Virus record (IMG/VR): IMGVR_UViG_3300048502_000040
Location: 23,901-87,900 of that record
DNA length: 64,000 nucleotides
DNA from: a virus
Reading direction: 5' to 3' (one strand)
Part shown: piece after piece, positions 1 to 64,000 of the stretch
Layout of the letters: each line of letters opens with the position of its first letter
Numbering within the stretch: position 1 is the first letter of the stretch
The notes under the pieces: generated by a model
The model's database searches: none
What the model was told of the DNA's origin: nothing
Seen by the model: the letters and a program-made list of their open reading frames with translations, nothing else
Made by a program: the position numbers and the translations under genes

Positions 1-1149
1 GTCGAACTTCGCTACAAAGTGAAAGACCACGTATACCTGTTGGTCACCCCGCACGGGCTGGTCGCGCAGGACGGCGTAACGAGCATCTGCCACATCATCG
101 ACAAGTCCGAGGTTCTGATACCGTGGGGATGTAAGATGATGGGCCAGAAGCTCATCAATGACATCCCCAAGGCGCAACTGCCAACCGGGGAAGTGGTCGT
201 GCTCCAACAGACCCTTGCCGACTTCGAGATCGAAGTGCAGAAGGCGAAGCGGGCGCACGAGGAGAAGCTCGAAGAGGCTGGCGCTATCGGTCACACGGCG
301 CACAACTGGATCGAGCAGTACATCAAGTCCGTGCTCAAAGGCGACGACTCGCGCAAGCTGGAGTTGTTAGCCAACATGCCGAGGGATGAGCGGGCGTCCA
401 ACGCCTGCATCGCGGCCCTCGACTGGATGCAACGGCACAATGTTCGGTGGATAAGCACCGAGCGCAAAATCTACTCGCGTCAGTATCGGTACGCTGGTAC
501 GCTGGACGGTCTCTGTCAGGTTGACTCCTGCGATGATCCTCAGTGCTGCCCGCACCCGTTCAAAGACCGATTGACCGTATCTGACTGGAAGACCTCCAAC
601 TATCTGTACATGGAGTTCCTCATGCAGACGGCGGCCTACCAACAGGCTTACAACGAGGAGCAGGCATACCTCGCCAAGTTGGAACACCGCGCCTTCACCC
701 CTGTCGAGGATCGCTGGGTCATCCGGGTGGGCAAGGACGATGCGAAGTTCGAGGCATGGCACCTTGAGGCCGACGAGTTCGGGGATCACTTCGACTGCTT
801 TCAACACGCGTTGAAACTGTCACGTTCAGTGAAACGGATTCAGGAGATCATCAAGGAGAAGAAGGATGTGGCCCGCGCTGAAAAGAAGCGGGTGAGGGAG
901 GCGGAGAAGAAGGCCGCCGAGGAGAAGAAGATCGCCGAGCGCGAAGAGAAGAAAGCTCTGGCGAAAGTTGCAAAGGCGGCGGCGCTATCATTGGCCTGCC
1001 CCGGCGCTGCGAAGTACAAGGGTTTGAAGAAGCCCCGGTGCAACAAGGGCAACCCCTGCCAGTCATGTCTGCTGAAGTATGCGGCGGTACAGGCGGCAAA
1101 AGTTACTGACGTGCTGAAACCACAGTCGGTGCTTGACGTATTACAATAG
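1..1149 (+). CDS. PD-(D/E)XK (Cas4/RecB-like) phage exonuclease, 5'-truncated by window edge
   Basis: Open from base 1. Motifs G-H-x-A-H, ERKIYS..YAGTLDGL, DWKTS, Q.AAY; charged coiled-coil and Cys-rich C-terminus. Confidence 0.8.
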   Translation, partial: VELRYKVKDHVYLLVTPHGLVAQDGVTSICHIIDKSEVLIPWGCKMMGQKLINDIPKAQLPTGEVVVLQQTLADFEIEVQKAKRAHEEKLEEAGAIGHTAHNWIEQYIKSVLKGDDSRKLELLANMPRDERASNACIAALDWMQRHNVRWISTERKIYSRQYRYAGTLDGLCQVDSCDDPQCCPHPFKDRLTVSDWKTSNYLYMEFLMQTAAYQQAYNEEQAYLAKLEHRAFTPVEDRWVIRVGKDDAKFEAWHLEADEFGDHFDCFQHALKLSRSVKRIQEIIKEKKDVARAEKKRVREAEKKAAEEKKIAEREEKKALAKVAKAAALSLACPGAAKYKGLKKPRCNKGNPCQSCLLKYAAVQAAKVTDVLKPQSVLDVLQ

Positions 1150-1156
1150 GAGAAAC

Positions 1157-2101
1157 ATGAGCGAAACAACTGCATTGACTGTGCTCAACAACCGCCCCGG
1201 TGTTGACTTCAGTAAGAGCCTCTTCCGGTTGACCCCGAAGACTCTGAGTATCAACCAACCCACAACCAAGGCCGAGGACGCCATCAAGGGCAAGCTGCGC
1301 ATCGCCGAGACAGGCAAGCAGTTTGATTCAATTCGCGTCGTCCTGCTGGTCGAACCGAAGGAGCAGCGTCAGTACCGCATCGGCGAGAAGGGCAACAACT
1401 TCGACCCCGAGAACCTGATGTGCTTCTGCCCCGACGTGAAGCGTACGCCGGACGGTCGCAAGGAACTGACTGGCCCGAGCGCCAAGGCGAAGATGCCGCA
1501 GGCCATGCTCTGTTCGGCCTGCCCGAAGGCAAGCTGGGATCGCTACCGTGCCAAGAAGGACAAGAACCAACCCGTCACGGAAGGCGACTTCCCTGAGTGC
1601 GAGAGCTTCTACAAGCTCCTGCTGCTGAACATCGACGACCACAACAAGCCGCTGTACATGTACGTGCGTGGCAAGTCCCGTCGTCCGTTCGAGAAGGGTC
1701 TGAGCATTCTCACCGAGATGCTGTTCGACATCCAGTCCGAGGGCATCACGCCTGAAGTCTACTACGTTTCGTTCGTCATCAAGGCGAAGAAAGACCCGGA
1801 CAACACCAAGACCACGACCTACATCATGGACTTGTCGGACTTCCAAGTTGTGACTCCCGAGCAGATCGAGAAGTTCAACACGGCGTTCGACGGATTCGCG
1901 GCGCAGGCGGCGGCCCCGGTAGAGACCGAGCAGAAGCAGATCACGGACGCGCAGACTGGCATCGAAGACGCCATCGCGGGCAACGCGGTTGCTACGACCA
2001 CAACCACAGTTGACAAGCCCGGCGCACCCGTGGTAGAGTCAACACAGATCGTCGAAGCTGAGTACATCAGTGACGGCACTGACGAAGAGATTCCGGTCTA
2101 A
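1157..2101 (+). CDS. putative ssDNA-binding / recombination protein
   Basis: AGGAGA RBS then ATG at 1157; acidic C-terminal tail (EYISDGTDEEIPV); follows the exonuclease. Function inferred from context. Confidence 0.45.
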   Translation: MSETTALTVLNNRPGVDFSKSLFRLTPKTLSINQPTTKAEDAIKGKLRIAETGKQFDSIRVVLLVEPKEQRQYRIGEKGNNFDPENLMCFCPDVKRTPDGRKELTGPSAKAKMPQAMLCSACPKASWDRYRAKKDKNQPVTEGDFPECESFYKLLLLNIDDHNKPLYMYVRGKSRRPFEKGLSILTEMLFDIQSEGITPEVYYVSFVIKAKKDPDNTKTTTYIMDLSDFQVVTPEQIEKFNTAFDGFAAQAAAPVETEQKQITDAQTGIEDAIAGNAVATTTTTVDKPGAPVVESTQIVEAEYISDGTDEEIPV

Positions 2102-2231
2102 TAAACCGGATACAGGAAACGGTACAGTCAACCGGGACAAAGTGGTGTAGGCCGGACGAGCTTGCTCGAACACGAACCTTGCCACCCGTTTCTTTCACGC
2201 ATCATCAACCACGATCCAGAGGAGGATCACT

Positions 2232-2522
2232 ATGGCAACAAAGCTCAAGAAGGCACCGCGCTGGAAGGTTGCGGTCGAAGTCACCACTGGCGGAATCAAG
2301 CTGGGCGTCAGGAAGGACGCGGAAAAGTGCCCCATCGCCCGCGCCTTGAAGTACCTGAAGTTCAAGGTATCTGAAGTTTCCGATGACGGAATCGACTTCA
2401 CGTACAAAGGTGTGGACTACCACGCGGCCACACCGAAGTCGGCATCAAAGTTCATCGAACGCTTCGATGGCGGCAAGCCTGTCAAGCCGTTCACCTTCAA
2501 CATCTACCCCGAGGCGGTCTAA
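2232..2522 (+). CDS. hypothetical protein
   Basis: GAGGAGG RBS, phage-typical codon usage. Confidence 0.7.
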   Translation: MATKLKKAPRWKVAVEVTTGGIKLGVRKDAEKCPIARALKYLKFKVSEVSDDGIDFTYKGVDYHAATPKSASKFIERFDGGKPVKPFTFNIYPEAV

Positions 2523-2524
2523 CG

Positions 2525-2992
2525 GTGCAACTCTTTCTGGATTGCGATGGGGTTCTGGCTGACTTTGACGCTTCGGCGTTCAAGGTGTTCGGCCTGCCCC
2601 CTCGCAAGGCAGAGGCTCAACTGGGCGACAAGAGGTTCTGGGTTGACCTGCAAAGTGTCCCCGGCTTCTACCGCAACCTGCCCCTGATGCCCGACGCCCG
2701 CAAGTTATACATGGCCGTGAAGCATCTCAAGCCCATCATCCTGACTGGATGCCCCCGTGGGGGTTGGGCCGAGGCCGACAAGATTCACTGGGCGAAGGTT
2801 CACTTCCCCGGCGTTCAGATGATTACCTGCCAGTCCCGCAACAAGCGGGATCACATGACTGGCCCCGGCGACATCCTCGTGGACGACTACCTGAAGTACA
2901 AGCACCTGTGGCTGGAAGCTGGCGGTCGGTTCGTTCACCACGTCTCCGCAGAGGCAAGCATCAAGCACCTGAAGACGGTTGGAATCATATGA
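2525..2992 (+). CDS. HAD-family 5'(3')-deoxyribonucleotidase-like phosphatase
   Basis: Motif I LDCDGVLADF, motif IV ILVDD. Confidence 0.8.
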   Translation: MQLFLDCDGVLADFDASAFKVFGLPPRKAEAQLGDKRFWVDLQSVPGFYRNLPLMPDARKLYMAVKHLKPIILTGCPRGGWAEADKIHWAKVHFPGVQMITCQSRNKRDHMTGPGDILVDDYLKYKHLWLEAGGRFVHHVSAEASIKHLKTVGII

Positions 2993-3174
2993 AGACACTG
3001 ATTGAACTGATCGACGAATGCAAGGGCATGACCGCCGAGGCAATGCGCCTCTGGTACCTGCAACTGCCGAAAGCGGAGCAAGACATCATCCTGACCCGCT
3101 ACGCCTACCTTGCCGCCCAACACCCCAACTCGACTGTGCCGCTAACCCGCAAGGACATCGAAGGAGCACGATGA
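2989..3174 (+). CDS. small hypothetical protein
   Basis: ATGA overlaps with both neighbours. Confidence 0.55.
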   Translation: MKTLIELIDECKGMTAEAMRLWYLQLPKAEQDIILTRYAYLAAQHPNSTVPLTRKDIEGAR

Positions 3175-4319
3175 AGATTGAGCAGTACATCCCGAACCAA
3201 GAAAAGCTCGAAGCGTATGTGAAGTCCGGCCTCGTTACCGCATCGCCGCACCCGCGCCTGCCACTGCTGATCCTGACCTACGGTCGGTCGGCTGTCTACG
3301 AGAACTTGTGGGATGACGTGACGATCAAATGCCGAGGTCTCATCATCGACCGACAGGGCAACGTCATCGCTCGACCGTTTGAGAAATTCTTCAACGTGGC
3401 GACGAGCTACCGTGAAGAGACGTGGTTGGAGAATCTGCCGACCACCAAGCCTGACATTCTGGAGAAGCTGGACGGCTCCCTCGGTATTCTGTATCGCTAC
3501 AACGGCGAGATCGGGATCGCATCCAAGGGATCGTTCAAGTCGGAACACGCGAACTGGGCAACAGGCTACTACCAAGCGCATCACAAAGAAGCGCAGTGGC
3601 CCGAAGGCTATACCCCGGTGTTTGAGATGATTTGCCAAGAGGTACAGACGCATGTCGTCCACTACCGACTGGATGACCATCTGGCGCTGCTGGGAATGGT
3701 CAACATCGAAACGGGCGAGGAGTTGTCCTACGACTCCTTGTGCATATGGGCGGCGGGGAACGGTATCCCGGTGGTCGAGAAGTTCGACAAGTCCGTAGGC
3801 GACGTGCTGGCGGAGGACAGGCCGAACAAAGAGGGATACGTCCTGTCTTGGCCTCGACCCGGCACGACGCCCCTCAAAGTGAAGGTGAAGCACGAGACCT
3901 TCCTCGCCATGCAGAAGATCGCTCACGCGGCAACACCCAAGAGCATACTGGACGCTCTCTGTGAGGGGCAGGACGAGTTGATAGAGACGTGGACGGCCTC
4001 CGCTAACCCTGAGATTGCGTCGTTCGTCCAAGGCCACGCATCGCGCTTCCGTGGCAAGTACATGGAGACCCTTGGTATCGCCGCAGGTATGGCACAGACC
4101 GCCCGGATGCGGTACGGCTCCCGCAAGGATCAGGCCGCATTCTTGACGCAGGACAACGGGCACAAGTTTTACTCTGGCATCGCGTTCGCGTTGCTGGACA
4201 GTAAGGCACCTGAGACCATCCGCAAGGCGGTCTGGAAGGTGACGAGGACGTTACTGGAAGAAGAGTTATCGGATGAACCTGTCGTCGGCATAGACGATGA
4301 GGACAAGGAGGAAGTTTGA
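3171..4319 (+). CDS. RNA ligase, T4 Rnl1-like
   Basis: AAGGAG RBS, ATG 3171. Motifs KCRGLI, RPFEKFFN, EKLDGSLG (motif I), EGYV (motif IV), KVK (motif V). Confidence 0.85.
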   Translation: MKIEQYIPNQEKLEAYVKSGLVTASPHPRLPLLILTYGRSAVYENLWDDVTIKCRGLIIDRQGNVIARPFEKFFNVATSYREETWLENLPTTKPDILEKLDGSLGILYRYNGEIGIASKGSFKSEHANWATGYYQAHHKEAQWPEGYTPVFEMICQEVQTHVVHYRLDDHLALLGMVNIETGEELSYDSLCIWAAGNGIPVVEKFDKSVGDVLAEDRPNKEGYVLSWPRPGTTPLKVKVKHETFLAMQKIAHAATPKSILDALCEGQDELIETWTASANPEIASFVQGHASRFRGKYMETLGIAAGMAQTARMRYGSRKDQAAFLTQDNGHKFYSGIAFALLDSKAPETIRKAVWKVTRTLLEEELSDEPVVGIDDEDKEEV

Positions 4320-4444
4320 ACATTCAAGAAGCACTAGATGTGTTCAAAACCTCTGAAGCTTCTTTGCATGCTTACGCTGCTGGGTTGCTAGATGGCGAAG
4401 GATCAATACAAATAAACCCATCAAAAGGACAAAGTATACGGTAA
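4316..4444 (+). pseudogene. truncated LAGLIDADG endonuclease remnant (42 aa)
   Basis: TTG start after AAGGAGG; translates LNIQEALDVFKTSEASLHAYAAGLLDGEGSIQINPSKGQSIR*. YAAGLLDGEGSI is a LAGLIDADG helix. Confidence 0.75.
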
Positions 4445-4477
4445 AGGAATGATAGGTGAGTTTCCTAAAGGAGTTTT

Positions 4478-4872
4478 ATGAGCATATCTGAACCAAAAAC
4501 CGTTTGCGTTGATTTTGACCTAACGCTGTGTGACTCTGTGTACCCTAAACTTGGCCCTCCAAGGAGGGTGCTTTGGAGGCTATGCACGAACTAAAGCGCA
4601 TGGGATTCTACATTATAGTCTCAAGTTGCCGTTCGTGTAGCTGGAACTGGGATTTGTATTATGGAGAATCCCCACACGTCGCTGCGGTTGACCGCCCTGT
4701 CTTTCAGGACATGGTGAAATGGCTACAAGAATACAATGTTCCGTATGACTTCATCGACGATGGTACTAAGGGAAAGGTCAGTGCCCACTACTACCTTGAT
4801 GATAAAGCTGTCAGAGTAGAGAACAATTGGCCTGAAGTTATAAGGTTTATAAAAGAAAGGGAAAATGTCTGA
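4478..4872 (+). pseudogene. HAD-superfamily phosphatase split by a -1 frameshift near 4549-4570
   Basis: ATG 4478 gives MSISEPKTVCVDFDLTLCDSVYPKLGPP (motif I DxD), and that frame stops at 4594. The continuation EGALEAMHEL..IVSSCR..GK..YYLDDK is in the -1 frame (track ORF 4573-4872). Confidence 0.75.
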
Positions 4873-5575
4873 GATTATAATCACCACTCCCCCGGCCATC
4901 TATGGGGAGGCAGTAGCGGGAGAGTCTGCGAAGCTCCGCAAGGAACTTGAGAGTCTCATCGGCAACATCAACAAGTCACAGTTCGACGTGGCTGAACTGC
5001 TGTACAAGACGAAGCTGAATAAGCCCTACGTCGAGTGGGGCTTCTCTACCTTCCCCGAGTATGTCAAGACGCTCCCCATCAAGGAGAGCAAAGCCCGGTA
5101 CCTGACAACTATTGCCGAGACCTTCGCCGCAGTGGGCATACCCCGTGCGACGTATGAGCCTCTGGGCATCACGCGGTGTCGGTTCATCTCATCCCTCGAC
5201 CCGGCTAAAGTCTGGAAGAACCCGGACACTGGCGCTGAGACCCCCATCACCGAGTTCATCAAAGGTTTTGTGGAGAAGGGAGAAGAGATCAACATGGATT
5301 TGCTGAAGCAGCACATCCGTACCCTGAAGGGCATCTCTGGCGACAGTGACCTGTCGTTCCGCAACCTGAAGTTCCAACGCCTCGTCGCCGAGAACACATG
5401 GGACAAGGCCATCGAACTTGCCAAGCACAACGCTGGCTCTGTCGGCAAAGACTCTGAAGGTATGAGCAAAGACATCTCAGATGAGTACGCCGCCGAGATA
5501 CTGGCGATTGCCTACCTGAACGACCCGACCAACAACGGATCGCTGGTTGACACGGAAGAGGAAGCTAATGAGTAA
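4865..5575 (+). CDS. hypothetical protein
   Basis: 236-aa ORF in operon. Confidence 0.75.
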   Translation: MSEIIITTPPAIYGEAVAGESAKLRKELESLIGNINKSQFDVAELLYKTKLNKPYVEWGFSTFPEYVKTLPIKESKARYLTTIAETFAAVGIPRATYEPLGITRCRFISSLDPAKVWKNPDTGAETPITEFIKGFVEKGEEINMDLLKQHIRTLKGISGDSDLSFRNLKFQRLVAENTWDKAIELAKHNAGSVGKDSEGMSKDISDEYAAEILAIAYLNDPTNNGSLVDTEEEANE

Positions 5576-5882
5576 GACTGCAAACACATGCCAAAAGCCC
5601 CCGAAGGGATGGATATGCGGCGGCAAGAAGGGTCACAAAGGCCCGTGCGCTGCCTACCCTGCTGACATGGTGGTACCAGACATCGCATGGCTGCTGGAGG
5701 CTAAGTTAGAAGATGGCGCTCCATTGTACTTGAACCACATCGTCAACGGTGGCAAGCCCATACTGACAACTGACGTGGAGGACGCAATCCGGTTCTCCCG
5801 AGAGCAGGACGCGCAGAGGATCGCCGACGACATCAAGCTCACGATGGGCGTCTTGACACCAACGGAGCACGTTTGGTTGTGA
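5568..5882 (+). CDS. hypothetical protein
   Basis: ATG 5568 after GAGGAAG. Confidence 0.65.
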   Translation: MSKTANTCQKPPKGWICGGKKGHKGPCAAYPADMVVPDIAWLLEAKLEDGAPLYLNHIVNGGKPILTTDVEDAIRFSREQDAQRIADDIKLTMGVLTPTEHVWL

Positions 5883-6655
5883 GTTGGTGGAACGATAAGA
5901 AGTACAACCTGATCGGAAAGACCTTTGGAAAGCTCAAAGTCATTGAGGACTTGGGCTACCATAATAGGTGCCGCAGATGGAAGTGCGAATGTGAGTGTGG
6001 GCAGATCACGGAAGTCTCTGGGCACAACCTGAAGGCGGGTTCGGTTGTAAGCTGTGGATGCTCACTGAAGGGCTGCAATAAGAAGCGCCCGTACGAATGG
6101 CTTTACAACACACTGGTTTCGGTAGGTAAAGAAGTAGGTATAACCTACGAAGACTTCCTTGAGTTCACTAAGGTTTCGCAATGCCACTACTGTGATTTCC
6201 CCGTGCAGTGGCGGGCACACGGTAGGGCCGATGGGAAAGGAAGCCGGGCATACAACCTTGACAGAAAAGACAACCTACTTGGCTATGTAAAGGACAATCT
6301 AGTTGTGTGTTGTGTTCGCTGCAATCGCGCAAAAATGGATCACTTCACTTATGACGAGTTCATAAAGATAGGAAAGGTGATAAAAAAACCTTTGCTAAAC
6401 CCTAAAATATCCGCTGCATGTTACCGCAGGGATGGCTACAAATGCCGCTATTGCGGGGAGCGCTCTGGCCTGCACCCACACCACTTCATCTACGCCAGTC
6501 ACCAAGGGCCGGACAGACTGGACAACTTGCTCACCCTGTGCGCCTGCTGTCATCGCGGGCACCATGACGGCTTCTTGAAGATCGTCCTGCGCAAGTTGTT
6601 GGTGGATGACCTTGACGTGCAATTCATCGCACTCAAGGGATGGAAGCCTAGCTGA
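5879..6655 (+). CDS. double-HNH endonuclease (homing-type HNH fused to classical HNH)
   Basis: N-terminal G..FGKL..WKCECECG..SCGC domain; first HNH CHYC..LDRKDN..GY..N..CCVRCN; second HNH RDGYKCRYCG..HPHH..DNLLTLCACCH. Confidence 0.8.
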   Translation: MSWWNDKKYNLIGKTFGKLKVIEDLGYHNRCRRWKCECECGQITEVSGHNLKAGSVVSCGCSLKGCNKKRPYEWLYNTLVSVGKEVGITYEDFLEFTKVSQCHYCDFPVQWRAHGRADGKGSRAYNLDRKDNLLGYVKDNLVVCCVRCNRAKMDHFTYDEFIKIGKVIKKPLLNPKISAACYRRDGYKCRYCGERSGLHPHHFIYASHQGPDRLDNLLTLCACCHRGHHDGFLKIVLRKLLVDDLDVQFIALKGWKPS

Positions 6656-7071
6656 TGGGTAAGATGAAGAACAAAGAGCGTGAGCGCGAAATCAAGCGTA
6701 ATTACGCGAAGCGTGAACGTGAGAAGTTCCCCGAACGGTGCCACAATAGACGCCGCAAATACGAGTTGAATCACCAAGAGCGTTCGTTGGTGCGAAGGGC
6801 AAAGAAACGTGCATCCATGAAAGGTGTGCCGTTCTCCTTGACAGAGTACGACATAAAGATACCAGAAGTATGCCCTGTGTTGGGTATACCGCTGTTCAAG
6901 GGCACTGGGAAGATCGTCTCTAACTCACCTAGCTTGGATGAAATAATTCCCGGCATCGGATATGTTGTAGGCAACGTACAAGTCATCTCGAACAAGGCGA
7001 ACGCTATGAAGTCTAACGCCACTCCTGATGAGCTAAGAAAGTTTGCAGACTGGATCACCAAGACATGCTGA
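6655..7071 (+). CDS. HNH-like homing endonuclease (CPVLG..SPSLD..GY..GNVQVIS..AN..K family)
   Basis: Motifs as named; paralogous to 52188-52637 and 57731-58129. Confidence 0.75.
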   Translation: MGKMKNKEREREIKRNYAKREREKFPERCHNRRRKYELNHQERSLVRRAKKRASMKGVPFSLTEYDIKIPEVCPVLGIPLFKGTGKIVSNSPSLDEIIPGIGYVVGNVQVISNKANAMKSNATPDELRKFADWITKTC

Positions 7072-8753
7072 GACCCTACCAACAAGAGGCAATAACCGCT
7101 ATACGCAAAGAACTGGCGGCGGGCACAAACCGACAACTTATACAAATGGCTACGGGCACCGGAAAGACGGTTGTGTTTAGTAGTCTACCGACCGAACTAA
7201 AAGATACATGCCCCGGTCAGATGTTGATCCTAGCCCACCGTGAAGAATTGGTGGATCAGGCCATCGACAAGATGCAGATCATCAACCCCGGCATGAAGAT
7301 CGAGAAAGAGAAGGCGGAGCACAAGGCCGACACGTCCATAGCGGATTGTGTTGTGGCGTCAGTAGCAACGCTGGGGCGCAAGGGCAACCAACGCATCGGC
7401 AAGTACAACTGGCCCAGCTTCGACAAGATCATTACAGACGAAGCTCACCACTCCATCGCCGACTCTTACCTCAACATCTACGATGCGTCCGGTATCTTGC
7501 TTCCTGAGTCTAAGAACCGCCTGATGCTGGGCGTGACTGCCACTCCGCAACGCGGCGACGGCAAGGCGCTGGCGCAGATTTACGAGAAGATCAGTTATGT
7601 CTACTCGATGCGAAAGGCAATAGAGAGCGGCTGGCTGGTCGAGGTCTGTGGCTACAAGGTCAACACCAAGACATCTCTGGATTACGTCAAGACCACTGGC
7701 GGCGACTACGCTGTCGGTGAACTGGCGAAGACCGTCAACACCCCGGAGCGCAACCAACTCGTCGTCAAGGCATGGCTGGATCGCGGCGAGGGCCGACAGA
7801 CGGTCGTCTTCACGGTAGACATCGAACACGCACAGTGCCTTGCTGAAGTATTCAAGGCGTACGGCGTGAAGGCTGAGGCTGTGTGGGGTGACGATCCTGA
7901 ACGGGCCGACAAACTGGCGCGTCACCGCGCAGGCGAGATCACGGTCATCATCAACTGCGGCATCCTCACTGAGGGCTATGACGATTGGCGCATCGGCTGC
8001 GTTGTGCTGGCCCGGCCAACGAAGTCTGCTGTGCTGTTCACGCAGATGATCGGTCGCGGCACTCGCCTGCAAGAGGACACTGGTAACCTGCACGATTGGA
8101 TCGACGCGGGCAAGCCCCTCATCAAGAAGGACTGCATCGTCATCGACGTTGTGGACGCGTCTTCAAAGCATTCTCTGATAACCCTGCCGACGCTGATGGG
8201 CATGAATGCAAAGCTCAACCTCGAAGGAAAAGGGCTTATCGAGTCCGTCAAGATGTTGGAGAAAGCACAGAAGGACTTCCCTCACATCAACTTCGATGAG
8301 CTTCCAGACCTGTCTCAACTTGAAGCGCACATCAAGAACGTCAACCTATTCGACATCAAGTTCCCCGAAGAGGTTCAAGAGCACTCGAAGCTGAGTTGGT
8401 ACCCATCGGCGACAGGCGGCTACGTGCTCATACTGCCTGACAAGGAAACTTTACACATCGAGCAGGACATGCTTGACAAATGGGAGGTCTATGGTACCCT
8501 GAAAGGGAAGAAGTACCGTGGGTCTCGTGAGAGCATCGACGAAATCTTCATAGCTGCTGATGGGCTGATTCAAAAGGTCTCACCAGAGGCGTTGAAGGTG
8601 CTGCCGCGTGAAGCTGTTTGGCACGGTGACCCGCCTACAGAGCCTCAGATCAAGCTCCTGAAGAAGCTCTTCAAGGGCCGACCCTTACCTTTAGATTTAG
8701 ATAAGGGAAAAGCATCCCGCCTCATTAGCTCCTTTATGGCGGGCAAAGCATGA
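7065..8753 (+). CDS. SF2 DEAD/DEAH-box helicase (IRC3/UvsW-like)
   Basis: LRPYQ, ATGTGKT, DEAHH, TAT, LTEGYD, QMIGRGTR. Confidence 0.92.
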   Translation: MLRPYQQEAITAIRKELAAGTNRQLIQMATGTGKTVVFSSLPTELKDTCPGQMLILAHREELVDQAIDKMQIINPGMKIEKEKAEHKADTSIADCVVASVATLGRKGNQRIGKYNWPSFDKIITDEAHHSIADSYLNIYDASGILLPESKNRLMLGVTATPQRGDGKALAQIYEKISYVYSMRKAIESGWLVEVCGYKVNTKTSLDYVKTTGGDYAVGELAKTVNTPERNQLVVKAWLDRGEGRQTVVFTVDIEHAQCLAEVFKAYGVKAEAVWGDDPERADKLARHRAGEITVIINCGILTEGYDDWRIGCVVLARPTKSAVLFTQMIGRGTRLQEDTGNLHDWIDAGKPLIKKDCIVIDVVDASSKHSLITLPTLMGMNAKLNLEGKGLIESVKMLEKAQKDFPHINFDELPDLSQLEAHIKNVNLFDIKFPEEVQEHSKLSWYPSATGGYVLILPDKETLHIEQDMLDKWEVYGTLKGKKYRGSRESIDEIFIAADGLIQKVSPEALKVLPREAVWHGDPPTEPQIKLLKKLFKGRPLPLDLDKGKASRLISSFMAGKA

Positions 8754-9265
8754 CCCTGACACGCAAGCAGATAAGCCAGAGATACAGGGAAAAGCGACGT
8801 AAAGATGGTATCTGCGTACAGTGTACCCTTCCCGCCGCTGAAGGAAGTGAGCGGTGCGATAAGCACTGGCTAAAGCACAAAGAAGTAGCCAACAAATTTT
8901 ACCGTAACCGAGTAGATAACGGATTGTGCGCCCGGTGTGGGAATAATGCTAGGGTAAACAAAACCAACTGCCAGAAATGCTTAGAACTTGAGCGTTCAGA
9001 ATACACCGCTCTGAGAATATCGGTAGTTGACGGTTATGGCGGTAAGTGCTACTGTTGTGGAGAGACAGAACCTTGCTTCCTGACTGTGGATCATGTGAAC
9101 AACGATGGGGCAGAGCATCGACGCACAGGAAAGGCTATAGGTGCCAAATTGTATCGCTTCATCATCAAGCACAAGTTTCCACCTGAGTTTCAACTACTGT
9201 GCTTCAACTGCAACTGCGGAAGGCAAATAAACAATGGGGTATGCCCGCACAAAGGAAAGGCGTGA
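8750..9265 (+). CDS. HNH/EndoVII-like homing endonuclease
   Basis: YGGKCYCCGE..LTVDHVNNDG..LLCFNCN; AT-rich relative to flanks. Confidence 0.8.
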   Translation: MTLTRKQISQRYREKRRKDGICVQCTLPAAEGSERCDKHWLKHKEVANKFYRNRVDNGLCARCGNNARVNKTNCQKCLELERSEYTALRISVVDGYGGKCYCCGETEPCFLTVDHVNNDGAEHRRTGKAIGAKLYRFIIKHKFPPEFQLLCFNCNCGRQINNGVCPHKGKA

Positions 9266-9492
9266 CGACAATGGGGCCAGAACATCAACTGAGCTACGCG
9301 ATTTATCAACTGACGCGGGTGCAGAACTACTTGCTCAAGCGCAATGTGTCGAGGGCTGACGTAAACGCCATCGACTTGATCGGTATCACACAGAACGCAG
9401 TGCGGGCCGAGTTCGAGCTTCACAGGGCAGTGCGAGTCTACAAGGAGACCAAAAGTGGCGTTCTACCAGATGTGCCAAACTCAGTGCGATAA
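9262..9492 (+). CDS. hypothetical protein
   Basis: GTGA overlap, GGAAAGG upstream. Confidence 0.55.
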   Translation: MTTMGPEHQLSYAIYQLTRVQNYLLKRNVSRADVNAIDLIGITQNAVRAEFELHRAVRVYKETKSGVLPDVPNSVR

Positions 9493-9493
9493 G

Positions 9494-9778
9494 ATGAAGC
9501 AACTCACCGAGGGTGAGGCCCGCTTCTTGCTAGTCGCCGGATTGTCTCCCGAAGATGATGGCGAGAAGAAGGCTGTCATCGAAGAGAACCTTGCTATGAT
9601 CGGAGACCTCGTGACGCTTGGCTTCATGAAGGATTCGACGACGGACTATGTGTCGAGTCTTGATCGTGTCCTGAAGGTGCAGACCGAGGAGGGCTTGACA
9701 AAACGTCCCTACCGGGTGTATACTGTAACTGAACTCGGAAACCAGATGTTCGGTATCCCTACGAAGTCAATCAACTAA
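9494..9778 (+). CDS. hypothetical protein
   Basis: ATG 9494, in operon. Confidence 0.6.
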   Translation: MKQLTEGEARFLLVAGLSPEDDGEKKAVIEENLAMIGDLVTLGFMKDSTTDYVSSLDRVLKVQTEEGLTKRPYRVYTVTELGNQMFGIPTKSIN

Positions 9779-9789
9779 GGAGCTTCACC

Positions 9790-10980
9790 GTGACTGAAAT
9801 CAAAAAGGCAAACCACCGCGCCCCGGTCGTACTCCTCACTGAGGGCATGTTCCGGGCGCACCCCGACCCGGAGACCGCCAACCTCGTTCTCATTGACGTA
9901 GAGGGCTACCAAGTAGTATCCCGTAAGGATTCGTTCAAGCCGGGTGACCTCGCCGTTTATGTGCAGCCTGACTCGGTGGTGCCTCAGACCACACCCTTCA
10001 AGTTCATCTGGGAGACCTACGTTGGTCTCGACGGCAAGGTGCCAGAGAAGCGCCGCCGCATCACGGTGCGCAAGTTCCGTGGTCAGTGGTCGGAAGGTCT
10101 ACTGCTTCCTCTCTCCGACTTCACCACCCACGAACTGATCGTCGGTGCCAACGGTGTAGTGAACAACTACCTGCCGAAAGCTGGCGACGATGTGTCGGAC
10201 GTGCTGGGCATCACCCACTACGATCCTGACGCCGACAAGGAGAGCACTAAAGGCGAGACCGCCAACGCTCCCAAGGTCAAGACCAAGAAGCGTCCAAAGA
10301 CGCTAAAGGGATGGTTCTTCTACATCCTCGCATTCTTCACTCGCCGCCGCTACAAGGTGCTTACTCAGGAGGTCGGCTTCCATCTCCCTGTGTACGACGT
10401 GGAGGGCTACAAGAACTACAAGGACGCCATCCAGATCGGTGAGACGGTCGTTATGACCGAGAAGATTCACGGATCGAATGCGCGGTTCATCTGCCTCGAC
10501 GGTGTGATATACGTCGGCTCCCGTAATCGGTGGAAGGCTCCCGGCACCGGAACGGTGTGGCACAAAGCGTTGGAGCAGAACCCGTGGATCGAGGAGTGGC
10601 TCCGCAAGTACGAGGGCTACGCTCTCTACGGTGAAGTGACTCCGACACAGGCGAAGTTCAATTACGGCTGCAAGCCCGGCGATGTCAAGTTTTTCGTCTT
10701 CGACATCTTCACCCCTGAGAATAAGTGGGTGGACTTCAATGACTTCGTGAACTACGGCTTCCGTCCGGCAGACGGTCGGCGTGTTCCGTTCCTCTACCTC
10801 GGGCCGTTCACCAAGGAACTGTTGGAGGAAAAGGCTGTCGGCAACTCTCTGGTGCCCGGCGCAAGCCACATCCGTGAGGGCGTCGTCACCAAGCCCATCA
10901 ACGAGCGCCACGCGAAGGGTCTGGGAAGGGTGCAGTTGAAGTTAGTTTCCAATGACTTTCTCGCCAAGGACTCGAAGTAG
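9790..10980 (+). CDS. RNA ligase, Rnl2/DRB0094-like, with N-terminal OB (tRNA-binding-type) domain
   Basis: HPDPETANL..V.GYQVV..K..FKPGDLAVYVQPDS N-domain; EKIHGSNAR, LYGEV, FFVFDI, REGVV, LKLVS..FL. Confidence 0.85.
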   Translation: MTEIKKANHRAPVVLLTEGMFRAHPDPETANLVLIDVEGYQVVSRKDSFKPGDLAVYVQPDSVVPQTTPFKFIWETYVGLDGKVPEKRRRITVRKFRGQWSEGLLLPLSDFTTHELIVGANGVVNNYLPKAGDDVSDVLGITHYDPDADKESTKGETANAPKVKTKKRPKTLKGWFFYILAFFTRRRYKVLTQEVGFHLPVYDVEGYKNYKDAIQIGETVVMTEKIHGSNARFICLDGVIYVGSRNRWKAPGTGTVWHKALEQNPWIEEWLRKYEGYALYGEVTPTQAKFNYGCKPGDVKFFVFDIFTPENKWVDFNDFVNYGFRPADGRRVPFLYLGPFTKELLEEKAVGNSLVPGASHIREGVVTKPINERHAKGLGRVQLKLVSNDFLAKDSK

Positions 10981-11076
10981 AAATAAAGTGTGAAATTCAT
11001 GCAACTTTTTGGTGCATTTCGCGTCTAATGTAGTGCAGGCGTGTGTTGGGAGGCAGACGCCTGCACGAAAGGACTT

Positions 11077-11161
11077 ATGAGAAAAAGAAAATACCCTGTC
11101 TCTGGAGGGTGCGATAGAGTATCTGAAAGGACACGCTAAAATTGAGCAGCATACCATCTGA
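11077..11161 (+). pseudogene. internally deleted EndoVII-type homing endonuclease scar
   Basis: GAAAGGA RBS plus MRKRKYP start, joined out of frame to LEGAIEYLKGHAKIEQHTI* (11102-11161), which matches the L..A.EYL C-terminus of the intact EndoVII genes in this window. Confidence 0.6.
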
Positions 11162-13244
11162 ATTTCAGGGCAGTCCTGCCTTCGCTTTAGTTCTTTCACA
11201 AGGATGGGAATATAGAACAGCAACCTCATCTAACATAGAGATTGAGGCTTGTCCTTACTGTAAACATTCAAATTACCACTTCCGCATGGAGATTCACGGT
11301 GCGGGAGATGCAGATCAGAACCGCGACGGCCTGCACATGTGCCACCACTGCGGCAAGGGTGGGAACCTATTCAGCCTGAAAGACAAGCTGAAGCTGGTGA
11401 ACCCGGCGATGGAGAGCACGTCTAGCTACGGCGGAAGCAAGGGCGAATCCTCTAAGATGGAGGAGATGCCCGACACAGATGCGATGCACGAGGCGTTGCT
11501 GGCCGATGAGCCTGCGATGGACTACCTTCTGAACGGTCGCGGCTTCTCACAAGAGATTGTGGAGCAGATGAAGCTGGGCCTGACCAAGCGGTACTTCCGT
11601 GAGACAGGCGAAGTCCGGGCGCTGGTGTATCCGTACCTCGTAAACGGCCAAGCGGTATTCCTGCACTTCCGCACGCTGCCGACAATGCCGCTGGAGAAAA
11701 ACAAGGTAGAAAAGGCGTTCTCCAGCTTGAAGGGCTGGGACGTTCCTATCTACAACGGCGAGATACTGCGCGAAGGTTTGAAGGAGGTCTTCTTCGTTGA
11801 AGGCGAGGCCAACTGCATCGCGGCGATAGATCACGGTGTCACTGACATTTGCGGCGTCCCCGGCGCGAACTTCAAGAAGGCCGACTGGATCGACACGCTT
11901 GACAGAATAGGCGTGGAGAAGGTATACATCTGTTATGACAAGGACAAGGTTGGGCAGAAGGCTGCGCAGACTTTGGCAGCGCGAATCGGCATTGAGAAGT
12001 GCTGGAAGATCGTGCTGCCGGACTTCGATGTGGTCACGGACGAAGGAAAGCACCGCAAAGGCAAAGACCTCAACGAGTGGTTTGTGTCTGGTGGGGGCAC
12101 GGCTGAGGCGCTTCAGAAGCTCAAAGAGGATGCACGACTCTTCGACGTTGACGGTGTAGCATCATCACACGATTCCGTCCAAGAGTTCTACGAAGACCTT
12201 CTGGGCAACGGTGTCGAACCGAAGTACCAGACGGCTTGGCCGACACTCAACAAGGTGTTGGGAATTGACGAGGGCGATGTCATCGACATCCTCGCGCCAG
12301 AGAAGGTAGGCAAGACAACCTTCGGCCTGAACATCATGGAGCACATGGTCTCCGCGTACGGCGAGGATGGTGTCATCATATGCCTCGAAATGACGCGGGC
12401 ACGTATGGCCCGGAAGTGGATTTGCCACGTCACCGGGATCGAAGACAACATCCCCAAGTCGTCAGAGGAAGCGACGTTCCTGAAGGATCAGTTCATGGAC
12501 GCCATCCCCAAGGTGCAGGCAATGGCCGGGGAACGAAAGGGGACGCTCTACTTCTGCTATCCGAAGTACAGCACCAAGGAAGAGATTTACGACCTGATGA
12601 AGGACTGCATCAGGCGGTACGGCGTCAAGTGGATCATGATCGACAACATCCAACGGCTTGCTGACACCACGTCATCGGCCAAGGGTACGAATCGAACTGA
12701 GCACCTGTCGCAGATCAGTAAGGTGACATCGCAGATCGCCAAGGATTACAACATCCAGATGATCCGCATCCTTCAACCTCACCGCATCATGGTTGGCAAG
12801 ATGGTCACCACTGACAACGTGGACGGCTCCTCGCAGATCGCCAAGGATTGCGACTGCATGGTCACCCTCCACCGGAACCGCAAGGCGGAACTTACGCAGG
12901 AACAGTTTGACCAGTTGCAGCACATCGAGAGCGACGGCGCTTTCGAGACTGGGATGGTTGTCACGGCTGGGCTGACCCGGTATTCGCAGGGCGGCACGAC
13001 GACGCTGGAGTATGACGGTGCCCGGAGCACGGTGCTTGAACGGAACGAAACCATCAAGAGTAAGATCAAGGACTCCCACAAGGTCGAAGACCAAGGGTCT
13101 AAGATTGCCGCTCTGAAGGCTGCCACGGCCCCGGCGCTGGCTCAACCACCCATCGCCCCCGGCAAAGCGCCCGAGGCTGCTGTGACCCCCGTAGCGCCTC
13201 AAAGCGCAGTATCGGCGGAGGACGGCGGAGAGATAACAGTCTAA
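11142..13244 (+). CDS. primase-helicase (T7 gp4/Twinkle-like)
   Basis: Zn finger CPYC..CHHC; TOPRIM VEGE..D, YDKD, GKDLNE; helicase Walker A-like APEKVGKTT, MIDN, H4 GSSQIAKDCD. Confidence 0.9.
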   Translation: MSSIPSEFQGSPAFALVLSQGWEYRTATSSNIEIEACPYCKHSNYHFRMEIHGAGDADQNRDGLHMCHHCGKGGNLFSLKDKLKLVNPAMESTSSYGGSKGESSKMEEMPDTDAMHEALLADEPAMDYLLNGRGFSQEIVEQMKLGLTKRYFRETGEVRALVYPYLVNGQAVFLHFRTLPTMPLEKNKVEKAFSSLKGWDVPIYNGEILREGLKEVFFVEGEANCIAAIDHGVTDICGVPGANFKKADWIDTLDRIGVEKVYICYDKDKVGQKAAQTLAARIGIEKCWKIVLPDFDVVTDEGKHRKGKDLNEWFVSGGGTAEALQKLKEDARLFDVDGVASSHDSVQEFYEDLLGNGVEPKYQTAWPTLNKVLGIDEGDVIDILAPEKVGKTTFGLNIMEHMVSAYGEDGVIICLEMTRARMARKWICHVTGIEDNIPKSSEEATFLKDQFMDAIPKVQAMAGERKGTLYFCYPKYSTKEEIYDLMKDCIRRYGVKWIMIDNIQRLADTTSSAKGTNRTEHLSQISKVTSQIAKDYNIQMIRILQPHRIMVGKMVTTDNVDGSSQIAKDCDCMVTLHRNRKAELTQEQFDQLQHIESDGAFETGMVVTAGLTRYSQGGTTTLEYDGARSTVLERNETIKSKIKDSHKVEDQGSKIAALKAATAPALAQPPIAPGKAPEAAVTPVAPQSAVSAEDGGEITV

Positions 13245-13756
13245 TGGTCAAGATGAAGCTGGAATTGGATGTAGCGTCGGTACGAGATACCGTACGGCGC
13301 TACAACCTGAGCAACGAGGTTGACCTCCTGCAACACGGGTACACGCTGAAGTACGTCGGCGGCGGCCTGTTCAGGAATGTCTACAGAATTGTTGGCACAA
13401 AACTCGTCGTCAAGGTGCCCATCGGTGCGAAGGGGCGCAGGCATTCCCAAGGTGAGATGCGGGCCTATCGCAGGATCATGGCGTCGAAGCGGCGCTACGT
13501 GAACATGCAGCTTTACATGCCTGAGATTCTGGCGTACAATGCACGGACTGGGATGATCCTTATGCCAGAGTATCGGGCGGTCGCCAAGCCTGACCACAAG
13601 AGGGTCGCCGAACTGGGCAAGCTGGCGGGCGCGGCAATGGGCAAGTATTGCGACCTGCACATCTGGAACGTCGGCAAGGGTAAGCTGGGTGACTTCCGCT
13701 TCTTTGATCTTGGCTACTTCGTTCATCGCATCAAGCCGAAGGCGAGGGCCGCGTGA
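13244..13756 (+). CDS. minimal protein-kinase-like (PKL) fold protein
   Basis: G-loop YVGGGLFRNVY, LVVKVP, alphaC Glu (GEMRAY), catalytic CDLHIWNV, FFDLG. Confidence 0.7.
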   Translation: MVKMKLELDVASVRDTVRRYNLSNEVDLLQHGYTLKYVGGGLFRNVYRIVGTKLVVKVPIGAKGRRHSQGEMRAYRRIMASKRRYVNMQLYMPEILAYNARTGMILMPEYRAVAKPDHKRVAELGKLAGAAMGKYCDLHIWNVGKGKLGDFRFFDLGYFVHRIKPKARAA

Positions 13757-14367
13757 CGAAGGCTAAATTCATTGACTTGTCCGGTCAGAAGTTGGGCAAG
13801 TGGACGGTCATAAAGCGCGTCAAGAAGAAAGGCTCAGATGGTGCCCTGTTTGAATGCCAGTGCGAATGTGGAACCCGGCGTGTAGTTGCAGCCGATTCCC
13901 TCTCACGCGGCAATTCACAAAGCTGTGGTGAGTGCGTTGTGCGTACCAAACAGATTTGTAGGCACGGCCATGACACCGCTATTCTTGGAAGAACAGAAAC
14001 AGGTGGATGTAGAGCCTGCATTCGAGACAAACGGATGCAAACTCTATACGGCATAACACTAGCTGAGTACACTGAACTCTGGAGCTTCCAAGGCGGCCAA
14101 TGTGCAATATGTGAAGCGCCGCTGCAACACCCGGACAGCATTGGTAAGCCGGGTTGGAACAACGGCATCAGGGTTGAAGTTGACCATGACCATAACAAAG
14201 AGTTGAAGCCACGCCAAGCCGTTCGCGGTTTATTGTGTGGCGGTCGTTGGAAGGGCTGCAACCGAAGGCTGGGTCATATAGACGATCCTAAGTGGCTGAA
14301 GAAGGCTGCTATGTATCTTGATAACCCCCCGGCTCAGGCGATGATAAGGATCAAGGAGGCATCATGA
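13753..14367 (+). CDS. EndoVII-type homing endonuclease with N-terminal DNA-binding domain
   Basis: G.KLGKWTV..ECQCECG; QGGQCAIC..VDHDH..VRGLLC..CN..LG. Confidence 0.85.
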   Translation: MTKAKFIDLSGQKLGKWTVIKRVKKKGSDGALFECQCECGTRRVVAADSLSRGNSQSCGECVVRTKQICRHGHDTAILGRTETGGCRACIRDKRMQTLYGITLAEYTELWSFQGGQCAICEAPLQHPDSIGKPGWNNGIRVEVDHDHNKELKPRQAVRGLLCGGRWKGCNRRLGHIDDPKWLKKAAMYLDNPPAQAMIRIKEAS

Positions 14368-14645
14368 AGCAGTTCATCCTAGCCGCGATGTTGTTGCTCA
14401 CCGCCTGCGGGCGCACAGAGCAGATCAACCCTCTCACCAACGCACCCGGTGTGGTGCTCGACAATCAGATCACCGACCCAGAAGATTGTGTGTATTCGAC
14501 TGAGGTCGATCCGAAGGGTATGTATTACAACATACATGGCTACGCTGTAGATGGCGTTTTGGCTACGTCAGAAGTATCGTGCGACGACACGCTAATCCAG
14601 TGGCTCGATACGAAGAGAGTCCCGGTACGAATGCTCCGGGCGTAG
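14364..14645 (+). CDS. putative lipoprotein
   Basis: Signal peptide with lipobox LLTAC. Confidence 0.6.
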   Translation: MKQFILAAMLLLTACGRTEQINPLTNAPGVVLDNQITDPEDCVYSTEVDPKGMYYNIHGYAVDGVLATSEVSCDDTLIQWLDTKRVPVRMLRA

Positions 14646-14664
14646 TAGGCAGTACAGGAGGAAG

Positions 14665-15105
14665 ATGGCAGATAGCAACAAGAGTCGGAAGGCTAACTCC
14701 GTCCGATTCGCCCGCAACAAGGCAGCGTTCGAGGAAGTCTTAGGCAACCCGTTCGTGAAGCCAGAGCCGTTGCAAGGGCACTACCAGAGGTTCAAGACCA
14801 AGAGCGTCATCAAAGCGATGGTGTACTCGGACGAGACCGCTGCGACCCGCAACAACTGCCAACCCACTGTCCTAGACTTTTTCTGTGACGTGGAGCGCAT
14901 CGTTGGCAAGGTCATGGTAACGAAGGATCGAATCGAACTCTTCTGGAGAACGTACGTGACGGATGAAGATGACCGTCTGTTCACTCCGCAAGAGCGCGAA
15001 GAGATCGAACAACAGGTTGGGGCAAGCCTGCTGGAACTCAAACTTAGCCCGGTGCTGGAATACTTTCAAACAGAAAGAAAACCCGGAATGATGACAAGGA
15101 GGTAG
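14665..15105 (+). CDS. hypothetical protein
   Basis: AGGAGG RBS. Confidence 0.75.
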   Translation: MADSNKSRKANSVRFARNKAAFEEVLGNPFVKPEPLQGHYQRFKTKSVIKAMVYSDETAATRNNCQPTVLDFFCDVERIVGKVMVTKDRIELFWRTYVTDEDDRLFTPQEREEIEQQVGASLLELKLSPVLEYFQTERKPGMMTRR

Positions 15106-15546
15106 ATGCGAGAAAACCACGGAATGTACAGGTCTGCCGAGTACCGCGCTTACAAACAGGCTAAAGGCAGGTGCCAAAACGTTTATGACAGATGCTATGT
15201 TGATTACGGCAGGCGTGGTATTGAGTTCAGGTTTGAAACTTTTGCTGCGTTCTATAAAGAACTTGGCAAGCGCCCATCCTCGGTACACTCCCTTGATCGT
15301 ACAGACAACAACGGTCATTACGAAGTTGGCAACGTAAAGTGGTCAACCAAGTCTGAACAGGTATCCAACCGGAGGCGTTACACTCGAACACGAGGTAACG
15401 CAAAGGGCTACACCAAGCACCGAGGCAAGTTTAGGGTGCAATTTTCCTTCATGGGAACCGCCTACTATGGAGGGTTGTTCGCAACGCGTAAAGAAGCTCA
15501 CGCTGCTTACATCAAACAAACCACAGAGCTTCACAACCCGGAATGA
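15106..15546 (+). CDS. HNH homing endonuclease with AP2-like C-terminus
   Basis: K.RC...YGRRGI..F..F..ELGKRP..HSLDRTDNNGHYEVGNVKWST..EQ..N. Confidence 0.85.
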   Translation: MRENHGMYRSAEYRAYKQAKGRCQNVYDRCYVDYGRRGIEFRFETFAAFYKELGKRPSSVHSLDRTDNNGHYEVGNVKWSTKSEQVSNRRRYTRTRGNAKGYTKHRGKFRVQFSFMGTAYYGGLFATRKEAHAAYIKQTTELHNPE

Positions 15547-15560
15547 TGACGAGGAAATAA

Positions 15561-15806
15561 ATGGCAGAAGTAGCCACCGTCCCAGTGACGCCAATAGACG
15601 CACTGGTAGTAGCACCGGACATCCTAGCAGATGTTCGCAGGCAGATGAACGCAGAGCTTGACGAGGACAACACACCCGTCCAGCGTGGGATGCTGTTACA
15701 GAAGTACGGTCTCATCCCGCCCGTCTTCACGACCTCTGAACTGGCCGTGATTGAAAACCGCAAGAAGCTCGAAGCGAAAAGGAGACGCCGTGCAGCCAGA
15801 GACTAA
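15561..15806 (+). CDS. hypothetical protein
   Basis: GAGGA RBS. Confidence 0.65.
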   Translation: MAEVATVPVTPIDALVVAPDILADVRRQMNAELDEDNTPVQRGMLLQKYGLIPPVFTTSELAVIENRKKLEAKRRRRAARD

Positions 15807-16377
15807 CGAAGCGTACGATCCGAAGAACTGGCCCGAGTCCGACCTCGTGGTCTATCCGCCGACCGAGCAACAGGAGTTGTTCCCCTCACCAGAGGTTCAG
15901 GCGCAGGCCGCCGACCTCATCGCCGTAGCGGAAGAGCAGGCTGACGCCGCATCCGGTGCTGATCCTGAACTCGTCTACGAGAAGACCAACGCACCGCTGA
16001 AGGACGGCAAGCTGCCGGACTACTACCGCAAGGCCACGGACGGCACGATCATCCCCATCACCAAGGCCGAGTACAAGCGCGGCATGTTGAAGGAGTTCAC
16101 CGTCAAGCACCACCCACTTCCCTGTGGGCACAAGCTGGTCGCCGGGCAACCGCCACGGCACCGCAACTGTCAAGCCTGCTGGTTCACGTTCTTCCAAGTT
16201 CACGGGGAACTGACACAGGCTGTCGATGAGGCGTACAACGCCAACGGCACGGAAGTCGGCAAGGCACTCATCACGCAACTTCGTGGAGTGAAGTTCTTCA
16301 AGAACTTCCTACGGTTCATGTCCACGGTGGCGGCGATGAAGGCGAAACTGGAGACTCAAACAGCAGATGCCGTATAA
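15790..16377 (+). CDS. hypothetical protein, possible Zn-binding
   Basis: AAAGGAG plus GTG 15790; CGH..NCQAC. Confidence 0.7.
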   Translation: MQPETNEAYDPKNWPESDLVVYPPTEQQELFPSPEVQAQAADLIAVAEEQADAASGADPELVYEKTNAPLKDGKLPDYYRKATDGTIIPITKAEYKRGMLKEFTVKHHPLPCGHKLVAGQPPRHRNCQACWFTFFQVHGELTQAVDEAYNANGTEVGKALITQLRGVKFFKNFLRFMSTVAAMKAKLETQTADAV

Positions 16378-16867
16378 CCTAAAACATGGTATGTCTTTTG
16401 CGCCTGAGTATCAGGTGTATGCGACAGCCAAAGACAGGTGTACCAATCCTAACTCTCAACGATGGGAATCGCACGGTGCCAGAGGCATCGAGTTCCGGTT
16501 CCCATCGTTTGAAGTGTTTTACGAGCACATTGGCAAGCGACCAGAGGGGGACTACTCGTTAGAGCGTATAGACAATAATGGTCACTATGAGCTAGGTAAC
16601 GTGAAGTGGGCTACCCGTTCTGAACAGCAGAAAAACAAAAGAACGTTCACTAGGAAGGTAAGGCACGGGAAAGGTTTCTATAGGCACAAAGCGTCAGGTA
16701 AACTGATGGTGCGTGTACGGTTCTTCAACAGGATGTACTATGTGGGTCTTTTTGTAGATGAAGAACCCGCCAGAAAAGCCTATGAAGATAAGTTAGAGGA
16801 ATTGAGGAAAGAGCATGAGCAATGCGTTAGCGGCGTTAGCTGCTATCACCAAACCAAAAGCGTTTGA
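16367..16867 (+). CDS. HNH homing endonuclease with AP2-like C-terminus
   Basis: AKDRC..GARGIEF..HIGKRP..YSLERIDNNGHYELGNVKWATRSEQ; paralog of 15106-15546. Confidence 0.85.
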   Translation: MPYNLKHGMSFAPEYQVYATAKDRCTNPNSQRWESHGARGIEFRFPSFEVFYEHIGKRPEGDYSLERIDNNGHYELGNVKWATRSEQQKNKRTFTRKVRHGKGFYRHKASGKLMVRVRFFNRMYYVGLFVDEEPARKAYEDKLEELRKEHEQCVSGVSCYHQTKSV

Positions 16868-18026
16868 GATAGCTGCGGCAAAGAAGGAACACAAATCAGA
16901 ACAAAAGGAAGCAAAGGCGGCCCTAGCATCCGGCACCGCTCCCCTGTCTATGGCGGATAAGCTGAAAGCTCTGGATGATGTCAGGGCGAAACTAAACAAG
17001 CAGTTCTCCACATCTACCACGATCATAACCAACTCTGTGATGTCTTTGGGCAGCCGCGTTGGTCAGGACATACCTCATACCCCAACCAACATTGTGTCTC
17101 TCGACGAGGACGTGTTAGGAATTGGGGGAGTGCCAGACGGTCGTATCATTGAAATCTTTGGCCCTGAGTCTTCTGGAAAGACTACAATTGCCCTTGAGTT
17201 CATCGCTGAAGAGCAGAAACTAGGTAACCTAGCTGCGTTTGTTGATGCCGAGCACGCCTTAGACCCTAACTACGCGGCCAAGCTGGGAGTAGACGTAAAG
17301 ATGCTACAGGTGTCCCAACCGGATTCAGGGGAACAAGCACTTGAGACAGTTGTAGCACTAATTGAATCTCGTGCTGTTTCTATAATAGTTGTAGATTCGG
17401 TGTCCGCACTTACCCCTCAAGCTGAGTTGGATGGTGAAATGGGTGACGCACACATGGGTCTACAGGCCCGGTTGATGTCACAAGCCTGCCGCAAGATCAG
17501 GGGAATTGCTTCTATCAACAAAGTCAAAGTAATTTTCCTGAACCAAATCAGGGAGAAGGTCGGTGTGAGCTTCGGCAACCCGGAAGTCACGAGCGGCGGT
17601 AAGGCGCTGAAATTCTACGCATCGGTACGGCTGGACATCCGGCGCGTGTCGAAGACGGACGGCGGCGAGATCATGAGCGGAGAAGTTCTGGTCGGCCACA
17701 AGATGAAGATCAAGGCCATCAAGAACAAGGGCGCGGCCCCATTCCGCTCGACCATCGTTGACCTGATCTATGGCGTGGGCGTTGACCGCTTCGCCGACAT
17801 GGTGGACTACGCCGTGAAGATCGGGGTACTTGACAAGCAGGGCGGAGGTTGGATATACTTCGAGGGTGAGAGACTTTCGCAAGGTGTAGCCAACACGGTC
17901 GCGCTGCTGCGAGACGATCCAGAGAAGTTCGCCAAGGTCAAGGCAGGCGTGAAGAAGGCTCTCAAGGCCATCCGTGATGCCGAGCTTGAAGACCAGAAGG
18001 CGAAGATGGCGGAGGCTGCTGAGTAA
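16815..18026 (+). CDS. recA: RecA recombinase
   Basis: GRIIEIFGPESSGKTT, DAEHALD, IVVDSVSAL, GLQARLMSQA, NQIREKVG..GGKALKFYASVRLDIR. Confidence 0.97.
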   Translation: MSNALAALAAITKPKAFEIAAAKKEHKSEQKEAKAALASGTAPLSMADKLKALDDVRAKLNKQFSTSTTIITNSVMSLGSRVGQDIPHTPTNIVSLDEDVLGIGGVPDGRIIEIFGPESSGKTTIALEFIAEEQKLGNLAAFVDAEHALDPNYAAKLGVDVKMLQVSQPDSGEQALETVVALIESRAVSIIVVDSVSALTPQAELDGEMGDAHMGLQARLMSQACRKIRGIASINKVKVIFLNQIREKVGVSFGNPEVTSGGKALKFYASVRLDIRRVSKTDGGEIMSGEVLVGHKMKIKAIKNKGAAPFRSTIVDLIYGVGVDRFADMVDYAVKIGVLDKQGGGWIYFEGERLSQGVANTVALLRDDPEKFAKVKAGVKKALKAIRDAELEDQKAKMAEAAE

Positions 18027-18307
18027 TGGTTTACGTGCGAGTGGAGATATGGCCGAGAGGCGACAAAACCAAGGCCCGACTACTAGGGCAAGCGTTCATC
18101 GCAAACGATGCCTCTGGCACACCCACTCGCGGTAACTACAAAGCCATCCTGACGGACAGGCGCAACCGCCCGTTCCGCGCCGCTGTAGTGAAGAACTTTC
18201 CTCGTAAGGCCCGGCACGTCTTCGACCTCTTGAAGCTCGTGCTGGGCAACTCGACCTCGCTCAAAGCTAAACGGGTGATCGAGGAACTTGACAAGAACAT
18301 AGCGTAG
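18026..18307 (+). CDS. hypothetical protein
   Basis: TAATG coupling to recA. Confidence 0.65.
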   Translation: MVYVRVEIWPRGDKTKARLLGQAFIANDASGTPTRGNYKAILTDRRNRPFRAAVVKNFPRKARHVFDLLKLVLGNSTSLKAKRVIEELDKNIA

Positions 18308-18316
18308 TGGTAGACT
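18288..18316 (+). promoter_or_regulatory. sigma70-type promoter
   Basis: TTGACA-17 nt-TAGACT upstream of 18337. Confidence 0.75.
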
Positions 18317-18336
18317 GAAAGAGATCGGAGAATCGA

Positions 18337-19302
18337 ATGCCCGGATACAAAGCGAAGACCATCAAGGCCATCATCACGAAGAAGCTGAACGCGTGGATCG
18401 AATCGGTCGAAGACGAGAAGGTCAAAGACCTCCTCAAGAACAACGTGATCGTGACTGGTGGTTGCATCGTGTCGATGCTGCTAGGTGAGGATGTCAACGA
18501 CTTCGACATCTACCTGCGTAACCGGGAGACGGCGCTGGCTGTGGCGGAATACTACGTCGCCAAGTTCAAGGAGAAGCAGACCAACAAGACGGACTTCGAG
18601 CTTTACGTCTCAACCGAACCAGACTGGCGCGGCAACGACCGCGTTGCAATCGTGGCTAAGTCCGCAGGCATCGCCGGGGATGAAGGCAAGAACTCCGCAG
18701 GAGAGTACAAATACTTCGAGGCATTCCCTGACGAACAGGGATCGGCCTACGTGTCCCGCGTCATGGACAACCCGGAAGAGATTGAGGATGTACACGAGGA
18801 CGCAAGCATCGAGGCGAAGCGTGTAGAGGGAGAAGGCAAGTTCCGCCCGGTGTTCCTCAGTGGCAACGCCATCACGCTGAGTGACAAGATTCAGATCGTG
18901 CTCCGGTTCTTCGGATCGCCGGACGAAATTCACGAGAACTACGACTTCGTACACTGTACTTCGTACTACCAGAACTGGGACGGCACCCTCGTGTTGCGCC
19001 CGGCTGCGCTGGAGAGCATCCTGTCCAAGGAGCTTCGGTACGTCGGCAGCAAGTACCCAATCTGTTCTCTGGTGCGCCTGCGGAAGTTCATCTCTCGCGG
19101 CTGGCGCATCAATGCTGGGCAGGTTCTCAAGATGTCGATGCAAGTCAGTGAGCTTGACCTGACTGACATCAAGGTGTTGCAGGATCAGTTGACTGGTGTG
19201 GACACAGCGTATTTCGTCCAACTCATCGAGCGGCTGAAGGAGAAAGACCCGGAGAAGGTGGACACCGCCTATCTGGTTGAAATCATCGACAGAATGTTCT
19301 AA
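18337..19302 (+). CDS. Pol-beta-superfamily nucleotidyltransferase
   Basis: VIVTGG..DVNDFDIY (GG plus DxD), later YDFVHC and RLRKFISRGW. Confidence 0.65.
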   Translation: MPGYKAKTIKAIITKKLNAWIESVEDEKVKDLLKNNVIVTGGCIVSMLLGEDVNDFDIYLRNRETALAVAEYYVAKFKEKQTNKTDFELYVSTEPDWRGNDRVAIVAKSAGIAGDEGKNSAGEYKYFEAFPDEQGSAYVSRVMDNPEEIEDVHEDASIEAKRVEGEGKFRPVFLSGNAITLSDKIQIVLRFFGSPDEIHENYDFVHCTSYYQNWDGTLVLRPAALESILSKELRYVGSKYPICSLVRLRKFISRGWRINAGQVLKMSMQVSELDLTDIKVLQDQLTGVDTAYFVQLIERLKEKDPEKVDTAYLVEIIDRMF

Positions 19303-19310
19303 GGAGAATC

Positions 19311-19673
19311 ATGGCAAGCAAGTACCAAGGCAAGAAGCAGGGCAAGGGCAAAAGTAAATCTGCCCCTGTTGTGGTGCGCGACGAACGCGCCCCGGCGTTC
19401 CTTTACACGTCTGAGTGCTGCGGCGAACTGGCAAAGAAAGACGCCTGTGTCATCGACCGTGGCGTGAAGTTCGAGGATCGCAAGGCGGCTCTCGGGCACT
19501 GGCGTTGCAGTGCATGTCGTCGGGCCTGCAAGGTCACACGCAATCTGAACAAGGAAGGGATCATCCCTTTCAGGCCCAAGGCTGCGGCGCTGAGTGCGGT
19601 AACGCTACTCGCAATCGCTGAAGCTCTCGTGCCCGGCTCCGTGGACAGGGTTTTCGCGTCTATCGGCGCATAG
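19311..19673 (+). CDS. hypothetical Cys-rich protein
   Basis: AAGGAG RBS; SECC..C..C..CRRAC. Confidence 0.65.
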   Translation: MASKYQGKKQGKGKSKSAPVVVRDERAPAFLYTSECCGELAKKDACVIDRGVKFEDRKAALGHWRCSACRRACKVTRNLNKEGIIPFRPKAAALSAVTLLAIAEALVPGSVDRVFASIGA

Positions 19674-19680
19674 GAGAACA

Positions 19681-20133
19681 ATGGCACTATCCGACAAGCA
19701 ACTTCTTTTCGTTCGCAACATCGCGGCGCAGGCCGCCGCGTCGTCGCATTGTTGGCCGCAAATGGCCGCCTGCGAAGCTGCCGCTGAATCAGGGTATGGA
19801 ACCTCTGGGCTGGCGGTGCGTGACAAGAACCTGTTCGGAATGAAGCAACACACGCACCCTATCTACGGTACGGAGAACCTGCCGACTAAGGAGTTCCTCC
19901 ACGGGGACTGGGTGGTAGTGACGGCATCATGGGTGGTTTATCCGACCTACGCCGCCTGCTTCGACGACCGCATGAACACATTGGATCGGCTGAAGAACGT
20001 CTACCCCAACTACGCTCACGCGCTGATGGCTACTGACCCATTCACCTACGTCCGCGATGTGTCTGCAACATGGTCTACCGACCCGCACCGGGCCGACAAC
20101 ATCATCGCAATCTACCACGAGGTTTTCGGCTGA
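19681..20133 (+). CDS. glucosaminidase (FlgJ/GH73-like) peptidoglycan hydrolase
   Basis: AQAA.ESGYG..NLFGMK..F..Y....CF......WSTDP. Confidence 0.85.
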   Translation: MALSDKQLLFVRNIAAQAAASSHCWPQMAACEAAAESGYGTSGLAVRDKNLFGMKQHTHPIYGTENLPTKEFLHGDWVVVTASWVVYPTYAACFDDRMNTLDRLKNVYPNYAHALMATDPFTYVRDVSATWSTDPHRADNIIAIYHEVFG

Positions 20134-20318
20134 TGAGTGGCGTATCCACAAGGGCAACCGTCGCCCCTATCGAGATCACGGAGCGCGACGGCGAGTTCGT
20201 CGCCTCCACAACTGTATCCCACACCGACGCTCAGGTTCTTGAGTTCGCTGGCACGGGTTACTGTCTGAGTGAGGCGGTGCGTGACTTGGCCGACTACCTC
20301 GACGATGCAGGATACTAA
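20133..20318 (+). CDS. small hypothetical protein
   Basis: TGATG coupling. Confidence 0.55.
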   Translation: MSGVSTRATVAPIEITERDGEFVASTTVSHTDAQVLEFAGTGYCLSEAVRDLADYLDDAGY

Positions 20319-20329
20319 GGAGCAACATT

Positions 20330-20671
20330 GTGCTTGTAGATGACTATCAGAAAAAAGCCCTCGACACTGCGGACTACCCGGAGCGTGGGCACAACATGAT
20401 ATACCCGGCTCTTGGTATCGCTGGAGAGGGTGGAGAATGCGCGGACAAATGCAAAAAGTTCTGGCGCAACCGTGGGATCACAGACGGGGCTTTGCTCACT
20501 GATGGGGAGAAGGATGCTCTTGTAAAAGAGCTAGGCGACTGTAGCTGGTACATAGCTGCAATGGCTGCCGAACTTGGTCTATCCCTTTCTCACATCTTTC
20601 AAACCAACCTCGACAAACTGGCTGACCGTAAGTCTCGCGGCGTAATCAAGAGTGAAGGGGATAACAGATGA
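20330..20671 (+). CDS. MazG-like NTP pyrophosphohydrolase
   Basis: YQ..A..TA.YP..YPALG.AGEGGEC..K..ELGD..WY..NL.KL..R..RGVI..EGDNR. Confidence 0.88.
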   Translation: MLVDDYQKKALDTADYPERGHNMIYPALGIAGEGGECADKCKKFWRNRGITDGALLTDGEKDALVKELGDCSWYIAAMAAELGLSLSHIFQTNLDKLADRKSRGVIKSEGDNR

Positions 20672-21513
20672 AGACACCGCTGGTTATATATCACTCCCCC
20701 TGCATGGACGGATACACCGCTGCGTGGGCCTGCTGGCTGGTTCACCCAGAATGGGAGTTCGTGCCCGGCGTACACGGTTACACCGTACCTCTTGAGGACA
20801 TGGTGGGCCGCGACGTGTACTTCCTCGACTTCAGCTACAAGCGCCCAGTGATGGAGCAAGTCATCAACGTCGCCCGCAGCGTCACCGTGCTCGACCATCA
20901 TGTGTCGGCGGAGAGTGACCTGAAGGAGCTTTTCGACCTGAAGCAGATCAAGGGCGTCTTCGATGCGAAGCACTCCGGTGCCTACCTCGCATGGCGTCAC
21001 TTCCACCCGGACGAGGAAGTCCCGCAGCTTGTCCTCTTCGTTGAGGATCGTGACCTGTGGCTCTTCCGCTACGAGGAGACGCGCCCGGTGTGCGATGCCA
21101 TCTTCTCTCACGCCTACTCGTTCCAGATGTGGAACAACTTCAACACGATGTGTGAGGCTGGCTACGACGGATGGTCGATCCTCGTCAAAGAGGGACTCGC
21201 CATCGGACGCAAGCAGGCGAAGGACGTTGCCGAACTGACGGCGAAGCTCAAGTACCACATGATGATCGCGGGCAAGGTTGTCCCAGTCGTCAACGTGCCA
21301 TACATCTACGCGAGTGATGTCGGCGAACTTCTTTACCAAGACCCGAAGGTACCTTTCGCCGCGACGTACTTCTACGACGGCGACAATTACATCTTCAGTC
21401 TGCGGTCATCGGAGACAGGCGACGACGTTTCGGAAGTTGCCAAGGTCTACGGCGGCGGCGGCCACAAGCACTCCGCTGGATTCCAGATCAGTCGGTTGGA
21501 GGATTTAGAGTGA
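20668..21513 (+). CDS. DHH/DHHA1 phosphoesterase
   Basis: YH..C.DG, FLDFS, LDHH, VEDRDLW, FSLRS, GGGHKHSAGF. Confidence 0.9.
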   Translation: MKTPLVIYHSPCMDGYTAAWACWLVHPEWEFVPGVHGYTVPLEDMVGRDVYFLDFSYKRPVMEQVINVARSVTVLDHHVSAESDLKELFDLKQIKGVFDAKHSGAYLAWRHFHPDEEVPQLVLFVEDRDLWLFRYEETRPVCDAIFSHAYSFQMWNNFNTMCEAGYDGWSILVKEGLAIGRKQAKDVAELTAKLKYHMMIAGKVVPVVNVPYIYASDVGELLYQDPKVPFAATYFYDGDNYIFSLRSSETGDDVSEVAKVYGGGGHKHSAGFQISRLEDLE

Positions 21514-21809
21514 GCAACATCAACGAAAAGATTTTCACTGCCCAAGACCTTGAGCGGGCTGGCACACGCGGTATGATCGCCGGGCAGATCGAGATCGTCA
21601 AGGACATTGTGAAGCAGGCGCGGGTCAACGCCACGTCTGAGTTCAATGCCGGGCACGACCCCGAGGCCATCGCCTTGCGCGAGTTCGCCAACCAGATCGA
21701 AAGACTGCTGGAGATACTCGACAAGAAGAAGGAAGGGCTGGCATCCAAAGTCCGCTCCGCTCAGATCGCCGACACCATAGTTGACGCCAACCTCGAAGTT
21801 GCGGTATAA
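21510..21809 (+). CDS. hypothetical protein
   Basis: GTGA overlap. Confidence 0.6.
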   Translation: MSNINEKIFTAQDLERAGTRGMIAGQIEIVKDIVKQARVNATSEFNAGHDPEAIALREFANQIERLLEILDKKKEGLASKVRSAQIADTIVDANLEVAV

Positions 21810-21810
21810 T
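21781..21810 (+). promoter_or_regulatory. sigma70-type promoter giving a probable leaderless mRNA
   Basis: TTGACG-18 nt-TATAAT, ATG 7 nt downstream (21817), no SD. Confidence 0.7.
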
Positions 21811-21816
21811 CATCTC

Positions 21817-22413
21817 ATGTCAACTTACGTCGAAGCACACATGGCGGAATCCCTCAAAGACCACGTACTTGTTCCGCTCCTGCATTCAGGTGTGGGAGAG
21901 GTACGTGGTTTCTATTTGAAGAAGCCGGGACGCACCCGCATGATGTCCACGCTCATCCTGTTCACCCCGGAGGGCATCGTCCTTCAGGGAGACCTGACCC
22001 CAAGTCGCCACGGCGATGTGTCGTCGTACGGTTACGGCGCTCAGTGGTTCGGTGGTCGCCTGTCTGAGGACTATTTGTGCGAGAAGTTCTTGCAGAAGGA
22101 GTTCGTGCCTGAGAAGGCATACGCCACGTTCAAGAAGCGCATCCTATCGCGCCGCCGCGAGGGTGACCGGTACATGACCAAGGAGAAGGCGCGAGAGGCA
22201 TACGACGCCAACGAGGAGCACGGCCCCGGCCACGATCAGTGGGACTCTCGTGAGTTCTACGACTGCTTCTGCGGCGAGTTCGGTTTCGACTATGACGGCG
22301 AGGGCTACGGTTACAATCTCGCTGCCGCAGGCTGGCTCTGTGCCATCCAACAGAAGTTCGCGGAGCTTTACCAAATCCACTTGAAGGGACAGGGCATCAC
22401 GCCCATACCATGA
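21817..22413 (+). CDS. hypothetical protein
   Basis: 198-aa ORF behind promoter. Confidence 0.7.
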   Translation: MSTYVEAHMAESLKDHVLVPLLHSGVGEVRGFYLKKPGRTRMMSTLILFTPEGIVLQGDLTPSRHGDVSSYGYGAQWFGGRLSEDYLCEKFLQKEFVPEKAYATFKKRILSRRREGDRYMTKEKAREAYDANEEHGPGHDQWDSREFYDCFCGEFGFDYDGEGYGYNLAAAGWLCAIQQKFAELYQIHLKGQGITPIP

Positions 22414-22682
22414 AGGAATACTACATCATCACCAAGGCGCACGAGGCGCTGTGGCCCCGAGGGGTTATGCTGTTCTGGGCCGCCGATGAAAAGGGCTACT
22501 CGTCCTTCCTTGAGAAGGCCGGGCGCTACTCCGAGGAGCGGGCCGAGGCCATCTGTAAATTCTCTCCTGAAGCATGGATGGTTCCGTGTGAGGTTCTCGA
22601 AGCAAAGGCCATCCGGGTTGTGGACTACGACCTGTGGCACGTCTACGGAAAGGACGAATACAAACATGCCACTAATAGCTGA
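22410..22682 (+). CDS. hypothetical protein
   Basis: ATGA overlap. Confidence 0.65.
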   Translation: MKEYYIITKAHEALWPRGVMLFWAADEKGYSSFLEKAGRYSEERAEAICKFSPEAWMVPCEVLEAKAIRVVDYDLWHVYGKDEYKHATNS

Positions 22683-23040
22683 CTTCCTGCGGCGCAGGCT
22701 GAAGCACAAAGAGATCGGCTGGAAGGACATCGGGGAAGAGTTCACCCGGTACGCCATCTGGCGCGGTAAGCGTTTCAACATCTACCTGCATCGCCTGTAC
22801 GCGCCCAACGAGGCTCCGCAGTGCCACGATCACCCGTGGAGCTTTGTTACGATCCTGTTGTGGAATGGCTACCTCGAATGGTTCGAGGGACAATGGCACC
22901 GCCGCTTCGCCGGGACGATCATGAGGCGCAAGGCGACGGACACCCACAACGTCATCACACCATACGGCGTTTGCTGGTCGCTCATCATCACGACCAAGAA
23001 GAGCCGCGACTGGAGCTTCAAGTCTTGCCCGGCAGATTGA
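22666..23040 (+). CDS. cupin-like protein
   Basis: IYLHRL..HDHPWSF.T..L..GY.E..H.V..W.L..T. Confidence 0.7.
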   Translation: MPLIADFLRRRLKHKEIGWKDIGEEFTRYAIWRGKRFNIYLHRLYAPNEAPQCHDHPWSFVTILLWNGYLEWFEGQWHRRFAGTIMRRKATDTHNVITPYGVCWSLIITTKKSRDWSFKSCPAD

Positions 23041-23084
23041 AAGTGTCAAGTTTTATCGCAAATAAACTTGACATCACAAACGAC

Positions 23085-23126
23085 AAAAGCGCCCCTCACA
23101 GATTTTTAGTCTGTGGGGGGCTTTTG
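23085..23126. terminator. bidirectional intrinsic terminator at junction of convergent arms
   Basis: CAAAAGCGCCCCTCACAGA-loop-TCTGTGGGGGGCTTTTG. Confidence 0.8.
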
Positions 23127-23151
23127 TTATTTGCTCTTCGTGTTATTTACA

Positions 23152-25014
23152 TTATTTTACTGGACATACTCCGCCCTCACATTCCATCCCGTCAAGTTCT
23201 CCCTGACCTATATCTTCCAAGTTCAGGGGTTTGATCTTGCTGGACAACTTGTGGTACTGCTCCTCAGTGATGGCTTCCTTTGGGGCTTGCACGAAGCCAT
23301 GATCGCTATGACACAAAAAGCTAATAGACTTGAGATACTGAAGATTCTCGGACAGCCAAACTTTCAACTTAGGGATATCTTCTCGCTTGTAGTAAACCGT
23401 AACAGATACGGCTTGATCTGCCCAATGTTTCTGAGCCATCTTGAGAACGTCAAGCTGTTTCCACGTATCCCACTGCTCATCCGCTACTGGCTGCCCGGCT
23501 GGGGTCTCGATGTAGAAGTCCGCAACTAAAGTCTGAGGATCAATACCTCCTCCAAACTTCTGAACAGGCTCTACATAATGCCCGGCTTCCCTCAGCTTAG
23601 GCACGAGCGCGTCATTGGATGCGAACCTAACCCTCTGAATGAAGTGCCTGCTGTAGGCTGCGTGGATACCCTCGTAGCCCATGCAGTCAAGAACTTTAGA
23701 CAGGGTTCCAGACGGCTTCACTACTGTAGTCCGCTTGCTCTTAGGTATTCCTAGCTCCTTGCTGTACCGTTCGTCCTCATCTTGGATAGCAGCGTAGGCT
23801 TGGTCTAAAACTTCCGGTACGAATAGAGGCGATGCCAAGCACCCGGTTATACTTGTGCCTGTACGTCTGTTTCTCTGGATCACATCCTGTGATACCTTAT
23901 GGTGGTAATGCTCCATCGTCACACGCTTGGCGTAACGGTGCATAAGTCGGGCGGTATCAAAGAACTCTTGAGGACTTTCAAGATTACATAGAGCAATCTC
24001 AGTCAGGTTACAAGGCTCTCCGTTTTCTAAAGTTGCCTCGGCGCACGGGTTCACTCCGATAGCATTGTCGGGCTTCATCTCCCCCATGCGTCCGTACTTT
24101 TGCATGTTGGATCGGTTCACTAACCCGAAAGGTTCTCCCTGTTCATAAGTCTTCCAAAACAGGGGATGAAGGTCTTCTGTATCGTCGCACACAACACTAT
24201 AGTTAGCGCAACTTCTGTGCGAAGGCAGTACACCTAAATCCCATCTCTTAGCCCGAAGATAATCCTTATCCCAAGCATCACCTAGAATGATGATAGCCGA
24301 GCGTCGGACGTTTCCAGCGACAACCATTTCCCCAGTGGCAGTAATAATGTCCGCAGCATCTAAGGTGCGCACATGCCTTCCTTCTCGGTTATTTAGAATT
24401 GCACACAGGTTGGAAACGAATTTTATAAGCGGGATAGGACCAGACGCAGTACCTCCAAAACCAACTATGGATTCCCCGTAACCGCGTACGCAAACCGTCG
24501 AGTAACTGAATGACTTTCCAGTAACAAAGAAGCTCTCTAGTACACGCCGAGTTAGTTCACACCATCCCTCTCGACTGTCCGGTACGATGAAGTCAGCGTC
24601 TTTAGTCCCTTTATGGACAATGACGACATCCTTCTTGACCCTTGGAAGCTTGCTGGTGAAACGGTGCTCAACGCTTAGACCCACGCCGCCTCCGAGCATA
24701 AGAAGGTCTTGTGCTATTACGAAATTGTTCCAATCATCTGCGGTAAAGAACCAACAGTTGTTTAGAGCCGCCCCGCCAATTTTAGAATGAGAGGGTGAGC
24801 CGGACATCCATATACCACGTCCCGCTGCACACGCCTTGCGATCTTGTCCTAACCGTATAAGAGCCTTGATCTCTGACTCAGGTACGTTCTTTCCTTTTAC
24901 GTTGCCCATTACAACACGTTCGATGGTTTGATCCCAATTCTCTAAGAACCCGTTATCTTGCCTGTTATACGTTCTACGGGTTACCACGCGGGCAAGGTTG
25001 CTCCAATCTTTCAC
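23152..25014 (-). CDS. nrdJ: class II (B12-dependent) ribonucleoside-triphosphate reductase
   Basis: ALNNCWF, GNVRRSA, NPCAE, EPCNLTEI, VKPSGTLS, C-terminal CEGGVCPVK. Confidence 0.93.
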   Translation of the reverse strand: MKDWSNLARVVTRRTYNRQDNGFLENWDQTIERVVMGNVKGKNVPESEIKALIRLGQDRKACAAGRGIWMSGSPSHSKIGGAALNNCWFFTADDWNNFVIAQDLLMLGGGVGLSVEHRFTSKLPRVKKDVVIVHKGTKDADFIVPDSREGWCELTRRVLESFFVTGKSFSYSTVCVRGYGESIVGFGGTASGPIPLIKFVSNLCAILNNREGRHVRTLDAADIITATGEMVVAGNVRRSAIIILGDAWDKDYLRAKRWDLGVLPSHRSCANYSVVCDDTEDLHPLFWKTYEQGEPFGLVNRSNMQKYGRMGEMKPDNAIGVNPCAEATLENGEPCNLTEIALCNLESPQEFFDTARLMHRYAKRVTMEHYHHKVSQDVIQRNRRTGTSITGCLASPLFVPEVLDQAYAAIQDEDERYSKELGIPKSKRTTVVKPSGTLSKVLDCMGYEGIHAAYSRHFIQRVRFASNDALVPKLREAGHYVEPVQKFGGGIDPQTLVADFYIETPAGQPVADEQWDTWKQLDVLKMAQKHWADQAVSVTVYYKREDIPKLKVWLSENLQYLKSISFLCHSDHGFVQAPKEAITEEQYHKLSSKIKPLNLEDIGQGELDGMECEGGVCPVK

Positions 25015-25047
25015 TTCAGTGCGCCTCTTTCTTACAACAGAGCCTTG

Positions 25048-25716
25048 TCATTCTGCTCTCTTTCTTACCTTGCTTCTTAGTTCTTTTAGCCTCTCTACGA
25101 AGCGTGTACCTCGTAGGCTGTAAAAGAACCTGTACTTGGGCTTTCGAGGTATGCGTTTTATGTCGGACTCATTCAATCCCAGTGCTCTCATACGGTCTGC
25201 CGTTTGGTTGTATCTGGCAAACTTGTGATCCCCCAAGTAGTAATCAACTCTGGGAGATTTGCGCTCTTCATCCTGCATTCCGTCAGGCGACCAGTTGCCT
25301 GCTTTGTAGATAGTACCGCTGTGTCCCATACTGGGGTCTGCGAAGCTAACTATACCTTCGACGTGCGGAAACTGCTTCTTCACTAGCATAATGGTTTTGG
25401 CAACAAACCAAGTCTCCGAGTTCTTTGGCATCTCGTCCAGCAACCATAACCTCGCCAACTCCCAACAAACACACCCATACCGTTTATTTATCTGGAGAGA
25501 TGGCATGGAGTAGATGCAGGTTCCTACACATTCTTCTCCACGAAACAGACCGAAAACGCAAAGAACCACCCCCGGCCATTTGCGGAGATAATGCTCTTTC
25601 ACCATCCAGTCCACTTGCTCACGGGATACTTGGCGAACTTGTAGAGTATTGAATTGGAGCGGAGGAGTCGGGTTCGAACCGCTACCGTCAGCCGGGATAG
25701 GCTGCTGTACTACCAT
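25048..25716 (-). CDS. mom: Mom-like DNA adenine modification enzyme (GNAT-related); first 21 codons overlap the tRNA
   Basis: HYL..., ELARLWL, NSETWF, SFADPSMGHSGTIYKAGNW. Start AUG lies in the tRNA D-loop with GGAGG 7 nt upstream. Confidence 0.8.
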   Translation of the reverse strand: MVVQQPIPADGSGSNPTPPLQFNTLQVRQVSREQVDWMVKEHYLRKWPGVVLCVFGLFRGEECVGTCIYSMPSLQINKRYGCVCWELARLWLLDEMPKNSETWFVAKTIMLVKKQFPHVEGIVSFADPSMGHSGTIYKAGNWSPDGMQDEERKSPRVDYYLGDHKFARYNQTADRMRALGLNESDIKRIPRKPKYRFFYSLRGTRFVERLKELRSKVRKRAE

Positions 25717-25730
25717 TGTACGACCTCCGC
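25655..25730 (-). tRNA. non-canonical tRNA-Gly-like (76 nt)
   Basis: GCGGAGG UC GUAC AAUGGUA GUAC A GCAGC CUAUCCCG GCUGA CGGU AGCGG UUCGAAC CCGACU CCUCCGC U CCA. Perfect 7-bp acceptor with G1-C72, C2-G71, G3-C70, U73 and encoded CCA; 8-nt anticodon loop containing UCC/CCC; bulged A in T-stem. Confidence 0.85.
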
Positions 25731-25736
25731 AAGTCT

Positions 25737-25766
25737 ATTATAACACATGCCGAACGAGAATGGCAA
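25737..25766 (-). promoter_or_regulatory. strong extended -10 sigma70 promoter for tRNA/mom
   Basis: TTGCCA-18 nt-(TG-n-)TATAAT, ending 7 nt before tRNA G1; the -10 overlaps the TAA of the upstream gene. Confidence 0.8.
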
Positions 25767-26568
25767 CTGCGCCACCGAGTCCCACCCCTACCCCGTACAG
25801 GAAGCTCTTGAGCTTTCCTTTACGGGCTGATGCTTTTTCCGCAGTCAGTTCTTTCGCGTCCGCTGTCTTCTGATCCGTGAGTTCGGTTCCCAGTCCGTCG
25901 ATCTGCTGGGCCTGATCCGTAATCACGGTGTTTGCCTTTGCGAGTTCCGCTTGGCCGTTACTGACTTGTGTTTGTGCGTCGGCGAGATTCTGCTTGAGCA
26001 CCGGCACCTGTTCAAGAGCTACCACCGTGCCGATAGCCGCAGCAGGGTCTACCGTTATCCCTGCGGTCGTGGCCGTGAGATCGCCGGGCTGTGCGTCGAT
26101 GAGGGATGCCCATCGGTTGCCGAGATCGGGCATCGGCAGAGTCTTGTCGGTAGCCTGCTGCTGTTGGAGGACAATCGTGCGGCTGGCGCTGGCCGCAACA
26201 AGCTGGGCATTCTGCTGAGACAACGCCGCAACAGTTGCCTTGTAGCTAGTAGCGTCCTGCTGGGCCTGCTGTGCCAGCGCCACGTCCTTGTCATGCTGCA
26301 CAACGAGTGTCTGGGCCGCGATGTTGGCCTGTTGCTTGTCACGATCCGCTACGACACTTAGATACTTGAAGCTGCCGAGTAACATGGCCAAGCTAATTAT
26401 CAGGGCCAAGATAATGCGCTCGTGAACCTTTAGCCACGACTCTGCCTTGGTCACGTCAGCCTTCGCTGTTGTCTCAATATTTTGAAACCCTTGGATTATA
26501 TTTGTTTGTGCTGTCTTCAAACCGGACGCAGCGGCTATCGTAGTTGTCGGTGTGGCTGTGGCGCTCAT
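25738..26568 (-). CDS. membrane-anchored coiled-coil protein, spanin(Rz)-like
   Basis: AAGGAG RBS, ATG 26568; TM segment IILALIISLAMLLGSF, Q/A-rich coiled coil, hydrophobic C-terminus. Confidence 0.55.
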   Translation of the reverse strand: MSATATPTTTIAAASGLKTAQTNIIQGFQNIETTAKADVTKAESWLKVHERIILALIISLAMLLGSFKYLSVVADRDKQQANIAAQTLVVQHDKDVALAQQAQQDATSYKATVAALSQQNAQLVAASASRTIVLQQQQATDKTLPMPDLGNRWASLIDAQPGDLTATTAGITVDPAAAIGTVVALEQVPVLKQNLADAQTQVSNGQAELAKANTVITDQAQQIDGLGTELTDQKTADAKELTAEKASARKGKLKSFLYGVGVGLGGAVAILVRHVL

Positions 26569-26599
26569 TGAAAAACTCCTTGTGTGTTTTAGTTCCAAG

Positions 26600-26683
26600 C
26601 TAGAACGAAATTGACACCCCCATCTTGACGAGCAAGACGAGGGTGGCGGCGATGATGAGGACGTACTTGTCAACCTTTGGCAT
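26600..26683 (-). CDS. 27-aa membrane peptide (not in ORF track)
   Basis: MPKVDKYVLIIAATLVLLVKMGVSISF*; single hydrophobic helix, overlaps upstream stop. Confidence 0.45.
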   Translation of the reverse strand: MPKVDKYVLIIAATLVLLVKMGVSISF

Positions 26684-26882
26684 CGAAGGCTTCTTGCAGG
26701 ACATTGCAGTCCGGCTTGCCAGTTGGATTGAATCGGCTCTGTAGATCGGGTTCAGGGTTGAAGCGACTCTCCACGTCGTTCTGTGGATTGAAGCGGCTCT
26801 CGGGATGGGCTACAGGTTGCACCGAGGTTGACTCGATGACGAACGGCAGCTTGAACAGACTTCGTACTTTCTTTTGTGCCAT
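26670..26882 (-). CDS. small protein with three 10-aa SRFNP repeats
   Basis: ESRFNPQNDV ESRFNPEPDL QSRFNPTGKP. Confidence 0.6.
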   Translation of the reverse strand: MAQKKVRSLFKLPFVIESTSVQPVAHPESRFNPQNDVESRFNPEPDLQSRFNPTGKPDCNVLQEAFDAKG

Positions 26883-26886
26883 GTGC

Positions 26887-27294
26887 TTACTCCACTTTGT
26901 ACTCGGAACAGACGTACTTGATGCTCCGACCGACGCGCTCGTTGAATGCGAGGATCGCTTTGTTGCCGGGCTTATGATAGCCCATGATGTATTTTACCCC
27001 ACGCTTGCGGGCCTCGTCAACTAACCGCTCCCAGAGCGCCGCGTAGTAACCCTTCTTGCGGTACTCCTTCGAGACGTAGCCCATGTTGACCACGAACTTG
27101 CTCTCTTCCTGATAGAACGAGCAAACGCCTACAACGCGCTTCAACCTGTTCTGGATGAAGAACGCTTCCTCATCGCCGGACGCTGGGGCATCCATCGCTT
27201 CGATGTTCCCTGCTTTGCGCAGCGTCACGTAGGCGTCGATGATGTACGGCAGCACCGGGGTGCCGTGAATCCTTTGCACGTACTCAATCTTCAT
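26887..27294 (-). CDS. GNAT acetyltransferase
   Basis: YVSKEYRKKGYYAAL (R..G motif A), GNKAILAFNERVG. Confidence 0.8.
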   Translation of the reverse strand: MKIEYVQRIHGTPVLPYIIDAYVTLRKAGNIEAMDAPASGDEEAFFIQNRLKRVVGVCSFYQEESKFVVNMGYVSKEYRKKGYYAALWERLVDEARKRGVKYIMGYHKPGNKAILAFNERVGRSIKYVCSEYKVE

Positions 27295-27656
27295 ACATCT
27301 CCTAGCTTGGCCGGATCGAACGACACGGCTTCTGCTTCGTGTTCCTCAAACTGTTGGCGCTCGTACTCTTCCTTCCGCCGCATGTATTGCGCCTGCGCCG
27401 CACTCACATAGCCGTGGGCCGTGTGGTCTATGACTTCAAGGTTTGTCCAGTGGCAGTCGAGCTTGTTCTGATTCTTATGGTTTACGTCCTCTGTTGGCAG
27501 GAGGTCGCGCTTGAGCATAGCTTGTGCGACGAGTGTGTGGACGCGTACGCCAGTGAACGGGCCTGCGCTGATGCGCGGGTAGCCTTTCTCATCGACGTAC
27601 GTCCCAAACTGTTGACCGTCCTTACAGACGAACTTTCCACTAGCGTCTCGCGGCAT
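27291..27656 (-). CDS. HNH endonuclease (I-HmuI/HNH_3-like)
   Basis: GY...RVHTLVA..L..EDVNHKNQNKLD..WTNLEV. Confidence 0.8.
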   Translation of the reverse strand: MPRDASGKFVCKDGQQFGTYVDEKGYPRISAGPFTGVRVHTLVAQAMLKRDLLPTEDVNHKNQNKLDCHWTNLEVIDHTAHGYVSAAQAQYMRRKEEYERQQFEEHEAEAVSFDPAKLGDV

Positions 27657-27849
27657 CCTTCAGTACACCCGTTGTTCCTACCAGCTTTCCTTGCTGGCGT
27701 AGAAGGTCGTAGGCCAGCCACCGGACTTGCCGGGACAGGTGGTCTATCGAGTCGTTACTGTTGAGAAGCTCGATCAACTGCTTGTTGGTCGGCCCCTTGC
27801 ATCGGATGGCGTGTCGCGCCTCCGCTGTTAGTGAAACGATCTTGCTCAT
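27640..27849 (-). CDS. hypothetical protein
   Basis: ATGA overlap in operon. Confidence 0.55.
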   Translation of the reverse strand: MSKIVSLTAEARHAIRCKGPTNKQLIELLNSNDSIDHLSRQVRWLAYDLLRQQGKLVGTTGVLKDAARR

Positions 27850-28289
27850 GAAGCCTGCTTCTCTGCCCGCTTCTGCTTGATGATCGCACTCAGTTTGTCC
27901 AACTGCTTCTCCATGAAGTCGAGGTCGGCTTCGTCTTTTGGACGGTCATCAACCAACTTGTTCTTGGACTGTGCATCCAGCAGGATCGCGCAACATGCGA
28001 TGGCATGGCCGAGATGATGCACCTTGCTGTCGGTCGCCTGCTCCTGACCCTCGAACCAGCACTGAAGGTGGCGCTGTGCGGCGTCCACATAGATGCTGGC
28101 GACAACGGCTTTGTCCCGCCAGTTGTACGCGCCGTACTTCTCTGCCCCGTCCATCATTGCCATTGCGCCGTGGGCCACTGCGATGACAGGTAGTTTTGAA
28201 AGCGAGACCTTGGTGTTGCCTACGAGGTCTTTAGGATTGGTGGTGTCTGCTTTTGATCGCGGTACGATGGTTAGTGCTGTTTCTCCCAT
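27846..28289 (-). CDS. dATP/dGTP diphosphohydrolase (DUF5664-like)
   Basis: K..L..LP..A....M..GAEKYGAYNWR...YVDAAQRHL..W..G...DS..HHLGHAIA. Confidence 0.8.
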   Translation of the reverse strand: MGETALTIVPRSKADTTNPKDLVGNTKVSLSKLPVIAVAHGAMAMMDGAEKYGAYNWRDKAVVASIYVDAAQRHLQCWFEGQEQATDSKVHHLGHAIACCAILLDAQSKNKLVDDRPKDEADLDFMEKQLDKLSAIIKQKRAEKQAS

Positions 28290-28310
28290 GTCTCTCCCTG
28301 ACAGGTGTTG

Positions 28311-28718
28311 CTACTTCTTCAGATACTCGATTGCTTTCAATAGGGATTCGATGTCGTCCCTGAAGTAACCAAGTCCTGCGTTACAGTTGTGGCACAGTAG
28401 CCCGCGTACGTCAAGATTCTCATCATGCTTGTGGTCTATACGAGGAGTGTTACCCTCGCCAAACGGTCGCTTGCAGATGGCACACTTATTGTCCTGTTCC
28501 AACATCATCGCCGTGTAGTCTTCAGCGTCCAAGTTGTAACGGCTCTTTCGCTTGCGCCTTGCTTCTGACTCTTTAGCCTGCTCAGGATTGTTCAGCTTCC
28601 AGTTCTTGTTAGCTTGGCGGCTACACGTTTTACACCAATACGCATAGCCGCTTTTGCTTGACTTGGATTTGTCGAAGTCCTCTACAGGTTTGTCAAGTCC
28701 GCACTTGCTGCACTTCAC
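28311..28718 (-). CDS. EndoVII-type homing endonuclease
   Basis: CSKC..CKTC; QDNKCAIC..IDHKH..VRGLLCHNCNAGLG.FRD...AIEYL. Confidence 0.85.
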   Translation of the reverse strand: MKCSKCGLDKPVEDFDKSKSSKSGYAYWCKTCSRQANKNWKLNNPEQAKESEARRKRKSRYNLDAEDYTAMMLEQDNKCAICKRPFGEGNTPRIDHKHDENLDVRGLLCHNCNAGLGYFRDDIESLLKAIEYLKK

Positions 28719-30052
28719 TCGACAACTACCTCTCGCTTAGTGACGATAGTGCCTTGTGCGTCGTCACAATATAACGCGATATTTATGCAGCCCTCGTCCG
28801 CGTTCCAGATGTAAGCCTCAGCGTTGCGGAGGTTTCCAACCAGACCGTTTTCAGAATGCCAGTCGTCAGGCGGGCAGAGCGCCGGGAGGACTCGAACACG
28901 ACAGCCGTACTTCTCATCCAGCTTCGTCATGTGCGTGTGCCCGGTGTGGCACTCACGGTACTTCGTCCGGCCCCACATCTCGTGACGTTCAGATGCCATC
29001 AGAGCGGGGTACTCGGTACGCTTGCCTTTGTCGCCGTGGGTGAACATCAGCATCACGCTTCCCCACTCGATGTACTTCCGAGGAGTTGGCAGGTTGTCGA
29101 TCTTCACGTCTTCGTACTTGGCGAAATAGCATTCGAGCGAATCGCCCAAGTGCCACACAGACAAATTGTCGTGATTGCCGGGAACCATCACCACTTCGAC
29201 CGGAGCAATCTCGCGGAGCAACTCAATGCAACGCGTGATCGTGCGGCGCACCTTCCAGAAGGTCTTGTGGTAACGACCGTCCGTGGTAACGATGGTGCCC
29301 TTCGTGGTCTGGTTCTCGATGTTGTCGGAGTTGAACAGGTCGTTGCCGACAACAAAGATGATCTTGTCGAAGGAGTAACCCTTGACGCGTTCGAGGAGCG
29401 TGACCAGCGCCCGCATATACATTTGTTCGGCGATGGTCGAATCGAAGTTCTCGTACATCGTCTCAGTGCCCCACGCCAGTTTGCCGAAGTGGATGTCGGG
29501 GATGTTGATCTCCAACATGTTGCCAGTGTTGTTCGACTTCCTCGCAATGATCTTTGGGACGCGGGCGAAGGCTTTAGCTTCTGCCTTCAGGCGCTCGATC
29601 TCTTTGCGCACTGCCACGACCTCGACACGCTTCTTGAGCGTTGCCGTGACCTGATAGAGTGCGTGTTCGGCTGCCTTGTTGTTGCTGCGGTCAACGTACC
29701 CCATCTCCCATTTGTTGACTTTGAAGTTCGTCACTTCCCAGATGGACAAGTCCACCTTGCAGTATTCGAGCAACTCGTCAAGCGTGTGGATGCGGGTCTT
29801 CGGCATGTGGAGATTCCACACATCGCCAGAGACTTCGCTGGTGAGGTCAGGTGCGGCAGGCTTGGTCGGTTCGAGCTTGATGCCTGCTGCGGTAGCAAAG
29901 TCGCGGAACGTGGCGAAGTGAGCCTGCCACGCTGCCTCGGGATACTTGCCACCCGCACGATAATAGTTGCGCGTGACGACTCCCTTGTACTTCTGTGCTA
30001 CACTCTTCAAGTCGGCGATTAGTTCGGCGACGGTGATCTTTTTACTTCCCAT
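28715..30052 (-). CDS. calcineurin-like metallophosphoesterase
   Basis: PDIHFG, GNDLFN, PGNHD, FTHGD, GHTH. Confidence 0.85.
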   Translation of the reverse strand: MGSKKITVAELIADLKSVAQKYKGVVTRNYYRAGGKYPEAAWQAHFATFRDFATAAGIKLEPTKPAAPDLTSEVSGDVWNLHMPKTRIHTLDELLEYCKVDLSIWEVTNFKVNKWEMGYVDRSNNKAAEHALYQVTATLKKRVEVVAVRKEIERLKAEAKAFARVPKIIARKSNNTGNMLEINIPDIHFGKLAWGTETMYENFDSTIAEQMYMRALVTLLERVKGYSFDKIIFVVGNDLFNSDNIENQTTKGTIVTTDGRYHKTFWKVRRTITRCIELLREIAPVEVVMVPGNHDNLSVWHLGDSLECYFAKYEDVKIDNLPTPRKYIEWGSVMLMFTHGDKGKRTEYPALMASERHEMWGRTKYRECHTGHTHMTKLDEKYGCRVRVLPALCPPDDWHSENGLVGNLRNAEAYIWNADEGCINIALYCDDAQGTIVTKREVVVE

Positions 30053-30090
30053 CTTCCTCCATGTACGATCCGTACTGTTACTTCAAAAAC

Positions 30091-30120
30091 AGTATACCAC
30101 AGGTTGTGGTTTCCTGTCAA
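30091..30120 (-). promoter_or_regulatory. sigma70-type promoter for nucleotide-metabolism operon
   Basis: TTGACA-18 nt-(TG-n-)TATACT. Confidence 0.8.
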
Positions 30121-30564
30121 CTACCGCTTGGCGGCAGCCTTCTTGATCGGTGGCTTTTTCTTGGGCTTGGAATTGGCTACGAGCTTGGAGGGCTTGCGCC
30201 GGGCCTTGGGGCTGGCGGCTACGAGGGGCTGCATGTACAACATACGGAGATCGGCCCGCTGCTCTCGCAGTTCACCGACAACGGCAGTCGTCTGTTCTTT
30301 GAATCCGTTCACGATAGTGCTGGTGTGCTTCTCGGCATCGGTGCGCATTTGTGTGGTCTGGTCGCGCAACTCAACGCTGAGTTTGTCGATGCTGGTTTGG
30401 AGCTTGGTCAGAACGACTTCCTTCACGTCCTTGAACCAGTTCATGACGCGGTTGGATGCTTGTGAGAGAGACCAGAATAGCCCGGCTGCGGCTATCCAGA
30501 ACTTACCCTCGGTGTACAGAGGGCTGCTTAGGAAATCGTGAACGCTACTGATGGGAAGCATCAT
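30121..30564 (-). CDS. single-TM protein, holin/antiholin-like
   Basis: AAGGAGG plus ATG ATG; TM FWIAAAGLFWSL, coiled coil, basic tail. Confidence 0.5.
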   Translation of the reverse strand: MMLPISSVHDFLSSPLYTEGKFWIAAAGLFWSLSQASNRVMNWFKDVKEVVLTKLQTSIDKLSVELRDQTTQMRTDAEKHTSTIVNGFKEQTTAVVGELREQRADLRMLYMQPLVAASPKARRKPSKLVANSKPKKKPPIKKAAAKR

Positions 30565-30862
30565 CGCCTCCTTGCGGTGGATCATTGTGGTCATCGTCTC
30601 CGCCGTCGTGTTTGTGCAGCTTGTTCGCCATGTAAGCGCCAATGCCTGTGCCGAGGATGGAAGCGATACCGTAAAGCTGGCCCGGTGTTGGAAGATCGTG
30701 ACGTGCGTGAAAGAACGCAATCATCAAACCCATAAGTGTTGCTGCCGTCATGAGTGCAATGACGCGGCTTGAACTACCGTTGCCGTTCGGTTCAGACGGA
30801 ATGGTCTTGGCCCACGCCATGACGGAGGAGAAGGCACTCTTGGCCTTGTCTACAAGTTGCAT
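30545..30862 (-). CDS. putative holin (2 TM)
   Basis: SSSRVIALMTAATLMGLMIAFF and LYGIASILGTGIGAYMANK; charged C-terminus. Confidence 0.55.
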   Translation of the reverse strand: MQLVDKAKSAFSSVMAWAKTIPSEPNGNGSSSRVIALMTAATLMGLMIAFFHARHDLPTPGQLYGIASILGTGIGAYMANKLHKHDGGDDDHNDPPQGGDDASHQ

Positions 30863-30871
30863 GGTGTACCC

Positions 30872-31303
30872 CTACTCGAAAAACGTGAGCGTGTTCATGT
30901 CCATCAGTTTCGGATGGATGCTCCGCTGTCCAAGAATCTTCTCGCGGAAGTAGTCGGTCTCGATGAAGCGAAGGTCGCACCAATACAGAGCATCGACGGA
31001 AGTGCCGTCTTGACGCTTCGCTTGTGCGTAGTTCTTCGATCCGTCATAGATCGCATCGACCTCATGGAGAAGTCTTACAAACTCTGGCTCCCAAATCTCG
31101 GGAGTGCCCTTGGGCATTTCTTTGATCGCCGCGAACGTCGGGATGCGGTCAATCACCTGTAGGTAATTGCCCCAGCCTTTGCGAACCCGGTTGGCGAGGA
31201 CGGACATAATCATGCACGATGCCAGATGGCCGCCGTAAACGCGACCGTGCTGCCATCCTACCTTGACCAGTTCACCCTTCATGAAATCGTCTTGACGAAG
31301 CAT
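30872..31303 (-). CDS. SleB-like cell wall hydrolase (endolysin candidate)
   Basis: IMSVLANRV..GWG, terminal H/L.FF/Y motif; next to holin-like genes. Confidence 0.55.
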   Translation of the reverse strand: MLRQDDFMKGELVKVGWQHGRVYGGHLASCMIMSVLANRVRKGWGNYLQVIDRIPTFAAIKEMPKGTPEIWEPEFVRLLHEVDAIYDGSKNYAQAKRQDGTSVDALYWCDLRFIETDYFREKILGQRSIHPKLMDMNTLTFFE

Positions 31304-31311
31304 ACTCCCCC

Positions 31312-31341
31312 ATTTTACCACAGACGACGATAGGTGGGCAA
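31312..31341 (-). promoter_or_regulatory. promoter for lysis cassette
   Basis: TTGCCC-18 nt-(TG-n-)TAAAAT; ATG about 9 nt downstream. Confidence 0.65.
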
Positions 31342-31366
31342 CAGGCTATCCAAGCCCGCTGCCCAC
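31334..31366 (-). terminator. 14-bp hairpin after structural operon, overlapping the -35 box
   Basis: GTGGGCAGCGGGCT-TGGAT-AGCCTGTTGCCCAC; weak U-tract. Confidence 0.45.
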
Positions 31367-31370
31367 TACG

Positions 31371-33647
31371 TTATTTTCCGCTGAGGTTCTGTGTTGCTGA
31401 GTCCATAATGGACTGCTGGTTTCCCGTTGGCTCTGGTCGCGGTGGTGATACCGCGTTAGCCGCTGCCGTGCCGATGGTCGAAGCCGCTGTGGAAGCTGCC
31501 TTCCGTACAGTTGGGTTCTCCGCTATCTGCCCGGCCTTCAGGTACGCCTTGATCGTGTTCGGGTGGTTGGCGATGTAGTCGAGAAGCTCACGCCCGTAGG
31601 CCACGCTGCCGCCTGTTGCGCCGAGCAACCCAACCCCACTGAGCAAGCTCAGGTGAGGCACTACCACGCTTCCCGCCGCCGACGCCGCGCCCATTGCCGT
31701 GAGGTAACGGTTCACACGCTGGAGGTTGGCCGCCGACTTCGCGTCCTTGGTGACCTCCTTCAACCCGGCAGTTATCTGATCGTCCGGGCCTTCCATCCCT
31801 TCCGGGCGGATGCCGAACAATGCCTGCTTGGTTGGTTCGTCGATGCGGTTCCATGTGCCCATGAATCGCTCAGGGTTGAAGGTGTGAGCTTCGCCCGATT
31901 GTGAATCCTTGAGGATGGTACCGAATACGTTCTTGCCGAATGCCTTCATGCCGGGGTCGCCGACGATGGCCTTCAAGGTCGCGGTGTTCTGCGCAATCTT
32001 GCCTGCTGTCGGAAGCGCCGAGCCTTGCCGGATGGTACCGACAAAGTTCTTGGCAGCATCGTCGATCTTGCCCTCACGAAGTGACTTGATGACGGGGTTG
32101 TCGTAGTGCGTGATGTTGTCCCGATAATTCGACCGCAAGTCCTTGTAGTCCTGAACCGCCGTGTCGTCGCCGGAATCTTCCGCCAGCTTTTGAATGGTGT
32201 CATCCATCGGCGACTTGAAGTTCCCGCTTTCGTCCACGGTGTTCAACAGACTGCGCAGTGCGCGAGAGTTGGCGCTGCCGTAATCGTAGTTCTCTGCCGT
32301 CTTGCGAATGCGCTGGCGGAGGTCGATCAGGTCGTCAACAGTGTACGGACGAGCCTCCTTGGTTGTGGGCAACTCTTCGGGGGTTTCCGTGGTGAGCGGC
32401 TTGCCGTCCGCGCCGAGTAGCCCGGATGGTTTAGGCTGCGCAGCTTCCTGCGCGGCCATCTCTTCTTCGGACAGTGGCTCCGACCCGTTGGCGACTGTCT
32501 CCAGAAGCTCCTTGACGGCGGGTGCCAGTGTGTCCTTCTGCGCCTTCGCCGCCGCCGCCACCGCTGGGTGGGTGCCGGGAGGCGGATCGCTCAAGATGGT
32601 CTTGGCGTGTTCTGCCAAAGGGTTGTCAGATGCCGATACTTCTGCCCCGGAGAGACGATCCTTCAGGTCATTGATGCCGGACTCGTAGTTCTCATGCAGG
32701 GCGTTCTCTGCCGCCCCGATGCGCTGGTTGATGGCGTCGAGGACTTCAGGCTTGGATGCCGCTGCCTTGGCCGCCTCGGATACTCGACCAGTGGCTTCGG
32801 CTGCCTGTGCGCCCTTCTTGGCAACTGCGCCTGCTGCCGCGCCTGCTGCGTGTAGAGTGCCCACAGTGGCCGCTGTGACCGCCGCGTCCGCTGCTGCTTG
32901 CTTGACATCCCCTCCGGTGCGCACGAGCGTCTGCGCCCCCTGTGTAGCCCCGGCGTGGCCTGCTTCAACGCCCATACTGATGAGCTTTGCAAGGCGAGGG
33001 TACTGTTTGACTAGCGCCGCCTCCTCTGGGGAGAGTTGGGTTCCGGCCTTCATCGCTGCCGCGCCGAGCTTCAGCGTGGCGAGTAGCTTTGGTGAGTTCT
33101 CCAAAACCTTCCACGTACTGCCGACTGCGGCCAGCTTCTCAGGAATCGAGAGAGCCTTCAGCGCCTCTTCCCCGCTCAGGAACTCCATCAAGGTCTCGCC
33201 GCCGTACCCAAGCTGGTTGGCTGCGGGCTTCTGCTGGCCGTTGCCTGCTAGGTCATGGAGCGTGTCGGTGACGGTATCTGATACGGGTACTCCGAGATGC
33301 TTGTGCGCCATGTCCACCGCGCCTGAGAGAGTAGAGAATATACCCTCGCCCGCGCCTTGGAACGCGCCGCCGATGTCACTCAGTACACCGTTGTCGCCAA
33401 GCTGCTCGTGACTGCTTGTGGCGAACAGGCTGTGTGGATTGGCCGCCTGCATATAGTCGCCAGTCGGCTGCCCATTGCCGCCACCCTGCGGCGGTGCGCC
33501 GGGAAGAGGCTTGAACGAGTTGGGGTCGATTGCGCCTGATGGCGCTGGCGCTGCCTGTGTAGGGCTGGAAGGTGTAGACGGAGCACCCGCGCCCGGAAGG
33601 GGCTTGAAGGTGCTCGTGTCTATTCCATTCTGATTCGGTGGTGGCAT
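31371..33647 (-). CDS. internal virion / DNA ejection protein
   Basis: 758 aa, Ala/Gly-rich helical; last of three genes at the end of the structural operon, as in podoviruses. Confidence 0.6.
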   Translation of the reverse strand: MPPPNQNGIDTSTFKPLPGAGAPSTPSSPTQAAPAPSGAIDPNSFKPLPGAPPQGGGNGQPTGDYMQAANPHSLFATSSHEQLGDNGVLSDIGGAFQGAGEGIFSTLSGAVDMAHKHLGVPVSDTVTDTLHDLAGNGQQKPAANQLGYGGETLMEFLSGEEALKALSIPEKLAAVGSTWKVLENSPKLLATLKLGAAAMKAGTQLSPEEAALVKQYPRLAKLISMGVEAGHAGATQGAQTLVRTGGDVKQAAADAAVTAATVGTLHAAGAAAGAVAKKGAQAAEATGRVSEAAKAAASKPEVLDAINQRIGAAENALHENYESGINDLKDRLSGAEVSASDNPLAEHAKTILSDPPPGTHPAVAAAAKAQKDTLAPAVKELLETVANGSEPLSEEEMAAQEAAQPKPSGLLGADGKPLTTETPEELPTTKEARPYTVDDLIDLRQRIRKTAENYDYGSANSRALRSLLNTVDESGNFKSPMDDTIQKLAEDSGDDTAVQDYKDLRSNYRDNITHYDNPVIKSLREGKIDDAAKNFVGTIRQGSALPTAGKIAQNTATLKAIVGDPGMKAFGKNVFGTILKDSQSGEAHTFNPERFMGTWNRIDEPTKQALFGIRPEGMEGPDDQITAGLKEVTKDAKSAANLQRVNRYLTAMGAASAAGSVVVPHLSLLSGVGLLGATGGSVAYGRELLDYIANHPNTIKAYLKAGQIAENPTVRKAASTAASTIGTAAANAVSPPRPEPTGNQQSIMDSATQNLSGK

Positions 33648-33656
33648 TGTTGCTCC

Positions 33657-36113
33657 TTACTTGCCGAAGTCATTCGGGTCTGAAAGACGCGGTGCGCGTC
33701 CCAGCGGCTTGTGCTGCGCGTCCACGTAGAACGTGTTGCCGTTGGTGTCTTGCGCCGTGCCTACTGCCCCTTGCGGGATGAGCACACCGTCTGCTCCGAT
33801 TGCTTGGCCCGTGACCGTCTGGTACGCTGCTCGTGCATCGTCAGACAGGATCGGGAAGTCGTACGTCGCGCCAGATGGTTTCCCACGCTGCCACGCTTGG
33901 TTCTTCTGCCCGGTCTTGCTGCTCAGAAGTTGCATGTACTCCTTGATGGCATCCACACGGCGGTATGGCAGAGAGCTTGTCAGTCCCTCTTCCAACTGCT
34001 TGCGCTTGTCCTCGTGGAGAACGCCCTTGGTGTAGGCGCTGTTCAACTCTTCGACAAGCTGCGGAGCATCTGCGTTGAGACGGTTGTACTCGTGAGTGCC
34101 CGGAATGCTGGCCGCCGACGAGACAGCGTTCTTGTAGAACTCTGCCGCGTGTTGCATGGTAGTGTTACCAGCTTCAATCTGGTTCTTGTCTTCGCCTGCG
34201 ACGAACGAGTCGCGGAGCTTGGTGTAGCCCTTCGCCTTGCTCTGATCGTAGCCGGGGTATGCCCGTGCAAGATACGAACCAAACAACTGACCGTCGCCCT
34301 TCGCCAAAGCATAGTCGCTCATGGTCATGTGACCATCATAGACTTCCTTCAGTTCTGCCGCGAGGTTAGGACTTGCCGCTGTGAGCGCCGCGAGGTAACC
34401 CTTACGGATTCCGCCGACAGGTGGCTCATTGGGGTCAGTCTGGATTTGCGCCAGCTTCGGGTCTTTGACAAGATCGCCGATGGAACCGTTGCCACTTCCG
34501 GTGAGAGGTACGCCGAGCTTCGTCTTCGCTGCGGCCTCACCCGCGTATCGCGCTGCTCCTTCAGAATAGGCGTTGTTCGCCTTCTCTGCGTGGTCGCGTT
34601 GTATGACCCCCTGCGCGGTTGACTTCTGGATCGCGCTCGATGTCGGATCGGACAGGATGGAGTTTGCCTCCGCTACCGTCTTCGGCACTTCATTGCGCTT
34701 CGCCGCTGCTGCCTTCTGATCGGCTTGTTTGTCGGCTGCATCGAGCTTCGACTGCTCTATTGCTCCAGTCGGGATGAGGGACATGATCTGACCGCGAGTG
34801 TCCGGGTCAACCTTGTCCTTTATCATCGTCGCCTGCAACTGATCGAGCGGGACTGCCGCGTAGCGCGAGAAGACCTTCATCGCCGAAGGATCGACGGTAT
34901 TGTGGGCGTCCTCATAGTTCTTGTGGAACTCTGCGACGTACTTGTCTCCGTCCTTGCCAAGCTGCGCAAGCTGCCCGGTCATGGCGTGGTCGCCGACTTG
35001 AATGGCCGAGGCCGCCGCCATCGCGTTAGCCGCGACGACTGCCCGCATCTGCGTGTTATTCGGAAGATTGATCGGGGCGGTCTTGCCGTCCTCACCAACC
35101 TTGTAGAATCCCTGCACATGATGATCTGCCAAATACTTGAGCGTCTCGTCCGGCACACTGATCTTCGCCTTCGGGTCGATGAGTGCGTACTCACCATCCC
35201 ACAGGAGTCGGCCCGTCTCCGGGTCTTTCGCCTGCTGGCCCGTATTTGGGTCGAGTCGTGGAACGGTGTTCTGCCGGATGAAAAGGTCTTGGCCGACGTT
35301 GTACTTCTTCGCAAGATCGGCGACGTTGCCCCGCAGACCTTCGTCGAGCAATCCGCCTTGGTTGCGGAGCGCGTCGATCATCGGTGCGTGAGCTACATCC
35401 TGTTCATGGTTGGCATCGTACTCCAACTTGCCGAGGGTGACGGCGTTCTGATACGTCTGGAAGTTCGTGTGCGCAATCATGGCCTTGGTCGCGTAGTCGT
35501 TCTTGGCCTGATCCTCGTTCGCTTGGTTGGCCTGCTGAACCTGCTGAGATTCCTGCTGGCCCTGCTGGTAGCCTGCTGCCGCCGCTGCCTCTACATGGTT
35601 CGGCCCGTGCTGTGCCGCGCCAGTGATAGCGCCGGACAGAGCTTCGAGAGCGATTGCCATACCGAGTTGCTTGGTGGACAAGGGAACCTTGGTGCGAGTC
35701 ACCGTGCCCGTATTCGGGTCGATGGTGGTCGAGTAGCGCGGGCCACCCGCCAGAGTCGTAGCAATCTCGTTCAGGAGGGATGCCTTCTGAACCGCAGGGT
35801 GCTGCGATGGTGTCTGGTATGCAGGCGTCTGCTGCATCTTGTTCTTGGGGTCATCGGGTTTTAGTCCGAGGTTGCTGGTGTCCGCGTTCTCAGTAGGCAT
35901 CTGCTGAGAGTTGTTGGTGGTGACATCCACGTTCTGCTGAACGGGTGGAATCTTTCCATCCGGGGATGCGACTGGCCCCTTCTGAGACTGATCCTCTTCC
36001 ATCGCATTAGGAGTCGGCTGTACCTGAGACTGGTCTAGCTGAACTGCGCTGGTGCCAGCTTGTGCATCAGGAATCGGTGCGCCAGTAGGCGCGGTGTTCG
36101 GTGTATCTGCCAT
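33657..36113 (-). CDS. internal virion / DNA ejection protein
   Basis: 818 aa, Q/A-rich; position in operon. Confidence 0.6.
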   Translation of the reverse strand: MADTPNTAPTGAPIPDAQAGTSAVQLDQSQVQPTPNAMEEDQSQKGPVASPDGKIPPVQQNVDVTTNNSQQMPTENADTSNLGLKPDDPKNKMQQTPAYQTPSQHPAVQKASLLNEIATTLAGGPRYSTTIDPNTGTVTRTKVPLSTKQLGMAIALEALSGAITGAAQHGPNHVEAAAAAGYQQGQQESQQVQQANQANEDQAKNDYATKAMIAHTNFQTYQNAVTLGKLEYDANHEQDVAHAPMIDALRNQGGLLDEGLRGNVADLAKKYNVGQDLFIRQNTVPRLDPNTGQQAKDPETGRLLWDGEYALIDPKAKISVPDETLKYLADHHVQGFYKVGEDGKTAPINLPNNTQMRAVVAANAMAAASAIQVGDHAMTGQLAQLGKDGDKYVAEFHKNYEDAHNTVDPSAMKVFSRYAAVPLDQLQATMIKDKVDPDTRGQIMSLIPTGAIEQSKLDAADKQADQKAAAAKRNEVPKTVAEANSILSDPTSSAIQKSTAQGVIQRDHAEKANNAYSEGAARYAGEAAAKTKLGVPLTGSGNGSIGDLVKDPKLAQIQTDPNEPPVGGIRKGYLAALTAASPNLAAELKEVYDGHMTMSDYALAKGDGQLFGSYLARAYPGYDQSKAKGYTKLRDSFVAGEDKNQIEAGNTTMQHAAEFYKNAVSSAASIPGTHEYNRLNADAPQLVEELNSAYTKGVLHEDKRKQLEEGLTSSLPYRRVDAIKEYMQLLSSKTGQKNQAWQRGKPSGATYDFPILSDDARAAYQTVTGQAIGADGVLIPQGAVGTAQDTNGNTFYVDAQHKPLGRAPRLSDPNDFGK

Positions 36114-36122
36114 GTTACTCCT

Positions 36123-36887
36123 TTATGGGCCTGTCGGACTTGGTGTACTACCATTAGTGCCGCCGCCGCTACCGCTGCCGAGGTTCTTGATGATGCCGCC
36201 CGTAGCTATACCAGCGACATTGCCGAGCGCTCCGGTGACTGCACCGACCCAAGAGTTGTTCTGGGAAGCTACGTCGTTCGTGGATTTCTCCGCCGCCTCG
36301 CCCGCGCCAGTGGCTACGGAACCCGCTTGGTTAGCTGTACCGAATACGCCCGGTGCGCCCGCCAGCCCAGAGGCCGCGTTGAAGTAGTTTTGACGCCCGG
36401 TCGCGTAATTCTGCTGCGTGATGTTGTTCAACTCGCTGGCAGTCTGGTTGCCTGCGTTCTCCGCAAGGCTGAGGTTCTCGCCCACGGTAGCGCCACCGCT
36501 GGTCTGACTGTCGTTGCCGCCGTTGAAGGAGGACTCTGCGTTGCCAACCGCTGCCTTCGCGTTGCGATATGCCTGCCCTGTATTAGTGATGGCCTGCGAG
36601 TTCATCGCGCTCACTTCGGCAGGACTGAATCCCTGTTGGTTCGGCCCGGCTGCCACGATAGGGGCGAAGGAGCTAACGAGGTCATTGAAGACGCCCGACG
36701 CCTGACCGAATTGAGACGATGCTTGGTTCGTAAGAGTAGTATACGCCGAAGTCTGCTGGGTTGCAAGCTGCTGCTGCCCGGGGGTCGCGCCACAAGCCAG
36801 TGCGACCGGCCCGTCATGCTCGAAGCTATCCTCTGCCAGAACATACCCCGTTGTCATATCAATGACCAGTTTATTGTAAATTTTCAT
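36123..36887 (-). CDS. DNA pilot / ejection protein
   Basis: MKIYNKLVID..G..ED..E..GPVALACG N-terminus; G/A/N/Q-rich. Confidence 0.65.
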   Translation of the reverse strand: MKIYNKLVIDMTTGYVLAEDSFEHDGPVALACGATPGQQQLATQQTSAYTTLTNQASSQFGQASGVFNDLVSSFAPIVAAGPNQQGFSPAEVSAMNSQAITNTGQAYRNAKAAVGNAESSFNGGNDSQTSGGATVGENLSLAENAGNQTASELNNITQQNYATGRQNYFNAASGLAGAPGVFGTANQAGSVATGAGEAAEKSTNDVASQNNSWVGAVTGALGNVAGIATGGIIKNLGSGSGGGTNGSTPSPTGP

Positions 36888-37437
36888 CTCTATGCCTCTC
36901 AATGTATTCTGCCGCTTCTCTGAGTAATTCGGAATTGTCTCTGAATTGCCCTAGTCCGCAATTACATGCGAAACACAGAAGAGAGCGCACCTTTCCTGAT
37001 TTATGGTCGTGGTCTACGTGCGGTTTATTGTCTTTGTCTAAACCGAACTCACGCTTACACAGAGCACACCTATCGGACTGGCTTTTGGATAGAACTTCAA
37101 AACCCTTTTGATCCAGCCCGTACCGCTTTCGCAGCATATATTCTCTTTGCCACTGTTTCATATTCGGGTCTTGCATTCTTTCTAGGTTTTTCTGCCTACG
37201 CTTTTCAATGTTCCTTTGGTAGTGCTGTCTACTCCATTGCTTGATTCTTTCTTTATACTCTGGAGTAGAACGCCTAACCCTTTGGCGGTCAGCCGTTTTG
37301 GCCTTGCTCTCGGCACTCTTTACATAATCCTTCATGTAGGCTTTCATACGAGCTTTTGTCTTAGTCACAGAAGCTTCCGATGGGATGTAACTTTTTCGGT
37401 ATTCTCTGAAATACTCACGTCTTGTCTCGTTGCTCAC
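36871..37437 (-). CDS. EndoVII-type homing endonuclease
   Basis: GTG start; QSDRCALC..HVDHDH.SGKVRSLLC..CN.GLG.FRD..AAEYI. Confidence 0.85.
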   Translation of the reverse strand: MSNETRREYFREYRKSYIPSEASVTKTKARMKAYMKDYVKSAESKAKTADRQRVRRSTPEYKERIKQWSRQHYQRNIEKRRQKNLERMQDPNMKQWQREYMLRKRYGLDQKGFEVLSKSQSDRCALCKREFGLDKDNKPHVDHDHKSGKVRSLLCFACNCGLGQFRDNSELLREAAEYIERHRDENLQ

Positions 37438-37817
37438 AAGTATCTCCGTAACTCCCCGTCTGAACCGACAAAGCCAAACCGCTTGATGCACAATTTGCGA
37501 AGAGATTCGTTTGAACTGTTGAAAATTATCTCGGTGAACCCGTTTTCCTTAGCTTTTTTTGCAAGATCATCGAACCCTGTGACCATTGCTCTGGCATTCC
37601 TACGGCGATCCTCGTTTGAAACAAACTGGATGTCGAGTCTGAGAACTTTGGCTCCTCGTACAAAAAGGATAGGGCCAGACTCATCCTCGTAAGTTTTACA
37701 CACTGTTCCGTATTGTGTGAAAAAATCGGCAGTAGTGCCCTGATGGTGTACGTCATGGGCTAGACTCTTTTCCAGAATCGGCAAGTCACGGGTTTCAAGG
37801 AAACGATCTGTTACCAT
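37434..37817 (-). CDS. GNAT-like morphogenesis protein
   Basis: Position before pilot protein; FIRG..LDIQF..EIIF.S....L..LC..RFGF. Confidence 0.5.
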   Translation of the reverse strand: MVTDRFLETRDLPILEKSLAHDVHHQGTTADFFTQYGTVCKTYEDESGPILFVRGAKVLRLDIQFVSNEDRRRNARAMVTGFDDLAKKAKENGFTEIIFNSSNESLRKLCIKRFGFVGSDGELRRYL

Positions 37818-37960
37818 TATTCTCTCCCTGTTCTAAAGCACCGCACACCTAGCCAAGTGTAACTTCATACCACCAGCTAGTCGAGCTTGTGCCAGAGTCT
37901 TGATACGGCGCGAACCACTCTCCCGGCAAATTGAATGCTAGGATTCCTTTAGTGTTTCCT

Positions 37961-40276
37961 CTACGGTTGCGTCAATGTCCAACTAAAGCAAGTTTCGTTA
38001 TACGGGTTTCCGGCTGACGCTTTGCCGCCTTGGTTATCCGGGTTCATACCAATGCCTACTTGGTTTGGCTTGTTTGCCAAAAACGCGGTTACACCCTGAG
38101 CACCAGCAAACCACCAGAAAAACCCATCCACTGAGTAGTAGTAATTCAGGTTGGTTCCATCAAATTTTATCCGCAGCCACGCGTTTCCAGTGGTAACGGC
38201 ACTTGCGCCAAGGTTTGTCTGACCGCTATATGAGTTCAGATTGTTCATGAAGACCAACCCAAGCGGGCCTACAGGATTAGAAAATCCATATATGATGGCC
38301 CGCCCACCTGTAGCATCGTACATCACCATCCCTAGCGTTAGGTAGTTTGGGTAAAATGACGAAGACTTGATACGAGCGGTCGCCGTCCACGGAGAAGCAG
38401 GGGTTGTAATGGTTTGAACTAAAGCCCGTACGCAATCTGTAGGCCCAGTGCCTGCATCTGTGAGATAGATTCCCCCGGTGATCGAACCGGAGTTAGTGGG
38501 TGCTCCAAAATTCAATGCCGTGAATGATCCTAGGGTGGGAGAAGTCCATGCGCTCTCGCCGGGGGGAGTCGATCCTCCTCCTCCACCAGTTATCGTAACT
38601 GTACCCGAACCGTTGTCAACTAGGGTAATACCTGACCCCGCTGCCAAATTCAGCAAAGTTTGAGAACCGTTGTTAGTACCGTTTGTCTGAAGAGTGGCTC
38701 CACCGCCACCAGACCCCGGCACAGACATCTGAAACACCGTGCCATCATATTTGCAACTAACGATCTGACCCGCCGTGATGTTCCCTGCTGTAAGGGCGGT
38801 AGCGTTGCCGTTCGCCTTGATTGCGATGGCAGCGCCCCCATTCACAGCTAGGGTACTTGCGGCAGTGTTTGTGTGGGCGGCTAAGAAAGTGATAACTGAG
38901 CCGGGTACCAAAGTGGGGGATGGAGTCAAGGCCACTGCATAGGCGTTTGCTGTTCCAGTGTCCGATGCGTAGGTATATGCTTCCTGCTGAACGCTTGATT
39001 GGGTTGCTGCGCTTGCGATAAACGCCGGAAGTCCTACAACCTGAGACTCGTCAATTTGGGGTATAGTTCCCGGCGCTGTGGAGCTTGTGCTCACAACCAC
39101 AATAGTCTGGAAGTTGTGTGCAGCCGTAGGCGAAGCGTAACTGACAACGGACGTTACAGTGCCAGCCGTACCTGTAGTGATAGTTTCCGTGTAAACAGCG
39201 CAGGCGTTGGTAGCGCCGTCATTAGCCGTACTACGAGAGGTTCCTCGATTCCATGTTACCGCCCCGGTGGAACCTCCCGGTGTCGCGCCTTGCGACCCGA
39301 AGTAGATGGCAGTGTTACCAGCAGCAGCCGAGCCGGGGGTAGTCAAGGAAACCGGAGTTGACCCTGCTCTACTCGATATGAAGGTTGACACCGAAACTGT
39401 ACCACTGAACGTAACTACGCAAGCGTTCCACAAACCCACTGTACTGAAGCTGACTGACCCTGTAGCTATGTCACCGCTCGTTAGAGTCTTGGTATAGGTT
39501 CCCCCTCCCCAAAATGTACCGGAACCACTCGTGCCATCCACCAAAGTCCAACCAGAAGGCGTAGAGGGCAGCGACCCGTTTGAAGACCCAATGCACATCA
39601 CAGCGAAATCACCAGCAGATGCGGCAGCCGGGAGAGTGGGCTGTATGTTAGTGCCTACTCCACCGCTATTACTACTGGCTGCGTAGGAGTGAAGGGTGTT
39701 GCCGGTATCAGTTATCGTTATAGAACCCGGAGTGGAGTTAGTCGTTGACCATTTGGCCCTAACTATATCTCCCACACCAAAAGTATTTGATACAAGAGTT
39801 GCCACTGATCCAGTCAGGGTGTACTGAGAAGTGTTTATCAAAACACCGTTCAATAGTAAAGACAAGGAACCAGCAATAGGTGTCGAGCCGAAAGTGACAA
39901 CGCTCTCTCCACCTAAGCAATTAGCTGAAGCATCGCCATAAAACAATATGCCAGAAGCGGCTGCGCTGATAACTCCACCTGTAACCACAATGGATGTACC
40001 ATCTGGCTTTACTGCGCCTGTAGTGCTGGTTGTGGCAGTAGGTACAGCCACAGTAACCGTGCCTGTACCGTTATCGGTGATAGTAGTGTTGGTTCCCTGT
40101 TGCAGATTCAAAAGCGTTTGACTTCCGTTAGGGGTACCATTCACTTCGAGAGATAAGCCAACCACGCCGGTCTGGTTGATCGTGGTAATACCTGCGGCGG
40201 TAGAGGCAGTGACGGTTCCAGCAAGATTCAAAGAGAGTTGATTTATGCCGTTTATATTTACAGGAACTACGCTCAT
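37961..40276 (-). CDS. tail fibre / receptor-binding protein
   Basis: 771 aa, T/G/S-rich, AT-rich codons; YASDTGTANAY and L.AGNI.AGQ..YDG fibre motifs; ConA-like C-terminus (LRIKFDGTNLNYYYSVDG..W). Confidence 0.8.
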   Translation of the reverse strand: MSVVPVNINGINQLSLNLAGTVTASTAAGITTINQTGVVGLSLEVNGTPNGSQTLLNLQQGTNTTITDNGTGTVTVAVPTATTSTTGAVKPDGTSIVVTGGVISAAASGILFYGDASANCLGGESVVTFGSTPIAGSLSLLLNGVLINTSQYTLTGSVATLVSNTFGVGDIVRAKWSTTNSTPGSITITDTGNTLHSYAASSNSGGVGTNIQPTLPAAASAGDFAVMCIGSSNGSLPSTPSGWTLVDGTSGSGTFWGGGTYTKTLTSGDIATGSVSFSTVGLWNACVVTFSGTVSVSTFISSRAGSTPVSLTTPGSAAAGNTAIYFGSQGATPGGSTGAVTWNRGTSRSTANDGATNACAVYTETITTGTAGTVTSVVSYASPTAAHNFQTIVVVSTSSTAPGTIPQIDESQVVGLPAFIASAATQSSVQQEAYTYASDTGTANAYAVALTPSPTLVPGSVITFLAAHTNTAASTLAVNGGAAIAIKANGNATALTAGNITAGQIVSCKYDGTVFQMSVPGSGGGGATLQTNGTNNGSQTLLNLAAGSGITLVDNGSGTVTITGGGGGSTPPGESAWTSPTLGSFTALNFGAPTNSGSITGGIYLTDAGTGPTDCVRALVQTITTPASPWTATARIKSSSFYPNYLTLGMVMYDATGGRAIIYGFSNPVGPLGLVFMNNLNSYSGQTNLGASAVTTGNAWLRIKFDGTNLNYYYSVDGFFWWFAGAQGVTAFLANKPNQVGIGMNPDNQGGKASAGNPYNETCFSWTLTQP

Positions 40277-40341
40277 CTATTCCTCTCTAAATACTCAGCA
40301 GCCAATCGCAAGGCTGCGGGGTCATCCTAAAACATTCCAAG
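40273..40341 (-). pseudogene. C-terminal scar of an EndoVII-type homing endonuclease
   Basis: Translates LGMF*DDPAALRLAAEYLERNR*; compare IGMLQDDPSKLRKAAEYLENA in 47352-47771. Confidence 0.65.
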
Positions 40342-40343
40342 CC

Positions 40344-40757
40344 TTAGAGACCAGTCTGACCAGCCGCTACTCCGTACCAATTAGTGTCGGCGGCGTTGTA
40401 GTAAATCTGCTGGATGCTGTGCTTGTTCGCTGTGGTGCTTGGTGCAGTCACTCCAAGGAAGAATGCAGGCAGCGTGATCGCGTGGCCTGTGCCGTCTTGC
40501 ACCCAGAAGAGGGTAATGACCTGACCGTCTGTAGGGTTGTTGACGACGATAGATGTGATGGCCGCGTTGACGTTTATCTTTTGCTTGTCACCGGACGCGG
40601 CGTTGATCGTCAACACGCCTGCTACAGGGGCAGTTGTGACCGGAGGGTTGGCGGCTGCTCCGGTGTACGCTGAGACATTACCGGAGGCATCCTGTTGCCA
40701 CTTTACAAGTGAACCGCCATTAGGGGCGGCAGGGGTCGTGCTGTTTAGTGTTATCAC
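40344..40757 (-). CDS. tail-associated protein
   Basis: 137 aa, beta-rich; precedes fibre. Confidence 0.65.
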   Translation of the reverse strand: MITLNSTTPAAPNGGSLVKWQQDASGNVSAYTGAAANPPVTTAPVAGVLTINAASGDKQKINVNAAITSIVVNNPTDGQVITLFWVQDGTGHAITLPAFFLGVTAPSTTANKHSIQQIYYNAADTNWYGVAAGQTGL

Positions 40758-40766
40758 TTTGCTCCT

Positions 40767-41045
40767 TTAGCTCACCGCAATAGGCGGGTTGGTCGCGTTC
40801 ACGGCAATCATGTAATCGTAGGAAACAACTACACCATCCACCGCTATACAAGCGATAGCAGTTGGAGTCCACTGATTCGTATTGGCGTTATACTGAAGGT
40901 TGTTGGCTGGGGCCGGAAAACTACTTGATACAGGTACAGTCTGCAATCCGTCAACAACCACGCGGGGGCTACCTGCGGTGCTAACCACGTCTCCGATAAG
41001 CGGGTATATTCCGGCAGCAATGCCTACTATTTCTCGATTAGCCAT
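40767..41045 (-). CDS. small tail-associated protein
   Basis: MANREIV start, in operon. Confidence 0.55.
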   Translation of the reverse strand: MANREIVGIAAGIYPLIGDVVSTAGSPRVVVDGLQTVPVSSSFPAPANNLQYNANTNQWTPTAIACIAVDGVVVSYDYMIAVNATNPPIAVS

Positions 41046-41046
41046 T

Positions 41047-41733
41047 CTAAGACTCCAGTCCAACATAAGTGAGCGTGGTCGTCATTGCAGCACTGCTCGT
41101 GCCAATGTTGGTTACCGTAACGTATGCGGTACCTACTTGGGGGGAGTCTCCATTGGCTCCTACCCGGTTCTGATACGTCCATTGGTATGGTGCTGTGTCG
41201 AGCGCAACATCGCAGATGATGTTCTGCGTAGTGCCTGCGGCTGGAGGAACGTCGAGGGCGCGGCCTGCGTCTGAGGTCTGCGCGGCGGCGGTTCCGTAAA
41301 GCTCGAAGCGGATCGCGCCGCTGGCGCTGAGGCTGAGAAGCTGAAACGACTTTGAGATCGACAGGGTGCCGATAAAGCTCTGGCCGGGATTCAACACGCC
41401 GGTCTTCACAGTGGCGATAGAGGCCACGATGACTGCCGGGGTGCTTCCGCCTCCGCTGCTGCCAGAGATGACCGCTGTGCTCGTTGTCGTGCTTGTCCCG
41501 GCACTCTGTGTGGCAGGCGGGGTAAAGATACGGAACTGCGGCACCTGCCCTTTGAGGTAGTAGCTGCGCAATGAATCCGGTGATGGTTGGAACAGCGGTG
41601 GTAGCGGGCACCGCATCATTGTTCCGCGAATGGGCTGGCTGTCCGCGTTAGGGACAGCCGCATTTATACGCGACACCGATTCTACAGGTTGTGCCTCGGC
41701 TGTGGAAACTAAAGAATCACTAAGACTTGGCAT
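41047..41733 (-). CDS. tail-associated protein
   Basis: 228 aa, T/S-rich. Confidence 0.65.
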   Translation of the reverse strand: MPSLSDSLVSTAEAQPVESVSRINAAVPNADSQPIRGTMMRCPLPPLFQPSPDSLRSYYLKGQVPQFRIFTPPATQSAGTSTTTSTAVISGSSGGGSTPAVIVASIATVKTGVLNPGQSFIGTLSISKSFQLLSLSASGAIRFELYGTAAAQTSDAGRALDVPPAAGTTQNIICDVALDTAPYQWTYQNRVGANGDSPQVGTAYVTVTNIGTSSAAMTTTLTYVGLES

Positions 41734-41942
41734 GTTTCCTTTACCTTTTCTTTGTTATTGGACTGCCAAACTTTTGTTCGTGCAGTATATGCATCCTTGT
41801 TGGTAAGGTAGTAACCTGCAAGATATGCTTTTTGGCAGGTCTTGCAGGTACGATAACCTTGCGAGGAGACACGAGTATTCTCGGGGGTAAACTCGTGTCC
41901 GTTCTTACAGTGGGTCTTCCCAGTATTCATGTTCTTACCCAA
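41709..41942 (-). pseudogene. homing endonuclease N-terminal fragment (nuclease domain lost)
   Basis: KTHCKNGHEFTPENT..RTCKTC matches KTHCVNGHEL..RRCLKC of 48700-49152; no DH/CN catalytic part follows. Confidence 0.65.
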
Positions 41943-44900
41943 CTAAGCCTCCTGACTAAAAGCGCCGAAAACCGTGAGTGTCAGAAGCTCATTCTGGGCA
42001 TTCTCACTGCTCCAAATCACCTTTATCTGCATACTTCTGCACGATGCTGCCTCGTTGATGATCTCGGACATGTTGAAGCGTTGCGAATAAAAACTGGTGC
42101 TCTTCTTTATATTCGTCGGGTCTTCAACCCACTGCTTCACTATATCGAATGGCCCGGTATAGTAAGGAAGCGCCTCATCGAAGATTACGCCCAAGACCAT
42201 CGGAGTCCCGGTCTTTACGGATTCCGCAGTAACAAAAGAAACAAGGGCGTTCTGACCCGGTTGGGCTAGGACGGCAGAGCCAATCACTGCATTAGCAGCA
42301 TACGATGTTCCGTTATCCTGCCAAGTTCCCAAATCTCTGTTGAGAATGGGGCCAGAAGCGGTAGGCCCGAGAAGCAACTTGTGCAGTCCCGGTGAAACTT
42401 CGAGCGATTGCACCGCGCCGACGCCGCCGACGATTGTCGCAAACGGAGACCATGTGTAGCCGGACTCAGGTGCGGGCGTTGGCATGAGACGGAACCAACC
42501 ATTCGCACCGTCGCAGATGTACCATCCCTGATCTTCACCAGAGACGTGCCATGCGACGTAGACGTTCGCTGCGTTCCAACTTGTGCCGGGGCTGCCATTG
42601 TTCAGGCGAAGCTGGTCACCGATTGGGAATGCTGCGTAGTCCACACCAGACGAAGGATCGAGGATCACGAACTGGTTGTCAGTCGTGAAGAACCCGATGA
42701 TGGAGCCGTTCACATCGAGAGCATTGTAGCTCAACAAGCCTACGCCACTCATAAGCGGTATGCCGCTTTGGATCGGATTGGCCGATGTCCCGTTGCCTTG
42801 GATCAAGTACACATCCGAGACGGTGAAGACCATCAGACCACTCGTCGTCGGAACCAACCGCTTCACCAGTGACGGGAAGTTGTCGTAGTTCAGAGGCGAG
42901 ACACCATTCACGCCGTTGCCCACTGGGGTGTTCGGCCCGCTCGTCCAATACACCGTGTTACCGATGCTGAAGAAGATGCGGTTGAGATGGTAGGTCAAGT
43001 TGATGGCACCCAGCGCGGGCGGTGTGTTCTCGCCTGCGGCTGCGCCTTGGATCAGGTTGTTGAGGCCCGTGTCCGGCGTCGTGTCGGTGTACCCGCTCAC
43101 GAGGTATTGTGAGAGCGGTATGGTGTACGTTGTGGTCGCGCCCGGAATCAGGAACGGTGTGTTCTGACCATCGGTCGTTCGGAAGATCGCCACATAGTCG
43201 GACTGTGGGTCGATGTCTGCGAGAGGAGGCAAGCCTGCCCCTGCGGGTATCGAGATTCCGTTTACGCCGATGAAGTTCCCGGTTGCGGCTGACAAGGGGG
43301 ACATGTTCGACACGGTGTTGTCCAACGTGTTGACCAATGCCACGCCGTACTTCCACCCTCCGTTGAAAGTGCTCAACGTGCCGGTAGGAGCAACTGCGGC
43401 GGTTCCATTGTTGATCCAGATCAGGTTCGGGTTGTCCAACGTCAACTGGTTGAGACCAGTTTGAAACGTCGGCGCTGTCGTGCCGCTGACGCCTGTGCGA
43501 TACGGGAACTCCGTAAAGCCGTTGGTGTCGATGATCGGCGTGTTCGGCAGCGTGAAGTTTGTTTCTGGCAGCCACGAGAAGTCGGTTGCCGGGCCAAGGT
43601 TGATCCATGTGAACTGACCATTGGTCTCGGTCACCTTGGGATAGCTGGGTGCGAAGGACGTGCTCCATGCGGGCCACGCGGGAGGGTTGGTACCACTCGT
43701 AGGTGCGCCGTTAGCAATTGGAAATCCGTTGCACGTCAAGACCATCTGCATACCGGAGTGATACCAGTAGGAGAAGTCGATCTCGATGGGGTAGACGCCT
43801 GCTGTGGGGAAGTTCACCGTGAGGGTGTCTGTCCACTCTGCTCCGCCGCCAAGACCGCGATTCGTGCCGCTCATGACTGAGTAGCCCTGTGCTGCCGTGA
43901 TCGTTTGACCGATTGGATTGTCCAGCGTTCCGCTGACCTTAGTCGCGGTACTGCCGATGCCCCAAATCACACCATCGTGGTGTACGTTCGTAAACGTGTA
44001 CTGTCCTGCGACAGGTATGTTCAAAGAACCCAAAATGATGAGTTGGTAGTTCTGCGTGTACGCCGGGAACGGGTTATTTGTTCCAGTCGTTTCGCCTGCT
44101 CCGTTGAGAGTCTGCCATGCCATTGTTGACCCAGACCCGAGAGGGGTTCCGGTAAACTGGAAGCTGTTCTCTGTAGTCGTGTTAGCAAGAGCGCTGCCTG
44201 TACTCGTCGGGTTGGTCAGTATGAAGCAACCGACCGGGCCGGAAGTCGGGCCGTTGTAGAGGTACGCGCTCACGTTTCCTGATACCGTGGGGTTCACGGC
44301 TGGTGCCAGTTGGAACAAGCAGTTGGTGCCGCCTGCGCTGGCGATGATGTAGGTGCCCTCCGTGATGGCGCTTGCGAGGTTGGTCTCCACGGTGCCCAAG
44401 GCGTTGACGAGTGTCAGCGTAGTTGATGTAGACGCGCTGCACAGGTACGTGCCATTGTTGACGCCATTGGTGAATCCCGAGATGACGAAGGTCGTGCCCG
44501 CGAAAGCATTAGACCCGCCGCCCGTAATGATGCCTGTGTAGACCGTGTGGCCGCCGCTGTTATTCGCCACAGATGTAAGCTGCAACGAGACGCTTGGCGT
44601 GTACGCGGTATGCGGTGTCCAAACCATTGAGGCTGCGGTCTGGATCATCTTCCATGTAACAGAGCCGTCGCTGGTCGTGTTGCCAACGCTGGTTGCCCAT
44701 GTCGGAGTGACCGCCCCGCTCAATCCTTTGGCAGTAACCTGCTGAAGGTTGCCGTTCGAGTCGATGATGACACCGGGCAACGAGTAGAAGGTGTTCGCCT
44801 GCCACGACACGTTGGATGTTCCCACGGTCGGGGTGATGGCCTCCGCGTCGTTGGCGATGCCCCAGTTCTCGATTGGGTTGCCACGGTTCGTCCACTGGAC

Positions 44901-45818
44901 TGTGCCGTCGATGGTGATGCCGCCCTGATAGTCGTTGCCTGCTGCCGGTACGACTGTGCTCCATGTTGGAACGGTTGAGCCTGACACCGGGGTTCCATCT
45001 AGACTGAAGATGTTGCCTGCATCTGCGGTAGGCCCGTAGTTCGCATGAGCGTAGTTGAAAGTGAAGGTGCTGCCTGAAACGCCCGTTACCGCTACAGTCA
45101 AGCCTTCGAGAAAGGTCGCCGTCATACCCGTTGTCGGGAAGGTCACGTTGTCGCCAACTGCAAGTACGCTCGTCAACGTCGCGGACGACGTGACGGTCAC
45201 CACAGCGCTAGTCACCTGTATCGTGGTGATCGGAATGTCCGTCCCAGTGAGTTGCTGGATGTTCCCGTTGGGGTCTATGAAGAAGGTCGAGAAGTATGGG
45301 GTAGACGGGGTGTTCCACGTTGCGCCCGCCGCCCATACCACAAGGCTCTGAAGCCACTTATTGTTGTCCTGCCCGTTGCCAAAGTACAAGCTGTTCCCTA
45401 CAGATTGCATGTAGCTCTGGCCTGCGTTCGCGCTCTTCGTCCATACGAGGCTCTTCACTCCGTTATAGAGCGAGTACAGTGCGGTGGCCTGATCGACCAT
45501 CACGTCGATCTTCTCTGTGCTGTTGCCGAACATGCGGAACGAGTAGAAACGATCTGGCGCATTCCATGAGTTAGAGTCATACACCGAGTTACCGGGACGA
45601 CGAGCCAGTGTCAAACGATTGGTGATCTCTACGTTGGTGCCTGCGATGAGAGCATCACCTGACGGGCCGTAGAATTTCTCAACGAGTCGCGTAGTATTTG
45701 CATCACGCTGCGGGCTGCGGTTTGTCCATATACCGCTCGACCAGCGCCCGGTATAGATCGGTGCGAATCGCACTGCCTTTTGTGGCTGGCCGCCATTGAG
45801 TCCAAGATTGTTGGGCAT
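41943..45818 (-). CDS. large tail (tubular/stabilisation-type) protein with inserted adhesion domains
   Basis: 1291 aa; PA14-like segment and repeated W..DG.V.W modules; position after connectors. Confidence 0.7.
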   Translation of the reverse strand: MPNNLGLNGGQPQKAVRFAPIYTGRWSSGIWTNRSPQRDANTTRLVEKFYGPSGDALIAGTNVEITNRLTLARRPGNSVYDSNSWNAPDRFYSFRMFGNSTEKIDVMVDQATALYSLYNGVKSLVWTKSANAGQSYMQSVGNSLYFGNGQDNNKWLQSLVVWAAGATWNTPSTPYFSTFFIDPNGNIQQLTGTDIPITTIQVTSAVVTVTSSATLTSVLAVGDNVTFPTTGMTATFLEGLTVAVTGVSGSTFTFNYAHANYGPTADAGNIFSLDGTPVSGSTVPTWSTVVPAAGNDYQGGITIDGTVQWTNRGNPIENWGIANDAEAITPTVGTSNVSWQANTFYSLPGVIIDSNGNLQQVTAKGLSGAVTPTWATSVGNTTSDGSVTWKMIQTAASMVWTPHTAYTPSVSLQLTSVANNSGGHTVYTGIITGGGSNAFAGTTFVISGFTNGVNNGTYLCSASTSTTLTLVNALGTVETNLASAITEGTYIIASAGGTNCLFQLAPAVNPTVSGNVSAYLYNGPTSGPVGCFILTNPTSTGSALANTTTENSFQFTGTPLGSGSTMAWQTLNGAGETTGTNNPFPAYTQNYQLIILGSLNIPVAGQYTFTNVHHDGVIWGIGSTATKVSGTLDNPIGQTITAAQGYSVMSGTNRGLGGGAEWTDTLTVNFPTAGVYPIEIDFSYWYHSGMQMVLTCNGFPIANGAPTSGTNPPAWPAWSTSFAPSYPKVTETNGQFTWINLGPATDFSWLPETNFTLPNTPIIDTNGFTEFPYRTGVSGTTAPTFQTGLNQLTLDNPNLIWINNGTAAVAPTGTLSTFNGGWKYGVALVNTLDNTVSNMSPLSAATGNFIGVNGISIPAGAGLPPLADIDPQSDYVAIFRTTDGQNTPFLIPGATTTYTIPLSQYLVSGYTDTTPDTGLNNLIQGAAAGENTPPALGAINLTYHLNRIFFSIGNTVYWTSGPNTPVGNGVNGVSPLNYDNFPSLVKRLVPTTSGLMVFTVSDVYLIQGNGTSANPIQSGIPLMSGVGLLSYNALDVNGSIIGFFTTDNQFVILDPSSGVDYAAFPIGDQLRLNNGSPGTSWNAANVYVAWHVSGEDQGWYICDGANGWFRLMPTPAPESGYTWSPFATIVGGVGAVQSLEVSPGLHKLLLGPTASGPILNRDLGTWQDNGTSYAANAVIGSAVLAQPGQNALVSFVTAESVKTGTPMVLGVIFDEALPYYTGPFDIVKQWVEDPTNIKKSTSFYSQRFNMSEIINEAASCRSMQIKVIWSSENAQNELLTLTVFGAFSQEA

Positions 45819-45827
45819 GTTGCTCCT

Positions 45828-46370
45828 TTAGTTGAATCCGACATTTTTGTACTGCTGCTTGCCCACGTTTACAAACGCAGAGGGTAGTGGAAGGCTGTCG
45901 ATGTATACTGCCACACCGACTGCGGTTATATTCACGTAGTCGCTGATAGGCCCGATAGGAAGGGTAGCTTCACCGAAGGCTTCTGCCGTAACCCCTGCTA
46001 TAGACGACAAACTGGTTCCCAAGCTGGCCGTGTGGTAGCTTATATTGAATACCCCTCCAGTTCCAGAAATGAGTGAACCGTTGAGATGAACAATGCTGTT
46101 ACTACTGCTGACCGATCCGTTCAAATTAATAAACGGATAAATGTTATGCACCACGACACCGGGGTTTGTGAAGACTGAAGGCAGCGTAAAAGTTCCCCAG
46201 TTTATGTCGTAGGTTTGCGGATTTACGGGATGTGAGTTGCTAATCAAGCCTGCGCCGCTGGTAGCAGTAACGGAAGCTGCTGCCCCACTTGCCGAAGTGG
46301 CGGTGAATACAGAAGCCACACAATAAACAACCGACTGGCCGCTAGGCACTGTGACTGGAGGGGTAAACAT
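45828..46370 (-). CDS. tail-associated protein
   Basis: 180 aa, AT-rich, S/T/V-rich. Confidence 0.55.
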   Translation of the reverse strand: MFTPPVTVPSGQSVVYCVASVFTATSASGAAASVTATSGAGLISNSHPVNPQTYDINWGTFTLPSVFTNPGVVVHNIYPFINLNGSVSSSNSIVHLNGSLISGTGGVFNISYHTASLGTSLSSIAGVTAEAFGEATLPIGPISDYVNITAVGVAVYIDSLPLPSAFVNVGKQQYKNVGFN

Positions 46371-46371
46371 C

Positions 46372-47073
46372 TTAGCTAGTTACCCCACTGAGAATTATGC
46401 CTACGTTTGCGAACGTAGCATCGGCTGTCGCGGGGGCGGTAATCTCAAGGATGTCACCCACACTGAAAGTTACGGCACTCCCCGAGAACGTGGCAACGCC
46501 TCCTGTGCTGAAGGCTATACTTCCTACTGATGTACCGTTCTTGAGAATGCTTACGGAAACCGCCCCAGTAGGGTTCACCTGACACACAGCAGTGCTTGGG
46601 GAAAACTGGGCAGAGAACGTAACATTGCGCTCAAGTTTCAGGTAAAGCATGACCTGAGCATTGGCAAAAGTTCCGGGGAAGAACACACCTACATCATAAA
46701 TCGTTTGCGTAATCGGAGCGGCAGTGCTAACGATATTCGGCTTCCATACTCCAACGTCGAACGGGGATGGAGTGCTGAGAACCTGCTGGGAGTTCGGCCC
46801 CCATACAAGCTGCCCGGCTGAGGTATAACCGCGCACCACATAGAAGGTGTTGGCCGGTGTCAGCACGTCGTTCGGCCACATGTACTGCGCCGGGGAAGTG
46901 CTGATGCTGCCGCTGGAGTTCAGAAGTATCTTGATCTCTCGGCCTGCGCAAATGTTCGTAGTCGTATTGGCCTGCGCATCCTGACTGAGAACAAACGTCA
47001 GGTAGCCATTGACGAGCAAGTTGCCCTGCGTGTCCTGAAAGTTTCCCCCAGTAAGTTGTACGGTAGTTGACAT
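46372..47073 (-). CDS. structural protein
   Basis: AGGA RBS; F.D..GN.L.NG.L.F.L N-terminal domain. Confidence 0.65.
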   Translation of the reverse strand: MSTTVQLTGGNFQDTQGNLLVNGYLTFVLSQDAQANTTTNICAGREIKILLNSSGSISTSPAQYMWPNDVLTPANTFYVVRGYTSAGQLVWGPNSQQVLSTPSPFDVGVWKPNIVSTAAPITQTIYDVGVFFPGTFANAQVMLYLKLERNVTFSAQFSPSTAVCQVNPTGAVSVSILKNGTSVGSIAFSTGGVATFSGSAVTFSVGDILEITAPATADATFANVGIILSGVTS

Positions 47074-47082
47074 GGTTTCCTC

Positions 47083-47352
47083 TTACATCGTCGCGGGGTA
47101 TGGGCCGCTTATCAACTCACCCTGCGCCGTGAACACCTTGATGATGTACTGTGCGGTCGTTGGAGTGAGCGATGCAGACGGGACTGTAACTGGGTTGGTT
47201 ACAGTCCCGCTTGAATCGAGTGGTATCTTTGTGTCGCGTCCAGCGGAGAAGCTCAACTCACCCGGCGCGAGTGCGTCCTGATCCAGTGCGACGATCAGAT
47301 AGCCGTTAGCGACTGCCGTTCCATCGGGGTACTGAAATGTAAGATTAGCCAT
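47083..47352 (-). CDS. small structural protein, paralog of the N-terminal domain of 46372-47073
   Basis: F..PDG..VANGYL...L.QDA..AGR..KI.L.SSG shared. Confidence 0.6.
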   Translation of the reverse strand: MANLTFQYPDGTAVANGYLIVALDQDALAPGELSFSAGRDTKIPLDSSGTVTNPVTVPSASLTPTTAQYIIKVFTAQGELISGPYPATM

Positions 47353-47771
47353 TAGGCATTCTCCAAATACTCCGCAGCTTTGCGCAACTTGCTTGGGTCA
47401 TCTTGTAACATGCCTATAGCAATGTTGCAGTTGTTGTGCAGAATACCTCTCACTTTTCCAGTTACATGACTGTGGTCGATAACGGGTGATCTGCCCTTAG
47501 AGCCGAACAGCGGTTCGTGGCATAAAGCGCACAGACCGCTTTGCTCTGCCAGCATGTTTCCGAACTGCTCCTCAGTCATGCCATACAATCTGACCTTGTT
47601 GCGCAAAGACGCTTTTTTACGATACTCTGGATCATTGGCGTACTTCTTGTTTTGGTATTTGCGGGCATAAGCAGCATATCTAGCTTTCTGCTCTGGGTCT
47701 TGTTTTGCTCGCATGGTGCGCTGCCATTCTCGTACATATTCCTTACGCTTGGCTAAGTCTTTGAACGGCAT
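47352..47771 (-). CDS. EndoVII-type homing endonuclease
   Basis: QSGLCALC..IDHSH.TGKVRGILH..CN..IG..AAEYL. Confidence 0.85.
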   Translation of the reverse strand: MPFKDLAKRKEYVREWQRTMRAKQDPEQKARYAAYARKYQNKKYANDPEYRKKASLRNKVRLYGMTEEQFGNMLAEQSGLCALCHEPLFGSKGRSPVIDHSHVTGKVRGILHNNCNIAIGMLQDDPSKLRKAAEYLENA

Positions 47772-47772
47772 T

Positions 47773-48690
47773 TTACTGTCCTCGTGCTTGATTGCCTTGG
47801 GTCTGTGTAATCTGAAACTGAGTCGGTTGACCCGTAACCGAAGACCAGTTATTCAGCCAATTGTTACGCTCTGTCTCCGTAAGTCCTTGGTTGGCTGCAA
47901 GCAATGCCGAAACAAACTTAGCATTGGCAATCTGAAACCGTGGGTCGTCGCTAAAGAGCCATTGGAAAGAAAGGAATCCCCAGTTGTAAAGATGTGCATA
48001 CTCGTCGGGGATCGGTGCCCATGTTTGATTGATGCCTGCGGTGGTAGCCGAGAACACACCGGGCTTCTCCTGAAGTGTTATGCTCACAGGGGCGGCCACT
48101 GTCGGAACCGGCATCAGCCGGAAGGTGATGTTTCCTTGGCCGTCGTCAATCTGTGCAGAGATGTTACCGGGGCGGCCAGAGGTAGTGTCTAGGCCGAGTC
48201 CAATCATCGGTGTCATTGGCATCCACTTTGACGTGGCGCTATCCTTGACTGATGCGTTCTCGATCCACCCAAACGTGTACGAGCCTACTGCCTCTGGATC
48301 AACCGGGCCTTGGCATGTCCACGTCACGCTGCCATCGGTGACGAACTGACCGTTGACTGTGGGCCACGTCGGAGGGCTGCCCCCGGTGGTGCCCGCTGTG
48401 GTGCATATCTGTGACGCGCCGTTGCCGATGGTGACCCAACCGAGCTTCACAGCAGTGGTCGGCTGGTAGTTGAAGAGGGTGTAGTCCTGCTGATTGGCGA
48501 CGGTGTAGAAACCTGTGATGACTCGGTTCCAGCGCCAGCGGAAGGGTGGCCCGAGGATGGCCTGCATCGTCATGTTTGCACATGTGATGGCAGGCTCCAA
48601 AGAGTTGCCGAGGTTTGCGCGGCGTCCGAAGTTGAGCTTCTCTGCGAAGGTTTGAGTACCCAGCAAAGTGTTGGTGCTTGTCGATGCCAT
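47773..48690 (-). CDS. head-tail connector/adaptor-like protein
   Basis: AAGGAG RBS; F..NQQDY.L, ITFRLMPVP..Y..IP.EY; paralogous to 49142-50257. Confidence 0.55.
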   Translation of the reverse strand: MASTSTNTLLGTQTFAEKLNFGRRANLGNSLEPAITCANMTMQAILGPPFRWRWNRVITGFYTVANQQDYTLFNYQPTTAVKLGWVTIGNGASQICTTAGTTGGSPPTWPTVNGQFVTDGSVTWTCQGPVDPEAVGSYTFGWIENASVKDSATSKWMPMTPMIGLGLDTTSGRPGNISAQIDDGQGNITFRLMPVPTVAAPVSITLQEKPGVFSATTAGINQTWAPIPDEYAHLYNWGFLSFQWLFSDDPRFQIANAKFVSALLAANQGLTETERNNWLNNWSSVTGQPTQFQITQTQGNQARGQ

Positions 48691-48699
48691 GCGATCTCC

Positions 48700-49152
48700 T
48701 TAGTTGCCATTCAAGTAAGCGGAGAGCTTCCGCATGTACTCAACATAGTCCTGTACCTGACCGAGGGTAAGGTTGCATCGTGAGCAAAGAATGCCTCTGA
48801 CTTTTCCCGTCTTGTGGTCGTGGTCGATGTGCCACTTGTTCTTGAACCCTTTGCCCCACGTACAATCGGTGGCATCGCAGGCAGCGCATTTGTTACCTTG
48901 TGCAGCCAGTAACTCTTCGCGTCCTACAATTCCATTGAGACCGAACTTCATTTTTATAGCGGAGTTCGTGCGGGATTCGTTAGCCTTTTCTGGGTACAAC
49001 TCACGGTAACGAGATATGCGGGTAGCGCTGCACTTTAGACAACGCCGCCCATCTTTTCCACCGTTCTTATTGTAAAGCTGCCGAATGTTTCCCTCGACAA
49101 GCTCGTGCCCGTTTACGCAATGAGTCTTGGGCTTTGGGCCTCTAGTTGCCAT
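48700..49152 (-). CDS. EndoVII-type homing endonuclease
   Basis: KTHCVNGH; QGNKCAAC..HIDHDH.TGKVRGILCSRCN. Confidence 0.85.
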   Translation of the reverse strand: MATRGPKPKTHCVNGHELVEGNIRQLYNKNGGKDGRRCLKCSATRISRYRELYPEKANESRTNSAIKMKFGLNGIVGREELLAAQGNKCAACDATDCTWGKGFKNKWHIDHDHKTGKVRGILCSRCNLTLGQVQDYVEYMRKLSAYLNGN

Positions 49153-50257
49153 TGAAGGCTCCAAACGGGTAAGCCGGATTGATCGGGTTGACGCCGATGC
49201 CGCTCTCCATAACCGATGACCCCGGATAAAAGCCGAAGTCGTCTTCCTCACGGTCTGCTTGACGTACGGCGTCGTCGAGCGACTTGAGCCAAAGCTGCTG
49301 CTCCATCGTGAACTTCGCACGAATCTTCGGATCAGGGTTGCGCCGATAGCACTGCGCGAAAAACCCGCTTTTGAAGGCCCACTCGTAATCATCGGGGATT
49401 GGCTCGAGCGTCTGCGCGACGTTGGCGAAGCGGTTGGCCCGCATCTGCGCAACGACTGTGATGACCCACACGACGCCGTTGGAAGGCGGAATGGGGTTCA
49501 GGCGGAAGCCCTGCCCTGCCGGGTTGATAGCAGTCCACACAACGCTGCCATCGGTCACTGTGGTGGCAACAGTGGTCGGCGCGGTGAGGGTGGGGAATAC
49601 CGGGTTGGTAGGCCACGACGGTTGAGTTGCGCCGCATGTGCCGTACGTCGTGAGCGCCCACAGGTTCCCGTTCGGGTCTTTGATGCAGGTACTCGCGTTG
49701 GTCGGCTGGTTGAGGATGCCGATGGGGTTCGTATAGATCACGTTCGGGCCGGGGTTCTGCTGCCCTGTTAGGCCGGGGCCGAGTCCGTTGATGTTGCCGT
49801 TCGGGTTGCCTGCTGTCGGCCCAAGAGGAGCTTGCCCCCATGTTCCGGTCAACAGGTTACTGTTCTGCATCCAGCAAATCTTTCCGGGGTATCCGGTCTG
49901 GTCGTATGTGACCTGAAGGTTCTTCTTCGCTTCGAGGTACTGCTTCTGCTTCGGCACTGAGGTCTGATTGATATTCACGGCCCAAGCGTTCTCGATCCAT
50001 CCGAGGTTGATGAGACCGGGCACGAAGTAGTCCGACTGGTAGCTGATGGTGCAAAAGGGTGCAACATTGAAGCTGTTCCACTTCCAGTTGTACGGCTGTG
50101 CGTTCGGGCCGCCATTGATTATTGCCTGCATCACATCGTTGGCGATGGACAGGGCTGGCGCATCGGAGAAGCCTCCTGTGGCGAGTGCTGGGGCGACATC
50201 GCCGAGCGAGTTCGCGTCGTCGATTACTGACTGAAGGGTGATGCTTGAATTTGCCAT
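49142..50257 (-). CDS. head-tail adaptor-like protein
   Basis: AGGAG RBS, ATG 50257; YQSDY, FRLNPIP, EPIPDDY. Confidence 0.55.
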   Translation of the reverse strand: MANSSITLQSVIDDANSLGDVAPALATGGFSDAPALSIANDVMQAIINGGPNAQPYNWKWNSFNVAPFCTISYQSDYFVPGLINLGWIENAWAVNINQTSVPKQKQYLEAKKNLQVTYDQTGYPGKICWMQNSNLLTGTWGQAPLGPTAGNPNGNINGLGPGLTGQQNPGPNVIYTNPIGILNQPTNASTCIKDPNGNLWALTTYGTCGATQPSWPTNPVFPTLTAPTTVATTVTDGSVVWTAINPAGQGFRLNPIPPSNGVVWVITVVAQMRANRFANVAQTLEPIPDDYEWAFKSGFFAQCYRRNPDPKIRAKFTMEQQLWLKSLDDAVRQADREEDDFGFYPGSSVMESGIGVNPINPAYPFGAFNGN

Positions 50258-50272
50258 GAGGTCTCCTGATAC

Positions 50273-50310
50273 AAAAAAAGACAGGGTAGTCCCGCGAAGG
50301 ACTACCCTGT
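50273..50310 (-). terminator. intrinsic terminator
   Basis: ACAGGGTAGTCC-TTCGCG-GGACTACCCTGT followed by C and T7. Confidence 0.85.
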
Positions 50311-50315
50311 GGTGT

Positions 50316-50966
50316 TTATCGAAGCGTTGACGGCTGCATGACTTCGCGGGCAAATGCGCCGTTGTCGGAGTACCGGAACTGATACGAGCTTGATCCGCTG
50401 TTGTTGGTCTGGTAATTCAAGGCTGCCTGATACTCTGCGAACTCCTTGATATACTCTTCCTTCGAGTCAAAGAACTTCTCGACTGGGGGCTTCCACGTCT
50501 TGCCGCAGCGCATACACCGAATCCATGTATCGCCCCAGCACATCGTGTGCTTCATGACTGCGTAGTTCGAGTCATTGCCCTGACCGCCAACGTATCCGGG
50601 GATGCCGTTGCCGCCCTTCTTATGGTTGCAACGATTCTGCACTTTCTTCGCGTTGGCCGCGAGTGCAGATATGGTCGCACCGTTCGTCTTGCTGCGCGAG
50701 GCGAGTACGCCGCGCTTCAACTGGCGCTCATCGAGACGCTCACGGGTGTCCTGAAGGTTGGCCTTGGCCGCTTCCACGGTCAGACGCTTCTCTTCAAGTT
50801 CGAGGAGCTTCAACTCACGATCCATCTTCGCGTTTTCGAGCGCGATGGCTGCGGTCTCTTCAGCGAGTGATTCCGCCTTGGTCTTCTCTGGTACCTTTGC
50901 TTTTGCTGCTGCGGCGGGCGCTGTTGCTGCGGGCGCTCCGCTCAAAAGGTTCTCAACTTCACTCAT
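50316..50966 (-). CDS. hypothetical coiled-coil / Zn-finger protein
   Basis: CNH..H..C..CMRC. Confidence 0.7.
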   Translation of the reverse strand: MSEVENLLSGAPAATAPAAAAKAKVPEKTKAESLAEETAAIALENAKMDRELKLLELEEKRLTVEAAKANLQDTRERLDERQLKRGVLASRSKTNGATISALAANAKKVQNRCNHKKGGNGIPGYVGGQGNDSNYAVMKHTMCWGDTWIRCMRCGKTWKPPVEKFFDSKEEYIKEFAEYQAALNYQTNNSGSSSYQFRYSDNGAFAREVMQPSTLR

Positions 50967-50997
50967 GCTTTCCTACCCCCTCCTTTAGGGTTTGTAA

Positions 50998-51642
50998 CTA
51001 ATCCAGTTGCAGACTGTTGCCCGCGTTCCTGAACGCCAGCAGTGTCTTGTTGTACCGCGCATACGCCTCGGTCTGCTTCGGCCTGCCGAACGTGATGTTC
51101 GCCATCGCCTCACTGATCCTTCCGGTGAGTATGAGTTGCAGCAGGCATGTGCGCCAGCCCCGCCGACGTTCCGCAAGCGGTGCGCCGTGATCGTCGAAGT
51201 TCATGATGGATAGTTCGGGCATCTGCCCTACTTGTACCCAACACGCCTTCTCCGCTTCCGAGTTGACATCCTTGCTCACGTAGAGCACGGCCTTGTCTTC
51301 ATGCGGATGCTGACGATAGTGGCAGATGACGTGGGCCTTACGCAGAAGTGTGATAAACTCCGTGTGACTCATGACGCGCCCAATGCGCTGTTCAAGGTCT
51401 GCGTACTCTTCCGGCTTGATCCACTGGTACTGCTTCGCTACTTCGTCGCTGTACTCTTTCTGTTCAGCGAGTGCTTCCTTGTTCTGGTTGCTTGTTGAGT
51501 CGTAGTCGTACTGGCGCTCCGCGTACTCCGCGACTGCGGCAGCCATCTCAGGGGAGAGGACGGTCTCCATCTCTGCGCCGTAAGATTCCCACGGGTTTAC
51601 TTCCCTGTTTTGGTTCGTGCCTGTAACTTTTACTTGCTCCAT
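50998..51642 (-). CDS. hypothetical protein
   Basis: GGAGG RBS. Confidence 0.7.
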   Translation of the reverse strand: MEQVKVTGTNQNREVNPWESYGAEMETVLSPEMAAAVAEYAERQYDYDSTSNQNKEALAEQKEYSDEVAKQYQWIKPEEYADLEQRIGRVMSHTEFITLLRKAHVICHYRQHPHEDKAVLYVSKDVNSEAEKACWVQVGQMPELSIMNFDDHGAPLAERRRGWRTCLLQLILTGRISEAMANITFGRPKQTEAYARYNKTLLAFRNAGNSLQLD

Positions 51643-51855
51643 TCAAGCCCTCCAGCTTGCGTTTCCAAATTGGAAACTAGAAATAAAACTCTATCCAGTC
51701 GAGGTTCATGACGCCCGATAGGTAGAGCCGCCTCATACGTGATTGGCCGGTCGCGTAGACGCGTACGCCGCATCCCGGTTGGCCGAGCCGCTGTTCGCCT
51801 CCGGGTAATCCACCCTTGACGAGTTCAGCACGGTGACTAGGAATTGGCATGAAAA

Positions 51856-52167
51856 TCAAATGCTTGGGTCTTGGGTTCGTGCGGCTTTGAGCATCCTGAC
51901 GGCTGTCAAGCACTCCTCGACGATAAGTTCCACGTCCTCTGGGCCACAATCGAACTCACCGCTCCCCCAGAGTTTCCCAAAAGCCAATCTAGCGTAATTG
52001 TCACTCGCATCAGCCTCTATTAGGGCATACTGAAGAGCCTCTGTCTGCTCACGCGCCTGACGCTCACGCTCTCTGATCTTGCGATTTGAAATGCGAAGTA
52101 CACGATTGTTTACACGTATGCTTCGCTCTTCCTCTTCCTCTTCAAGAATGGTTACTGTTTTGCTCAT
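51856..52167 (-). CDS. hypothetical protein
   Basis: TGGAGG RBS, ATG 52167. Confidence 0.55.
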   Translation of the reverse strand: MSKTVTILEEEEEERSIRVNNRVLRISNRKIRERERQAREQTEALQYALIEADASDNYARLAFGKLWGSGEFDCGPEDVELIVEECLTAVRMLKAARTQDPSI

Positions 52168-52187
52168 TTGCGCCTCCACGCTCAAAG

Positions 52188-52637
52188 CTATGAATAACGC
52201 ATATACTTGCAAATGGATTCAAGCTCCTGCAAGGTTGCGTCACTCTTCAATCTGTTAGCCCGCCACGATATGACCTGCACGTTGCCTTTGGTGTAGCCCC
52301 TACTAGGAATCATCTTGTCCAACGATGGTGAGTTTGGATTTATGTTTCCGTTCACTTTTTCAGCAAATGGAACCAAAGGTATTCCTAGTACAGGACATAC
52401 TTCTGGAATAAAACAATCTTCAACTGTCAGGTTGAACTCGATACCTGCTCGTCGAGCATTACCACGCGCATAGCTCAACAAAGCCTTCGCTGGGTTACTC
52501 CGTCTGCTGGCGTAATGACTACTTTTGCTCAGAGTACGAGCGCAGTCTTTGCACCAACTGGATAAACCGTCCTTGTTAGCGCCTTTGCTGAACTGGTCTG
52601 ACTCTTTCTCTACTTTGCACTTGCTGCATGTCTTCAT
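52188..52637 (-). CDS. HNH-like homing endonuclease (CPVLG..SPSLD family)
   Basis: CSKC..CKDC; CPVLG..SPSLDK..GYTKGNVQVISWRANRLK. Confidence 0.8.
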   Translation of the reverse strand: MKTCSKCKVEKESDQFSKGANKDGLSSWCKDCARTLSKSSHYASRRSNPAKALLSYARGNARRAGIEFNLTVEDCFIPEVCPVLGIPLVPFAEKVNGNINPNSPSLDKMIPSRGYTKGNVQVISWRANRLKSDATLQELESICKYMRYS

Positions 52638-52731
52638 GATTATCCTCGCTGAGAAGCGATTCCGCACCTGTGGTTTAGACAGGTGCGGTTCGCGGAGCGT
52701 GGTGTCTCACGACAATTACGCAAGGTTGGTA

Positions 52732-53655
52732 TTACGGGCCAACAGTGACGTTGACTTCGGCGTACACCTTGTTGATCGGGAGACCATTCATGATGTTGCC
52801 GCTAGACACAACCGCGCCTACCGTGTTGTTGAAGGTCGGGTACGACACTTCGACAGTGGTGGAACCTGCGGTCACCGCCGTAATCAGGCCAGTGGCCGAT
52901 ACGGTTGCAACTGCTGCCCCGTTGGGCGATCCGGTCGAGACGTTCTTCGCGCCGTACGCCACGTAGGTCAGTGCGTTAGTCACTTCCTGCGAGGTTGCGG
53001 TTGCCGCGTGGGTCTCTGCCGTTGCGACATCATTCGCCAGAGTCAGCGTAGTGCCGCTCGAAGCAGTTGCGATGAACGTGCCGTTGTTGTTCGCGCCAGT
53101 GAAGCCCGCGACCACAAACGTCTGTCCAGCAAATGCGTTCGATCCGCCACCCGTGATGGTTCCGGTGTAGACCGCCGTGCCCTGTTCAGGGGTCGCGGTG
53201 GCAGCGTGGGTGTCAGCTACGCCGTTCGCGTTCTCCAGAGTCAGTGTGGTCGTGGTCGAAGCAGTTGCGATAAACACGCCATTGTTCGCGGCATTGTCAA
53301 AGCCCGCGATGGTGAACGTGTCGCCTGCAAAAGCGTTCGATCCGCCGCCCGTGATGGTGCCCGTGTAAACGGTCAAGCCGTTCGACGCCGCTGCCGCAGC
53401 CGAGAGCGTCAGCACACCGATGGACGATGCAGCGACAGCCGTCAGGACGAATGCGGTACCGGGGGTTATTTCGTTGCCAGCGATGTCTTCCAGATTGGGG
53501 TCAAGCTGGAAGGTCGTCGGCCCGTCTGCGCCCGAGAGCGACAGAAAGACATTGTTGTATCCCGGCGTAGTACTGTTAGCCGGGGGCACGTTGCCGAGCA
53601 CGGCAATCTTAGCGGCTACGCCAAGACCCGTGGTCTGTGCAGGATATGATGCCAT
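52732..53655 (-). CDS. capsid decoration-like protein with tandem beta-domains and C-terminal Ig-like (Big_2) domain
   Basis: Two ~65-aa repeats VYTGTITGGGSNAFAG..F..AGF...NNG.F; VATVSATGLITAVTAGSTTV. Confidence 0.65.
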   Translation of the reverse strand: MASYPAQTTGLGVAAKIAVLGNVPPANSTTPGYNNVFLSLSGADGPTTFQLDPNLEDIAGNEITPGTAFVLTAVAASSIGVLTLSAAAAASNGLTVYTGTITGGGSNAFAGDTFTIAGFDNAANNGVFIATASTTTTLTLENANGVADTHAATATPEQGTAVYTGTITGGGSNAFAGQTFVVAGFTGANNNGTFIATASSGTTLTLANDVATAETHAATATSQEVTNALTYVAYGAKNVSTGSPNGAAVATVSATGLITAVTAGSTTVEVSYPTFNNTVGAVVSSGNIMNGLPINKVYAEVNVTVGP

Positions 53656-53667
53656 TGTTGAATCTCC

Positions 53668-54171
53668 TTACTGTGCCACGATGCGGGTGTGGATAGCGTA
53701 CGCCAGTGCGGTACCGCTTCCTGCTGCATAGCTCGTGGTTGCAATCACGACGTTCGTGCCCACCTTGGGATGGATCACGTACTGCCCCTGATTGACCACG
53801 CCCGCTGCCGACACCGAAGCCACGTCCGCAAGGGTCTGCGTCACCGAGGTATTCGAGTCCAAATCCGTGTAGGTCACGGTAATGGCAGGGAGTGTCGCTC
53901 CGGTTGGGGTGTTAGACGAGACCTCGTACAACAGAACCTCATACACGCCCGCATTGACGACTGGATAGGTCAAAACGTTGGCATTGTTCGCCACCTGAGC
54001 CGTAAGCCCAACTTTTGCCACCACTGAAGTGATGGGCGTCCACCCGGTGAGGCCGGGGCCAGTGGCGTATAGTACGGCGTTGGACTCATCAAGACCGATG
54101 TTCGGCTGACGAGACGACGGGGTTACCGCGCTGGTAGGCGGGCCGCTGAATACTGCATTTGCTAAACTCAT
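53668..54171 (-). CDS. head-associated structural protein
   Basis: AAAGGA RBS; directly after capsid gene. Confidence 0.6.
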   Translation of the reverse strand: MSLANAVFSGPPTSAVTPSSRQPNIGLDESNAVLYATGPGLTGWTPITSVVAKVGLTAQVANNANVLTYPVVNAGVYEVLLYEVSSNTPTGATLPAITVTYTDLDSNTSVTQTLADVASVSAAGVVNQGQYVIHPKVGTNVVIATTSYAAGSGTALAYAIHTRIVAQ

Positions 54172-54204
54172 GTTTTCGTCCTTTCAAAACGAAGCTCAAA
54201 CGTA

Positions 54205-54238
54205 AGAAACGAGGCGCTGGGGGTTCAGTCCCAGCGCC
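54205..54238 (-). terminator. terminator-like hairpin after capsid gene
   Basis: GGCGCTGGG-loop-CCCAGCGCC then TCGTTTCTT. Confidence 0.6.
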
Positions 54239-54244
54239 GCATTC

Positions 54245-55210
54245 TTAGCTGATTGCCGACGCAGCGTCGATCTCGCGGATGCGGATCGTGGTGTCGGGGC
54301 CGAGCGACGTGGTGAAGTGAACACGGTAGCTCGTCCAACCGGGGATCAACCCTTCCGGGTCGGCCACAGTCGGTTCTGCGTTCTGAACGATGTTGCAGTT
54401 GATGTTCTGCCACTCGCCGTCACCGAACTCCGTGTCGCCCTGCGCACCGAGCTTGATGCTGTAGATGCCATCGCGCCCGAAGATGTAGGTACGGAGTGCC
54501 GTCAGGCCCGTGACGCCCTTGTAGTTCGAGGTCGCGGTAACCTGATTCGTCTGGAAGAAGTGAACTCCAGAGCTAGGCAGTTCGATCATCTCGGTCAAGT
54601 CGGTGCTCAGGAGGTCTTCCATCTTGGCAAGGCCCACCGGAGTGTGCTTGAGGATGTCGATTGGTGCGTTGTTCGCGGTATCCGCAAGAACGTCGCCCAG
54701 AGCAAACGGGTGGATTACACCGCAGAATGCCTTGGATGCTTCGTCGTACGGACGCACGGAACGGCCAGCGAGGGACTGGACAGCGTTACGAATCTCGGTC
54801 AGGCTGAGAGTCGTGAAGCTGGAAGTCGAAGCTGCCGGGAGAGCGATGAGAACGCTGGGGTCAACCGCGTTTGCACCGTCCGCAGTTGCGCGAACCAGAC
54901 CGCTCAGGCTCTCGCCCAGACGGTAGGACATTTCGCGGGCCACATTCTCGACAGTGTTGTCGATGGCGGTTGCCAGAGACAAGCTGGAGAAGTTGGCGTA
55001 GTCTGCGTACTCACCGATGGTTGCGGTCGTCTGAAGGACGTTGACCGAGATGGAGTTGCCCACCGAACCTTCCGTGGTCTGCGCCTGATTTGCAGCCAGA
55101 GGAACGTACATGAACATCTCGTACTGGTTACCGCTCTTGGTCGGGAGGTCGAGACGTTCCGAGCAAGCGATGAATGGGGTCTGTGCCTTCAGGTTCTCAC
55201 GAAACTTCTT
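54245..55210 (-). CDS. major capsid protein, exon 2
   Basis: Open from AAG AAG at 55210 (KKFRENLKAQTPF..); spliced product about 343 aa; follows scaffold. Confidence 0.85.
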   Translation of the reverse strand, partial: KKFRENLKAQTPFIACSERLDLPTKSGNQYEMFMYVPLAANQAQTTEGSVGNSISVNVLQTTATIGEYADYANFSSLSLATAIDNTVENVAREMSYRLGESLSGLVRATADGANAVDPSVLIALPAASTSSFTTLSLTEIRNAVQSLAGRSVRPYDEASKAFCGVIHPFALGDVLADTANNAPIDILKHTPVGLAKMEDLLSTDLTEMIELPSSGVHFFQTNQVTATSNYKGVTGLTALRTYIFGRDGIYSIKLGAQGDTEFGDGEWQNINCNIVQNAEPTVADPEGLIPGWTSYRVHFTTSLGPDTTIRIREIDAASAIS

Positions 55211-55779
55211 CAGTAATGTTACGCACGAAGGCAGTGCGGTTCAGACATTTCTGCTGAACTCATACGGTTATTCTTCCCGTATGGTCGGACTATCGCATCA
55301 CGTAATGCCGTACCTGCTCTAGCAGGACAGGTTTGTTTTCGTAAACACCGACGATGATGTTGCAATACCAGTGAATGAGACCGCGCACCCTTTTGGTTGC
55401 ATGGCAATGATCGACACAAGTGTCCCGATCATGTACAGCCTTCAAGGGAAGGTTGCACACAAGACATATACCTTTTTGTTCAATGTACATCTCCTCTTTA
55501 CGTTCTACGGTTATTCCGTATTTACGCATAAGGTGAGCAGGTTTATCTCGGTGCTGGTCTCGATATGTCTTGGCGTACTTCCGCATCTTTTCGCGGTTGT
55601 CTTCTCGCCATTTCTTTTGGTATTCCTTGATCTGTTCTGGTGTCCTTGAAACTCTCATTTACGCGCCCTCTCACTTAGTCTCTCACGCTGCGTTGCTTTT
55701 GTCAAGCATTGCTTGCGCCCTGTTAGCCATTTCAGCTTCCAAGTCGATCAGAGAAGGTTTTACTACGACAAGATTATTT
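55211..55779 (-). mobile_element. group I self-splicing intron (569 nt) in major capsid gene
   Basis: Exon ends CUACGAU and pairs with IGS GUCGUAG (55763-55769) with U-G at the splice site; P7 GAGACUA (about 55676-55682) with AUAGUCC (55277-55283); P9 hairpin; terminal G; splicing restores the frame. Confidence 0.9.
55290..55658 (-). CDS. intron-encoded EndoVII-type homing endonuclease
   Basis: QKGICLVC..VDHCH..RVRGLIHWYCN; lies between the two P7 strands (P8 loop). Confidence 0.85.
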   Translation of the reverse strand: MRVSRTPEQIKEYQKKWREDNREKMRKYAKTYRDQHRDKPAHLMRKYGITVERKEEMYIEQKGICLVCNLPLKAVHDRDTCVDHCHATKRVRGLIHWYCNIIVGVYENKPVLLEQVRHYVMR

Positions 55780-55845
55780 ATCGTAGAACTTGACGGTGGA
55801 CTGAGGGAGGTTTGACTGGACGTTTCCAGCAGGAGTGTATGCCAT
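55780..55845 (-). CDS. major capsid protein, exon 1 (MAYTPAGNVQSNLPQSTVKFYD)
   Basis: AAAGGA RBS, ATG 55845; unspliced frame hits TAA one codon into the intron. Confidence 0.85.
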
Positions 55846-55849
55846 TGTG

Positions 55850-56110
55850 ATTCCTTTACTTCCTGAAACGTGATACGAGTTCGCCGACTTCCCTCCAGAA
55901 GCGTCTCTCTTGCGTATCGCCCTCTATGGCACTCGACTCCGCGCAACGGTAATCCGACCGTTGGTTTCTGTCGTTCGATCAGGGTCTCAGATCGAAAACT
56001 TCCTCAGCACATACTAGGGGATCAGTCACGGTAATCCACCGTCTTGATCCAACTTCCAAATTCATATAGCAGAACCGCCCCACCAAAGGGGCGGCCCGCA
56101 CCCTGTCTCC
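55850..56110 (-). ncRNA. structured capsid-gene leader with two GGAUU-loop hairpins
   Basis: ACGGT-GGATT-ACCGT (56028-56042), AACGGT-CGGATT-ACCGTT (55945-55962), and a GC hairpin at about 56085-56104. Confidence 0.45.
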
Positions 56111-56129
56111 GAAGATCGAGGGGTTATGT

Positions 56130-56267
56130 CTATTTCGTTGCCGGGAACACATGGTTCCCACAGGTACATTGCAACACGCTGGTGGCTTTCTTGTTCACCA
56201 CGCGGCCATGCACGTCGTCCGGGTCAACCCCGAAAGTACGCTTGCATTTGCTGCAAGAAATTTCCAT
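56130..56267 (-). CDS. 45-aa Zn-ribbon protein (not in ORF track)
   Basis: MEISCSKCKRTFG..LQCTCGNHVFPATK*; TAATG coupling to scaffold. Confidence 0.65.
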   Translation of the reverse strand: MEISCSKCKRTFGVDPDDVHGRVVNKKATSVLQCTCGNHVFPATK

Positions 56268-57349
56268 TACTTCTTCTTTCCGCGTCCGGCTTCGAGCTTG
56301 TCAACCTTGCCCGCGAAGTCGCGCTCCGTCTTGAGGCGGTGCTTGTAAATCTCGGAAGGCATCCGGTCGATTGCCTGTAGGCCCGTCCATCGACGAACTT
56401 GGCCGCCCGGCAGGGCTTCCTCGTAAACGATGTCGTCGCCTGCGGTTCGCGCTGGGATAACTCCCGGTGCGGATGCGTTGTCGCGTGTTAGACCACTTCC
56501 AATACCCGCACGGGGTGTGGGCGGAGGAGGCGGCGGTGGTTCAACCACCACTGGTTCGGGCGCTGGCGGAGGCACCACTACTGGCGCTGGAGGAGTAATA
56601 ACTACCTCGGGCGGCGGCGGCGCGGGGGCTTCGATGAGGACGCCAGCGGCTTTGAGTGTGACATAAGCCTTCTGGAAGTTCTCACGTACCGGGGCGAGTT
56701 TGTAGCGTACGAGCCAGCTTGTGATGGCTACGCCGTTCTCTTCGCACCGATAGAAGTCCGGGTTAGAGTTCATGAACGCTTCGGATTCGGCAAACGCCTT
56801 CTGGCGATAGCTCTCCTGCTGAAGCTGATTGACGGTGTTCGCAAGTACTGTCGGCTTTGCTCCGATGCGGGCTTCGAGCAACTCGTCTGCTGCTTGGTCG
56901 AAGGTGTCGGGATCGAGAAGATCACGGGACAGCTTTGCACGTTGCTCCTGCGTCAGATCACGCGGCTTGAACTCCACGGCGGGCGTGTAGCGCGGCGCTG
57001 TGTCGGCGATCTCCTCGTCATTCGTGATGCCGAGGCGATTGTTGCGCGTCTCCAGACGGAGCTTGCGCAGAAGCAGAATGCTGTTGTCGCGGAGCTTGTC
57101 AGCAAGCTCTTCGGGAGTGCTGTACTTGATGACTTGCTCTCCACCCATCGGGCGTCCAGCTTCATCTTTGGGCTGATAGCGATATTCCAAAACTACAGGT
57201 TCTAGAGCCTGTTCGATGGCAGGAATTGCTTCTACGCTTGGCGCTGTATCTGACACCGATTCAAGAGGAGTAACTCCGTCAGGCTGAAGCCCTGCCTGTG
57301 CGAGTAAAGCAATTTCCTCCGGGGAACGCTGTTCAATTTCTATGGTCAT
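56267..57349 (-). CDS. capsid scaffolding protein
   Basis: Acidic, helical, Pro-rich linker; between portal and capsid. Confidence 0.7.
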   Translation of the reverse strand: MTIEIEQRSPEEIALLAQAGLQPDGVTPLESVSDTAPSVEAIPAIEQALEPVVLEYRYQPKDEAGRPMGGEQVIKYSTPEELADKLRDNSILLLRKLRLETRNNRLGITNDEEIADTAPRYTPAVEFKPRDLTQEQRAKLSRDLLDPDTFDQAADELLEARIGAKPTVLANTVNQLQQESYRQKAFAESEAFMNSNPDFYRCEENGVAITSWLVRYKLAPVRENFQKAYVTLKAAGVLIEAPAPPPPEVVITPPAPVVVPPPAPEPVVVEPPPPPPPTPRAGIGSGLTRDNASAPGVIPARTAGDDIVYEEALPGGQVRRWTGLQAIDRMPSEIYKHRLKTERDFAGKVDKLEAGRGKKK

Positions 57350-57741
57350 TTATGTGCGCCCTCCAGCGCGTCATCCTCTCGGTACTCGCCGAGAAGGTTT
57401 GGTACATCGCTCGATGCGATCTCGCCGAGGTCAAGTAGACCCTCTGTAGAATCGCCTACGGTCTCAGTCTGCCCTTCCTTGCTTCGCGCTACCGCTACGG
57501 TCAACTCTAAGTTGATGCGGTCGGCCATGCCCTGATAAATCTGGGCTGCCGTCTTCGATTGCACGAAGCGGGCGTAGGCCAGCTTCTCATCCTCCACAGG
57601 AGTGTTCATGTGTGCTACCACGAACTTGTCTACTTCACTCCGCAAGATTTTGTGGATAATCTTGAAGCCGGGCGTTGCGCATGTTTGCGCTAACTCTCCG
57701 CGCTCGAAGTCGGTCAGTTCAATTACTGGTTCAAATGCCAT
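57346..57741 (-). CDS. hypothetical head-morphogenesis protein
   Basis: GAGGA RBS; typical small gene after portal. Confidence 0.65.
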   Translation of the reverse strand: MAFEPVIELTDFERGELAQTCATPGFKIIHKILRSEVDKFVVAHMNTPVEDEKLAYARFVQSKTAAQIYQGMADRINLELTVAVARSKEGQTETVGDSTEGLLDLGEIASSDVPNLLGEYREDDALEGAHK

Positions 57742-58129
57742 GTTCCTCGCCTTCCATGTAGCGAACAACCGCTTTCAGTTCTTCCAGCGGGTACGCACAT
57801 TTGATCGTGTTTGCTCTGTGAGAAATAACGCGGATGTTATCCTTCGTGTACCCCTTAGAGTTGTCGAAACGATCAATGGATGGAGAGTTGAACTTGTCTC
57901 CGCCTAGTTGCAGCGGTATACCAAGTACAGGACAGGTATAGGGCACTACAACATCTTGCTCAACAAGATCAAATGGTATGCCCTTTTTACTAGCTCGATA
58001 ACGAGCCTTTCCTAGCAAGTATCTTGCCGGGTTGGACACTCTCCACGTCTTAGAATAGTCAGGATGAAGCTCCCTATGCTTCTTATTGTCAGCCTTTACC
58101 TTTTCCGAATCTCTGAACCTAGTTGCCAT
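57731..58129 (-). CDS. HNH-like homing endonuclease (CPVLG..SPSID family)
   Basis: CPVLG..SPSIDRFDNSKGYTKDNIRVISHRAN. Confidence 0.8.
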   Translation of the reverse strand: MATRFRDSEKVKADNKKHRELHPDYSKTWRVSNPARYLLGKARYRASKKGIPFDLVEQDVVVPYTCPVLGIPLQLGGDKFNSPSIDRFDNSKGYTKDNIRVISHRANTIKCAYPLEELKAVVRYMEGEEHGI

Positions 58130-58149
58130 TGCGCTCCCATGATGAGGAA

Positions 58150-58239
58150 TTTTTGTTTACGCCGGAATCTCATCCAAACCGGACTTATAAGCAATTTGAG
58201 TGTTTTTGTTACGCCGGAACACCCAAAACCGGACAGTTA
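58150..58239. repeat. imperfect ~38-bp tandem direct repeat
   Basis: TTTTTGTTTACGCCGGAATCTCATCCAAACCGGACTTATA versus TTTTTGTTACGCCGGAACACCCAAAACCGGACAGTTA. Confidence 0.7.
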
Positions 58240-58304
58240 GACGAGGCGGGCACAGTGCCCTGTACGCCTTGGTGACCCGGCTGAACGGGTCGCCTCATCT
58301 ATCT

Positions 58305-60413
58305 TTACTGGACGCTAGGCTGCATTCCTTCAAGTCCACCGCTTGCGGGAGTGCCCTCAGTTGCCTCGCTCATACCGTTGTCTCGGAACGCCTCGCGTAC
58401 GATGTCGCGCCGGATACGGTTATCAGTTGCCTGATCTTCAAGCTGGGACTTCTGCTGAAACTTCTGCTGGTTGGATTGCTGAGTTACTGCTGCCTTCGAT
58501 TGCGCTTGCGCCTGCTGCGACTGAGCCTGCTGCTTGGCCTTCATCTCAGGGGTGAGTGGCTTGATGATGTCGTTTTTGTTCTTCCACTCAGAGGCTTCCA
58601 TCCACATCGAAACGATGGGCTTGAAGTCGATGTACTCGCCGTTGATCTCAGCGAGGTTCTGCTGAATGGCGGGGTTCTCGAAAATCTGGGTGATGAGGGT
58701 CAACGACTGCGCCATCGTCCGCTTCGCGGCGAGGCTTGATCCAGCCAATACTTCGTACTCGATACGGGCCTTGTGGAAGGCGTCTAGGTCGAGTTCGTAA
58801 TCCTTGCTCATCTCGTCGCCGAGGATTGCACTGATCTCAGCGTCGGACAGGTACCGCATGATTAGATCGTCGAGGATGTACAAGAACGGCTTGAACACCT
58901 GTTCGATGAAGTTGTCGAGCGGGCCATCGAGTCGAGTTGCACTCGCGCCAGCCAGCAGGCTTGCCCCGCCCGCCGTGCGCCCCATTGAGCTACGCGGCCC
59001 TGCGGTGGAACCCTGCACAAGGGCTTGGTCTGCGCCTGATGCGCTTTCGGTCGCTGTCTCCGATTCCTTGAGTGCTGACCAGATGTCGCCGGGCACCTTG
59101 GGGGTGTCCATGAGCTTGTAAGCCTTTTCGACTTCTCCGTCAACGCTGAGAATCTTTCCGAGGCCAGTCCGAATCATCTGCGTGGGGTTATTGGTGTCCC
59201 TCTTGCGCAGGTAGATCGGGTTGACGCCGAACGACAGAATCTTGAGGATGGCGTTGATCGTTCCCTGATCGACACGTTGGTTCTGCCCGACGATGAGGCC
59301 GAGGCCCATGCCGTAGAACGCCTTCGGTCTATTCCACCAGTTCGCTGAAAGGAACGGGATGACGCCGAATGGATTGTCGCCAGAGAAGATTACCTTGGCA
59401 CGGTCGATGACCATGATCTTGCGCTTGCGATCCCAGTATTCCAGAACCTCTTTCTTTGCGAAGAGTACGTCCGGGGTTACCTCGATGCTAACTTTCTGCG
59501 CATGATACACAGCACCGTCGATGTAGGTTGCACCTTCACTCGAAAGCAACTGCGGGCCGCTGTCAGTAGGTGGCATCCACCACTGCTTCAACTCCTCCGA
59601 AGACTTCGGAAGATTCCAGCCCTTCTTGTCTGGGTGATCGTCCGGTAGCTCTGAGAGAGCTTCGCGGATCGTGTCCATTTCGTAAAAATTCAGGTAGCGA
59701 ACGTCTGCTACGAAGTCGGCCTGTCGGATGTCTCCAACCGGGCACTTAGGATCGACGAGGACGTGGCTCAGTGGCCGCGACTCAAAGAACGGGCGGGGTA
59801 CAACGCGCTCTGTTGTCGTGATCTTCGGTAGGTCGTCTGTAGGCAGTACGGTATTCGTTGGTGCGCCGTCCGGCCCGGTCGTCACGTTGGTAACCGTGGC
59901 TTGGCGCTTGGTCGTCACAACTTTCTTGTAGACGATGCCCCATTTCCAGATGCCAGTGCCGAGGCAAGCCATCTGTTCGAGTCCCCACTTCGTCTCCGTC
60001 TTGAAGCGGCATTCGTCGAGTAGGTAAGAGAACAGTGCGGATTTGCCGTCCACAACATCTTGGGTGGTGCCGGGGCGCGGGCGCAGCAGCATCGGAGGGT
60101 CGGCATAGAACAGGCCCTTGTAAAGCTGCGGCACTACCGCATTGCAAACCTTCGCCACAGTGAACCGTTGGACGTTCGGCTCAAGGACGTAGGTATTTTC
60201 GTAAACGGTCATCGGTCGTGGCGACTGGTACAGAAGGTCGGCATCGCGCCACAGGAGCGCCCACTGCTTGTTGGCGATCCACTCTTCTGCCTGCTTCGCA
60301 GAGCCTACGACTAGCGTCAGTTCAGCAGACTTGCTTGTCAAGTCGCCGCCCTTACCATAGTCGGCTGGCTGGAGTGACCCGCCTGCTATTCCGTCCTTCT
60401 CAATCTGTGCCAT
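58305..60413 (-). CDS. portal protein
   Basis: 702 aa directly after TerL; P22-like layout with Q-rich C-terminal barrel. Confidence 0.85.
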   Translation of the reverse strand: MAQIEKDGIAGGSLQPADYGKGGDLTSKSAELTLVVGSAKQAEEWIANKQWALLWRDADLLYQSPRPMTVYENTYVLEPNVQRFTVAKVCNAVVPQLYKGLFYADPPMLLRPRPGTTQDVVDGKSALFSYLLDECRFKTETKWGLEQMACLGTGIWKWGIVYKKVVTTKRQATVTNVTTGPDGAPTNTVLPTDDLPKITTTERVVPRPFFESRPLSHVLVDPKCPVGDIRQADFVADVRYLNFYEMDTIREALSELPDDHPDKKGWNLPKSSEELKQWWMPPTDSGPQLLSSEGATYIDGAVYHAQKVSIEVTPDVLFAKKEVLEYWDRKRKIMVIDRAKVIFSGDNPFGVIPFLSANWWNRPKAFYGMGLGLIVGQNQRVDQGTINAILKILSFGVNPIYLRKRDTNNPTQMIRTGLGKILSVDGEVEKAYKLMDTPKVPGDIWSALKESETATESASGADQALVQGSTAGPRSSMGRTAGGASLLAGASATRLDGPLDNFIEQVFKPFLYILDDLIMRYLSDAEISAILGDEMSKDYELDLDAFHKARIEYEVLAGSSLAAKRTMAQSLTLITQIFENPAIQQNLAEINGEYIDFKPIVSMWMEASEWKNKNDIIKPLTPEMKAKQQAQSQQAQAQSKAAVTQQSNQQKFQQKSQLEDQATDNRIRRDIVREAFRDNGMSEATEGTPASGGLEGMQPSVQ

Positions 60414-60426
60414 TCCTTGTTGCCTC

Positions 60427-62469
60427 CTACATCAGTCCTGCGTCAGCAAGAGGATCGGTTTGTGAAGAGCCGTCATCGTCGCGGAACTTCCTGCCGTTCT
60501 GCTCAAGTTGGTACTGGGTGGTCGGGTTGTCATCGCCCTGTATCTGCGAAGCGTTATACCTCGCGTACTGCCCAAGACCGTAGACTACTTGGTGCATGGC
60601 TGCGGCTTTCTGGTCGCTGACGTAATCCGTCTCTGCCGCCTGTGTCTTCGCTCCCATGTCCGCATACACACCGAACTGTTCGGCCAGTAGTGAAAGGGCC
60701 GACACAATGTCGTCGTGTGCGTCGTCGCTCGTTCCGGTGAACTTCTCAAGCTCGTTGTAAAGCTCGTTCAGTCCCTCGCACGAACTGAGGAAGTACATGC
60801 GCTCGTCGCCAAGCAGTCGGAGGACTGGCTTGGCCTTCATCGCTTTGGCTTTCGCCTTTGAGCCGAGTCCCAATGAGCAAAATTCGACGGGCACACTAAT
60901 CTGGAGGCGATTCATCTCGCGCTTCAGTTCTTGTCCCATCCACTTCACGCCCATCGAGTCCTCTATAACGATGCGTTTCGGTTTCCACATCTGTGCAACG
61001 CCCGCGATGACTGCGGGTAATTCGTACTCGTTGAATCGGCCCCTCTTCATGTTGATGATGAAGAAGCGACCGCCTGAAATCAGGCATGTGAGAATTACCG
61101 TGTAATCCGCCCAACTCTTTGTGGAGTAGGCAGTGTCAACGGTGGTCACCACGATTCCTTGTGGAGGAAGCTGATTGCCGGGAACGGTGCGCCGGATCAG
61201 AAGCTCTCGGGGAAACTTCACCTTGTGAAGCTGCCGAGGGTTGTTGAGGTACTTGATCGGGAAGGCGTCCGGCTCTGTCTGCCGTTCATTGTTCAGGAAC
61301 TCGAAGGTCAGTCGCTCAGGGAACCACAGTTCGTAGTCTTCCTTCTTCGCTTCTGCTTCGATCTTCCCAGCCTTCTTCGCGGCATCGGTGAACCACCAGC
61401 AAGCGCGGAGGTACACCTTCAACTTGACGGCGCTGTTGAAGCGGCCATCGTCCACTGCACCTACGATCAGGTGTGGGCTGCCCTCTTCCTTGGCGAAGAA
61501 CTCTTCCTGCTTGATACGCTTTCCGTAGTAGTCCTTCTCGTCGTACCACGTACCAATGATGTCCATGAACCCGTAAGGGTGAAGGGCACCACGGTTGATG
61601 CTGATCTGTTTGTTGATGCCCGCGATACGCTCTTGCGTCTTGCTGTTCTCGTTGGTCACAACGTCGTCGAGCTTGATGATGCCGTAGTGAGGCCCGGCCA
61701 ATGATTGCTCGATAGACCCTGCGCGAACGGTCGGCTCTTTGTCGTCTCCGCCAGCGGGCGTTTGAAATTCGTGCTGCGTCCCGGTGTCCGGGTTGATGCA
61801 GTGCTCAGGGAAGAGAATCTGAAAGTAGCTTGGTGACCAGTCCCCAGTGTCGTCGTCCAGCAGCTTCGCCGGGCCGAACGTCATCTTGCCCTTCTTGTCA
61901 AGCACACCCGCCTCTTCAAGAGTGAAGTGCTTCTTCAACTCCTTGATGAAGTCGCTGGCGAGGTCATAGACACCCGTCAGGATCAGGATGGTGATTGCCG
62001 GATAGCAGATGATCCACTGCACACAGTCGGCGATGTCGATGGAAGACTTGAACCCGCCGCGTGGAACGAGTAGCAGTCGTTCCTTCAGATCAGTGTACTG
62101 TGTTGCGAATTTTTCAAATGTGTTGAAAATTGGCTGCTTTGCCACAAAGAATTTGTTGCAGATGTCTTCATGCGTATTGACAGTTACTCTGTTGTACTTC
62201 TCCAGCAACTTACACAGAAAAAACAAATTCGTTTGTGACAGGTACCGTAGTCTCAAAAGCTCTTTCAGCGATTCTTGGTTTAGTTCTTCGCCATTGGCCT
62301 CTAAAGCGGTTTTCCAACTAGATGCTGCTTTGTTCTGTTGTGATGTTGGCAGCTTCTGGTAGCTTTTCAGGGAGTCCGAGTCGAACTGTACGTCGTCTGT
62401 ATCCCTAAACTGATAATTAGGATTGTGTCGGCACTCTGCGTACAACGTACGCATTTTTTCAATGTGCAT
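60427..62469 (-). CDS. terL: terminase large subunit
   Basis: GGAGG RBS, ATG 62469; LVPRGGFKSS (Walker A), IIKLDDV (Walker B), nuclease VDTAYS..DY and HDDIVSA. Confidence 0.9.
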   Translation of the reverse strand: MHIEKMRTLYAECRHNPNYQFRDTDDVQFDSDSLKSYQKLPTSQQNKAASSWKTALEANGEELNQESLKELLRLRYLSQTNLFFLCKLLEKYNRVTVNTHEDICNKFFVAKQPIFNTFEKFATQYTDLKERLLLVPRGGFKSSIDIADCVQWIICYPAITILILTGVYDLASDFIKELKKHFTLEEAGVLDKKGKMTFGPAKLLDDDTGDWSPSYFQILFPEHCINPDTGTQHEFQTPAGGDDKEPTVRAGSIEQSLAGPHYGIIKLDDVVTNENSKTQERIAGINKQISINRGALHPYGFMDIIGTWYDEKDYYGKRIKQEEFFAKEEGSPHLIVGAVDDGRFNSAVKLKVYLRACWWFTDAAKKAGKIEAEAKKEDYELWFPERLTFEFLNNERQTEPDAFPIKYLNNPRQLHKVKFPRELLIRRTVPGNQLPPQGIVVTTVDTAYSTKSWADYTVILTCLISGGRFFIINMKRGRFNEYELPAVIAGVAQMWKPKRIVIEDSMGVKWMGQELKREMNRLQISVPVEFCSLGLGSKAKAKAMKAKPVLRLLGDERMYFLSSCEGLNELYNELEKFTGTSDDAHDDIVSALSLLAEQFGVYADMGAKTQAAETDYVSDQKAAAMHQVVYGLGQYARYNASQIQGDDNPTTQYQLEQNGRKFRDDDGSSQTDPLADAGLM

Positions 62470-62485
62470 CAGCCCTCCAGCCGAT

Positions 62486-62617
62486 TTACTTCTTCTTGCC
62501 TGCGCGACGTTGAACGTCAAGCGCGATTGCGATTGCCTGCTTGCGAGGTTTGGTTTTCATTTCTGTAGCGATGTTTTTGCCGACCGCTTTCTTACTTTTA
62601 CTTTTGATGAGCGGCAT
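62486..62617 (-). CDS. 43-aa basic protein (not in ORF track)
   Basis: MPLIKSKSKKAVGKNIATEMKTKPRKQAIAIALDVQRRAGKKK*; resembles small basic peptides commonly seen near phage terminases. Confidence 0.7.
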   Translation of the reverse strand: MPLIKSKSKKAVGKNIATEMKTKPRKQAIAIALDVQRRAGKKK

Positions 62618-62619
62618 AA

Positions 62620-63147
62620 TTACCCCTTTTGAAGGTACTCAATAGCGGATTTCAAAACATCGACGCTATCTCGCAGGTTTCCTAAGCCAGTGTTGCATTT
62701 ATGGCAAAGAAGTCCGCGTATGCATTTACCACAAGTCTTAGCTCCGGGACAGCAGGAATGATCGTGGTCGATGTGTGGAGTTCTGGTGAATACCTGTTTG
62801 CATATAGCACAACAATTCCCTTGTTTTTCGATCATCGCTTGAAAAGAATCATTGGATAGTCCGTACTTCCTACGACGATGCCCCTTATTTGCCCGTTCGT
62901 TGGCCGGAATCTGACTACGCCTCGTAATCCCGCTACGCTTCGTATACGAGACATCAGGAGAGCAGCCGCAATGTTTACCTATTTTTACTCGACAAGTAGG
63001 GTATGACTTTTCATTACCACATTCACAGCGCACCCTCCAAAGGGAGCTTCCTAGCCTTCCACGATAAATTGGGGTTGGTAGTTTAGCTAAGACGGTGAGC
63101 ATTCCGAAAGTCTTACCCACCAGATCGATTGAATTCCAAGCAGACAT
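62620..63147 (-). CDS. EndoVII-type homing endonuclease
   Basis: GKTFGMLTV..CECG..CGC; QGNCCAIC..HIDHDH..IRGLLCHKCN..AIEYL. Confidence 0.85.
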   Translation of the reverse strand: MSAWNSIDLVGKTFGMLTVLAKLPTPIYRGRLGSSLWRVRCECGNEKSYPTCRVKIGKHCGCSPDVSYTKRSGITRRSQIPANERANKGHRRRKYGLSNDSFQAMIEKQGNCCAICKQVFTRTPHIDHDHSCCPGAKTCGKCIRGLLCHKCNTGLGNLRDSVDVLKSAIEYLQKG

Positions 63148-63342
63148 TTACTTTTTCCAAGACTCCATTGTTGAGGCAAAATTTGCCATATGGGCCAAAT
63201 GTTTATTGTCACTGTTCTTAGCCTTTGTCATTTTGTCGGCAGGAATCGGCTGTCCTTCAGGTACACCGAGAGCACGATGCAGTCCGCCGTGGTTCATCCC
63301 GGCAAGCGCTCGATGGAGCGAGTGGTTCTTCATAGTTGCCAT
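63148..63342 (-). CDS. small basic protein
   Basis: GGLHRALGVPEGQPIP..K..AKNS. Confidence 0.7.
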   Translation of the reverse strand: MATMKNHSLHRALAGMNHGGLHRALGVPEGQPIPADKMTKAKNSDNKHLAHMANFASTMESWKK

Positions 63343-63351
63343 GTATTTCTC

Positions 63352-63600
63352 CTATTTGGATTGAACCAAATTTCCCATGCGCTCTTCAGGCTGGGCAAAG
63401 TTTATACTAGTGCTAGAAGTATCCCGACCAAGATCGACCTTCTTCAACTGGGGCTTCACTGTGTTGTCTGCGGGAGGCTTAGGCATAGAGACTGCCTGCA
63501 ACTTACCAACAGCGGCTTCATGAGGGTTATCGCTGGAAGCGTTTCCCTTAGCGCCGTTCTGCGCTGCTGCCAATGCGCGGTGCATAGATGCCTCTGCCAT
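63352..63600 (-). CDS. hypothetical protein
   Basis: AAGGAG RBS. Confidence 0.6.
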   Translation of the reverse strand: MAEASMHRALAAAQNGAKGNASSDNPHEAAVGKLQAVSMPKPPADNTVKPQLKKVDLGRDTSSTSINFAQPEERMGNLVQSK

Positions 63601-63610
63601 GTGGGTCTCC

Positions 63611-63949
63611 TTACATCGCCATCGGCGGTGCGCCTGCGGCTGCGTTAGGCGCTGCGCCTGCGGCGGCCCCTGCCGCTGCGTCAGGCGGGGTTGCCGGGCC
63701 TGCTGGCCCTGTGTCGGCGGTCTCGCCGGGATTGGGTGTTCCGAGATTAGCCATCATGTGCGCAGCCATCTCGTCATCGCCGCGCTTGGTGTGCTTCTCC
63801 ATCGGGTGATGTTCGGGGTGCGTGTGGTGATGTTCGTGAATGGTGTCGCCGCTGGTCTTGGACTTGTACGACTTGATGTGGTCGATTTCTTTCTTCGGCT
63901 TCTCGCCGCCGCCCATATGGGATGCTACTTCGTGGTAAACGTGATCCAT
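63611..63949 (-). CDS. His/Ala/Pro-rich hypothetical protein
   Basis: AAGGAG RBS. Confidence 0.6.
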   Translation of the reverse strand: MDHVYHEVASHMGGGEKPKKEIDHIKSYKSKTSGDTIHEHHHTHPEHHPMEKHTKRGDDEMAAHMMANLGTPNPGETADTGPAGPATPPDAAAGAAAGAAPNAAAGAPPMAM

Positions 63950-64000
63950 CTAGTGCTCCTTCAGATATTCCACTGCTTTCAGAAGCAGTTCGGGCCGTTC
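63950..64000 (-). CDS. C-terminus of another EndoVII-type endonuclease (window edge)
   Basis: ERPELLLKAVEYLKEH*. Confidence 0.55.
   Translation of the reverse strand, partial: ERPELLLKAVEYLKEH

Follow-up and report, generated by a model that had tools for sequence, protein, structure and literature searches.

Here we found that a 76-nt tRNA-Gly-like RNA, encoded within the 5′ end of a phage mom gene, is one of a large conserved family of deformed tRNA-Gly genes that accompany Mom genes. Phage Mu Mom moves glycine from Gly-tRNAGly onto adenine N6 in dsDNA (Silva et al. 2026, PMC13219725), which is the donor that a sequence-only reading of this DNA had named. From the RNA and its relatives, we favor, at slightly better than even confidence, the explanation that the RNA is a glycine carrier excluded from translation and used by Mom. 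As a donor hypothesis this is good and testable, its comparative backing is strong, and it is partly supported.

The window, meaning the whole 64,000-nt stretch of viral DNA analyzed here, comes from a virus record of 98.5 kb that was judged complete. The features of the mom locus are collected in Table 1.

Table 1. Features of the mom locus, with positions numbered from the first nucleotide of the window.
Feature	Position	Strand	Basis or detail
Sigma-70-type promoter, predicted	25766..25737	-	-35 TTGCCA (25766..25761), 18-nt spacer, TG-extended -10 TATAAT (25742..25737)
tRNA-Gly-like RNA, 76 nt	25730..25655	-	Read directly from sequence; covariance model R2
GGAGG, RNA positions 3-7 (acceptor 5′ strand)	25728..25724	-	7 nt 5′ of AUG; pairs with CCUCC when folded
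Mom homologue, 222 aa	25716..25048	-	Pfam PF25680; 8BV8 sequence and fold match
Mom AUG in D loop, RNA positions 15-17	25716..25714	-	Sequence
Anticodon-like loop UAUCCC, 6 nt	25699..25694	-	Stem CAGCC/GGCUG closes loop
Unpaired extra A, position 63, T-stem 3′ strand (AGCGG / CCG-A-CU)	25668	-	Rfam and R2 alignments
Discriminator U73 and encoded CCA	25658..25655 (CCA 25657..25655)	-	Sequence

The acceptor stem of the RNA (GCGGAGG/CCUCCGC) supplies the pairs G1-C72, C2-G71, and G3-C70, and both the D arm (GUAC-AAUGGUA-GUAC) and the T loop (UUCGAAC) resemble those of bacterial tRNA-Gly. The anticodon-like loop contains UCC, with C35 and C36. Bacterial GlyRS recognizes G1-C72, C2-G71, C35, C36, and U73, plus G3-C70, with a purine at 4 and a pyrimidine at 69 preferred (PMC10464925). 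This identity set is complete in the window RNA, G4-C69 included. A canonical elongator tRNA-Gly has a 7-nt loop with U33 and purine 37 and a regular 5-bp T stem; here the loop is one nucleotide short, the anticodon stem is displaced by one position, and the T stem carries an unpaired A. The sequence-only reading had described a 76-nt cloverleaf with GlyRS identity elements and CCA at the 5′ end of mom. The RNA, its identity set, and its CCA hold up, while the cloverleaf is not a standard one given the 6-nt loop and the T-stem A.

We searched the window with R2, a covariance model built from 88 relatives of the T-arm set described below, with the window and its near kin left out. Its single match in the entire 64 kb is the window RNA, aligned end to end at 78.4 bits (E ~1e-18) with zero non-standard pairs. 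The general tRNA model of Rfam, whose gathering score is 29, gives the RNA 28.7 bits (E 9e-4). ARAGORN at default settings finds no tRNA in the window, nor in most of the relatives, and at a relaxed threshold it calls the site "tRNA-???" with a 2-base anticodon, a setting that yields 87 calls across the phage genome, most of them false, and by itself is no evidence. The single-sequence fold energy of the RNA is no better than that of shuffles (z -1.1), and since this measure is uninformative, the evidence for structure is comparative. The ARAGORN miss, the sub-threshold Rfam score, and the shuffle-like fold energy are all attributable to the deformations of the loop and T stem. Elsewhere in the 98.5-kb genome there are four canonical tRNAs (Leu, Pro, Ala, and Asn), all outside the window; within the window, the RNA is the only tRNA-like gene, as first read. 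No canonical tRNA-Gly was found in the phage genome by ARAGORN.

The host ORF of the RNA is a clear Mom homologue. It matches PF25680 over residues 25-204, scoring 107.8 bits where the cut-off is 27.1 (E 7.4e-31), and is the sole gene of this type in the phage genome. By sequence, the solved structure that it matches best is that of Mu Mom, 8BV8 (4e-11). An AF2 model of the protein (mean pLDDT 80.8) was submitted to Foldseek, which also placed 8BV8 at the top (E 1.8e-11, TM 0.61-0.66), with the next GNAT at 1e-5; the gene is thus Mom-like, as had been suggested, rather than a member of another GNAT family. We took the Mu Mom activity residues as H58, Y59, R111, S124, D149, R151, and Y159, with numbering fixed from the paper. 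In the 8BV8 alignment, H58, Y59, R111, D149, and Y159 are conserved as H42, Y43, R89, D127, and Y137, S124 is replaced by T102, and the essential R151 is replaced by S129. Within the close-homologue alignment, at least 90% have Ser at the latter position. Because Ser stands in for an essential Arg, and Thr for S124, the chemistry of this Mom may differ from that of Mu. We also considered a Z-genome, an idea prompted by a neighboring dATP/dGTP diphosphohydrolase domain and rejected on finding no PurZ-like gene in the genome.

The RNA overlaps codons 1-21 of mom, and residues 1-21 of the protein are therefore translated RNA. In the AF2 model, pLDDT is 40-50 over residues 1-20 and approximately 90 from residue 21, with the fold beginning at about residues 21-23, right past the CCA. 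The RNA-encoded N-terminal peptide is predicted to be disordered, which would mean that selection acts on the RNA rather than on this stretch of protein. N-termini of the form GGS[IN]PT.PLQ, which are the translated T arm and CCA, were found in Mom proteins, as the predicted GS[IN]PT.PLQ ending had it.

A near-consensus promoter lies just upstream, with the -10 hexamer separated from G1 of the RNA by 6 nt. The sequence, TTGCCA-18 nt-TGtTATAAT, matches at 11 of 12 positions, and no second site of this kind occurs within 2 kb. Despite diverged flanks, the closest homologous locus, L023, whose Mom is the closest Mom homologue (80% identical), repeats the layout (TTGACG-17-TGgTATAAT-6 nt-G1). The first reading had likewise placed the RNA under its own promoter. 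L023 also has an identical GGAGG-7 nt-AUG arrangement, and its RNA differs from that of the window in two anticodon-stem pairs that are changed on both sides. Across 118 family upstream regions, -10-like hexamers number 27 in the 1-13 nt before G1 versus 8 across the next 40 positions, a weak signal. In a peat metatranscriptome, two 151-nt contigs abut at G1 (25579-25729 and 25731-25881). These contigs may be DNA carry-over, one of them spans the CCA into mom, and they are uninformative on start, end, and processing.

The GGAGG within the acceptor strand can act as a Shine-Dalgarno site for mom, judging by its position. The D-loop AUG is the only plausible Mom start, because the next in-frame start codon, a GTG at RNA position 117, falls inside the conserved fold. 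Among the 55 relatives in which the RNA is embedded at the 5′ end of the gene, 19 have the ATG nearest the conserved domain at RNA position 15, and 23 have it 3-18 nt before G1. Several of the first 35 loci examined have no start codon between the RNA element and the conserved Mom domain, so the RNA is truly part of the Mom coding sequence.

To define the family, IMG/VR was scanned by pattern and without use of Mom, the patterns being in turn the 3′ half, the 3′ half without CCA, and the T arm alone. These scans gave at least approximately 130 distinct cloverleaf-like elements. Among the matches listed for the T-arm pattern, 96 of 115 new ones have a paired acceptor, and in 86 of these 96 cloverleaf-like matches a Mom gene lies no more than 500 nt away. 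In a model-fitted alignment of 80 distinct sequences listed from this T-arm set, 98.4% of cells are paired versus 40-47% with the partners slid, and compensatory changes occur in 17 of 21 pairs. All five anticodon-stem pairs covary among the relatives, and acceptor pairs 4-7 vary freely in the T-arm set. Searched with blastn against 50,697 deposited phage records, the window region gave no match, and a consensus-like family member retrieved only canonical cyanophage tRNA-Gly and no member of the family.

The positions that stay fixed are those of glycine identity. Among the T-arm matches listed, G1-C72 is present in 80/80 and C2-G71 in 79/80, G3-C70 is found in 70 with G-U in 8 more, and U73 is found in 72/80; CCA is encoded in 56/80. 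The anticodon loop is 5 nt in 37 and 6 nt in 36 of the 80 listed sequences (5-6 nt in 73/80), and it contains NCC in 78/80 (UCC 61, ACC 17). The RNA also retains an L-shape, with a D-loop GG and a T-loop UUCRA. The T-stem bulge is found in 78 of the 80 listed, a count that is not independent, since the bulge was fixed in the later scan patterns; as most search patterns contained it, its near-invariance is partly built in. A scan in which only the 3′ strand was fixed (CCGMCY + acceptor + CCA) gave cloverleaf-like matches whose 5′ strand paired around the extra A, and the bulge also appears in Chloroflexota genome copies that were located by model rather than by pattern.

Family members also reside in bacterial genomes and MAGs, always with Mom, including Olsenella urininfantis, an Ignavibacteriota MAG, and Chloroflexota. 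In O. urininfantis Marseille-P3197T, the copy (L254) lies downstream of mom. Within Chloroflexota, copies were found inside a Mom ORF in 3 of 151 sampled genomes (L412, L413, and L414). L412 and L413 were parsed and contain the T-stem bulged A and an AUCCA loop, while L414 is near-identical to L413.

The position of the RNA relative to Mom was determined in a placement survey (ARRANGEMENTS) of 120 distinct contexts. In 55/120, as in the window, the RNA is embedded in the 5′-terminal part of the Mom ORF, and in 38/120 it overlaps the 3′ end of the ORF. It lies 8-232 nt downstream of Mom in 7/120, upstream without overlap in 5/120, and on the strand opposite Mom in 2/120, with placement not classified in 3/120. 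The remaining 10/120 have no Mom gene in the available DNA around the RNA, and 8 of these are near a contig end. This varied placement fits an RNA acting in trans.

Not every Mom gene is accompanied by the RNA. The family model identified no RNA member in 79 sister-clade Mom loci, in 10 more from metagenomes, or in 3 from cultured phages, and in two of these RNA-less loci it matched ordinary tRNAs only. The three cultured-phage loci have tightly packed genes where the RNA would sit. Since many Mom clades, including the sister clade, are without it, the RNA is an accessory rather than a requirement of Mom. The tie of a conserved, covarying RNA to Mom genes is borne out across approximately 120 distinct contexts listed and does not extend to these clades. 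On a Mom-domain tree, the RNA trait requires at least 5-8 gains or losses, although the sampling is biased, with RNA-bearing loci found via the RNA and RNA-less loci via the protein motif of one clade.

The RNA is probably a glycine carrier reserved for Mom, because the GlyRS determinants and the L-shape are kept while the decoding-competent loop is lost and the T stem is distorted. The T stem is the region held by EF-Tu. Together, the 5-6-nt anticodon loop and the bulged T stem argue against a translational role, in agreement with the initial suggestion that this is not a translational tRNA. The G1-C72, C2-G71, and G3-C70 pairs, U73, and the CC of the loop, which the family holds invariant or nearly so, are the published GlyRS determinants, which supports the carrier reading. 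The absence of a canonical tRNA-Gly in the phage was also counted in its favor.

In the proposed mechanism, host GlyRS would charge the RNA with glycine, EF-Tu and the ribosome would pass over the glycylated RNA, and Mom would transfer the glycine to adenine N6 of phage DNA, in the way that Mu Mom uses host Gly-tRNAGly. The donor pool would thereby neither compete with protein synthesis nor be sequestered by EF-Tu. A single promoter would begin transcription at or near G1, the RNA-bearing transcript would be the mom mRNA as well, and each transcript would be either translated into Mom or folded and trimmed into the RNA. Translation and RNA maturation would be alternative fates because the Shine-Dalgarno site pairs within the fold and the AUG is in the D loop. 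That one transcript indeed yields either the enzyme or its private donor, with early ribosome loading giving Mom and earlier folding giving an EF-Tu-invisible glycine carrier, is a tentative extension that we find possible but doubtful. If true, this either/or fate would fix the ratio of enzyme to donor and shield translation, and the RNA family would represent natural tRNAs that are orthogonal to the ribosome yet not to the synthetase. Processing, charging, exclusion from EF-Tu, use by Mom, and the either/or fate are all steps that we infer.

Several points weigh against a carrier. GlyRS contacts the anticodon loop and T-stem regions (PMC10464925), so the 5-6-nt loop and bulged T stem might hamper GlyRS too. 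Excising the RNA from a 5′-embedded copy would destroy the start of that mRNA. Mu Mom works, and many Mom clades exist, without such an RNA. CCA is absent from approximately 30% of the relatives, and the phage Mom has Ser for R151 and Thr for S124. The RNA-library contigs over the site, one of which crosses the CCA into mom, are uninformative on excision.

A different role for the same structure is that of a tRNA mimic that controls Mom and has no part as a substrate, an explanation we consider unlikely. Either Mom, as an acceptor-end binder, or GlyRS would bind the look-alike, in cis as feedback on translation of its own mRNA, or in trans as uncharged RNA that competitively inhibits a toxic enzyme. 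Mom is toxic, and Mu mom requires tight translational control via mRNA structure, namely Com and a translation-inhibition stem; a mimic would fit this toxicity. In the window, the Shine-Dalgarno site and AUG are both within the fold, so folding or binding would block initiation, and the 5′ end is the commonest placement (55/120). That CCA is not encoded in every relative likewise suits a mimic. However, the 38 copies at the ORF 3′ end, and others downstream or on the opposite strand, are located where control of initiation is impossible, and in many 5′ copies the start codon is upstream of the fold. The near-invariant C35, C36, and U73 are positions read by GlyRS, whereas Mom probably reads chiefly the 3′ end. 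These counterpoints do not bear on the trans-inhibitor form.

It is less probable still, and in our view quite improbable, that the RNA is a processing or stability element. In this case, RNase P, RNase Z, or the CCA-adding enzyme would be drawn to the tRNA shape, which would set the ends or half-life of mom mRNA, and the RNA would remain uncharged. Punctuation of transcripts by tRNA-like structures occurs in other systems, and the presence of the RNA at either end of the mom ORF would be in keeping with this. Such an element would, however, leave unexplained why the family keeps its NCC loop and glycine identity elements, why the RNA is tied to Mom and not to phage genes generally, and why some copies are on the opposite strand.

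A decoding tRNA with an odd loop (a frameshift or odd-codon reader), or a decaying tRNA-Gly or integration-site remnant under mom, is very improbable: phages often carry tRNAs, this phage has four, and ARAGORN reads a 4-base anticodon in one relative, but the 5-6-nt loops (73/80 listed), the additional T-stem nucleotide, and the strict linkage to Mom do not suit a decoder, which would not track one enzyme gene, and the strong purifying selection and covariation across Mom proteins only 20-30% identical do not suit a relic, which would not covary. An attP site or tRNA remnant was rejected in view of the covariation, the conserved deformations, and the varied placement.

A widespread and conserved tRNA-Gly within mom genes, unfit for translation, suggests that many phages and islands bring their own donor for Mom. 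In published accounts, the phage relies on scavenged host tRNA, and Gly-tRNAGly was only recently shown to be the donor. Staphylococci offer a parallel for supplying a dedicated donor, in their case for the cell wall; here it would serve DNA modification and be encoded inside the gene of the enzyme itself. If true, a Mom-reserved glycine carrier would explain a 15-year-old "pseudo-tRNA" annotation, supply natural Mom and donor pairs for testing, and represent a new use of tRNA genes in phage counter-defense, with tRNAs that GlyRS charges and the ribosome does not see. For annotation, tRNA finders overlook such genes, and gene callers set the Mom start inconsistently.

The E. coli thrS leader contains a tRNA-like operator through which ThrRS exerts feedback on its own translation. 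It resembles the mom locus in that a tRNA look-alike overlaps the ribosome-binding site of a gene for a tRNA-binding protein. However, the thrS operator is confined to the leader and mimics the anticodon arm only, lacking both CCA and an acceptor end, whereas the Mom-linked RNA keeps the whole L-shape, encodes CCA in most relatives, and frequently lies at the 3′ end of mom.

Mu Mom and the Mom described here share a protein family and fold (PF25680; 8BV8), the product of this family in DNA being N6-carbamoylmethyl-adenine (ncm6dA). Mu Mom accepts all three Gly isoacceptors and rejects Gly-tRNAAla (PMC13219725). In contrast to the phage studied here, Mu carries no tRNA and scavenges host isoacceptors (PMC13219725), and its Mom is expressed under Com. 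The two proteins also differ at the N-terminus, where the tail of the present Mom is encoded by the RNA gene. The Mom papers make no mention of a phage or island tRNA.

The closest published relative is from Dehalococcoides, where ssrA islands contain a 76-bp conserved tRNA-Gly-like locus within the first 150 bp of a mom homologue (McMurdie et al. 2011, PMC3146451). This locus was labeled a "pseudo-tRNA" by annotation pipelines, was also noted in a marine fosmid, and served as a primer target, with no function proposed (PMC3146451). In 2011, the requirement of Mom for Gly-tRNAGly was still unknown. The Chloroflexota copies inside Mom ORFs share the build of the window RNA, and the published element is therefore very likely a member of the Mom-linked RNA family. 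The Dehalococcoides element sits in integrative islands, whereas the window RNA is in a 98.5-kb phage with its own predicted promoter. The sequence-only reading knew of no described Mom cassette with a built-in tRNA; this does not stand, as the 2011 locus is such a case, published without the idea of a donor. The embedded RNA is thus already described. As far as we searched, no paper tying a pseudo-tRNA or tRNA-like element to Mom chemistry was found in the literature on momylation or on mom and tRNA-like elements.

The nearest functional precedent for the proposed carrier comes from staphylococci, whose non-proteogenic tRNAGly species (Rietmeyer et al. 2020, PMC7826273) are charged by GlyRS, while EF-Tu and the ribosome bind them only weakly. 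EF-Tu sequesters the ordinary staphylococcal tRNAGly from FmhB, and the non-proteogenic species serve FmhB, FemA, and FemB (PMC7826273). In staphylococci, as proposed here, glycine tRNAs are reserved for a GNAT-related, tRNA-dependent transferase, which spares translation. The means differ, since the staphylococcal tRNAs retain a regular T stem and an anticodon loop of 7 nt, and what sets them apart is base changes in the D and T arms. Encoded in chromosomal tRNA operons, the staphylococcal species are directed to peptidoglycan, whereas the Mom-linked RNA is embedded in the gene of the enzyme that it would supply.

The RNA module seen at the 5' end of mom may attach to other genes too, judging from contig L013. 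In a second, degenerate element on this contig, the acceptor strands, UCCA and a T arm with the bulge (GGCGG-7 nt-CCGACC) are combined with an unrelated middle part. Located 2.5 kb upstream of the contig's mom, this element overlaps the GGAGGGAGAT-ATG start of a gene in the DruA family (PF14236, 5.5e-14). The bulged T arm may also be present in another RNA class. One 73-nt tRNA-like sequence, common to four contigs (L291, L323, L333 and L403), has a T arm bulged as in the Mom-linked family (GGCGG-UUCAAGU-CCGACC) but a different acceptor, and it is without CCA, an NCC loop or a Mom gene nearby. The family member on contig L116 sits within a 63-aa ORF, the translation of which gives GGSIPTSPLQ (the T arm and CCA) followed by an early stop. 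No Mom domain is present downstream of this ORF, and loss or truncation of mom may have occurred here with the RNA still intact.

Three contigs carry tandem pairs of diverged Mom paralogues (L288 4012-5259, L267 8995-10195 and L131 790-2002); in each pair, one paralogue bears the tRNA-like element at its 5' end. In the cultured isolate Olsenella urininfantis Marseille-P3197T (NZ_LT732540.1), a Mom gene is followed, approximately 230 nt downstream, by an element that is identical in sequence to that of a viral contig, L136. As a cultured carrier of a family member, this strain is a possible experimental system.

Features in the mom neighborhood and family-related elements on other contigs
Feature	Location	Strand	Match or score
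Class II (B12-type) ribonucleotide reductase, immediately downstream of mom	window 23152-25014	-	
Small GNAT acetyltransferase	window 26887-27294	-	
HNH	window 27291-27656	-	weak, below Pfam cut-off
dATP/dGTP diphosphohydrolase N-terminal domain protein, 147 aa	window 27846-28289	-	PF18909, 6e-25
Endonuclease VII	window 28311-28718	-	
Metallophosphatase and weak HNH-repeat	window 28715-30052	-	both below Pfam cut-off
Degenerate element	L013 351-430	+	39.5 bits
Family member in 63-aa ORF	L116 4047-4238	+	86.7 bits
Family member, O. urininfantis	L254 6507-6582		

Outside the window, the phage's own genome has four canonical tRNAs (Leu-GAG, Pro-UGG, Ala-UGC and Asn-GUU) and a doubtful ARAGORN call of a permuted tmRNA (G000:C1 2330-3378 and 88747-90233). 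No canonical tRNA-Gly was found in this genome. Two window-identical 151-nt contigs from a peat metatranscriptome meet exactly at G1, the first nucleotide of the RNA (25579-25729 and 25731-25881). A unitig break or a read pair might account for this abutment, which is not interpretable as a transcript end.

Taken together, the neighbors of mom suggest a nucleotide-metabolism and DNA-handling block, as judged from domain matches, three of which fall below the Pfam cut-off. Because no PurZ-like adenylosuccinate synthetase was found in the 98.5-kb phage genome, the PF18909 protein is not a pointer to the 2-aminoadenine genome at which it might hint; dATP/dGTP diphosphohydrolase-type enzymes are known from base-replacing phages.

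Follow-up and report, generated by a model that had tools for sequence, protein, structure and literature searches.

How does translation of a phage mom gene begin when a tRNA-Gly-like RNA lies across its 5' end on the same strand? The window (the whole stretch of DNA analysed here, 64,000 nucleotides) covers bases 23901 to 87900 of a 98.5-kb IMG/VR virus record that represents a phage. DNA of the locus was matched in peat metagenome runs, and a blastn search of GenBank phages with the locus gave no match. A sequence-only reading had proposed that the acceptor stem of the RNA provides the Shine-Dalgarno (SD) sequence of mom and the D-loop its start codon. A GGAGG and an in-frame ATG in one sequence could be coincidence; comparison with relatives, described below, points to more than chance. 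Taken as a whole, the explanation that we consider best, with a probability of roughly 0.6, is that the RNA and mom would be made as one fused transcript, that Mom would be started in the D-loop, and that the RNA would be functional in its own right, likely as a private glycyl donor. The features of the locus are collected in Table 1.

Table 1. Features of the tRNA-like RNA and the mom gene, in window coordinates.
Feature	Position	Strand	Basis or remark
tRNA-Gly-like RNA, 76 nt, cloverleaf	25655..25730	minus	sequence, Rfam, folding, family covariation
Enlarged anticodon loop, 8 nt, CUAUCCCG; holds UCC, the Gly anticodon letters	25693..25700	minus	
Extra A, bulged from the T-stem 3' strand (CCG-A-CU)	25668..25668	minus	
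Acceptor 3' strand CCUCCGC, partner of GGAGG; would mask GGAGG once transcribed	25659..25665	minus	folding
GGAGG, proposed SD, tRNA-like nt 3-7, acceptor 5' strand	25724..25728	minus	7 nt before ATG
ATG in D-loop, tRNA-like nt 15-17, proposed Mom start codon	25714..25716	minus	
Mom codons 1-21, putative passenger peptide, tRNA-like nt 15-76 plus one base	25654..25716	minus	
Mom core, F22 to stop codon, GNAT-fold DNA adenine modifier	25048..25653	minus	Pfam, PHROG, PDB, model
Sigma-70-type promoter, TTGCCA-18 nt-TATAAT, TG before -10, 11/12 matches	25737..25766	minus	

The acceptor stem of the RNA (GCGGAGG/CCUCCGC) is followed by U73 and an encoded CCA, its D-loop (AAUGGUA) contains the canonical GG, and its T-loop (UUCGAAC) is canonical. 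Two traits, both family-wide, depart from a canonical tRNA: the anticodon loop has 8 nt, or 6 if its end C and G pair, instead of 7, and the T stem is not a regular 5-bp helix. The family consensus has a 6-nt anticodon loop, N-W-U-C-C-N, with an extra closing pair. An extra T-stem base at the position equivalent to 25668 was found in every family member seen, untranslated copies included, and is a G in copies of the L006 type. The RNA scored 28.7 bits against Rfam RF00005, below the gathering score of 29. ARAGORN called no tRNA in the window and returned "tRNA-???" with a 4-base anticodon, atcc, for the relative L006; the single-sequence folding energy of the RNA was unexceptional (z = -1.1). 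We rejected a decaying pseudogene or an attachment-site remnant on the grounds of strong covariation (see below), complete cloverleaves and the fixed junction with Mom. Three embedded copies in other contigs (L326:77-153, L327:113-189 and L336:1121-1200) are without an encoded CCA, with TTTG or TTTCA after the acceptor stem, so that CCA addition would be needed if they are functional. Outside the window, the phage has four canonical tRNA genes (G000:C1 88750-90233 and 3306-3376), for Pro-TGG, Ala-TGC, Asn-GTT and Leu-GAG, and no canonical tRNA-Gly was present among the phage's tRNA genes. In another contig, ARAGORN made a putative permuted tmRNA-like call (L004:525-939).

The protein encoded behind the RNA matched the Pfam Mom profile PF25680 with 107.8 bits (gathering threshold, 27.1; E = 7.4e-31), PHROG 1384 with E = 2e-34, and the structure of Mu Mom (PDB 8bv8) with E = 4e-11. 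Among Mu Mom residues with an essential or important role, H58, Y59, R111, D149 and Y159 are, in the alignment to 8bv8, kept as H42, Y43, R89, D127 and Y137, while S124 lies opposite T102 and R151 opposite S129; here the chain index was taken as the native number minus 9, as we inferred from the delta-10 S124A construct. Mu Mom moves glycine from Gly-tRNAGly to the N6 of adenine in double-stranded DNA, after which the attached glycyl group undergoes a rearrangement on the base (Silva et al. 2026, PMC13219725). Within the family, this transfer is known from Mu Mom alone. The same enzyme rejects glycine on tRNA-Ala and tolerates a 10-residue N-terminal truncation (PMC13219725). As for the neighbourhood, the region upstream of mom (26887-27656, minus strand) holds ORFs for a GNAT acetyltransferase-like protein (135 aa) and an HNH endonuclease (121 aa), and a class II (B12-dependent) ribonucleotide reductase of 620 aa follows mom (23152-25014).

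To locate the N terminus of the enzyme, we compared loci with and without the RNA. A search with an alignment of one Mom subfamily, which is free of DNA-pattern bias, yielded 31 loci. Eighteen of these carry the embedded RNA at the identical junction; the other 13 are without it and have N termini of the form M-x(1-4)-F, in which F is the Phe found after the CCA in the embedded cases. The RNA-less relatives start 2 to 5 codons ahead of the F22 equivalent. Because RNA-less relatives begin at this Phe, we place the start of the Mom core at F22, and the tRNA-encoded N-terminal peptide is, judging from these comparisons, dispensable. AlphaFold gave pLDDT values below 50 at residues 1-17 and of at least 92 from residue 21, and the modelled fold appears to begin at about residue 20. 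Since the core starts at F22, the start codon in the window should lie upstream of F22, i.e., inside the RNA.

The D-loop ATG is the first start codon past an in-frame TAG lying 21 nt upstream. From this ATG (25716) a frame of 222 codons is open to the stop codon at 25050..25048, and its translation reads MVVQQPIPADGSGSNPTPPLQ, then F22 onwards. No in-frame ATG, GTG or TTG occurs in the window ORF between codon 1 and GTG35 (25614), which leaves 13 codons past the CCA without any start codon. The computed duplex between the 16S rRNA 3' end and the SD of the D-loop ATG was -10.7 kcal/mol, compared with -3.9 to -4.2 kcal/mol at GTG35, ATG38 and GTG39. GGAGG-7 nt-ATG thus has the geometry of an SD-led start, with a spacer inside the usual range of 5 to 9 nt and with conservation in relatives, and use by the ribosome is predicted; the same geometry recurs in L017, L006, L114 and others. 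All statements about the sequence in the sequence-only reading held at this point, namely that GGAGG (nt 3-7) sits 7 nt ahead of the ATG, that the frame stays open through the RNA into the enzyme, and that no SD-equipped start lies between the CCA and the first conserved HYL motif. In the window, the D-loop ATG with the acceptor-strand GGAGG appears to be the only credible start of Mom.

It could be argued that the RNA is just an ordinary, odd or decaying tRNA gene upstream of mom, that the long ORF is an artefact of gene calling, and that Mom starts at GTG35 or ATG38. An ATG at this place calls for no particular cause, given that AAUGG is frequent in the D-loops of tRNA-Gly, and in L017 a gene caller did pick a downstream GTG. 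The truncation that Mu Mom tolerates also speaks for this possibility, which we nevertheless regard as very unlikely. We rejected GTG35, ATG38 and GTG39 as starts: their SDs are weak, they would truncate the Pfam-aligned region, which begins at residue 25 and hence upstream of GTG35, and GTG35 is a GTA in L017. The starts of RNA-less relatives just ahead of the conserved Phe likewise argue against it.

Stops or indels that break the frame within the RNA of homologs had been named in the sequence-only reading as refuting it; the survey of relatives did not refute it in this way. Viral and metagenome contigs were scanned with DNA patterns from the RNA 3' end, and Mom was sought in the three downstream frames. 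The copies obtained are related by descent, so that counts do not equal independent events, and most were found by a pattern that fixes the 3' acceptor strand, to which the invariance of nt 67-76 is partly due. The survey comprised 68 distinct same-strand pairs of a tRNA-like RNA followed by Mom. In 65 of them the phase is the same, with C72-U73-C74 forming a codon, and in 64 the open frame passes through the RNA, reaching back at least as far as the D-loop. Within the final 62 nt, the Mom frame was stop-free in 62 of 63 embedded copies, compared with 14 and 42 of 63 for the other two frames. When columns were shuffled with their composition and base pairs kept, 7.2 ± 1.9 of 43 copies were expected to contain a stop; none did, and a count this low was reached in 0 of 2,000 shuffles. 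Matches of the pattern outside Mom loci were tried as a baseline for open frames and dropped, since most were not tRNAs.

Starts were conserved along with the frame. About 46 of the 63 embedded copies have an in-frame start in the D-loop, listed as ATG (39), GTG (9) and TTG (2), and NTG triplets in the D-loop fall in the Mom frame in 46 of 47 copies, including copies of 73, 74 and 77 nt. About 16 copies without a D-loop start have an in-frame ATG a few bases upstream of nt 1 instead, often behind a good SD, so that the whole RNA would be translated. In 41 of 64 loci there is no in-frame start between the CCA and the Mom core. Three relatives were identified by Mom protein similarity. L017, whose Mom is 80% identical, shares with the window the RNA, the GGAGG-7 nt-ATG and the open frame; its stems show compensatory changes and only about half of the encoded peptide is conserved. 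In L006 (30% identical), GGAGG-7 nt-GTG occupies the same place and phase. L018 (62% identical) has a degraded copy upstream, cut off from mom by a stop codon and by mom's own SD and ATG.

Phase, open frame and in-frame starts are thus conserved across very divergent Moms, which, together with the loci that have no start behind the CCA, argues further against an ordinary tRNA gene upstream of mom. On this comparative evidence, translation through the tRNA-like RNA is highly probable, as the dual-coding reading had proposed. That SD-like acceptor strands go together with D-loop starts is no more than suggestive, given few independent cases in a pattern-biased sample. Another way to obtain Mom would be to excise the RNA from every transcript and to translate only a processed or non-canonical downstream message, leaderless or with a non-AUG start near the CCA. 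Four loci (L102, L221, L249 and L313) have an ATG as the first codon after CTC-CAA, which suits a leaderless message after 3' cleavage. We consider this scheme the least probable of all those weighed here: the window has no start codon within 13 codons of the CCA, the scheme would not account for a frame free of stops along the entire RNA, and the loci with an upstream SD and ATG would make no sense.

The RNA is absent from most close relatives of the window Mom: at 80 Mom loci from the window's own protein alignment, a covariance model detected no adjacent tRNA-like RNA (0/80), and the window and L017 sit within a 56-sequence clade otherwise without it. In a tree of 141 Mom sequences, nearly every deep clade includes embedded copies, and the RNA-less ones fall into nested groups; at least 7 changes of state are forced, with biased sampling and an arbitrary root. 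That the RNA is ancestral in the Mom family and was lost repeatedly is a lead, not a result. The N termini of two relatives (P0004 and P0062) look tRNA-derived, and P0062 has the full tRNA-derived peptide together with an FDARWR motif. RNA-less Moms (L024, L037, L055; proteins P0016, P0018, P0034 and P0062) often begin MKP(T/S/D)GP(V/T)FD, and at the DNA level one such start, AAG CCG ACC GGA CCA GTA TTC GAC, resembles the translated T-stem/acceptor 3' half, ATT CCG ACC TCT CCG CTC CAA TTC GAC. Such N termini may be remnants of a tRNA-like RNA since lost, or the likeness may be due to chance.

We next considered the RNA as a molecule of its own. Across 31 family members, in an alignment that was fitted to the model, 97.2% of cells were paired and 11 pairs changed on both sides; all 8 pairs of the D and anticodon stems did so. 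None of 500 shuffles reached the observed values, and slid controls were 47 to 56% paired. This strong covariation counts against a decaying tRNA gene as well. The identity set of bacterial tRNA-Gly comprises G1-C72, C2-G71, G3-C70, U73, C35 and C36, and all of these glycyl-tRNA synthetase (GlyRS) letters are present in the window RNA. Every copy in the protein-based sample retains pairs 1-3, while pairs 4-7 covary; U73 and C35-C36 occur in nearly all of them.

The RNA also occurs detached from the coding sequence. In L145:7733-8576 (also in L251 and L106), a 74-nt family member stands alone, with a TTGACA-17-TATAAT promoter and an intrinsic terminator right after the CCA, convergent to a gene for a 250-aa Mom (Pfam E = 4e-54) with a normal, not tRNA-derived, N terminus. 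In L018, L235, L253 and L289, the RNA lies upstream of and apart from Mom. The proposal that two extra nucleotides set the frame did not survive this comparison, as the bulged T stem, at least, is also found in the untranslated stand-alone L145 copy and the separated L018 copy. Since the T-stem extra base and the non-canonical anticodon loop are both present in L145, they are traits of the RNA, not frame-setting devices. Identity letters, elbow, CCA, covariation and stand-alone copies together favour a released, chargeable, non-decoding RNA. That it serves as a private glycyl donor seems, from the same features, somewhat more probable than the contrary. Such a donor would not be required by the enzyme family, because most Mom genes are without the RNA (0/80) and Mu Mom accepts every host tRNA-Gly isoacceptor. 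As a separate observation, a DruA-family gene (PF14236, E = 5e-14; L018:351-1169) on the same contig as the L018 Mom gene begins inside a reduced tRNA-like remnant, in which other sequence has taken the place of the D and anticodon arms while the acceptor strands, the bulged T arm and the CCA remain. It starts at GGAGGGAG-ATG, and its product reads ...GGAKPTPPLQL, in the same phase as in the Mom cases.

The promoter in the window would place the RNA at the very front of the message. Because its -10 element ends 6 nt ahead of nt 1, the predicted transcript start is at or beside G1, and a transcript begun at G1 would have just 2 nt ahead of the SD. Among evaluable loci, a promoter whose -10 ends 6 to 8 nt before G1 was found in 11 of 29 that start in the D-loop and in 0 of 8 others. 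Folding of the growing transcript gave an unpaired probability of 0.6 to 0.8 for the SD at lengths of 30 to 60 nt and of 0.00 at 72 nt or more; the SD was fully paired once nt 66-72 existed, and the AUG remained in a loop throughout. The proposal that a folded cloverleaf hides the SD agrees with this calculation. In a peat metatranscriptome run, one 151-nt contig (25579-25729) runs across the CCA junction and stops 1 nt short of G1, and a second one (25731-25881) leaves a 1-nt gap at 25730, the predicted 5' end of the RNA. The abutting contigs fit an RNA whose 5' end is G1 and which runs uncut into mom. As two read-length contigs, which cannot prove RNA ends, they could meet at 25730 through a transcription start, an RNase P cut, one read pair, DNA carry-over or a break in the assembly graph.

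Several of these results would also suit a fold that acts only in cis, as a translational operator of mom that hides the SD or as a tRNA mimic bound by Mom or GlyRS, and that is neither set free nor charged at any time. In the completed cloverleaf no part of the SD is left unpaired, and the RNA contig passes the CCA junction uncut. Translation of Mu mom is controlled by a start-site hairpin that the Com protein opens, and the thrS leader is bound by ThrRS as a tRNA mimic. In L248:4013-5262, each of two tandem Moms has its own copy: an RNA at 4013-4085 is followed by Mom at 4027-4647, and an RNA at 4638-4709, overlapping the stop of the first Mom, by a diverged second Mom at 4651-5262 (Pfam Mom E = 1e-28). 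Both start at the ATG in their own D-loop. One RNA copy per tandem Mom fits a cis role at least as well as a shared donor. We nonetheless think a purely cis-acting fold unlikely. About 16 lineages keep the RNA intact although their SD and ATG are located outside it, so that hiding the SD cannot be its only role. The convergent L145 gene with its own promoter and terminator, and the copies set apart from Mom in L018, L235, L253 and L289, also count against it. Moreover, the full GlyRS identity set, the elbow and the CCA are kept while pairs 4-7 covary, which exceeds the needs of an SD-hiding hairpin.

In the explanation that we favour, the promoter would start transcription at about nt 1 and give one transcript in which the tRNA-like RNA is fused in frame to mom. 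Mom would be translated from the D-loop AUG with the GGAGG of the acceptor 5' strand as ribosome-binding site, and the tRNA-like body would encode a disordered, dispensable N-terminal extension of 21 residues. The RNA would at the same time be a conserved functional molecule, with GlyRS identity letters, elbow and CCA, and with a non-decoding anticodon loop and a bulged T stem. Most likely it would be released from some transcripts, charged by the host GlyRS, and used as Mom's private glycyl donor outside protein synthesis. A bifunctional transcript, in which one 76-nt stretch doubles as a non-decoding glycyl carrier for DNA hypermodification and as the ribosome-binding site, start codon and opening 21 codons of the enzyme using it, is a more tentative proposal that we would put below even odds. 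Much the same, or marginally better, standing can be given to the idea that each transcript is committed to either a tRNA or an mRNA fate. A ribosome that loads on the acceptor-strand SD before nt 66-72 emerge would make the transcript an mRNA; if the cloverleaf closes and is trimmed at the CCA, a donor tRNA and a dead message would result.

Parts of this arrangement have counterparts elsewhere. A conserved 76-bp tRNA-Gly-like "pseudo-tRNA" was reported in the first 150 bp of a mom homolog in the ssrA genomic islands of Dehalococcoides, in a descriptive account that proposed no function for it (McMurdie et al. 2011, PMC3146451). Compared by description, it resembles the window RNA in being a cloverleaf, about 76 nt long, that lies within the 5' end of a Mom ORF; it differs in that it lies in bacterial islands, within the first 150 bp of the ORF, whereas the window locus belongs to a phage and has a promoter abutting nt 1, an acceptor strand as putative SD and a putative start codon in the D-loop (PMC3146451). 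Phage Mu has an enzyme of the same family (PDB 8BV8), and there, too, RNA structure over the start region limits translation. Mu, however, uses host tRNA-Gly, has no tRNA-like RNA in or beside mom, relies on a hairpin opened by Com, and has S124 where the window Mom has Thr. The study of Mu Mom leaves tRNA genes at mom loci unmentioned (PMC13219725).

Outside the Mom family, staphylococci have non-proteinogenic tRNA-Gly isoacceptors that are used by FemXAB. These can be charged by GlyRS, are altered as expected to avoid decoding, and feed a GNAT-fold aminoacyl-transferase; for the window RNA, charging is predicted. They are free-standing cellular genes with normal 7-nt anticodon loops, whereas the window RNA has a 6- or 8-nt loop and a bulged T stem and would be translated within the ORF of its presumed user. 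In the tRNA-tufB operon and the thrS operator of E. coli, a tRNA or its mimic is transcribed together with a protein gene to which it is linked in function, but lies outside the coding sequence and supplies neither SD nor start codon. That Mom is a GNAT enzyme modifying DNA via charged tRNA-Gly was shown only between 2023 and 2026. In the literature searched for a link between Mom and an embedded or private tRNA, the 2011 descriptive report (PMC3146451) was the only hit, and the geometry of a promoter at nt 1, an acceptor-strand SD and a D-loop AUG, its breadth, and its link to tRNA-dependent Mom chemistry were not found. The general phenomenon was thus published in 2011, and the initiation geometry appears to be undescribed.

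For annotation, these loci mean that gene callers truncate such mom genes or miss the RNA, and that tRNA finders skip the RNA or label it a pseudo-tRNA. The locus would provide a rare example from nature of a structured RNA that has tRNA identity and serves as translation-initiation region and coding sequence at once; it also offers a model, open to direct tests, in which ribosome loading and RNA folding compete kinetically. If true, the either-or commitment of transcripts would set the ratio of enzyme to donor. The finding of a tRNA-Gly look-alike, conserved and non-decoding, fused to many mom genes suggests that a phage is able to bring a donor of its own.

Follow-up and report, generated by a model that had tools for sequence, protein, structure and literature searches.

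The 64,000-nt stretch of DNA analysed here (the window) belongs to a virus record of 98,567 bp that is rated complete. Its minus strand carries a block of genes for nucleotide metabolism, encoding an exonuclease, an endonuclease VII, a MazZ-like dATP/dGTP diphosphohydrolase, an HNH nuclease, a small GNAT protein and a 311-aa protein, followed by a tRNA-like element, a Mom-family protein and a class II ribonucleotide reductase. The features at the junction between the tRNA-like element and the Mom-like gene are listed below, where tRNA position p corresponds to window coordinate 25731 - p.

25761..25766, minus strand: TTGCCA, the -35 hexamer of the promoter for tRNA and mom, within the 3'-terminal part of the preceding 311-aa open reading frame (ORF)
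25737..25742, minus strand: -10 hexamer TATAAT, separated by 6 nt from tRNA position 1
25655..25730, minus strand: tRNA-Gly-like gene of 76 nt with encoded CCA (Rfam RF00005, 28.7 bits; our own model R1, 98.5 bits)
25724..25728, minus strand: GGAGG in the acceptor 5' strand, Shine-Dalgarno-like, 7 nt before an in-frame ATG (direct reading)
25693..25700, minus strand: anticodon loop CUAUCCCG of 8 nt, UCC with an extra A before it (direct reading)
25666..25683, minus strand: T arm AGCGG-UUCGAAC-CCG(A)CU with a bulged A at 25668 (direct reading; a 1-nt insertion in the cmscan and R1 alignments)
25048..25716, minus strand: Mom-like GNAT ORF of 222 aa, with its ATG at 25716 in the tRNA D-loop (PF25680, phrog_1384, PDB 8bv8)

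The ORF of the 311-aa protein (window 25738-26673, minus strand) extends into the -10 box of the promoter for the tRNA, where it stops, and gave no Pfam or PHROG match. The MazZ-like gene (window 27846-28289, minus strand; PF18909, 6e-25) is of a type tied to 2-aminoadenine genomes; the idea of a Z-genome that it raises was rejected, as the record holds no PurZ-like adenylosuccinate synthetase. Four ordinary tRNAs (Pro-TGG, Ala-TGC, Asn-GTT and Leu-GAG) are clustered elsewhere in the record, far from mom, and the Gly-like tRNA stands alone beside mom, apart from them. The phage record contains no synthetase (class II core) of its own. Outside the window, the same record carries a tmRNA-like gene (ARAGORN tmRNA*) with a 28-residue tag peptide (L004:525-939, plus strand, equivalent to G000:C1 ~2330-2744).

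Direct reading of the tRNA-like gene gives an acceptor stem of GCGGAGG/CCUCCGC, a D arm of GUAC-AAUGGUA-GUAC with G18G19 present, an anticodon stem of G.A, C-G, A-U, G-C and C-G, a variable region of CGGU, and a 3' end made up of the discriminator U73 and the encoded CCA. The elbow nucleotides G18G19 and U55C56 are both kept. A canonical tRNA has a 7-nt anticodon loop in which U33 immediately precedes the anticodon, and a T-stem of five regular base pairs; the RNA departs from it in that an A stands between the U and UCC in an 8-nt loop and the 3' strand of the T-stem has six nucleotides instead of five. The loop shrinks to 6 nt (UAUCCC) if C-G closes, which is the version drawn by the minimum free energy (MFE) fold, and no purine occupies position '37', because the base after UCC is C. 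The preliminary description, which had listed the 8-nt or 6-nt loop, the missing purine at 37 and the bulged A in the T-stem, is correct in every detail; the strand, which it left unstated, is the minus strand (25730..25655).

ARAGORN, whose output had been named beforehand as a check, called no tRNA over the whole window, and Rfam at gathering thresholds gave no match for it. When searched in E-value mode, RF00005 reached 28.7 bits (E 4.5e-4), just below the gathering score of 29, in an alignment that contains the extra loop base and a one-base T-stem insertion. Single-sequence folding also yields the cloverleaf as the MFE structure, with a z-score of only -1.1, and is uninformative when taken alone.

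Profile searches placed the product of the overlapping ORF in the Mom family. It matches PF25680 at 7.4e-31, with 107.8 bits against a cut-off of 27.1 and the domain spanning ~25105..25644, phrog_1384 ('Mom-like DNA modification protein') at 2e-34, and the crystal structure of Mu Mom (PDB 8bv8) at an E of 4e-11. With the chain numbering of 8bv8 equal to Mu numbering minus 9, as confirmed by H58/Y59, the equivalents of Mu Mom H58, Y59, R111, D149 and Y159 are kept, S124 is changed to T and R151 to S. As R151 is essential in Mu Mom, the chemistry of the window protein may differ. The promoter in front of the tRNA, TTGCCA-18-TATAAT, has 11 of 12 matches, an 18-nt spacer and a TG before the -10 hexamer, and is the only sigma-70-like site in 25000..26000.

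Relatives of the RNA were collected by pattern scans that used tRNA features only, namely GCG...CGC-U-CCA, the T-loop, and any base other than T in the place between CU and UCC; T-stem spacing was unconstrained only in the first scan, that of IMG/VR. The scans returned 8 loci from IMG/VR, 25 from JGI metagenomes and two from GTDB genomes, the last being a Dehalococcoidales MAG (L211) and a Chloroflexota MAG (L212). Together with the window, these 35 loci represent 23 distinct tRNAs, 22 of which are beyond the window copy. Conservation of the identity nucleotides, of UAUCC and, in the two larger scans, of the bulge is partly ascertainment, since the search patterns imposed them; with the spacing left free in IMG/VR, the extra T-stem base was present in 8/8 loci.

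In an alignment of 24 sequences that was fitted to the model, 97.2% of the cloverleaf cells are paired, compared with 70.8% in shuffles and 38-53% with slid partners, and 0 of 500 shuffles reached the observed pairing. Both sides have changed in 14 of the 21 pairs, and all four helices are supported. As 22 further distinct homologues keep the cloverleaf through such compensatory changes, the 76-nt RNA is a real, conserved tRNA-like element, far beyond chance.

The anticodon loop of the family occurs in two forms. Form A, to which the window copy belongs, has a 5-bp stem and an 8-nt loop, CUAUCCNG, and form B, found in 11 of 23 members, has a canonical 7-nt loop, UAUCCA[U/A/G] (UAUCCAN), with an A at position 33. 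Because the family has both sizes, the trait common to its members is the A directly 5' of UCC and not the size of the loop. U33 is near-universal in tRNAs, and losing this position should impair decoding; it is displaced or replaced by A in every family member. All members likewise carry one additional nucleotide on the 3' side of the T-stem, the bulge being required by the patterns in the two larger scans.

The locus L006 was found through relatives of the window Mom protein, to which its own Mom protein is 33% identical. Its RNA, reported by ARAGORN as 'tRNA-???' with the anticodon 'atcc', lies immediately 5' of Mom. It shares the acceptor stem of the window copy, has the loop CUAUCCGG and carries one additional base on the 3' side of the T-stem; compensatory changes set its D and anticodon stems apart from those of the window. 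Overall, both deformities recur across Mom proteins with only ~20-35% identity. A promoter also recurs at the same place, with TTGACT-18-TATTAT lying 7 nt upstream of the tRNA in L006, TTGACT-17-TACATT 7 nt upstream in L179 and TTGACA-17-TATAGT 6 nt upstream in L181, so that a promoter 6-7 nt upstream of the tRNA is kept in four lineages. An exact 16-mer of the anticodon arm gave 80 matches in IMG/VR, all of them chance matches in unrelated phage genes and none tRNA-like, and a nucleotide search of the 3.5 kb around the tRNA against GenBank phages gave no match.

When the Mom profile was applied after the tRNA-only scans, a Mom-family gene was found on the same strand beside or around at least 18 of the 23 tRNAs. 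Twelve of these immediately precede Mom; in four (5 loci) the Mom ORF extends across the tRNA and ends 16-34 nt past it, and in two Mom lies 1.1-1.9 kb downstream of the tRNA. Contig ends cut three further tRNAs, two of which show weak partial Mom matches where expected. In one of the two remaining sequences (L208) the tRNA lies within a DruA-like ORF (PF14236, 1e-14) and not a Mom gene, and in the other (L188) there is no Mom within reach. The latter (L188:7177-7252, minus strand) is the sole member with ample flanks and no Mom nearby, and its D-loop has no in-frame ATG or GTG.

Seen from the side of the enzyme, the association is rare. Among 91 Mom loci fetched by protein similarity, the RNA was found within 2 kb in one (L006) and in none of the other 90, as judged by ARAGORN and model R1; ARAGORN reported only the L006 copy and unrelated tRNAs, in agreement with R1. 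The tRNA is thus a minority accessory of Mom genes. Corynebacterium phage Darwin, which carries the best GenBank match to the window Mom, has tightly packed genes with no tRNA feature annotated beside Mom. In a tree of Mom proteins the tRNA-linked members are clustered, with 5 label changes against 16.8 after shuffling; as this is a quick tree with long, mostly deep branches, it shows clustering only and not the number of origins of the link.

Several members depart from the arrangement seen in the window. In L186, L189, L195, L196 and L199 the final ~25 codons of the Mom ORF are tRNA sequence, a second architecture in which excision of the tRNA would deprive the mom mRNA of its stop codon. 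In L208 the tRNA (304-379) sits in the 5' end of the DruA-like ORF (L208:267-1025, plus strand), DruA being a protein of the Druantia defence system; profile comparison of this ORF with Mom gave a probability of 3%. DruA-like proteins may also be tRNA-Gly dependent. A different RNA, a tRNA-Gly(UCC) with a normal 7-nt loop, lies 2.7 kb upstream of a Mom-like gene on an AT-rich marine phage contig (L015:174-247, plus strand). It lacks G18G19 and has the T-loop UUUGAUU, which is reminiscent of the staphylococcal non-proteinogenic tRNA-Gly, and Rfam reported nothing for it at E<=1.

The Mom-like ORF of the window shares its first 21 codons with the tRNA, and its Pfam domain starts 11 nt past the tRNA end. 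The only upstream start candidate for the window Mom is the ATG at 25716 in the D-loop. There is no ATG, GTG or TTG between the CCA of the tRNA (25655) and the conserved Mom N-terminus (~25644), and the first downstream candidate, GTG at 25614, would cost ~13 conserved Mom residues. Similarly, no usable start follows the tRNA in L179, L181, L197, L206 and L211, and GGAGG-N7-ATG/GTG is also found in L006, L179, L181 and L200. In all 12 loci with the tRNA upstream of Mom, the Mom frame takes the same phase of the tRNA and is open through the whole of it.

The codons encoded by the tRNA show flat variability by codon position (22/16/21 and 6/11/11), and their synonymous to non-synonymous ratios are similar in all three frames. 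These two observations indicate that the overlap evolves as RNA, without protein-level constraint, and they speak neither for nor against its translation. As the Mom frame is open through the tRNA and starts are missing after it, a single transcript may be either tRNA or mRNA. We tentatively suggest that a transcript starting from tRNA position 1, with GGAGG and the D-loop AUG as the Mom ribosome-binding site, could either be folded and cut into a glycine-carrying tRNA or be translated, by way of the tRNA sequence, into Mom.

The RNA family itself is not new. McMurdie et al. (2011) described a conserved 76-bp tRNA-Gly-like 'pseudo-tRNA' with the anticodon 'DCC' in the ssrA genomic islands of Dehalococcoides, lying within the initial 150 bp of a mom homologue, and assigned it no function (PMC3146451). 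The window copy is likewise a 76-nt tRNA-Gly-like fold inside the 5' end of a Mom ORF. With a model derived from the copies in the window and L006, L211 scores 61.3 bits and L212 45.2 bits; these two are MAG copies and not the 16 published ones, and in the Dehalococcoidales MAG (L211) Mom (5e-63) and ParB adjoin the tRNA. The window copy differs from the published elements in that it lies in a 98.6-kb virus record and not in an integrative island, and in that its anticodon loop is of the 8-nt form and its position 1 adjoins a sigma-70 promoter. Moreover, the 2011 paper predates the discovery that Mom needs Gly-tRNA.

The tRNA dependence of Mom has also been published. Mu Mom transfers glycine from Gly-tRNA-Gly to adenine in DNA, and an on-base rearrangement then gives N6-carbamoylmethyl-adenine; the enzyme accepts each of the three glycine isoacceptors of E. 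coli and rejects Gly-tRNA-Ala (Silva et al., Nat Commun 2026, PMC13219725). The window enzyme belongs to the same Pfam family, PF25680, and keeps most of the active-site residues, though not R151, and its proposed chemistry is the same glycyl transfer from charged tRNA-Gly to adenine N6. However, Mu encodes no tRNA and uses any host isoacceptor, whereas the window has its own deformed tRNA-Gly fused to the gene. Neither PMC13219725 nor its preprint, as judged by term searches, mentions a tRNA that a phage encodes next to Mom homologues.

A precedent for the donor logic comes from Staphylococcus aureus, where the non-proteinogenic tRNA-Gly(UCC) species NP1, NP2 and NEW are charged by normal GlyRS, bind EF-Tu weakly and feed FemXAB, which are tRNA-dependent GNAT-fold transferases; they have altered T-stem base pairs and lack G18G19 (PMC4574755). 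By analogy, the window tRNA would work like that family, but it is not a member of it. It keeps G18G19 and U55C56, its T-stem is bulged and its U33 position is disrupted, and its neighbour is the DNA modifier Mom and not a peptidoglycan transferase.

Taking together the anatomy, the covariation-backed conservation, the promoter and the Mom linkage observed here, we propose that the RNA is probably a non-proteinogenic tRNA-Gly, encoded by the phage and dedicated to supplying glycyl groups to the Mom-like GNAT on the same transcript. Transcription from the strong promoter would begin at or within one base of tRNA position 1, and the RNA would fold into a cloverleaf with the encoded CCA. The A directly 5' of UCC, in the 8-nt loop here and as A33 in the 7-nt relatives, is expected to impair decoding, and the extra nucleotide in the T-stem 3' strand, in the helix that EF-Tu reads, is expected to weaken EF-Tu binding. 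Kept out of translation in this way, the charged pool would be free for Mom. The Mom-like enzyme, judging from its homology to Mu Mom, would move the glycine to adenine N6 of the phage DNA and thereby produce a restriction-resistant base.

Charging of the RNA by the host GlyRS can be argued from its nucleotides. The determinants of GlyRS are G1:C72, C2:G71, C35, C36 and U73, with R4:Y69 (PMC10464925). By direct reading the window tRNA has the whole bacterial set (G1:C72, C2:G71, U73, C35, C36, purine 4 and pyrimidine 69), which together with the elbow nucleotides makes charging plausible, provided that the 8-nt loop holds C35 and C36 in the right position. In a docking model the GlyRS beta subunit contacts the T-stem (PMC10464925), and the T-stem bulge could conceivably impair GlyRS as well. 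As for EF-Tu, its sequence-specific reading of tRNAs rests on three T-stem base pairs (PMC3239215); weaker binding may be expected, because the bulge sits in the helix that contains these pairs.

The client of the charged RNA is likely DNA hypermodification, given the fusion of the tRNA to a gene for a Mom-like DNA modifier, and a glycine carrier for DNA modification is the most likely role, because the Mom family takes glycine from charged tRNA-Gly. The preliminary description had proposed that the RNA is chargeable but kept off the ribosome and had pointed to peptidoglycan synthesis. The first part appears to be the best-supported reading, given the GlyRS identity set and the deformities conserved alongside a glycyl transferase gene; the peptidoglycan client gives way to Mom, the gene to which the RNA is fused. 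It is not evident why a private tRNA should be needed, since Mu Mom works with every host tRNA-Gly isoacceptor, and most Mom genes (90 of the 91 loci) manage without one.

A rival reading is a cis-acting leader, in which the cloverleaf mainly gates mom translation or is cleaved to inactivate the mRNA, with no role as an amino-acid donor. The only canonical Mom start in the window (ATG 25716) and GGAGG are both buried in the tRNA fold, and the frame open through the tRNA in 12/12 loci fits such a role. Mu mom itself is reportedly known for elaborate translational control, according to a review by Hattman. However, a regulatory hairpin needs no full cloverleaf, T-loop UUCGA, G18G19, U73, CCA or glycine identity pairs, all of which are kept, and an RNA that lies at the 3' end of mom in other loci, or 1-2 kb away in two, cannot gate initiation. 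A purely regulatory leader is thus unlikely, and the leader and donor roles are not mutually exclusive.

The dedicated-donor reading must also be set against a working decoder of glycine codons, for instance a replacement tRNA-Gly(UCC) that escapes a host anticodon nuclease through its altered anticodon loop, with the mom link being incidental. Phages often carry tRNAs, this one has four others, and the UCC and the GlyRS identity set are intact. Yet such a decoder would have to work with U33 displaced or replaced by A in every member and with a bulge in the helix read by EF-Tu. In at least 18 of 23 lineages the link is to Mom and not to tRNA clusters, and the ordinary tRNAs of this phage are clustered far off. 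We consider a decoder quite improbable.

A more specific version, put forward as an alternative in the preliminary description, is a sufD-type +1 frameshift suppressor that reads the quadruplet GGAU for the expression of some phage gene. In sufD, an extra base extends the anticodon (CCCC) of a tRNA-Gly, and the window RNA is likewise a tRNA-Gly with one extra anticodon-loop nucleotide; its loop has 8 nt, and ARAGORN assigns the four-base anticodon 'atcc' to L006. However, the extra A of the window lies 5' of UCC, and the T-stem defect argues against use on the ribosome. Moreover, about half of the relatives (the 11 of 23 with UAUCCAN) occupy the same niche with an ordinary 7-nt loop and A33; an expanded loop is therefore not what the family conserves, and quadruplet decoding is very unlikely. 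Finally, a decaying pseudo-tRNA or integration-site remnant, suggested by scores under the thresholds of standard tRNA finders and by the 'pseudo-tRNA' label that annotation pipelines give to the Dehalococcoides relatives (PMC3146451), is scarcely credible for a full-length RNA with CCA, strong covariation in four of four helices, a promoter conserved 6-7 nt upstream in four lineages and the same two deformities recurring at ~20-35% Mom identity; the covariation also contradicts the absence of a stable cloverleaf and of conservation that had been named in advance as grounds for giving up the non-proteinogenic reading.

If the dedicated-donor reading holds, mobile elements with a private glycine tRNA welded to mom would provide independent genomic support for a general dependence of Mom on tRNA-Gly. 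The use of charged tRNA by Mom for DNA hypermodification was reportedly established only in 2023-2026, and for host tRNAs only. In the literature searched we found nothing that links the two published observations by making a private, translation-disabled tRNA-Gly the donor of Mom, and the occurrence in a phage of the 8-nt loop with an abutting promoter appears to be unreported there. The tRNA appears crippled for translation, and it would be a second natural case of tRNAs diverted from the ribosome, after those of the staphylococcal Fem system, and apparently the first for DNA chemistry. It points to U33 and T-stem geometry as features of a tRNA that can be broken without loss of donor function, and it would account for the 'pseudo-tRNA' annotations in mom genes. 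It is also unusual for one sequence to be used twice in this way, as a tRNA and as part of the gene for the enzyme that the tRNA serves, and a bifunctional transcript, if true, would build in a partition between donor and enzyme. Should the DruA-like ORF of L208 prove tRNA-dependent too, the principle would extend to a Druantia defence protein. tRNA and enzyme together would also form a compact, portable module of two parts with which momylation could be tried in hosts whose tRNA-Gly may not fit.
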